Assembly (NCBI GenBank): GCA_045837725.1
Contig: JBEWZL010000064.1
Coordinates: 310,001-374,000, forward strand
Length of the DNA stretch: 64,000 nt
Direction: 5' to 3'
Origin: Vermamoeba vermiformis
Taxonomy: Eukaryota
The position numbers were made by a program, and so were the translations under genes. Shown here in pieces: positions 1 to 64,000 of this stretch. Numbering within the stretch: the first letter of the stretch is position 1; each line of letters begins with the position of its first letter. Under the pieces are notes generated by a model. The model made no database searches, was not told the origin of the DNA, and was given only the letters and a program-made list of their open reading frames with translations.

Positions 1-401
1 TCGCCTGCCTAATTTTCATTAGAATTATTTAGATATTGTTATAAAATATTACCTCTCGATCCTGAGCCAAACTAGTATTAACGAGGATCTGTGCTGCAGG
101 GTGTTCTATCTTCAACAATTTCAAAATTGTTGCGCCATCTACAAAAAAATCAATAACTCAAATTTCAAAAATCACATAAATTATGGATATTCATACCATT
201 AGTAACAGTGAGTTTTCCATCGCGATAAATTAATTTATCTCTGCCTTTGGGACCGTAAGTTGATTTGATAATATTGACAACTGAGAGCGCCGCTTGAATA
301 TTACTGATTAACGCTTTATTCTCAAAATAATATATTGTTCCAGGTCGTAATATTGAGCTCGTTTGGGATTTGAACTCGTCATTGGTGTTCGTACTCATCA
401 A
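1..401 (-). CDS. TCP-1/cpn60 (CCT/thermosome-like) chaperonin subunit, 5' part; runs off the window start
   Basis: Spliced translation gives SNIQAALSVVNIIKSTYGPKGRDKLI..TVTN|DGATILKLLKIEHPAAQILV..AQDRE|AG, with GT-AG introns at about 196-139 and about 52-9. The subunit identity is unclear (divergent). Confidence 0.85.
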
Positions 402-462
402 GTTTTTGTTTCAAACTGTCTGGGATTTTCGTTCAAACCTGATAACAGATCGCAACAAGAGA

Positions 463-2107
<1,645 letters not shown>

Positions 2108-2598
2108 GTGGTAGGAATAAATATTCTTTCATATGAATTTACAAGGCGTCATTAAATTATTAAAATGTTTTGTTATTACTAATTTGAAAAAGCTGAAAAA
2201 TTAACAAGCGGAATTTACGCGAGTGCATCTGTTACCAGGTCCACGCAAGGTATTGATTGTTGTACAACCTGCTAATATATTTTTTAAATATAATATCCAC
2301 GCGATTTCAGCGTTTACTTCGTCAAAATTATGTGGCATCCGTCATTTCTTATTTTTGATAACCCTTGCACTTCTGATTCTCAGCTCCCACTTCTGGTCGT
2401 TATGTATACACCTAATTAATTGAATGGTAAAAAGTTATCGGAACGGAATTGCGGGCTTTACTGTTGCGCCAATAGGCAATTTTCAAATAAAATTGAAACG
2501 CATAAAACTCGAAAAAAAACACCCGTGCCATTAATTTTAAACAGAGCTTAATCACGACACCACACATCTTGTCGTATTGTTAACATAGAGAATTAATT

Positions 2599-3586
2599 AT
2601 GTCATTATATAACGCACCAAAGAAAGCAGTACCAGCTGTCGGCCAAGACGACGGATTGTAAGTAACCCGATCTGCGGAATATAATTATTACAATGTCACA
2701 GCTTATTCTTGTATTAACTATTGGTATGTAGTGACAAGCTGCTCAAGTTATTGATTGTCGGAGAAAGTGGCGTTGGCAAATCTTCGATCTTGACTCGTTT
2801 TACTGAAGATACGTTTTCAAGCGATTTTATGACCACTATTGGAGTCGATTTTAAATTCAAGTCATTAATTATCGAGGGCAAAACTATTAGGTAAGTTAAT
2901 ATAGATCCTATGACGTCGACAGAAAAATCGAATTAATTTTCGTTTTTTCATTTTAGACTCCAAATCTGGGATACTGCCGGACAAGAACGTTTCAGAGCCA
3001 TCACAACTTGCTATTACAGGTACATTTTAATTAATTCTGATTGAAAATTATTTGAAAACCGTTTATGCTGATCGTATTCTTTTTAGAGGCGCGCAGGGTA
3101 TTTTGCTCGTATTTGACGTTACGCAGCCAGAGACCTTCCAAAAATTGCCCTTATGGCTCGAAGAAATCAGAAAAAATTGCAAGAAGGACGTCAAAGTCGT
3201 CGTTGCAGCGAACAAGATTGACGAGAAAGTTAAAAATGTGGATATGAACTCCGTCAAAGAATTTTGCGACAAAAACAACCTTAAATATATCGAGACTTCA
3301 GCTAAAGAAAATACAAACATTGAAAAAGTATTCACTGAATTGGCTAAAAGCGTTTTGGGCAACACGTAAGTAACCACCAAAATTCAATAAATTTAAAATA
3401 GAATACTAGCATGACGTTAAATATAGTCCCTAAATATTGCAAAAATTAGTTGAGACAGTAAGGTCTAATCAAGAATTTAAATATAGATTGCAAACCTCCG
3501 ACTTCAAAAATAAGGCTGGCTTGACGAACACTGTTAAAGTCGATGTAGATAACCAAGAGAAGCCTCAAGGAAATTGCTCGTGCTAA
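2599..3586 (+). CDS. Rab-family small GTPase (Rab1/Rab8-like), multi-exon
   Basis: Motifs [27 protein letters not shown] and ETSAK; C-terminal CSC geranylgeranylation motif. Confidence 0.95.
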
Positions 3587-3948
3587 TACTAGTCACCATT
3601 ATAAACTCCCTCCATGCCAAGGGTAGTAGCACCCTCAGACCAAACCCCATGCATCTGATCCACCGCAAAACGGTAATCCCGCCCAAACATTTTTGATGTA
3701 AATAGTGTCGCAGTGTAATAAATATTATTATATAGCTATGTCTTGTGTTAGTATTAGCCCAATGGAGCTTGACGAAGTGAGCTGTCCGTGGGTTAACGCG
3801 AGAAGCTACGTGTCAAGATCTGCGGCTGTCACACTGTGACTCGTACACGATGACAGTTAGCCTCGCTGTGTCAACACTGCTCCACAGCAAAGCGAATTCT
3901 TCGCGGGTTTAAGCAATATTTAATAAATAATGAACAAAATAGACGAGC

Positions 3949-5744
3949 TTATTTCAACAACAAGCAGTGTTGCATGCCGGTGTTGTCAAGCAGAGCACGG
4001 TACTCGAGACCATCGACGTTGACTTTCTTGCGTGCCACAACTGCGCGCTCCATAGGCACGTGCACGACAGTATCGTTCATGACACCGATCATCATGCCTG
4101 TCTTGCCTGCCAGTGCTGCGTGAGCTGCTTGATGTGCCAACATGACACAGAACACTGAGTCTTGTGCCACGGTCGGGGCACTGCGAATAGTGTATGAAGG
4201 GTCGATGTATTTAACTACATAATAAGTGTGATCAGAATTGCATTCAAACGAGCTATAAAACAATGGTTAAGGACGTACCAGTGTGCTCAATCTTCTTGGA
4301 CCTCAAGTGCTCTTCAATCTTAGCCTTGAGCCAGACACCAATATCGAGGAACTTTACGTTGCCACTAGCGTCAATTCCAGCACTGCCCAAATGTTGACCA
4401 GCACCTTCTGACACGACAATAAGAATGTGTCCTCTGCACGATAAAAATTCATTAGAACGATATTAGAATGAGGTATTTGTAGTATTGAAATTGACGTACC
4501 GTTCTCGCAAACGTTGTTCAACATTTTCTAAGACTTTTTCAGTGGTAAACGGAACTTCGGGGATCAGCAACAAATTGACGTCGCTGTTCGCCAAGGCAGC
4601 GTGCAATGCAATAAAACCACTGTCTCTGCCCATCAACTTGACAAGACCAATGCCATTTCTAGCACCACGTGCTTCTTCGTGCGCTGCTTCGAGCGAGGCA
4701 AGGGCGAGTTGAACGGCAGTTTGAAAACCAAAAGTTCGTTCAGTGCACGCCAAATCATTGTCAATAGTCTTAGGAATACCAACAACACCTATCATAATTA
4801 AAAGTTAATATTTAAACGCATTCTACGAATAAAAATAAATATTTAAGAGTTGATCTGAACGTACCAATCTTTAATCCTCGACGAGCAATCTCAGATTCAA
4901 TCTCCAAGGCTCCTTTTTGAGTGCCATCACCACCAATAGTAAATAAAACATCAATCTTCTTTTGTACTAAGAAATCAACCATAACTGGAACTTTTTGAGG
5001 ACCACGCGATGTGCCGAGCATAGTACCACCGAATCGATGGATGTCTATAATAATAAAATAGTATTAAAATCATGATAGTGTTAACTTTGCAATAATTTAC
5101 CTCGAACCTCTGCGGGTGTCAACTCGATTACTTGAGCAATCTCTGGGTTCAAGCCTTCAAAGCCGTATTTCAAACCAAGAATTCTTCTAACGCCATATCT
5201 CCACCATCTATATTCAATATTGCGATTATTATGTGGAATTCTCTGCGCTTCAAATATTCGATCCACTTTTCGAACAAAGACACCAAATAGTAGCGAATTT
5301 TAGATGAGATAGCATTTGTGCAAAATATATTTGAGGCTTACAATACATTGACGAGCGATCTGATAACGTTGTTCAATCCCTATAAAACCGCAACAATTAA
5401 TAAATATTTGGATCGGAAATAAATCGTTCCAAAAAATTCTGAAATTAATTTTTTTGGTCGATATCGACCATATTACTTACAGGGCTCAAGCCACCAGCAG
5501 TTGTAATTGCTACGGTAGTTTTTGGCGGATCAAAATAGAGAGTTTTTCTTGGGCCAGCCTTTTCCACGACAATAGGCAAGTCTTCTTTGATAAAAGTCAA
5601 CGATTGATGTACTGAAGGGTCGATAGTCAAGTAGTGATCGTCATAGAAAGAACTGCAGTCACCCAAAGGAGTTGGGATCATGTTCTCGCCGGGCAAGTGA
5701 CGGATCGTGAATGGAATTGATTTTTGCGAGGCAGCAATAGACAT
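3949..5744 (-). CDS. 6-phosphofructokinase, PfkA group II (plant/kinetoplastid-like ATP-dependent type), multi-exon
   Basis: Motifs AGPRKTLYF, TAGGLSPG, LGTSRG, GGDGTQKG, PKTIDND, LMGRDSGFIA and KYIDPSYTIRS. Confidence 0.93.
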
Positions 5745-6159
5745 TATTTGTGGTTGTACGTTTGTAATGCTAGTTAAAAGTAACGAATGTGCGCACAGTC
5801 AAAAAGTGTTCAATCTCCGTTCATGAAAAGAACGTGCAACGTTTTGCAAGAATGAGAACGAACAAGGGGCAAATTATTGATTCAATTAAGCTTCAGGTGC
5901 ATATGAGAGCAAAAGATTGCTCGCAATGTCGCAACTAGCCTTTGTGGACCTTTCAAAAACGAATCTGAACAATTTTGTTCGATTAACATTACATATTTGC
6001 GCCATTGGGTTCAGTTTTTCGGGTGGATTAATGTTTTGAGCCTTAGATACACTTCGCTAGCAATTTTGACTTTGTTTGACCAGGGCACATTGATTTTTAT
6101 TTTGTACAAAGTCTTTTTGTGTCTTACTTTACAAAACACTTAAACCACACTCATTCATC

Positions 6160-6934
6160 ATGGCCACTCGTGCTCACGCTTCTGCTGTTTTCAACCAACC
6201 CATCGACGTTGTTTGGAAGCACGTACGCGAGTTTGGTATGGGTCTTTGAGACGAAAAACTTTTTAAATTGCAGATTTAGGAAAATGAGAATGAAATTCAA
6301 ATATTTTGTGGCACTCTATGTATCATTAATTATATGGGGATCCTCAGACTAATTTATTCTTTCGTTTTCAGATTTCCCTGCTCGCCTCTTGCCCTCAACT
6401 ATCCAAAAGGTCGAGCTCGAAGGCGCCGCTGGCTCTACCGCTGTCGGTGCTGGTAAGATCATATTTTTACTAATTATTTGGCCACACGAATCAAAATTAA
6501 ATTGGGTTGATATTTTTAGTCCGCAAAATCCAATGGAAGAATGGTGAGTGGAGAAGACAACGCTTGATCGAGCTTTCCGACCAATACCACAAGATCGTTT
6601 GGGTAAGTATTAGCGATCATTTACAACCAAAGCGCTTTATGTTTACGGTGGATTTTGTTTAGGAATCCATCGAGTCTGAGCCCCCCACTGAAGCCAGCGC
6701 TATCATTACCTCCATCAAGCTCTACAGAATTTCTGAGACCAACAGCACTCTTGTTGAATGGTACGTTTTGCTTGTTTCCATCGCGTTGGCTTTAGCTCGT
6801 ACTGATCGAATTATTTTCAAAATTGCAGGAGCTCTGACTTCTCTGCCGATGCTGCCAACGGTTTGATCGTCTTCGAGACCAAGAGCTACTTGGAGAACTT
6901 GAAGGAGATGCGCGAAACTCTCGCCAAGCACTAA
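6160..6934 (+). CDS. SRPBCC / Bet v1-like (polyketide cyclase-2 family) protein, multi-exon
   Basis: Spliced translation MATRAHASAVFNQPIDVVWKHVRE..VGAVRKIQWKNG..RLIELSD..TLVEWSSDF fits the START/SRPBCC fold pattern. Confidence 0.8.
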
Positions 6935-7172
6935 ACGTCACGTGTTGGATTCGATCGAGTTGAATTGAAGCTTATTTGTCTTCGTACAAATAAACCTGTT
7001 ACAATACTAAAAAATAGCACCTTCGCTATGATGTGGGTTGAAATTTTTACAGGTGGATCTTTATTAATGATTTCTTTCTATTACACATAAATCCTGAAGG
7101 TGGATCTTTGAAACAAGATGATACGTTTACCAATGCTTATTTAACGTTGATAAACATGACATCATATTCTAT

Positions 7173-7869
<697 letters not shown>

Positions 7870-8021
7870 TTTGTATTATACAAGAAATTGTTATGATCTG
7901 TTGTTTTCTTGCTGGGCTGAAACGAAAAAAGAGACGTTTTATTTTTGTATTTTATTTGAATGAAGACGCACCAGCTCTTCCGGCAGTAATATTATAACCA
8001 CAATACATATTTTATATCACA

Positions 8022-10169
8022 ATGAGTCATAAAGTGCTTGTAGATACAAGCGTGCAATCGTATTTCGAAGATTCGCTTTTTAACCAAAATCCACAAAGCC
8101 AAGAAGTTCAAAGCGGTCTAATAATTGGCCAGGTAATAATTATTTATAAATTAAATTAAATTAATCATAAATATTCAGCGCTCCTCGACTCAAGACTTAA
8201 TTTTCAGCGTGTTTCCAACAGCTGCTCAAGGTAAATTTGATTATTAACATTATTATTGCATTTTACAATATTTACGCATATTGTACGTATAATTAGAAAC
8301 AGAAGCATCCAATTTGATCGATGAAGCATGGATCTTGGAACACGCCTATCAAGTCTCGCGCATGCTGTGTGGTGGTCAATTTATTATGGGTCTCTATATA
8401 TACAGTACTCCTCAGCGCCACACGTCGTTGACTGGTGCTTTGCAACACATTATGACGCAGCTAAGCAAACAGAACCGCGCTTCATTTGACGGTCATCCCG
8501 AACTTGCCAGCCTATACAAAGACTTACTATTGTTCCAATTGGAATCTAATACTAAGAAGTAAGTATATTATAGTCTAAGTATATTTAGCTTTACAAGTCA
8601 GATCTGAGGTTGTCGTAGTCTTTAAAGTTACAAGAGATGTCTATTACAATCACAATATGTATTTTGATACTGATTGATATACATTGTAGGACGAGCTGCA
8701 AGTTGTATAATATAGAGGAGTCTAAAGTGAATATAAAAGCTACAGAGATGAAAGTCAGATCCGTTTTGTCGGATGTGCACTTACTTGAGACCAATTGGAG
8801 CGTAGAGCTAAATGTGCCGATTATTAAAGATAAAATATTACAAGAACAAATTCAAGTAAGACTCACCATTATGGCTTCATCCAGCAAACGGTGATCGCGT
8901 ACTGACAATGAAAATTCTTAGGACAAAATTAAACTAGAGTCTAGCGCTATAATGGCATCTTTTGCTCTTGAAAAGGATCAACCTGTAAATAACGACGAGC
9001 CTATTGTTCCTGCAACCGCTGAAAAGAAGGTACTTGATAACAATCGATTTGTTGACTGTAACGCTAATATGAATTGAATAGAACAAGCAAGGTGGTGCTA
9101 AAAAAGGTGGAAATAAGAAAAAAGACGATAAGTCGTTCAGCGGATCTATTCCAGTACACGCGATCAGTTTATTGGCTGTGGCTGGAATTGTTGCCAATAA
9201 CTCCGAACAGACTAAGAGCACGAACAATAATAATCTCAACGAAGAAGAACAGGCTCCTGGAACTGTTACAATCAACGGTCAACTCGTCGGCAAAGCTTAT
9301 GTCAATGTTAAAGAGTCTTGGGCTACCGCTGTAAAGGTATGACTTTGAGCATTGGAACTACTACTCAATATTCGTGCTAACAAACTACACGAGTAGTATT
9401 TGAAACTGGATGTAGCGCGCAGTCTTCAAACGCGATTTGAGCTGTTGTGCGAGACGTTAGAAGCGCTGGAGCAAGACGAAAAGAAGGCGGATCCAAACAC
9501 TCGTAAGTCCTCGCGTGATTAGCGCTGATTGCGGTATCTAATCGTTGTTTCTCTGCTTAAGCTTATTTCAATCCTCTGCCTCTTGGAGTCTCTAACTTAT
9601 TGTCGCACACGTGGCTATTGCCTCGTCGTGTGTTCACTGAAAATAATCATATGGTCTATTGCGACTACTTGTCGTCAATTGATACCATTGAGGTAAGTAT
9701 ATACGAAGTCGAGTTGAATGCGCATGAAGTTATTATTGGAGTTATAAATCTTAATTTAACATTCTTCGTTTTCTGTAGGATTGCGTGGAGCGATTTTCCG
9801 CCATGCTAGCCATCAAAACTAACTCCGACAAATTACAGCAGTCGGAGAAGTTCAATAGTACGTACAATTATACTATGATAGGCTCTAATGAACGATTAGA
9901 TTCTAGAAGATGCGTTAGCGAGCGAGATGATGTGGTCCAAGAAACCTATCAAAAAGCGTGCTAATAAGAAGAGCGAAGATCGTGTAAGGTCAAATTTCGA
10001 ACTGCTTCAAGAAGAACTGGCGGCCAATCCTGAGATCATCTCGCGCACTCAGTTGAATACTTCTCAGCTCTTATATGAGCCCGAAAAGCGAAAGAAAAGA
10101 ACTCAATGGTCTGTGGCCATACTAGTACTTATCATCGCTTCCATTGTTGCGCGATTGTTCTTCGTTTAG
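8022..10169 (+). CDS. ODR4: ODR-4 homolog (tail-anchored ER protein), multi-exon
   Basis: Motifs GLIIGQ, IDEAWILEHAYQVSRMLCGG, LPRRVF and CDYL; C-terminal transmembrane helix. Confidence 0.85.
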
Positions 10170-10538
10170 TAAATTCGGATCATTATCCGTTTCGGTTTCT
10201 GAAATCACAAACACTCGATCGAATTCGACAGCGGAGTCTTGACCGTATAATTCCGTAGATATATAGACCGAAATTCCCTCTCTTTTTAAAGCACCTCGAA
10301 AATACGCATCTCCAAAAAAAGACCAGCAAACCGGTTTTCAAGTGAAACTTATTTCGATCTCGTTTGCGCTTAAAAGCAACATTCCGTCAACTCGTAAGCA
10401 AGTTGTGCATGCGGAGCCTGGATGCGGTAAAGATTAAAAACAGGCACGTGGCTCCTAAAAAAAGACCATGGCCGTTTTTTTTTTAACTTTGTCGGCAAAC
10501 AAAAAATTTTTTTTTATCTTCACCAAAATCGTACAACG

Positions 10539-12323
10539 ATGACCACAATTCAAATATTATTGTTGCTTGTTGGACTTAGCGCAGTGTTTGCGCAGTTTGA
10601 GCAATGCTACGACTTAGTCAACGGATTAAATCCAGAGAGCGGTCAATTTTCCGATCCGGTCTTTGTCAACGGTCAGGCATTCGGCACATTCTGGTACAAC
10701 TTCACCGATATTAATGGCAAACAAAGAAATAGTGGTAACAGCTACGAAGGCTTCTCCTGGCCATGGAAATCCCGCTGTGTACAACTCTGGCAATGGAGGC
10801 AACACACCAGCTTTAACTACTGACGATGGTTATGGCATGTTCTCGGAATCTTCCTGCTCCAGGTTTTAACGGGTGGGAATGGAACAACAATTATGATGGC
10901 AGTAGCAACACTAACAAAGAAGTTCGCATGTGCGGAAACGATAACGAAACTTTCACCGATGGTCCCGGCGTCATGATGAGCTCCACTTCATGGTGGGACA
11001 TCCTTCTTCCGCCCGCTTATAATTTGACGTTCTGGCAGAAGGTTTACGTTCCATCTGGTACGATTCACAGTGGATTTAAATCCAAAGACTAACGAACGGT
11101 TAATTGCAGCTCCGACCGCTAACTGGGCCCGTGTCATTCACTACGTCCATAATCCTGGAGGCAAGACGCTGCGCATGTATTATACAGCAAGTGCCTACCA
11201 TAATCCTTCCGCGATGTTCATCAATGCAGGCGGTAGCGAGCGATTCGGCATTTTGTAAGGAAAAGCCCTCACATATTGTTCTCCTTACTAATTGTGATCC
11301 AAATTAAGCTCCGACATTGACCAAGGCAGAGCTATTGCCTACATCCCAACAACGTTCAACTGGATGGGCAAAAATGCGCGACTCCGAGTCAGTGGAAGCT
11401 TACAGTTTGGATTGCACTGTCTATGCCCTGACCTCTGAATTTGATTTGGCACCGGGTAATTAATCCAACACCTTCAGGATTCCAAATCCAAATTTTAACT
11501 TTCGAACGGATTAGGTGCGACGGTTGGCTTCATGATATCTACTCGCAGAATATGAATATCAGTCAAGCCACAAACACTGCCAAGTGGGTGGATACAAACC
11601 CTGCTGAACTCTACGCAAGTAAGTCTAATCGAGATCGGCATCTTTGCTCCACCAGTCTCCAGGTCGATCCTCTTTTACAAATATTCTTTTGGTATAATGT
11701 CTCTTATTAACTCTTGTTGCAGAGCTTACTGATGATGATATTACCTCGATTGTGAATTGGGACGCTTGTACTACCATGTTCGGTTCTGAAGTTTCGATCG
11801 AGGTCACCCAAGCCGACAAGTGCTCCACCTCTGGGGCTCAGATTGCCATCTCTACTACTGGCACTACATTGGGTGGAAGCATTACTCATCGCGTACTCAA
11901 CGCTGATGGTGAAGTTGTCGCTTCGAATGTGACCACCTCCGTTACTTTAACTCAAGCTGGTAGCTACGTTCTTGAAAGCTGGTGGAGTGGTTGTATCGTC
12001 AAGAGAACTCCTTTCACTGCCGTTATCAGTAAGTCACCCAACATTGGTCTTTCAATAATAATATGAATATGAATATTAATTTCCTCGAAGATGACGCCTC
12101 TTGGAACTCCAACACTCGTAAAATTAACGGCAGCAATGGTCCTTTCAAATTCGCTGCCAGCGGCTCCAATACGATCACCGTCACTGATAAGAACGGTTGC
12201 TCTTTTACTGGTTCTTTTACCATGATCGGCTCTCCTTCAACTCCAGGAAAGAAGTCTAATGATGGCGAGAGTGTCGTTCCTTCTTTGGTGTTGGCAATTG
12301 CTGGTTTGGCCTATTTGCTTTAA
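10539..12323 (+). CDS. Secreted, probably GPI-anchored beta-rich surface protein; reading frame interrupted by about 5 single-base insertions
   Basis: Signal peptide MTTIQILLLLVGLSAVFA and hydrophobic C-terminal tail SVVPSLVLAIAGLAYLL. Introns at about 11255-11308, 11618-11722 and 12029-12090. The ORF pieces join after removing single bases. Confidence 0.7.
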
Positions 12324-12461
12324 AATATAAAACGAGCGCTGCACTCGTACCTTGGAGGCAGTGCGTTCTTTATCGATTTCAAGGCGTGCTTTTGTGCAAA
12401 GGGAGATTATTTTAGTGTTTATGTACATGATGATGTTACAGGGTGCTAAGCATACTTATCG

Positions 12462-13684
12462 TTACCTCCAATTTGATGTGAATTTAACAGTTTTTTTGTG
12501 CTTCCGGCTCTCTTGGTTGATCTGATCTGCAATAATGGCGCCTTTAGCAACAAAAATATATCCAACTCGGCAAACAAATAGATACCCGTCCTTATTATCC
12601 ACATAAAATGCCATTGGTGCTAATCTGTCGCGAAGAATTAACGAGATCACGATGACGCTGTAGCCGAAGAAGACATTCATCGCGGCTGAGGGGTATTCAG
12701 TGGCTGAAACGCCTACTATTATGCACATTGCCGACAATACACCCATTTCGAACATGTCAACTGGCCTAAGGTTGAACAGAAGGGTTAATACCAAAAAAGG
12801 AAAGGTGATCCGCTGCTTACCCAGAGATGCCAGCGACCATTAACAATAAAGTAGCCACAATATTGGCGAATAATACTATTGCTCCTATAATCTTCCATTT
12901 AGGCGCTATTCTTTTGCTTTTGAACCAAACAGCGTGGATCTGAACAATTTGAGATCTTGTGATCGGAGTTAAAAATAGAAGCACTTACAACTCCGAATGC
13001 CACACAACTTGCTATGGATGTTGATGTAACGATATGAAACTGTTCTACTAAAGCATTGAGCTGAAAACCAGTTAGCAGATCGGATTTCGTTGTCGGTCAT
13101 GAATCTAGCTTACCCATTCGAGGTTTAACAAGGAGTTCCAAAAAGCTAAGAATAGAAGTGCAGTCTGAGTGACTGTTTTACTAGGGTTAGTACCAAACTC
13201 AACTGGAGATAAAAAACAGGACGAAAACTAAACGTGACATCTGGTTTCCGGATGCGATGTTGAAATCCGATTCATTAATTAATTGAATTGGCTGTCAGTA
13301 ATATTTTAAATATATTTTGCTACCTAGACATTAGCATGCCAATTACTTGCGGACTGAAATCCGGAAAAAATTTAATAAAATACTTCAATAATTATTCCAA
13401 CTATTAACGAAGCAGTAAAATGTTTTTATATGAGTATAAGCGTTGATTATTTTCAATTTTTCTTGCGACAACACAAGAATTACTAACACTTACGAAAACT
13501 CGTTAAGTATAACCGCCTTGTAAGTCTAGAGCTCCGAACCTACCAAATTTATTAATAACAGCTTCAGAATATCGAGGATTGTGCTTACCTCACTGTAGAT
13601 TCGGTGAGCATTGTAGACTGCGATCCCAAGTGACACCAGAATCAGCGGAGGCGTTGAATCAATATGAGTAAATTTGATATTCAT
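12462..13684 (-). CDS. Uncharacterised multi-pass membrane protein, multi-exon
   Basis: ATG at 13684 (MNIKFTHIDSTPPLILVSLG..), GT-AG-bounded exons and a hydrophobic final exon (ORF 12462-12794). Confidence 0.5.
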
Positions 13685-14083
13685 GTTAAAAGTTATAATA
13701 AGGGCATTGGTGCTCTTCGTATTTCCACAGTAAACATGAATTGAAACGTCAGAACGTACTTTTTATTTGGAAATAATCTAATAATAGAACAATTGCATTC
13801 GTACTTATAATGCTAAAGAGAAGATGCCTAACCTCATACAAGGATTACGTAGACGTCTTGTCATTCGTTCTTGAATTTGTAACGTGCCATCACAAGATCC
13901 AAATCTTTGCTATGATTGCTCGACAGATCCATGGATTAAAATTAAGTAAAATGTCTAGCTTATATTACGATAGTAGATTGCGGAAGCGTCCAAATTAATT
14001 CTGCATGGCTGTACAAAGTTTTATTCATTTTCGCCGTATTAGGAAATGTATAAAATTTAGCTGTAATTGTTCCATGGTGCATA

Positions 14084-15967
14084 TTAATTGAAACCATTCC
14101 AATATTCAGCGACAAAATCTTGATTTGGCATGATCACATCCGGATTCCAGAGCCAGTTGTTTGAGTGGCATTGATTGTCGAGGTCTTTTTGACAATCCTC
14201 TTGATTAAATACGGCATGTAGACACTCATTAAGCTTCTCTTGTTTCTGTTCATTTGTCAAATCTTTGTCGAAAGTAAATCCGCTTCTGCAGACAAAGAGA
14301 CGTTTGAGATCTGAATGCTGGTTTAGCACTTCGCAGATACGAGAATTGGCCTCCCTCGCGTGAATAATCTTCACCGGTCCATCTAATATCATCGTTTGTT
14401 GATGATATCGTTTGGAGTCCCAGCCTGAATTAGATCCAGCGTCAAAAATTTGTCGATCGGATTTGGATCTTACCTTCATTTTCACCAGGAGAAAATCTGC
14501 ACGAATGAGTTGATCGTAATAATCCAATGTGCACTTTTCCAGCTCGATTTCTCATTGCTCGCAACAGTCTCTTTTGATCATCGCCGTAATAAAAGTCCGA
14601 GAATTCATTGAACCATTCCTTCAGTAACAGCCGTGTTCTTTCGCTCCATTTATAGGCAAAAACTCCGCAATCAGGCAAGTGGAACACGTTGGGAACGTGT
14701 CCATTAATAGCAAAGTCGTATTGATGTTCGTTCATGAAATCGAAAAACGAATCCAATTCGCCGCAGTTCCACGTGTCCGAGTCTACAAATAGTGAAATAT
14801 GATACGGTGCTAATGAAGCGTATATGACTCTTGTAACGAACTGTCGGCCTTCGTTGAACAAAAATTCGTCTTTGATGCCAATTATTCTGTCGAAAATTTG
14901 ATCTCGATCCACAAAGTTTCTATCATTTGTAAATAAGGTCAATTGAGCTGCGCCACCTTTCGGATGATTTTTCCTATAAATTCTTGCTGAAACTACTGCT
15001 GCTTCTAACGATCTATCCAATTCCCATTGACCGAGGCCGTACGAGAAAAAATTGATGCTATTTCCTTTTTTTGGAATGTACTTGGCGTAATCCAACTGCA
15101 AAGCCACATCAGCTCTAAAAGTGTGATTTGTGTTGACTAATTGAATCGTGCCCGTGCAATAGGTCTCCAAACAAGTCGTGTCAACAAACGCATCCGCTCT
15201 GCCATGATAACTGTATGCTCGGTGCCATATCGCCGTATTGTTTTTTTTAACGAACATTCTGCTCGCGAGCCACGCAGCGTGCCATCGATGCTCTGAAAGT
15301 GCACCGTAATGGACAATATCGCATTCGTACCTCTTTTGATGGAATGTGAAGTCATATAGTGCTTGTTCGAATGGGCCTGATATTATTTGAAGGTTCTATA
15401 ATAAAGTTACTATGGTTAGTACGTTCAGTAAAAGTACGAACTCGATCCCAGATCCGAAATGTCAAATTTCGAAAATAATAAGAAAGCGCTCAAGCGACTA
15501 ATTCACTACTAAATTAAATTCTTTATTACGTGCATACGATTAGTAAGCTTAAAAATAATTATTAAATTATGACAAACCTTAACGTTCGAATTTAACTAAC
15601 TATATCTCAATAGTTTTTGATAATTATAATCTTATCCAGTTAATCTTACCTTAGAGGATGCAGCGCTATCATCTTTTTGATGAATAATAAATATTTTGTA
15701 ATTGTGTTTGGGCTTGTTGAACTTGATCCATTCTTCTATTATTGATCCGGGGACCGAAATAAGGCAAATATTGCCTCCTTCATATTTTAATTTATCATAG
15801 ACCTCTGTAATTTTGTGAGGATCGATTATTTCATCAGCTAATCCATCTGAACTCGGATCGACCTCTCCGTTTGTTCGCGCTGCCCAACTAGACGAGAAAA
15901 TAATAGCAGTGAGCGATATTGCGACGCATAATACTATAAATACAATGATCTGCTTCTTCCTCGTCAT
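14084..15967 (-). CDS. Type II membrane protein, putative GT-A glycosyltransferase
   Basis: N-terminal signal-anchor (MTRKKQIIVFIVLCVAISL), DxD motif LFVDSD, DCGVFAY and GDDQ. Intron at about 14473-14425; one homopolymer frameshift at 15241-15248. Confidence 0.65.
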
Positions 15968-16314
15968 GGTTTGAAACAGCCAATAAAATGTCAAAATTAT
16001 TTTAGATCTGACACATACCCCACAATCTACTGCCATAATCAGGTCTTACAGTCTTCGCAATTAAGAAGTTTTGCAAGGTTAAGTATCTTCTCGACGTCGA
16101 CTTAAAGGTTATTCCGATCGAAGACGCTTACCAAATCCACATTTTCAGAGCTACACAGCTGTTGTGTGGGTGCTGCGTGCGTAGCATTGAACTCATTATA
16201 CAATCTAAATGCTAATATTGTGCATAATTGAAAAGGGAAGCGGTACTGGACTGAAATTTAGTTACCGTTATTTTGATCTTCCTCTCCAAGGCTGTAACAA
16301 CTTCGAGTGCTATA

Positions 16315-29061: not shown

Positions 29062-30387
29062 TTATTGATTCAGTTTCTTATTCAAAGCCTTGTTAGCCTT
29101 CCAAGCATTGTAATAAATGTCCAGCTCTTCGAGCATGTTCACGCGTTTCGGGATCCAATTGAGAATTCGACGGGCTTTATCTGCAACCGCCTTGACCGTC
29201 TTATTCGTAAGGATATCACTATATCAATATGATTATATTAGTTTTTGTTCTAAATAGAGGAAATAGTAGGTACGTACTAGGCTCGATCCGCTGGAACTTC
29301 TTTGTAGTATTGAACGGCGCCCTTCCATCCTGCTACTTTAGCAGCAGCAAGCTTAATCTTATCGAATGCGATAAGCTCAGTAGTGCCGATAAAGTCCTAG
29401 CAATATTTTGAGTCAGATCTGCAACATGCTCTTTACACGAAGATGTATTCGTACCTGGTGCTCTTGTTCGGTCTCAGCAATACGTAGGTATATGTTGGCA
29501 AGATCGTTTGTATGAATCCAGCCCCAGATCTTGTCGTGCTTGCCCCAGAACGTTATTTCTTCTTCGGGATCGACTCCGAAAAATCCTTCAACTAAGCTTT
29601 CTGAACATATAATCATTAGTATAAACCTCGAGGCTTGCATAAGAGTATTAAATAACTTACTAGCACTTCCGTTCCAAAGAGTATGATCGTTCACTAAAAA
29701 TAACCGCATCTGTTAGGTCGAGGCAACAAGAAAAATAATAAACACGTACCTCCGGAGCCAAATACAGCACCAGGTCGTACAATGCTGCCTCGAATATGTT
29801 CTGAAGTTAAGGCAAGTGTATCTGCAGCGTTCCTTTCATGGATGTTGAAGACGGAAATGTCCAGATCGAGCTCACTTCGTTCAGTAACGATATCTTCAGT
29901 CTCTTTGAACTGCAATATACCAGAAGTAGCTATATATATTTGCTTTTGAGAATGGACGCGAGTCTTGTTGAGTTCAATGACCGCGTTCAAGAGCGTCGTG
30001 TTTGTACCGGTCGCATCCACGACTACTGAAGCTTTTTTCAACGCTTCTTCGTATGTTTCGACCTTATTGATGTCACTATATACATAATTGATTAGTATAA
30101 ATGATCGTTATAACCATTGAAAACGAGCGTACCCTTGAACGGGCAAGATCTCCAATACGGAGAGGATCTGAGCTTGAATCTCTTTTCGAACCAGTCCGTA
30201 GACGCGGTATCCAGCTAAATATATTATCATTAGCAAGACAATACCTCTAAAATTCAAAGAGTAGTATATTTCAAAGCTTTACTTATAAGACTTTATCGTA
30301 CAGCCTCGTGCACTTACCGTTTCTAAAAGCAAGAGCAATAGCCTCACCAATTAATCCAGCAGCACCTGCGATGAAAACTGAAGCCAT
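29062..30387 (-). CDS. NAD-dependent epimerase/dehydratase-family (atypical SDR) protein, multi-exon
   Basis: MASVFIAGAAGLIG (Rossmann GxxGxxG), IVRPGAVFG, WIHTNDLANIY and KARRILNWIP. Confidence 0.85.
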
Positions 30388-30918
30388 GTTTGAGTTAATT
30401 TGAGTTTGAGTGTTGATCGGTTAGTTGTTTGTTGATTATTGAATTTGACTGGCAAACTGAGACTCGAAGTGCTTAAATACATTTCTTCAGTGCACAAATG
30501 AGCACGTGGTAAATAAAATAGCGAGTGGTGAATTGTCCGAACAAAATTTTTTCCGTTTTGCCGAGACAATGCAAAAAAAATTCAAATTAATGACCACAGC
30601 GCTGGAAAAATATCGCTCCAACAAATCATAGTTCCTATTATAAGATAGTACGATATAAAAATATTAATTTTTAAATTCAACAAGAGCTCAGATCAAGTTT
30701 ACCCGTTTCTCCGAGATCACCCAGCAAAGTTTAGCTAGCATACTAATCACGACCTGAACGACAATACTGCTATACTGATAAGCTTCCAATAGTGACGTGA
30801 TATGACAGAAGCTTGTTGGTCTCGTGTTGCAATTAATTTTTCAATTGATTTTTTTAAGCGAGCGCCTTGTAACGTAAGAGACGAGAAGTGATAAACACTG
30901 CCAATAGCTATTACTACA

Positions 30919-31986
30919 ATGCCATCATCCTGGCTTGACTATAAGCGGTGTTTAAGGACGATTCTCATCCTGATCAGCATTGTAGGCGCTTCGTTGGCGG
31001 ATTGGGGTACGTTTAACATTAATTAGCGTATAAACTAGCTATTTTAAGGCATTTTCTATACTAAAGAGGCTTCTTTCGCGTTTTCCATCGTGATGGAATT
31101 GCTTTCGCATATTTAATTACGCTTTACTACTAAAGGCAAACTCGATTTAACCGTCAAACAATTACCAATATTATTTAATAATTAATCACGCTTATAATCA
31201 GATTGCAGAACGGTTCCAGCTGGAAGTCATTATGACTCTTGGCTCCCGTTCCATGGATTTCACGAACAAATAATGAAAACGCAAATAATAATGAAGCCTA
31301 ATACAGCGTCATATTTAATATCTTCATCTGACCCGCAAGGCCATCGCTGCATGTCCAGGTAAGATCCAATTTGACACACGACTGACATTCGCATTGACAC
31401 GCTGCATATTTAAACAGTTGGAACAAATTGTACGGCGGATCTCGTTGTGGATATTATCACATGCATCACGAAGACTCTGATCGGTTCGTTTGGCGTCGTT
31501 CGGTAAGATAATTTGAGACACAGAAATTTCAATTTGGTTTGTAAAATGCTATTTTTAACCTTCCACCGTTGTTAGCAAGAGTGTTTGGTGTATAATGGCG
31601 ACTACATCGTGGGTCAAAAAAATGACTGCCCTCAGGCTAATTTAATCGAGATCGGGGCCTACGCTTACGATCGAGGCCAAGAACCATTTAAAAACTCGAC
31701 TTTGTTTAAAGAATTCGAAACGAGACTCGCGGTATGTTATTATATGGTAATGTTGATAATCCCCGAAGAGCGCTTACCTCGATTTTAATGCAGGTGGATC
31801 AAACTTACATCTTACGAATTGATTTTTTGGATTCTTCTTCGTTGTATTCCTTATATAATGCCACTGGTGGTAAGTAGGACCCTTCTATCATATTATTCAG
31901 AACTATATAACTAAAAGAGCGTTAGTGTTGCTCGAAAAGCAAACGATCAACCACACGCCGTGCTCGAATTACAATCAAGGTTATAA
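30919..31986 (+). CDS. Uncharacterised small membrane protein, multi-exon
   Basis: MPSSWLDYKRCLRTILILISIVGASLA.., GT-AG-bounded exons and a C-terminal hydrophobic segment; exon structure uncertain. Confidence 0.4.
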
Positions 31987-32604
31987 CTTAGAGCTCTATT
32001 TTGGCGGTGTTTGTCCTGCACCTCAACCTGTAACTGTATGTTACCAAGACGTATGAGTAGCTTTTACGCCCGCATTCAGGCCAAAAAAAAAATAAAGTTT
32101 TATTATTTTTCAAAGCCGTCTAGAATAAATATTTTCGAGTATGTTAAATTGCACACTTCGTATTATTGGAAATTATAATAACACTAATTCATGGAGGCGG
32201 CCAGTAATTGATAGATTTTGAAAATGACTTGGTTTGTTTCTACGAGTATAAATATCTTACCAAGATATTTTTAAGGCTGCACAGATTATTGTTAGTAAAA
32301 TCCGTATTGTTGCAACGCTAGCTTCAAACGTGTTGTGCTCATCCCTGTCACGCATCAACTTCGTGATCAGAGTACTGACCGGTGCTTGCAGAATAATGAT
32401 AGGCACGTGTGTTATCCAGCGTGGTAATCACGGACACTGTTGGTTTGTAAGTCAAATCACACCATCAAATCAAAAGCTAGCACGTGCGACTGACCAATCA
32501 GGTGCGTTCTTCGGTCATTTGTTGCTTTGTTTGTAAACTTTGATTTGTCAGCCTTGCAAACAACCGAATCACCACATAACAAATAACAAGATATAAAAAA
32601 AAAC

Positions 32605-33555
32605 ATGGTCGACATGGATAAATCAATACGAAATCGAATAACAACAAAACAAAAGGGCTTAATACATAATGAGTACCTCAATGGTAAGTTGGCTTTTATT
32701 TTTAGTTTGGATGTGGGGACTAAATTAATTATTTTAAGCAAATGGACGTACACGAGTGGACTAATTTGCATATTGGTTACCAATGCTATGAAGAAGATAA
32801 TGAAATACTTGCTTACGATCACGAGGATCCTTTCACCAACTCGCTCTTAATTATTGCTGATGGCATTAAACAAACACTCGATGATCAAGTTGCCGCTACT
32901 GCATCAACCCTATGCTCATATCCTATCGTCGAAGGCCCTGCATCTCCGTATCTGGCGGATGTCCCTTTTATGCCCGGCACTCCTTCTTACTACACCAATG
33001 CTTCATCCAACGAATACAACTCAAACGAATCTGTTAGCGACAGCATAGCTGAGGCCTTGAAAAGCGAGAAAATCAATTCTTTGCTTGATGTCAACGAGCA
33101 GATCAAGCCTGCAGTCTTAATCAAAGATGAACCCGTTGTCACTAATAGCGTCATTGTTGCGACATATCTTCGCTCCAATTATCCCGAGTACTTAACGCCT
33201 AAGGTGGAAAGAAAGCCTCGCTTCACCGCCAAAAAACCCAAATCTGCTCCTCGCTCTCAGAAGCCAAAGAAGACCGCTCCTAAGGCCTCTGTAGACATCA
33301 CGTATCACTATGGCGCAAGGCTTCGAGCAAGAAGTTCCTGAACAAGAAGATGGCATGCGCTACATCCACCGTGCTGAAGCCGATCAAGTTGCGCTGCGTG
33401 TCAAGGCTCGTCAGTTCAAGATCTCCGGTGCTGGTCGCAAGTCAGAGGGCAATGGCGGCAAGGATCGCGCACCTTATACTAAGCTCCACGATGCGTTGAA
33501 GAAGGCACAATGGAAGCGCGAAGTTGTTGGTGACTTCTATCGCTACTACAAGTAG
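32605..33555 (+). CDS. Uncharacterised protein: acidic N-terminus plus basic C-terminal domain (paralog of 18154-18905); +1 frameshift near 33294
   Basis: ORFs 32742-33341 and 33310-33555 join. RITMAQGF..KISGAGRK..RAPYTKLHDALKKAQWKR aligns with the paralog. Confidence 0.7.
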
Positions 33556-34087
33556 AGTAAGATCTGCTTGTGTAAATATTGTACAGTGTAATATAAATGT
33601 TGTTGTTAAATATACGGCCGCGCCCATTCGTTTGCCTTAGAAACTTCCAGCTAAACTCATTGGTACGTAAGAAAATGTTCTCGTTGATTATTGTTAGATC
33701 CGCTGTCGAAGGCAATAAGATACAGCCTGGTTCAGTTATTTGGTCTTTATTAATTAAGTACCAAAATACGACGTAAGCTTGGTAAGGAATTTTTTTCTAC
33801 CGATTCAATTACCTCGCCTCGAAGGTCGCTAACCAAATAAGGGAAACTAAGTTTTTTCTCCCTAGGACAAACCACAAATCGAGGGAGATATAGAACTGTT
33901 AAACCACTTGGCGCCAGGCTAACATTCACGGGAATGATTTGACTTAGTTCGGATCGCCTTACCAAAATAGGAATGTACCTTACCAAATGTGTTTGGAGGT
34001 ACGTTTAGGATTTTTAGACCATAACCGAACAATTATATTTCTAATCAAGTGATTAGAGACCACAGCTCTCTCATATTTTTTTCGAAC

Positions 34088-36098
34088 ATGCAGCGAATCC
34101 AGTTCTTTCTGTTCAGCACGTTGTTCTACATCGGCGCAGTTACCGCTCAAAATGCTACTGAACCGGTAGCCGACGCACCAGTTGGTCCTTCAGTCGCTGA
34201 CATCAACGCTGGTGATACTGCATGGCTCATGTTATCGGCAGCGCTCGTAATGTTTATGACCCCTGGATTGGCTTTCTTTTACGGCGGTCTTACGGAAAAT
34301 ACTACAATTATCAACACGTTGTCTATGAGCTTCGTCACTATAGGCATCGTAACAATGGAATGGGTCTTGGTTGGCTACTCTTTCGCTTTTGGAGGTAGGG
34401 ATTGGATCCTTAAATTAACGCTGTCAAATATTTAAACAGAGGCTAAGCCAAATATGCCGTCAATTGATTTCTTTTTTTTTTGTTGCGAAAGTTTTACTAG
34501 GGCCCATTTTATTTATAATTATATTCCGTTTTACATTTTTAACGATAAAACCGGTCAATAACTGCAATCTCTTCGGAGATTTACTATTAGACTTAAGTCC
34601 ACAATAATTGAGACATGTACGATAAATAATAATACTTGCCATAGAGTTTAAGCTCGAACGATTAAATTTGTACTGAAACTTAATCCGCAGCGGTAACTGA
34701 TTTTTCTTGCAGGTGGTAATCCAGTATGGGGAGACTTCTCATTTGGTGCTCTCTTAGGCGTCGATATGGTGCCTAATCCACTTTACGGCGCAACTGTGCC
34801 GCATCTTGCTTTCTGCATCTTCCAAATGGCCTTTGCAATTATTACTCCGGCTATCGTTTCAGGTGCAGTAGTGCATCGTATGAAATTTACTTCATACGTC
34901 TTATTCACTTTCTTGTGGGCATTGATCGTCTACAATCCGATCGCTCACTGGATTTGGAGCGCGTACACGGATGCGGATGGAAACATCGCCTTTGGCTACT
35001 TACGCGGTTGGGGCATCCTTGACTTTGCCGGTGGCCTCGTCGTACATATGAGCTCTGGATTTAGCGCTCTCATCGCCTCCATTATTTTGGGACCAAGATC
35101 AACGCATCCGAAAAAGGAAAATCCTGAAAATATTCCTCTGACATTGCTGGGCACTGGAATTCTGTGGTTTGGTTGGTTCGGATTTAACGCAGGCAGCGCT
35201 ATTACTGCAGGCGGTTTGGCTTCTCAAGCCTTAATGAACACTCAAGTTTGTCCCGCTACATCTCTTATGACTTGGCTGTTCCTCGACTGGGTCATTAAAA
35301 AGAAGGCTAGTCTCATTGGCGCTTGCTGTGGTGTCTTAGTCGGTATGTCTAATATTTACTTACCGTTGTAAGCCAAAAATAATTCCGGATCTTTAGGCCT
35401 CGTTGTGATTACTCCCGCAGCAGGCCTTGTCTCGTCATATATGGCCTTAGTAATGGGCGTAATTGGCGTTGGAATCGTTTACGGCTTCCTCGAGGCTAGA
35501 CATAAGATAAAGGTAACTAATAATTTTAGAAAAAAGTCTACAGATCGAGTTTGACTCACCAAATATAGAAACTCGACGATACCTTGGACGTATTTGTTTG
35601 TCATGGCATCGGTGGTTGGGTCGGCGCTATTCTTACTGGATTGTTCGCAGATCCCGTTGCGAGGTAACTGAGAACCTTCGTTAATTTTGAAAAATTATTA
35701 TTAATAAACCATCGTTACTCTTACTAATAAATATATAGCGGTGGCCTCGGTACTGGCTCTGCTTTTGGAAACGGACCTCAAATTGGTTGGCAATTAGTCG
35801 GTACGCGATCTGACCATTTTTCTGCTCCGAAGTTATAGATAGACCTATGCTCGTCTTCTAATTAGTGTAATTATATTTAGGTACTGTATTCGCTGCTTTG
35901 TGGTCCTGCGGAGTGACAGCAGCGATTATGTTCTTCATCAAGTACACCGTTGGCTTGAAGGTCTCAGACGATAACCAACATAACATTGACGGCAGGCTGC
36001 ATGGTGAAGTGTATATGGCAGATAAGAACGCCGTTAAAATGAGCGAACGATCTGAAGCAGATCTGCTGAATAATCATCGTGGCAACGGAGATGTTTAA
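34088..36098 (+). CDS. amt: Ammonium transporter (AmtB/Mep-type), multi-exon
   Basis: Motifs [57 protein letters not shown] and [14 protein letters not shown] (twin His). Confidence 0.96.
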
Positions 36099-36176
36099 AA
36101 ATTTTGAATTTTCAATCGAATATGTATGTTAGTAATAATAAATATGATGTAATAGTTAGAAATTAATATGATTTAA

Positions 36177-38179
36177 TTACTTGCTTGACAACAACTGCTT
36201 CAATTCCTTCGCGGCTTCGACCAATTTTTCAAGCGTGGCAGTGCTAAAGTCTCGAACGGATGTCGTGCTCTTAATGATCGATTTAGACTCGTCACAATAA
36301 GCCTATGTGTTAAAGGTGTCGTTAATAATATATTAAAAGCATTGGATTCACTTTCATATCCTTACCAGTGTTCCTAAAGCGGCGATAAGTCGATACTGGA
36401 CCTCGGGATCTGGTTCCACTTCCAACATCTAAAATAAACAGCAGTATTAATATTCAGGCATAATATAGCAATTAAGCATTATTTTTACGTTTCTAATGGT
36501 CTCAGCTCCTTGTTGTTGAGCCTCTTTCGTTTCATTGGTTTGTTTGGCATAAAAGCACGCTGCTACGGCAAGACTAGAAGTAACAAAATAATTAAATATT
36601 GTACTAAATATACCGCTTATATGTCGATATTATGATATAGGTAGAGTGCTTACTTTAACAAGACTGTTGATACAGCGGTTCGGATCTGTACGTTCTCATT
36701 CTTCAAGAAGACTGTAACAAATTCCAATAGCTATAGATATATTAATACTAAATACCTCTGAATCATTATTATTATCTACGTACTTGTTGGTTCATTTCCA
36801 AAGCAATGGATCTTAAGCTCTCGAAGCGGAACATGTTGCTAATGAATCTAGGCAAAGAAGGTTAATTTTCAACATTAAGATCGTTGTATTATACATACCT
36901 CCAAGTCATAATTAGATTAGGTGCCACGACTACGTCTTCAAGCAAATAGCTAATCACAATATCAACCAAGTTGTCGTCCTGATCCTTCGCGTGAGCTACG
37001 GCATAGTGATCAGCAGCGTGGGGATGCAATATCATAAGACGAAGTACGTCCAACGCTACGATAAGTATTAATAAGGTTATTGCGTAAAGTAGTTGAATCT
37101 GAAGTTTTGGATGTGATTCCAGTACACGATACCTGGAAATCGCTTAGCAGGAGGCCATCGAGCTAATTTAGCCATAACTTTGTATTCATCTGGTGCAAAT
37201 GATGAAGAATGATAGAAAGAAGTGTTCTTAATAGTGTCTGCTAATCTCTGAAGTGATTTGACTTCCGTGTCGCTCAACGCATTCGCATTCTATATTTAAA
37301 AATCCATTAATACTAAATTAATATCATAATGCGTCAATTAGTTGATCTTACGCCTTCTTTTTGCAAATCAGTATTGAACTGGAGTACTTTGGGCAAGATC
37401 TGCTCCATTTTACCAGAGTCGAAATAAACGAACCCTTCCTATAAACTCATCAATTACAACGTATTAAATACTGCATATTATGCTTATACTTACCACTGGG
37501 AAGTGTTTGTAAGGACTTTTAGGCTTCTCAGGCTGTTTTGGGGTTACAATTCCGTACGTGCGCACGGTGTTTTCGAGGCGATTGCTGTCGGCTCCACTGA
37601 ATTTATCTGTCATAATAGTATAGTATTAGCATGTATACGCCAAGAACTCTATAACTGAGCATTCATTCTAGCGTACCAATCAATACACCGCTCTTGTAGA
37701 AGTAAAAAGTAGGCATGCTCGAGATCCCGCATTTCTGCGCAGTAAGCTTCAATAAAAGAATTAGTACGTTGTACGTTTATGCATTATATTGGCTGGAATA
37801 AATATAAGTATTATGCGATATTTTTCCTCAGTTGCTAAAGTTTTTAGTAAATTAGTACTTACCACAAGTCTATCGACATCCACTTTGAGGAAAGTCGTAT
37901 CAGGATACGTAGCACTTAATTGTGCGATAAATGGCGCAATAGCTTTACAAGGGCCGCACCAGTGAGCTGGCATTCAACGTTAATTTTCGGACTGACAGAA
38001 AATTGGAAATATTATTTCAATAATTACCAAAAAAATCAACAACGACAAGGCGTTCACCAGATGAGCTAATAATAGCCTAAATTAATTGTATTAATTCCAT
38101 CCATGCTTGGTGACAAATAATTGCATCTTACGTCAAACTCCTCGTCGCTTTCAACTTCGTTTACAAATCCGTGGGACAT
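36177..38179 (-). CDS. Thioredoxin plus PUL domain protein, multi-exon
   Basis: N-terminal VVVDFF.AHWCGPCKAIAP; C-terminal PUL-like WPPAKRFPALDVLRL and EVQYRLIAALGTL. Confidence 0.8.
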
Positions 38180-38610
38180 TAATCTGACAATATAATATTG
38201 GCTAACTTTATGAGAAACTTTTCGTAAGTGCTGTTGTGGTGCTTATAAGCAGATTTCAAATAGTCAATTGGAAAACTCGATTACAAACTGATTACGACGA
38301 ATGCTTGTTTATTCAGGCTTCAAATAGGATCCTCGAGGTCTATACACCTCAATTTTAGTATGACTTGGGCTTTCGGTTCGAACAGACAGACGGTACGTCA
38401 GGTGTTGGAGACCAAACATCCCAAGGCAATCTTTAATTTGGGCCTCTGTCGTATCCCTTCTAACAAATTAACATTTCTTTACGCAATAAGAAGTTTAATT
38501 GCATGAATAGAAAGAATTTTACCGTGCTCACTAGCCGTTACCTACGGGCAGATCGCTTTTTGTTTTGAACAGAACATTTTCAAGCAAAAAACAACAATGC
38601 AACACTCACA

Positions 38611-39701
38611 ATGAACCTTGTATATAATACTTCACCTCAAAAACACTTCCATGACGACTGGACACGCAGAGTGTTCGCAGTACCAGCCAGTTTTTTGCTA
38701 CCAAAGCAAGATGACGGATTTAAGTTCACCTATCAGCCACCCGTGAATTGTCATAAGCGAAAACGCAATGACGATTCAGATGTATATATTCCCAACAAGA
38801 GGTTTCATTCAGAACCATCTGTACAGCTTGTCAAGTACGTGCGCCATTTTTTTATTGGAATTATTTTTAATTTTTCAATATTATTAACTCTTCGTTTTTT
38901 TATAGCCACTTCAACACTCTACCTGAAGAAATTACCTCGTATATATTCTCGTATTTAGATTACAAAAATGTTTGCATCTTGGCGCAGGTGTCTCTCAAAT
39001 TTCATCAATGCGCTCACCAAGAGATTCTGTGGCTAGATTTGTATAAACGAAGATGGTTTAATAATCCAATCGATGATCTATGGCTCAGAACTAAAAGGGT
39101 GCATCCAGAAAAATTATTCATGATGCGACGCAGGATCGAGATCGCTTACCTGAATTCTTTGGACGCTAAAAACGTTGAAACTAATTCAAAGGTACGTTAT
39201 ACAAAATATATTTACAGAAAGTTTGACAAATTGTTCAATGCTTTTCTTTCATCTTGCAAGCGCGATCTCGATGACACTAATCTCTTCACTTTTGCAGACC
39301 TTCCACCGCTTGGCCGAGTGGTTTTATAACGAAGCATCAAATTTGTCGACTTTAGACCCTGAGAGGGCAGAGTGGCTGTTCATATGCAGTTTTCAAGAGT
39401 ACGCCTCTTCGTACGTGCTGAATCCAGACGTAAGTATTCAAACGAATCTCCATGATCGTGCTTTTGGTAGTTACTGATGCCTCGTATCTAGGACTACGAA
39501 ATTTTGATTCATTGGGGTGATGCTCTGTCAGATTTCGCCTTGCTGAAACAAGGTTCAGAGCGAGATTTGTTGTTCTTCATGTCGCAGCAGCGCTACGAAG
39601 TGGCTCGCAGGATTATGCCCGTTGTTGAGCCTACTGTCGACCCGAACAACATCAAATTTGGAAGTGTGGATCTGAGGAAGCTGAATGTTTCGTGGATGTG
39701 A
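38611..39701 (+). CDS. F-box domain protein, multi-exon
   Basis: After the intron, FNTLPEEITSYIFSYLDYKNVCILAQVSLKFHQCAHQEILWLDLYKRRW (F-box consensus). Confidence 0.75.
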
Positions 39702-40296
39702 GTGGATCTCATTCTCTTTCAACTGATTGGCTTGTTGCTTGTTATTAACATCGCGATTTAATCTTTTTGTTTTGTAATAAACCACCGTTTATCCAACGCT
39801 GGTTTTTGACCTTTAGATCGGCATCTTGCCAGGTCGAGTATGAGGACGTGCATTGGCTTCGATAGATCTGTAGGTAAGAAATTTTAATATGGTCCACTCC
39901 CTTCTAATATTGCCGGTAATCATCGCGTCATCGTTTTGCATTCTTACGTTTTTCTCTAGATCAGCGCGGCATCCAGTCTACTGGTAGACGAAAATCAACG
40001 TAATAATAAGCTGGCCAATGGAATTCATTAGTACACGTCAAACTCGCAAATATTGCTTTGAATTCTGGCATTTTTCGCAGAACGTTTCCACCGACACCAA
40101 TAGTAACAGGTCTTTTTATCCTCGCGCGCACGTTTTTTATCGATTATTAGACACAAGAGCTTGTTACAACACATGCGGTAGAACGAACCTCTCGAGAGCG
40201 TATCTGACCTATTGTAACATATATTTTTCGATTGCGAAGTCGATTGTGTAAATAAGTATTCGTTATTTTTTTTGAATTTGCCAAAAAATCATTTGG

Positions 40297-43200
40297 ATGT
40301 CCACAGCAATAATATCGCCCACAATGGAAAAATCCAGCGATAATCGGACAATGCAAGACACTGCATTAAAAAAGGAATCATCAGAAAAACTCGGCACCAT
40401 CTCGAATTCAGAGCAAAGCGCTAACGCGAAGGAAAACGGAAACCATAACGATAGTAATGGTAAACCAGCCGCAGGTCCTTCCAGCGATGACGGTGATCAT
40501 ATGGACTCGAATGAAAACTCGCATTCAAAACAACTAGATGGTGAGTTTCAAAGACAAGAGCAAATTTGACCGTTATTTAAATATTATTTATTTGTGCAAA
40601 AATATTGGATATCGATTTTCCCTGCCAAAACTAATTTCTAAAGACTTACCGTATTTCAATAATCCTTATTTAATTCTTGAATTCTAAATATTTGATTTTT
40701 ATCGTGCATCTACTCTGCGATAGGTCGCGCGCTCCTTTATTCTTTATAATATAGTATTTCCATCGTAGTGATATTATGATTCACAAACTTTTAAGTAATC
40801 TCCGCGTAATCTTTCATCGTACAGGGAGATCTATTTTACCGATCTTCTCGGACCTTTTCTTTTAAATACGCGATCGCTAATAATTCTTTATTATATCAGA
40901 TGGTTTAATCGCCCTCGGCCAAGAAGTCGAAGAAGGCAATGTAGAATATAAATTAAAATTGGTCGATCCAACACCAGAACGGTTCGAGCACCTCGTCTCG
41001 CAACTTAAATGGCGGTTAGGCGAAGGCCAAGGTGAAGCTTTATACGAAATCGGCGTCGAAGACAATGGGTTCCCTAAGGTAAATTCATACTTATTTTCGT
41101 AGCATTTTTCGTCGATGGCTCACAAATAATACAAAAAAAATTCTAAATAATTTGAAAATAGGGGCTTTCCGATACCGACTTGGAAAAATCAATGAACACG
41201 TTAGAAAGAATGGCCAAACAATTAAACTGCGAATGTTCATTAGTTTGCAAACGGCCAGGCAAAGAAGGCACCATTGCTGAAATGCTCGTTCGAGAAGTCC
41301 GTGAAGATCGATACATTGACATTCGTATTGCTGTCACTGGCAACGTCGACAGCGGCAAGAGCACGTTGATTGGTGTCTTGACCAAGGGCCAATTGGACAA
41401 CGGCAGAGGTCTCGTGCGTGTGAACGTGTTCAACCACAAACACGAAGTCGAAACTGGCAGAACTTCGAGCATTAGCACGCAGATCTTAGGTACGCGCGGG
41501 AATTATTATCCCATAATTATGCTAATATTACAAGAAAAATTATTGACGGGGTTTAGTTTGACTGAAAATTCATCGGTGTTGAATTTGTTAGCTAATCAAG
41601 GTTAAATCTGAATAGGTTACGATTCTAAAGGCGAGTGCGTGAACTATTCACCGCTGCACAACATGTCTTGGGGTGACATCATCGAGCACTCCTACAAGGT
41701 CATTTCGTTCTTGGATCTTGCCGGACACGAGAAGTATTTAAGAACTACCGTCACTGGTATGACTGGTCATATGCCTGATTATTGTTTCTTACTCGTTGGC
41801 TCTAACATGGGTGTCACAAGGTACGTAGCTAGCCATAAAATTACTCGATCCAAAATTTTCAAAACACATTTTGATGGCACCGCAAAGCTCTAATATTATC
41901 GCAACGTGTTTATTAATGTTGATATTTGCTTAGAATGACTAAGGAACATTTGGGCTTGGCTTTGGCGCTGAAAATCCCGGTGGTTATTATCGTGACCAAG
42001 GTCGATATTTGCCCTGAGAACGTGTTGAAACAAACACTAGAAGACATTCAAAGAATTCTCAAGGTGCGCGGTGTCAGAAAGATGTCGATGATCGTGAAGA
42101 ATGAGGAAGATATGATCACCTGTATAAAGAACATCCATAACGATCGTATCGTCCCCATCTTCTTGCTCAGCTCTGTCACCGGCAAGAACGTCGAGCTTCT
42201 GCGGCAGGTACGACTCATTATAGCATCTTACTAATGAACTCGAGGCCTATTAACGTGAGACTAATTATCTGCGTTTAGTTCCTCAACGTTATCCCGCCAC
42301 GTATTCAATGGGACTTGCTCGTGAACGGCCCTCCCGAAGTGTTGATTGATCAAACTTACTTCGTCACTGGTGTCGGTACTGTCGTTGGGGGAACTGTCAT
42401 GTCGGGTACTATCCAAGGCGAACAAAAGATGTTGTTGGGTCCCGACGGCAACGGACAGTTTATGCCCGTGCAGGTGAAGAGCGTGCACTCGAAGCGAGTC
42501 CCTGTCAAGAGCGCTTGGGCTGGTCAATCTGCTGGCTTTGCACTTAAGAAGATTAAGCGATCGTTGATCAGAAAGGGCATGGTTCTTGTTGATATTAACA
42601 GCAACCCTAAGTAAGTCAAAATAACCTCAGTACATAGGTGGATCTGGTACTAATTTTTGTTGTATCAGGGCTTCTTTTAGCTTCGAAGCAGACGTTATCA
42701 TTCTGTTCCACTCGACTACTATTCACACCAATTATCAGCCGGTTATTCAGTGCATGACCATGCGGCAGTCTGCTCGTATAACCCACATTTTCGACCGCGA
42801 ATTGCTGAGAACCGGTGATCGTGCCCGTGTCCGATTCAGATTTTTGTACAGATCCGAATTCTTGAAAGAAGGTAGGCACTTATATTTAAGGATCTTTAAA
42901 CCAACTATTTGTAACGAAATTGACTCGATTTTTTGACCGGCAAATTTGTTTGGTTGGAATTTTGACGGTCAAAACCACGTACTGAACGAATTTAACGCTA
43001 ATTGTATCCTAGGTATGAGAATTATCTTCCGAGAAGGTCGGTGCAAGGGTATTGGTATCATTACCAAGGTCCACTGCGAAGAAGAGGATGCGAACAAGCC
43101 AACTCAAACCGTCTCTTTAACTGAGAGCGGAGGTGTTGCTAAGCCTGAAGAAGGAGGCGCGAATAACAACAAGGTCGAAGCAGAGCTCAAAGAGGAAGTC

Positions 43201-43314
43201 GCACCTGAAGTTGAAGTTCGCGTGGATGAGGCTAAAGGCCGCAAGAAAGAAGAAAAGGATCGTAAGAAGGCAGCTGCTTCTAAAGCCCCGCAACAGCCTG
43301 CCAAGAAGAAATAA
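40297..43314 (+). CDS. GTPBP2: GTP-binding protein 1/2 (translational GTPase), multi-exon
   Basis: EEGNVEYKLKL..QLKWRLGEGQGEALYEIGVED, GNVDSGKST, HEVETGRTSS, DLAGHEKY, TKVD and FREGRCKGIG. GTPBP1 versus GTPBP2 is not certain. Confidence 0.9.
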
Positions 43315-43690
43315 TGCCGCAGAGTTCATTGGTCTATTATAATTGGTAATTAGAAAAAGAATTTCAAATTTCGATCCGGATCTACTTTCGCTTGTTCTAT
43401 GTTATCAATTTTGTAATTTGTGTAAATCTACGGCCAAAGCGATTGGTTGTAATAACATATTGTTTTTTTAATAAAATATCTTCATTTACGAAGCAAATGT
43501 CAAAAATTAATTAATCGAGATTGGATTTGTCTGTCACGAGCGGATCCATTTCCCAAACAAACGTCTTCGCTCTCATTATCATAAGATATTGCCAGTCATG
43601 ATGTCTTTTCAGTTCTGATAATGATCTCCTTTGATGCGGATGATTTAAATTTGAAAATTTCAGCCGGAATTATTTTCAAAGCAAATTCGC

Positions 43691-44716
43691 ATGAATACCA
43701 CAAACATGCATGGCCATATAGTGCTGTGTGATAGAAAACGTAATAAGCCATATGGCATCGACTGGGACTGCGATGCTAGCTATAAAAAACCGAAATTGCT
43801 GAAGACTGTCGAACCTGATCGAACTCAATCTGCGAAAGAAGAATACGAGAAGAACGAAGATAAATATACAGTATTCTCGCTACCTAAAGAGATTTACTCA
43901 CTGATATTACACCAGCTATCGAAGAATGATTTGCTGAGGTAAAATCCGCAACCAAATTTTACAAGTTTGGAAATTTAGATATCACTATTGTAAATTGATA
44001 TTATAGTCCCAAATAGTGAAGTACTTAGTTGATTAATAATCAAGAAGTTCAATTCTATTAATCACGATTTTTTGCAGTAAATCTAGGGTAAATTCATTAA
44101 CCAATTTACTGTAGTATTGAATTGGTCTGCAAGTCATGGCGATTACATTGCTGGAAAGTATTCAATACGTTTACGCTAGAGAAGGCTTCGGATAAAGTAT
44201 TCAAAGTCTGGCTGCCCAAATTAAACAAAACAGATCTGATCCGCTTGTCAATTCACGCAACACCAAATTTGACAGACCAAGGCTTTGCAGCATTATACGA
44301 ATTCAAAAACATACAAGAGCTAGACATTATTAATGCGCCTTCATTATCTTCAAGTTCATTTTCGGCGATCGGAATTCAATTCCCAAAGCTTCGAGTGCTG
44401 CGGATAAATAACTGTCATAATCTCACCAATCAGTCGTTAGAGACATTCACTAATCTCGTCCAACTTAAAAGCACTCAGTTTATGCGATTGCTCTGGCCTG
44501 TCAAACGACGGACTACAAAATCTGGCAAATCTGACCAAACTCAAGTCGCTGGATCTCGCTCGATGCTACAAATTAAATTTTAGCGGGCTCAGCATATTGA
44601 AAGACTTAACAGAGCTAGAATTATTAGATATGAGCTATTGCAATTGCGTCAACAAACGAAAACGGATCTTGAAAATGTTTCCAAAGCTTCAATATGTCTA
44701 TACGTACTCGCCATAG
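43691..44716 (+). CDS. F-box/LRR (FBXL-type) protein; +1 frameshift at 44467-44470
   Basis: F-box SLPKEIYSLILHQLSKNDLL|..LVCKSWR, followed by Cys-containing LRRs. Confidence 0.85.
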
Positions 44717-45111
44717 TGTTAATAGATCATAATACTAAATATGTGAGACTCAAAACTTGTACATTTGTAATATAATTAAAATTTAGAACTTTTAAATTGA
44801 ACTTTCGCGGGATCTGCTCCAAACAGCAGATCTGCGCCAAAATATGCCACCGCAACTTCACAGAACGGCCGATATTATGAAAACAGTCAGCGAATATGAA
44901 GCCGAAATTTCATTGAATACTGAAGTTGCCGTCTTTTGTCAAGGTTCGTACAAAACGACTGCGATTTATGGTAAGCTACCGGTTATTTACTATCATACGT
45001 ATCACTTCTCTTAGTATTGAAGAATATAGGAAAGTTTATTGACTAAGTGAAATGTAGGCCAGTACAAAATGATTGGACGGTACGCGCTCGCCGTAGAACG
45101 ATTAAATGGCA

Positions 45112-46005
45112 TTATTTCTTAGCGGAGAGCATCATTCTCATCATGGCTGCTGCAGGCTCAGGCAACGGATCAAAGTCAGTCGAGACACTAATGCGTTTGT
45201 ACTTGTCCAGATCCGCTTGTTGTTGGTGGAGGTGTCCTTGAACCATTGCAACGGAGTCAGATCCGAGAGGAATGCGCACGGGAGGACGTTCTAACGCGAG
45301 AATCTTTTCGATCGCGATTGGAAATCGAGCCGGATCTCCAACTTCAGCGCCTTTCATTCCCATCATCATCTGAATGGACTGCTTGACGACAGGATAGTCA
45401 TCGACATTAGGATTAGTTGCTTGAATACCCTTATCTCCGAAGCTCGTTTTGAACGTGCCTGGCTCGACAATAACGACTCGAATGTTGTGCGATGCGACCT
45501 CTTGTGCGAGTGCTTCTGAAAAGCCTTCAAGTGCAAACTTGCTAGCACTGTAGATTGAGGCAGCAGGCAATGGGACGACGCCCAAAGTAGAGCTTACTTG
45601 GATGATAGTGCCGCTGTGTTGTTTGCGCATGATGGGAAGTACAGCTTGACTCGTGTAAACAGCACCGAAGAAGTTCGTTTCCATCACTTGCTTCAGCTCT
45701 CGTTCGGTATAATTAGCAGCAGCTGTAGTGATAGCAAACCCAGCATTGTTGATAAGGACATCAATTCTTCCAAACTTTTCAGTTGTCTTGGCGATAGCGT
45801 TCTGGATCGAGCTAGGGTCGGTCACATCCAGAGTAACGGCAAGAGCTGTCTTCGGGAATTGAGCTTCAAAGTGCGATACCGAAGTAACATTTCTCGCAGT
45901 GACAGCAACATGATGACCTGCAGCGAGGAAGTGTTGAGCGAGACTGCGACCCAAACCACTTGAACAACCAGTGATGAGGAAGACTTGCTGAGTTGAAGAA
46001 GACAT
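45112..46005 (-). CDS. Classical short-chain dehydrogenase/reductase, intronless, copy 1
   Basis: Motifs TGCSSGLG, NNAG, YSASK and EPG. Confidence 0.95.
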   Translation of the reverse strand: MSSSTQQVFLITGCSSGLGRSLAQHFLAAGHHVAVTARNVTSVSHFEAQFPKTALAVTLDVTDPSSIQNAIAKTTEKFGRIDVLINNAGFAITTAAANYTERELKQVMETNFFGAVYTSQAVLPIMRKQHSGTIIQVSSTLGVVPLPAASIYSASKFALEGFSEALAQEVASHNIRVVIVEPGTFKTSFGDKGIQATNPNVDDYPVVKQSIQMMMGMKGAEVGDPARFPIAIEKILALERPPVRIPLGSDSVAMVQGHLHQQQADLDKYKRISVSTDFDPLPEPAAAMMRMMLSAKK

Positions 46006-46096
46006 TGCTAGGTAAGATAATAAGTACGTATGCGTGATGTTTGTTTGATTGCAACTTAAAGTAATTTAGAATGCCATTTATACTTTCACCAACGGG

Positions 46097-46121
46097 CGGA
46101 TCAATCACAACGGAGTAACGG
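46097..46121. promoter_or_regulatory. 25-bp element CGGATCAATCACAACGGAGTAACGG conserved upstream of both SDR copies (second copy 47426-47450)
   Basis: Exact match about 85-90 bp upstream of each ATG while the flanks diverge; contains two YAACGG (MYB-type) cores. Confidence 0.6.
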
Positions 46122-46446
46122 CGATATTTTGAGCATCGTATGTGCCTTCCTATTAAGGCAAGAGCTCCAAGTTTCGAACATTCCCTCCTCCTTCTAAAGG
46201 GTTCTTGCACGTGACTGAATCACAGGTCTGAAAGTTGTTGAAGCTTCTGGAGTGAGAGAGAAGAATCAATTTTCTGTGTTCTACGATTGCATAGCTTGCC
46301 CATCATTATTTTCAATATGAACATAGTGCACTAGCAAGAGATGTTGGGTTTAAATCGCTACCGTAATGCCAAAAGTTAGTAAGTTCAAAAAACGATGCCA
46401 GTTTATTAGCGGATTTTAATACAATTGTTATGAGAATAGGAACCTA

Positions 46447-47342
46447 TTATTTCTTAGTGGAGAGCATCATTCTCATCATCGCTGCTGCAGGCTCAGGCAA
46501 CGGATCAAAGTCAGTCGAGACACTAATGTGTTTGTACTTGTCCAGATCTGCTTGTTGTTGGTGGAGGTGTCCTTGAACCATTGCAACGGAGTCAGATCCG
46601 AGGGGAATACGCAAAGGAGGCTGTTCGAGTGCCAAAATCTGTTCAATGGATGCTGCAAAGCGATCCGGATCACCCATCTCAGCACCTTTCAAACTCATCA
46701 TCATTTGAAATGATTGTTTGACAGCAGGGTATTCTTCGACGTTGGTGTTGGAAGGTTGTACAATCTTATCTCCAAAGCTAGTTTTGAATGTGCCTGGCTC
46801 GACAATAACGACTCGAATGTTGTGCGATGCGACCTCTTGTGCAAGTGCTTCTGAAAAACCTTCAAGTGCAAACTTGCTCGCGCTATAGATAGAGGCAGAG
46901 GGCAGCGATGTGACTCCTAGCGACGAGCTGATTTGAAGAATGGCACCGCTGTGTTGCTTGCGCATGATGGGAAGTACAGCTTGACTCGTGTAAACAGCAC
47001 CAAAGAAGTTCGTTTCCATCACTTGCTTTAGTTCTCGTTCAGTGTAGTTCTCGGCCGCAGTGTTAATACTGAATCCAGCATTATTAATTAGAACGTCAAT
47101 TCTTCCAAATTTTTCAGTTGTCTTGGCGATTGCGTTTGAGATCGAGTTGTGATCAGTCACATCCAAAGCAATGGCAAGAGCTGTCTTCGGGAATTGAGTT
47201 TCAAAGTTTCGACTACTGAAGGGATATTTCTTGCAGTGACAGCAACATGATGACCAGCAGCGAGGAAATGTTGAGCGAGACTATGACCCAAACCACTCGA
47301 ACAGCCGGTGATGAGAAAGACTTGCTTAGTTGAAGAAGACAT
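46447..47342 (-). CDS. Short-chain dehydrogenase/reductase, intronless, copy 2 (two extra bases at 47207-47213 relative to copy 1)
   Basis: Highly similar tandem paralog of 45112-46005. Confidence 0.88.
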
Positions 47343-47985
47343 TTGTTTAATAGTACTTGTTGTGTTGTTTAGTGTATTTTGGTTGATATTACTACTAGCT
47401 TTGTTCTGGCATTTTATGTTGGACACGGATCAATCACAACGGAGTAACGGAGGATTGTTAGTGCACATTCGTTGGTGTCCAAATAAGGCAGTTTCTAGGA
47501 AGTCGAACATTCTAACAACATTCGACCCATCATAGTCGAGCACGTGGCATATGCAAGACAACTAATCACGTGGCAACATAGCGCGAGACGGCTCTCCGCT
47601 GGTATTTTGTTCTAAATGCAATATTATCACTACAACAACTAAGCCAATATTACACATGAAACTTGTTGGTTAAGTAAGGTACTAAAAGACGATATCAAGG
47701 CTGATCTGCGATTCCGAAATTATTTTCATACTTCAGAAAATCGCTCTGACCGTCAAATTATTTCCAACAATTCGTGCTTACTCATTTAATTAACTTGCGA
47801 TCTCGCTCTGAAACTGCCCTGCAGTTAAAGAAATGAGATCGCCTGAACGTTTTTGTCGCCACAAAAACAGGCGTTCGTTAGTCTTTTATATATTATCGAT
47901 TAATTATCTTGCCATTACATCAATAACTAGTGATAATTAAATTTCTCGCCGCATTAATGCCAATTTTTTTTAAGAAGCAACAAAC

Positions 47986-48324
47986 ATGGCGAAGTTACTG
48001 AGCCCGAAGGAATTAGAACAAATTGAACAAGGCTTTAGACACGTTATGAAAATTAATAGTAATAATCCCGCGAAACAGTTACCGCGCAGGAGAGGAAGAA
48101 AACGGATCCAACCAGAAGAGATTCAAACAGAAAATTGTAAAATTGAAAGTGTTGGCTTAGATCCATTAGAAACTCTAATAAGTACCATTGAAGAGCGATT
48201 AGAGTACCTTAGCCAATATAAGAAGTTCACTAAGCCGGAAGAAATTTCTACGGCTCAACAGATCTTGCAACAAGTCGCCTATTTAATCAATCTCCTGCAC
48301 GATTATAATAAATCGATCAAATAA
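47986..48324 (+). CDS. Small uncharacterised protein with a basic RRRGRKR patch
   Basis: 112-aa ORF with good start context (AAACATGG) and AT-rich flanks; no recognisable family. Confidence 0.5.
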   Translation: MAKLLSPKELEQIEQGFRHVMKINSNNPAKQLPRRRGRKRIQPEEIQTENCKIESVGLDPLETLISTIEERLEYLSQYKKFTKPEEISTAQQILQQVAYLINLLHDYNKSIK

Positions 48325-48384
48325 AATAACTATTATTTATTATAGCTATTATGATATATACTCATTTTTCCTCGAACTTTCAAC

Positions 48385-51062
48385 CTAGCACCAACCAATT
48401 GCTTGCCCATCAGATCTGCAAACGAAAATCAATTAAAACAGTGCATCCCTATATAAATATATTATACGTACCTAGGATCGCATCCGGCAGCTAATACGCC
48501 GGTAACAGGATCACGTCTGATAATTTGTCCTCGTCCAAAGACAGATCTGTCGTACCAGCCTTTCACCAAGACAGCCTGCTTGTGACCCAACTTCTGCAAA
48601 GCTAGAACTGTCTCAGGAGCAATTCCTTCTTCAATCAACAACGTGCCTCCGAGCGCATCGCCGCCCTCAATACAAAATCGTGGCGAGTCCAAAGCTAGGA
48701 TATTATAGTGTTACATAACTAAGGCTCAAAGTGACGTGCTCACGCGTACCTTGTTGCGGATCCATGCCAAAGTCAATCATGTTAGATATAACCTGAACGT
48801 GTCCTTGAGGCTAAAGTAATGATATTGAGTACCATATTATTATGTACTATTATCATAAGAGTAGTTACGCACTTGCATAAATCCACCCATAACTCCGAAG
48901 GGACAAAACAATTTGCCGTCTTTCACAGCCATTCCAGGAATAATCGTATGATAAGGTCGCTTGTTTGGCTCGACGACATTAGGATGATCTGCAAATATAT
49001 AGGTCCTATTAGTATCACACGAATTACTAAATGTCGAAAAAAGTCACGTGCCTGGATTGAGACTGAAATTGTGTCCGCGGTTCTGAAGAGTAAATCCGCA
49101 GCCTTTTGGAATTATTCCGGTGCCAAAGCCCATGTAGTTCGAGTTGATGAAACTGCACGCACTGCCCGTACCATCCACGACACAAAAATAGACTGTGCTG
49201 GACTTGGTGATGCCAGGGTATCCATGCTCCTAATAAGGATATATTTGGTTATTATATAGAGCATATAATGACGTCAATTGCTTACTATTGTTGGATTAGC
49301 TTGCGAGGCATCAAATAATTTCCTTCGCTCGGAGGCATATTCAGGTGACAATAGCTCTATATCGCAATATTATTATCGTGCACTTGATATGTATTTTACG
49401 TCTACTTGCCTTTTATGGGAATATTGGAGAATTTCGGGTCCGTGACGTACCAGCGGGTGTCAGCAAAGGCGAGACGAAGTGCCTCCACCAACAAGTGCAA
49501 GTGTTCGGTCGAGTGATATTTATACGATGCAACATCGAAGCCGTTCAAAATATTCAACGCCAGCAGCGCTGTCAAGCCTTGGCCGTTCGGTGGCAATTCG
49601 TAAATGTCAACGCCTAAGTGACACGTGTCAAACCAGAACTAAATACCCAATTTGAGTGCTATATATCGTACCTCTATAGTTGACACTAATAGGCGTATCT
49701 ATCGTCGATTGATGTGCTTTGAGGTCTTCAAGGGTCAAAAGACCTCCCAACGAGTGAACCACATCCACAATGGCTTGAGCCACAGGACCCTTCATAATGA
49801 TTGAATACTAACAAAACAATAGTACCTCCTTCAAATATACTCTGTACCTCGTAAAATCCTTTCTTTCCATGAGCTGCCAATAGTTTGAAAGTGTTCGCTA
49901 AAGTCGGGTTCTTCATCAATTCACCTGCACGCAGCACGCAATTAGAACCATATATTATTAGTTTAAATACGCTCTTACCGGCCTTGGGAGGCTTGCCATT
50001 CAATAAGAGCTCATCGGCATTCTCTGTTTGTTGTAATTGGGCGAGTCCATTAGCCCACAAACGCGACGTCATTTGTGACACTGGAAAGCCCTAAAATAAC
50101 TACAGTAAGCTTCTATATTTAAATATAATATGTAAATAATACGTACTTGCTCGGCTAATTGAATAGCAGGTTCTAAAATCTGCGCAAGAGTCAAGTTGCC
50201 ACTGCCAAAGTTTTCAATAGTGTCGCACCATCCTGCTGCAGCTCTACAATACCACGTTATAATAGAGTACTTAACCCATCGACCTAACATAAATAATGCG
50301 GTATTGAACTATATTGAATTATATGTAACATCGCTAGTGTGATTCAAAAGTCGCTTGTAACAACGGATAATTTTTTCATATTAAGATGAAGATCATCATG
50401 GGCTAATATGGCCGAAAAAGGATAACCATATGAATATTCTCATACCCAGGTACTGTTACAGTAAGTGCACTGAATGGAGACCACGGATTTGCTTCGTTAA
50501 AACCGAGCGCATGAAGTCTTTCGAGTGTGAGTGCACTAGGAGCGCGACCGCTAGTAAAAAATAGATATTAATTAACTATTATAACATGTTTTATAGGAAT
50601 TTAAAGCTATGGCAATATGAGATGCTTACCTGCCGTTTAGACCTTTAACAGATCCGTCTTTGGAGTTATAATACAAGCAAAAGCAATCACCTCCGATGCC
50701 TAGTAATATGAGGTTATATATTTACGAGTACTATAAGCGGATTTGATTTTAAGTAGCGTACCTGTAGAGGTTGGTTCTGTAACATTCAAAGCAGCGGCTA
50801 TTGCCACGGCTGCATCAGCGCAATTTCCTCCTTGCTTTAGTATTCGCATACCAATCTCGCTAGCTATAGGCTGGATGTAATATTAGCAATTAGTACAAGC
50901 TGGATCTGAAGACGTCATAAAGATTTCCGATGATACTTCATAATCATATAATTATTTATTATTTTTAATAATAAAATAACGATCATCCAATCATACCTGG
51001 CTACATGAGACCATTCCCTTAGTTCCATAAACAACAGATCTTCTCGAGTTGTAAAAAGCCAT
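48385..51062 (-). CDS. Gamma-glutamyltransferase family protein (cytosolic/YwrD-like, no signal anchor), multi-exon
   Basis: Motifs [50 protein letters not shown] (Thr nucleophile), KRPYHTIIP and [12 protein letters not shown]. Confidence 0.93.
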
Positions 51063-51144
51063 CGATTTTTCTATTTTCGAAGGGACCTTACTGGATTATA
51101 TATGTATTAGGATCTTAATAAAAGGGCACTTAGAGCTTAAACAG

Positions 51145-51375
51145 TACTCCTGCGTTTGTGTTGCTAGTCGTTTGGAGTTCGTGCAAATAGCTTATCAACA
51201 TTTTGCGCAGGATGTGAACACAACGCTACCCGCAACTTGAACGACGCTAACTCATTGCACCCTGAGTTAGCATTGCACGTCAAGTATTGTTGCAGGCGCG
51301 GTAAGATAAAAATACTAAAGAAATCTGGGGTTTCATCTGGAAAATGAATCTGGGCTTGCTTTGACGAGCAAAAAT
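51145..51375 (+). ncRNA. Candidate structured ncRNA with a U1 stem-loop II-like hairpin
   Basis: 8-bp perfect stem GCTAACTC/GAGTTAGC closing the 10-nt loop ATTGCACCCT; a second ATTGCAC at 51272; a separate hairpin TCCTGCG/CGCAGGA (51148/51206). Confidence 0.4.
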
Positions 51376-51801
51376 TTAAAAATATTATTTTCGTGTATTG
51401 TCCTATTACTAGGGATCAGAATGACGATTGTTAATTTTACTTGAAGCAGGCTTGACAAGTAAAAATAATAGATCTTCTTACAACGGTCTTGGATGTCGAA
51501 TACTGGCAAATGCGAGCTTGCTCAATATTATACCTGCCTAATTTCAATCCACAACGATGATCAAAGACGCGCACGCACTATAATATATCAAGGAAAAGCT
51601 TTCAATGCTGAACAGCTTGATGCCCCATCCCATCCTTTGTCTAAGCTTACGCACGCCTCATTCATGGCCTTATTGACTTATTTATGAGCACTTTCTTGCG
51701 TGTTAGTCGTACTTTTCTTAGCTTTCGCGTCGCTGCGTTATCAAACCACAACAAATTTTGCTCAGATGTGCCCATAAAATGAAAATTTTGGACTCGTTTA
51801 G

Positions 51802-52000
51802 ATCACCTTCTCGGCCTTTTGGCTATGATCAAGTGTAGTATCTGTTCTTATCAGTTTAATCTCTGATAGCTGGTCTATGGACCGGCACAAGATTAAATTT
51901 ATTTTTTGAGAGGGATGCAGTTTAAAAACCTGCAGCTTGCTGTGGGTTCTGTATCGCGGATCTTCTCGGCATTGCACAATATGGCCTTGCTAGGTCCACC
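51802..52000 (+). ncRNA. U2: U2 spliceosomal snRNA
   Basis: CTTCTCGGCCTTTTGGCTATGATCAAGTGTAGTATCTGTTCTTATCAG (branch-pairing GTAGTA), a U-rich Sm site near 51896-51908, and stem-loop IV with an ATTGCA loop. Confidence 0.97.
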
Positions 52001-52398
52001 TCCACCTTCCAAAATATCAAAAAATATTAAAACTGGGGGCTTTGGGTAATGGGTTAGTACCGGGATAAAGGGAGATCAGGGTTGTAACAGCAATCGCAAG
52101 AAGATTTGGGTTGCGTGATCTAATTGGGTCTGTATGCGTCGATCAGCACTCTCAAGAGTAAGGTTACAACGGGGGTGAACGGAGGTGGTGTATTAGTTGT
52201 AGACTCGCTGCCAGTTCGTTTGGTAACATGCGCGCCTTTTTTTTGTTTTTCATCCGATCTTTCTTGAGCACTGGGCTCCTCTTGGGATTATTGGTTTTTT
52301 ATTCCAACAGAAGGTTTCGAATTGAATACAGGAGATATCTTACTATAAATATATCACGAATACAGATCAAACAAAAAAATTACAAGCTGGATGTATCT

Positions 52399-54950
52399 TT
52401 AGTGCTTGCTGGGAGGGGGTGGGGGAGTCTCACCGCGGGCAATAGCCTCTTGATATTTACGAATACGAGCCTCCAATTCGGGTCTGAAGTGGCGGATCAA
52501 GCCTTGAACGGGCCAAGCAGCAGCGTCACCCAAAGCGCAAATGGTGTGACCTTCGATTTGGTAGGTCAATTGCTATAAAAGGAAATAACATTAGCACGTG
52601 ACGACGTTATGATAAGCTAGATCCTGTGAGCCTAAACGTACCTCAAGCATATCAATCTCGTCGGGCTTGGCGTTGCCTTGGACCATACGTTGCATGATGG
52701 ACCACAACCAATTAGTGCCTTCACGGCAAGGCGTGCATTGACCGCATGACTCGTGGGCGTAGAACTCGCTGAATCGGCAAATAGCTTCAACAATGTCCGT
52801 AGACTTGTTCATCACAATGACGGCGGCAGTACCAAGACCTGACTTGACATCAGCCAAGGCATCGAAGTCCATCCTATAATAAGAAACCATCATTAGCACG
52901 TGGCACTATCGAGTAGTAGCATGCGCGCAAAGGGCTTACAAGACGTCGTTGCAAATGCGTTGGGGCAAGATAGGGACGGAAGAACCTCCGGGCACAATGC
53001 CGAGCAAGTTGTCCCAGCCACCGATAACTCCACCACAGTGCTTCTCGATCAAGTCCTTCAAAGGAATTGACATCTCTTCTTCGACTGTGCAAGGCTTGTT
53101 CACGTGACCAGAAATGCAGAACAACTTGGTACCAGTGTTGTTCTTGCGACCGAAAGAGGCGAACCATTCACCACCACTAATACAAGCAAATTAATACAAA
53201 TGCATTATTTCGTTAATAGGCCTCGAGTAGGTGTGTTATATATAATGGTAGGCCGGAGATATTATTAAGAATTGAACGTACCGTCTGCAAATAGTGGGGG
53301 CGACGGCAATTGTTTCGACGTTAGTGACGGTAGTAGGGCAACCGTAGAGACCGGCGTTAGCAGGGAATGGAGGCTATTAATAGGCACATTATTAATATAC
53401 AAATGACTTTGAGCTGGTGCTTGTTGTTAGCACGGCCAAGTTTCGCAAAGTTTACCTTTAAACGGGGCTTGCCTTGTTTGCCTTCAAGACTTTCAATCAA
53501 CGCAGTTTCTTCACCGCAAATGTACGCGCCACTTCCACGGTGCACGTAGACGTCATATTGGTAACCAGTGCCGAAGCAGTTGTTGCCCAAGAAACCCTCT
53601 GTTGAAAATAATTTTAATTAACATTATTGTATGAACTGATTAAGCGCTTATTTGCGGGTAATATTTGTTATTGATCGTGTTTAAGCGTTGATTAATAATA
53701 AAAAATACGTCTAGCGTAATTGAGGTAAATCTGTATCGCGTGAGATCTTGCAAACTCTCAGCAATTTCGAAATTGAACGAGGACTACGATCGATATTAAA
53801 TAGGTATCTAGTCCGACACGTACTCTTGTAAGCCTCATCAATGGCACGTTCAAGAGCGTTAGCTTCAACGTTGAATTCTCCTCGGATGTAGATGTAAGCT
53901 GTTAACGAAAGACAAGATCATTAGCAAATTTGATGGTAATAGCAAGAATATATTATACATACCAGCGCGGGCACGCATAGCAACACCAGCGATCAAAGCA
54001 CCTTCAATCAATTTGTGGGGATCGTGTCGCATGATCTCGCGATCCTTGCAAGTACCAGGTTCTCCTTCGTCAGCATTAATAACCAAGTATGAAGGTCTAT
54101 AATATTATACATCGTTAGCGTATATTTACATTTCAAACAGAGTTAATCTATAATAAAACGAGGATCCGTTACAAAGCAAATAATAAAATTGAAAATTTGC
54201 TTCTATTAGTAGATAATTATAATACATGCCTGCCATCGGATACTTTAGGCATAAAAGACCATTTGAGGCCAGAAGGGAAACCAGCACCTCCTCGACCACG
54301 CAAGCCAGAGGTTTTGACTTCGTTGATGATCCAGTCAGGACCATTTGTGATAATATCTTTAGTTCGGTACCAATCACCCTATAATAGTCAATTATTAGTT
54401 ATATGCATTATTTTAAACGAGTTTATAATGTTGACAGTGATTTCTGGATCGTAAATAAAATTTTTGTTTTTGATAATCGCATCTAGGCCATAAATATTAT
54501 TCTAAAATTATAAATCATACAGAGCACGATAATATATTATTTTAATATGGATTTTTGAGGCTTAATTAATTTTCTTACTCGTTTCATGGCACCATCTATG
54601 AACGGGTCTTGCTGTCCGTATAAATTTGTGAAAATTCTGTCCTTATCCTTCAAGTTGCCATATACACGCTTAGGAGGTTGAGCAGCAGTGGTTTGACCAG
54701 CGGCAGGAGCAGCTTGGGCTTGTGGTTTATTAGCTGCCGGATTTGGTGCAGCGGTCGAATAAGCTCTAGCAGTAACTCCGAGTGTTTTTCGGATGTTGCA
54801 GCGTCGGCCTAAATGAAATAATATTATTATATATTTTTTTGAATATTATTCAATCGTTTCTAGTCCGTTCACTAATCGTTGCTAAATCTGTCATTATTGT
54901 GGTAAACAAATCGTACTTAATCGTCCAACAGCCTTGAATAAGTGACTCAT
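52399..54950 (-). CDS. NDUFV1: NADH:ubiquinone oxidoreductase 51-kDa flavoprotein subunit, multi-exon
   Basis: Mitochondrial presequence [14 protein letters not shown].., [45 protein letters not shown] and [12 protein letters not shown]. Includes a GC-AG intron at 54229-54097. Confidence 0.98.
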
Positions 54951-55133
54951 CGTGTATTGTGTTGGATCCGAACAAAAAAAATAGAAGGTCTCCATCAAAT
55001 AACAGCCAAAAGTCGTTCACGAAAAAATTTGACCGCAAAATGTTTTTTTGAGCGTCAAATTTTAGCCCTAGTCTCGCAGCATCACGTTGTCAATATTTTA
55101 TATTTATTGTATGATAGTACCAGCACGTATGGA

Positions 55134-64000: not shown

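Follow-up and report, generated by a model that had tools for sequence, protein, structure and literature searches.

The spacer between a gamma-glutamyltranspeptidase (GGT) gene and the U2 small nuclear RNA (snRNA) gene in the analyzed DNA (the window, i.e. the entire stretch of 64,000 nucleotides) contains a 66-nt core that, in a comparison with one relative, shows the signs of purifying selection, is compatible with the plus strand and displays the recognition surface of stem-loop II (SLII) of U1 snRNA. Among the possible explanations of these features, the somewhat favored one is a plus-strand RNA hairpin that docks a protein of the U1A/U2B'' family. The preliminary description of this region had proposed a structured element with two U1A-type motifs, either a novel U1A/U2B''-binding non-coding RNA or a divergent snRNA. 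This proposal is partly supported, in that the alignment points to one conserved U1A-type hairpin, not two, and the element is not a recognizable snRNA. The new part is best filed as a putative docking hairpin of the U1A/U2B'' type whose context, the spacer beside a U2 gene, is new; with one relative at hand, the element is a lead rather than an established RNA gene.

The window is eukaryotic, with a G+C content of about 40% and numerous short GT-AG introns. On the left, the spacer is bounded by the first exon of the intron-rich GGT gene, which is located on the minus strand (start codon at 51062) and is transcribed away from the element; the identity of this gene is apparent from the PF01019 matches on six exon ORFs downstream (Pfam), and the pattern of exon and intron identity in the comparison with the relative agrees with this assignment. 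On the right, the spacer ends at the U2 gene, the only Rfam match in the whole window at E <= 1, and the right neighbor of U2 is a minus-strand gene for the 51-kDa subunit of complex I (Pfam). With the divergent GGT gene on the left and U2 on the right, the element thus sits in a 740-bp spacer (51063-51802; Table 1), at a distance from the GGT start codon of 165 nt in the window and about 279 nt in the relative. A short motif, GGGAC.TTAC (51083-51092 in the window, about 385-396 in the relative), precedes the GGT start codon by 20-30 nt in both sequences and is probably a core-promoter or leader element of GGT.

Table 1. Features in and around the GGT-U2 spacer (positions of the window; L001 is the metagenome contig used for comparison).
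Feature	Position	Strand	Description
GGT first exon	50997-51062	-	ORF; bounds the spacer on the left
TATA-like box TATATATG	51097-51104	+	Not conserved in L001
Look-alike of the U11 5' end, AAAAGGGC	51120-51127	+	MAFFT partner in L001 is the unrelated CGAACAAGATCG; spacer poorly alignable there
Upstream long hairpin	51144-51216	+	-26.5 kcal/mol; z -3.69 (+), z -2.18 (-)
Core extended hairpin	51226-51291	+	66 nt, 19 base pairs; bears the U1A-type apical loop
Apical stem-loop	51246-51271	+	26 nt; 8-bp stem, 10-nt loop, C:G closing pair
AUUGCAC heptamer	51254-51260	+	5' side of the apical loop; same in L001
Second ATTGCAC	51272-51278	+	Directly 3' of the apical stem
Partly conserved stretch 3' of the hairpin	51298-51344	+	6- and 7-nt indels between conserved pieces
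Invariant 13-mer TTCATCTGGAAAA	51332-51344	+	Closes the partly conserved 3' stretch
A/T-rich conserved block	51370-51393	+	Ends TTATTTT[C/A]G; about 80 nt downstream of the hairpin
U2 snRNA gene	51803-52004	+	Rfam RF00004, 149 bits, E 1e-30; the single RNA gene at gathering score

At the center of the element is the perfect 8-bp stem with a 10-nt AUUGCAC loop that had been singled out in the preliminary description and is found exactly where it was placed: GCTAACTC (51246-51253) forms eight Watson-Crick pairs out of eight with GAGTTAGC (51264-51271), enclosing the loop ATTGCACCCT (51254-51263). Folding also agrees with the extended stem drawn earlier below this hairpin (CTTGA.CG/CGTCAAG and GCAAC/GTTG). 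The stability of the region as a whole is a different matter: the 258-nt interval folds no better than shuffled sequences (z -1.15 and -0.96 on the plus and minus strands, respectively). The core hairpin has z -3.23 on the plus strand, and the z-scores of sub-hairpins, which were picked post hoc, range from -2.2 to -3.9. The region was originally chosen for its motif, and the likelihood of encountering such a structure by chance in a single sequence is not negligible: a 9-12-nt loop led by ATTGCAC on a stem of at least 8 bp arises in 8 of the 300 simulated 64-kb sequences (first-order Markov). The ATTGCAC heptamer itself is found 18 times on the two strands of the window vs an expectation of 11.7; of 100 shuffles, 7 reach the observed number. 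Taken by itself, the window presents features that exceed the chance expectation only mildly and could be a coincidence. With a covariance model of the core hairpin (R1), neither the window nor L001 yields another copy, and a repeat or mobile element was rejected because the core is not repeated in either sequence.

The relative comes from a scan anchored on a GGT exon, which returned 80 loci. The sole eukaryote-like syntenic relative among these is the metagenome contig L001 (5243 nt, G+C 0.385), with 93% amino-acid identity in the anchor exon and synteny over GGT and the next gene. The remaining 79 of the 80 loci contain no match to the core, and the seven that were checked are GC-rich (0.55-0.62). 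The exact two-motif pattern has 0 matches in metagenome contigs, and the 22-mer of the core is matched neither in the contigs of prokaryote genomes nor in those of viruses, where eukaryotes are not expected. In a search of sequencing runs with a 1101-nt query, none of the 23 listed runs contained half of the query words; the best shares, 0.09-0.17, are uninformative with respect to the candidate because they match what the 202-nt U2 gene alone contributes to the query.

In the global alignment of the window with L001 (40-nt alignment windows), the identity is 75-92% in exons and 28-55% in introns and most of the spacer, so that the divergence of introns and spacer is essentially saturated. The 40-nt alignment windows that start at 51221 and 51241 show 85% and 78% identity, respectively, and a single block of the spacer is alignable with blastn (51344-51226 vs L001 77-182, 78% over 119 nt, E 1e-19). 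Within the core (51226-51291 vs L001 117-182 on the minus strand), 57 of the 66 positions are identical (86%), with 0 indels, a conservation at the level of the exons; judging from this alignment, L001 raises the core hairpin, and the core hairpin alone, clearly above chance. All 19 base pairs of the core are held in both sequences (38 of 38 pair cells paired): 16 pairs are invariant, one has undergone a compensatory change (U-A to C-G) and two have changed on one side to G.U. The apical stem, GCCAATTC/GAGTTGGC in L001, includes a U-A to C-G and a C-G to U.G replacement. The check for covariation in related genomes that was suggested at the outset thus comes down to one relative, in which every stem change keeps pairing; with one relative only, covariation carries no statistical weight, and the shuffle control equals the observed value in 255 of 500 cases.

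The apical loop is more informative. The AUUGCAC heptamer, the closing C:G pair and the 10-nt length are all kept in L001, and the last three bases are CCU in the window vs UUC in L001, so that all three differences are found at the final 3 of the 10 loop positions, for which the odds under random placement are 1 in 120. It is this confinement of the loop changes to the three bases that U1A does not read that favors a protein-docking RNA hairpin, and the support is that of a prediction, derived from the earlier hypothesis and checked on L001 data that were unseen when the hypothesis was made. In terms of a U1A/U2B''/SNF-type site, the one relative leaves AUUGCAC and the C:G pair invariant, with 3 of 3 loop changes in the spacer bases and 3 of 3 changed pairs still paired. 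The second ATTGCAC reads ACTGCGT in L001 (3 of 7 bases changed); both of the motifs that had been announced are therefore present in the window and only the first is conserved.

The remaining features described 5' of the core behave in the same manner as the second motif, inasmuch as everything 5' of 51226 is unalignable or not conserved between the window and L001. The separate long hairpin, originally placed at 51148-51212, does exist as a stable structure at 51144-51216 but is not aligned in L001, where the identity over this interval is 28-52% (40-nt alignment windows) and an insertion of about 70 nt is present. The same applies to AAAAGGGC, noted in the preliminary description as resembling the 5' end of U11: it is there in the window, as stated, but has no counterpart in L001 and no Rfam U11 match. 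Because none of the three is conserved in L001, the second motif, the long hairpin and the U11-like end are outside the constrained unit.

On the 3' side, the A/T-rich block includes a 10-mer, AAAAATATTA (51378-51387), that recurs 16 nt past the 3' end of U2 (52020-52029) and is represented by 4 copies in the window vs 0.82 expected; the block and the 10-mer may be a 3'-end or termination signal, perhaps common to U2, but a similarity of such low complexity counts for little. The regions upstream of the element and of U2 share four 7-mers as potential promoter motifs vs an estimated 2.3 expected, which is about chance, and at the element itself, neither a promoter nor a cap-proximal motif, an Sm site or a terminator is assignable with confidence. 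Just past the A/T-rich block, there is a strong 13-bp hairpin (51431-51468, 92% complementary, 12-nt loop), about where L001 ends; the contig extends about 75 nt beyond the last conserved block. The terminal sequence of L001 (1-12), ATTTTGGAATTG, is similar to ATTTTGGA just before the start of U2 in the window, so that the contig may break at a U2 gene; the one 8-mer that is common to the two equals the chance expectation. Ten nucleotides ahead of the U2 start, outside the conserved unit, the window contains a perfect Sm-consensus-like sequence, AAUUUUGG (51785-51793).

Proteins of the U1A/U2B'' type are the textbook model for RNA recognition by RRM domains, and to our knowledge, the natural hairpins that they target in a conserved manner are U1 SLII, U2 stem-loop IV (SLIV) and the vertebrate-specific polyadenylation inhibition element (PIE). 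U1A is described as contacting AUUGCAC and the closing C:G of U1 SLII, and changes of the loop purines as costing the human protein 5-6 kcal/mol (PMC2203988). The two snRNA hairpins are reported to differ in geometry, with a 10-nt loop and C:G closure in U1 SLII vs an 11-nt loop and U:G or U:U closure in U2 SLIV, the fly and human versions of which carry an AUUGCAG loop (PMC5992148). The element resembles U1 SLII in the 10-nt loop starting with AUUGCAC, the Watson-Crick C:G closure, the long irregular lower stem and the three spacer bases that vary on the 3' side of the loop; unlike U1 SLII, it is located outside any U1 and comes without a 5'-splice-site-complementary end, a recognizable stem-loop I or a canonical Sm site. 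With U2 SLIV, it shares an AUUGCA-type loop for the same RRM family, but its geometry is that of the U1 type and its location is outside the U2 gene. That gene is 430 nt downstream of the element, and its SLIV carries ATTGCAC (51971-51977); given that U2 SLIV bears the U1-type heptamer here, the spacer hairpin, U1 and U2 might all be read by one protein. Human CLIP-type data are reported to hint at additional AUUGCAC sites (PMC13175842).

The PIE, in the 3' untranslated region of the vertebrate U1A pre-mRNA, where two U1A heptamers occupy internal loops of a single stem shortly before the poly(A) signal, also combines a U1A-type heptamer with a structured stem outside an snRNA; the element further resembles it in the A/T-rich block downstream and, in the window only, in the second heptamer beside the stem. 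However, the PIE is reported to require two U1A molecules (PMC5071671), and since the second site is not conserved and no RRM gene was found nearby (0 RRM-domain ORFs among the 57 scanned with Pfam at 44101-60594, hence none within about 7 kb), the element does not qualify as a PIE. It also differs from the PIE in having no plus-strand coding gene upstream and no Rfam PIE match. The C-terminal RRM of the 65K protein is U1A-like. In the U11/U12 65K protein, this domain is reported to read U12 stem-loop III and the distal 3' stem-loop of U6atac (PMC4980772), which, as predicted for the element, are short hairpins bound by an RRM protein; minor spliceosomal RNAs have been reported from early-diverging fungi (PMC2396436). 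Unlike U12 and U6atac, the element has no Rfam match and its flanks lack the conserved functional ends of these RNAs.

That the hairpin is stem-loop II of a highly divergent U1 (or U11) snRNA gene of this lineage appears highly unlikely, although the hairpin has exactly the loop, closing pair and loop length of U1 SLII, another snRNA gene, U2, is adjacent, the TATATATG box and the upstream hairpin could serve as a promoter and stem-loop I, and the proposed likeness of AAAAGGGC to the U11 5' end would fit. The end of U1 that is complementary to the 5' splice site is ACUUACCUG, and the conserved 5' end of U11 is AAAAAGGGC. A search for the U1 5' end, ACTTACCTG, with at most one mismatch finds nothing in the window from 50632 up to the hairpin, and upstream of the hairpin in L001, there are only 2-mismatch matches. 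The region 5' of 51226, which in such a gene is expected to be the most conserved part, is the one that cannot be aligned between the relatives. The Rfam search gave 0 matches of the candidate to any family, U1, U11 and PIE included, at E <= 10 (50600-51800 and 51090-51480 of the window; 1-520 of L001), and at this threshold, U1, yeast U1 (RF00003/RF00488) and U11 (RF00548) were rejected for the candidate in both sequences. The canonical Sm site, reported as PuAU4-6GPu between two hairpins (PMC2396436), is absent from the conserved unit, where the sole conserved U-run, AUUUUCG in the window and AUUUUAG in L001, has no conserved hairpin 3' of it. The absence of a U1 5' end and of a clear Sm site, noticed originally in the window, is hence borne out in both sequences and, together with the lack of Rfam matches, leaves the 'divergent snRNA' half of the original proposal unsupported; the other half, a U1A/U2B''-binding RNA, gains from the mimicry of U1 SLII and the expected substitution pattern in L001. 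Other RNA classes that were tried and rejected include U12, U6atac, U5, U3, H/ACA and telomerase-template RNAs, with no Rfam match and look-alike motifs that are not kept in L001, and tRNA, of which none was found.

The conservation of the core could also have causes other than a plus-strand RNA. Selection at the DNA level, on an enhancer or promoter of GGT or U2 in which the palindrome and the AUUGCAC loop are incidental, is unlikely: the position in a divergent promoter spacer, at the above distances from the GGT start codon, and the conserved blocks of 22 and 13 nt would be explained, but 66 conserved nucleotides with 19 kept pairs would make a long factor site, both one-sided changes spoil the DNA palindrome while the G.U pairing of a plus-strand RNA survives, and the center of the palindrome is fixed at exactly the seven bases that U1A reads and variable at the other three. 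The strand can be gauged from the folds and the substitutions. In the plus orientation, the core folds at -21.8 kcal/mol in the window and -20.6 in L001. A minus-strand structure, such as an extended 5' leader of the GGT mRNA or an antisense transcript, would be the more stable one in the window (-29.7 kcal/mol, z -5.65), but in L001, its fold falls to -16.8 kcal/mol (z +0.24). Both one-sided stem changes yield G.U pairs on the plus strand and would yield A.C mismatches if the minus strand were the RNA. A leader would contain four ATGs ahead of the GGT start codon (CAT on the plus strand, near 51198, 51252, 51270 and 51333), and the loop would read GUGCAAU, with no known reader; a minus-strand RNA is, overall, quite unlikely. 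As read directly from the alignment, the replacement of U by C at 51273, beside the 8-bp stem, would be wobble-compatible on the minus strand; as this change would suit the minus strand, the plus strand is favored, not proven.

A short protein-coding exon or micropeptide is extremely improbable. In both sequences, one plus-strand frame runs through the core without a stop codon, with 19 of 21 residues identical, but a minus-strand frame is comparable (18 of 21); because the frames on both strands are equally identical, there is no codon-specific signal, and the protein identity mirrors that of the nucleotides. The plus-strand frame has no ATG in the window, and in L001, the interval from the preceding stop codon to the block contains no ATG and no AG acceptor; further, a 7-nt indel shifts the frame ahead of the next conserved block, the 5 spacer ORFs match 0 Pfam families, and no homologues were found among proteins of 32-104 or 105-2000 residues. 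On the strength of frames, Pfam and protein relatives, a coding exon was rejected. There is, finally, very little likelihood that the core is a functionless, slowly diverged stretch with a coincidental hairpin and motif. The single relative and the 8 in 300 simulated windows that produce a motif hairpin by chance are compatible with such an origin, but the flanks are saturated at 28-55% identity vs 86% in the core, every stem change keeps pairing and the loop changes spare AUUGCAC.

On the favored reading of a docking hairpin on the plus strand, the apical stem-loop, a copy of U1 SLII, would most likely provide a high-affinity docking site for the U1A/U2B''/SNF-family RRM protein of this organism. 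The transcript would originate from the spacer between the divergent GGT gene and the U2 gene and could start in the divergent promoter region of GGT or be a small transcription unit of its own. Its role is a matter of speculation: it might buffer free U1A/U2B'' near the U2 gene or, via the conserved A/T-rich block, control the 3'-end formation of the host transcript. A more specific version, which we put forward as a tentative possibility at most, is that the hairpin is part of an autonomous small nuclear RNA, a third natural client of the U1A/U2B'' family beside U1 and U2. Such an RNA would be encoded beside the U2 gene and would evolve freely outside the protein-docking hairpin; it could chaperone or buffer free U1A/U2B'' for the assembly of the U2 snRNP or could tie the level of U1A/U2B'' to the activity of the U2 gene. 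If the docking hairpin is real, the extra-spliceosomal docking of the U1A/U2B'' family would be older and wider than the vertebrate U1A autoregulation, and a single 26-nt hairpin would offer a compact, testable handle on the role of free U1A/U2B''. A promoter element, or a palindrome that is never transcribed, would be of local interest only.

Two further observations concern the window beyond the spacer. Comparison of 44780-48160 with L001 3250-3684 reveals about 3.4 kb that is present in the window and absent from L001; this stretch includes two tandem short-chain dehydrogenase paralogues on the minus strand (45112-46065 and 46447-47280). Elsewhere on the minus strand, two large, repeat-rich paralogous ORFs (22029-23765 and 27037-28476), which share a nearly identical C-terminal tail, look like leucine-rich repeat proteins when judged by eye.
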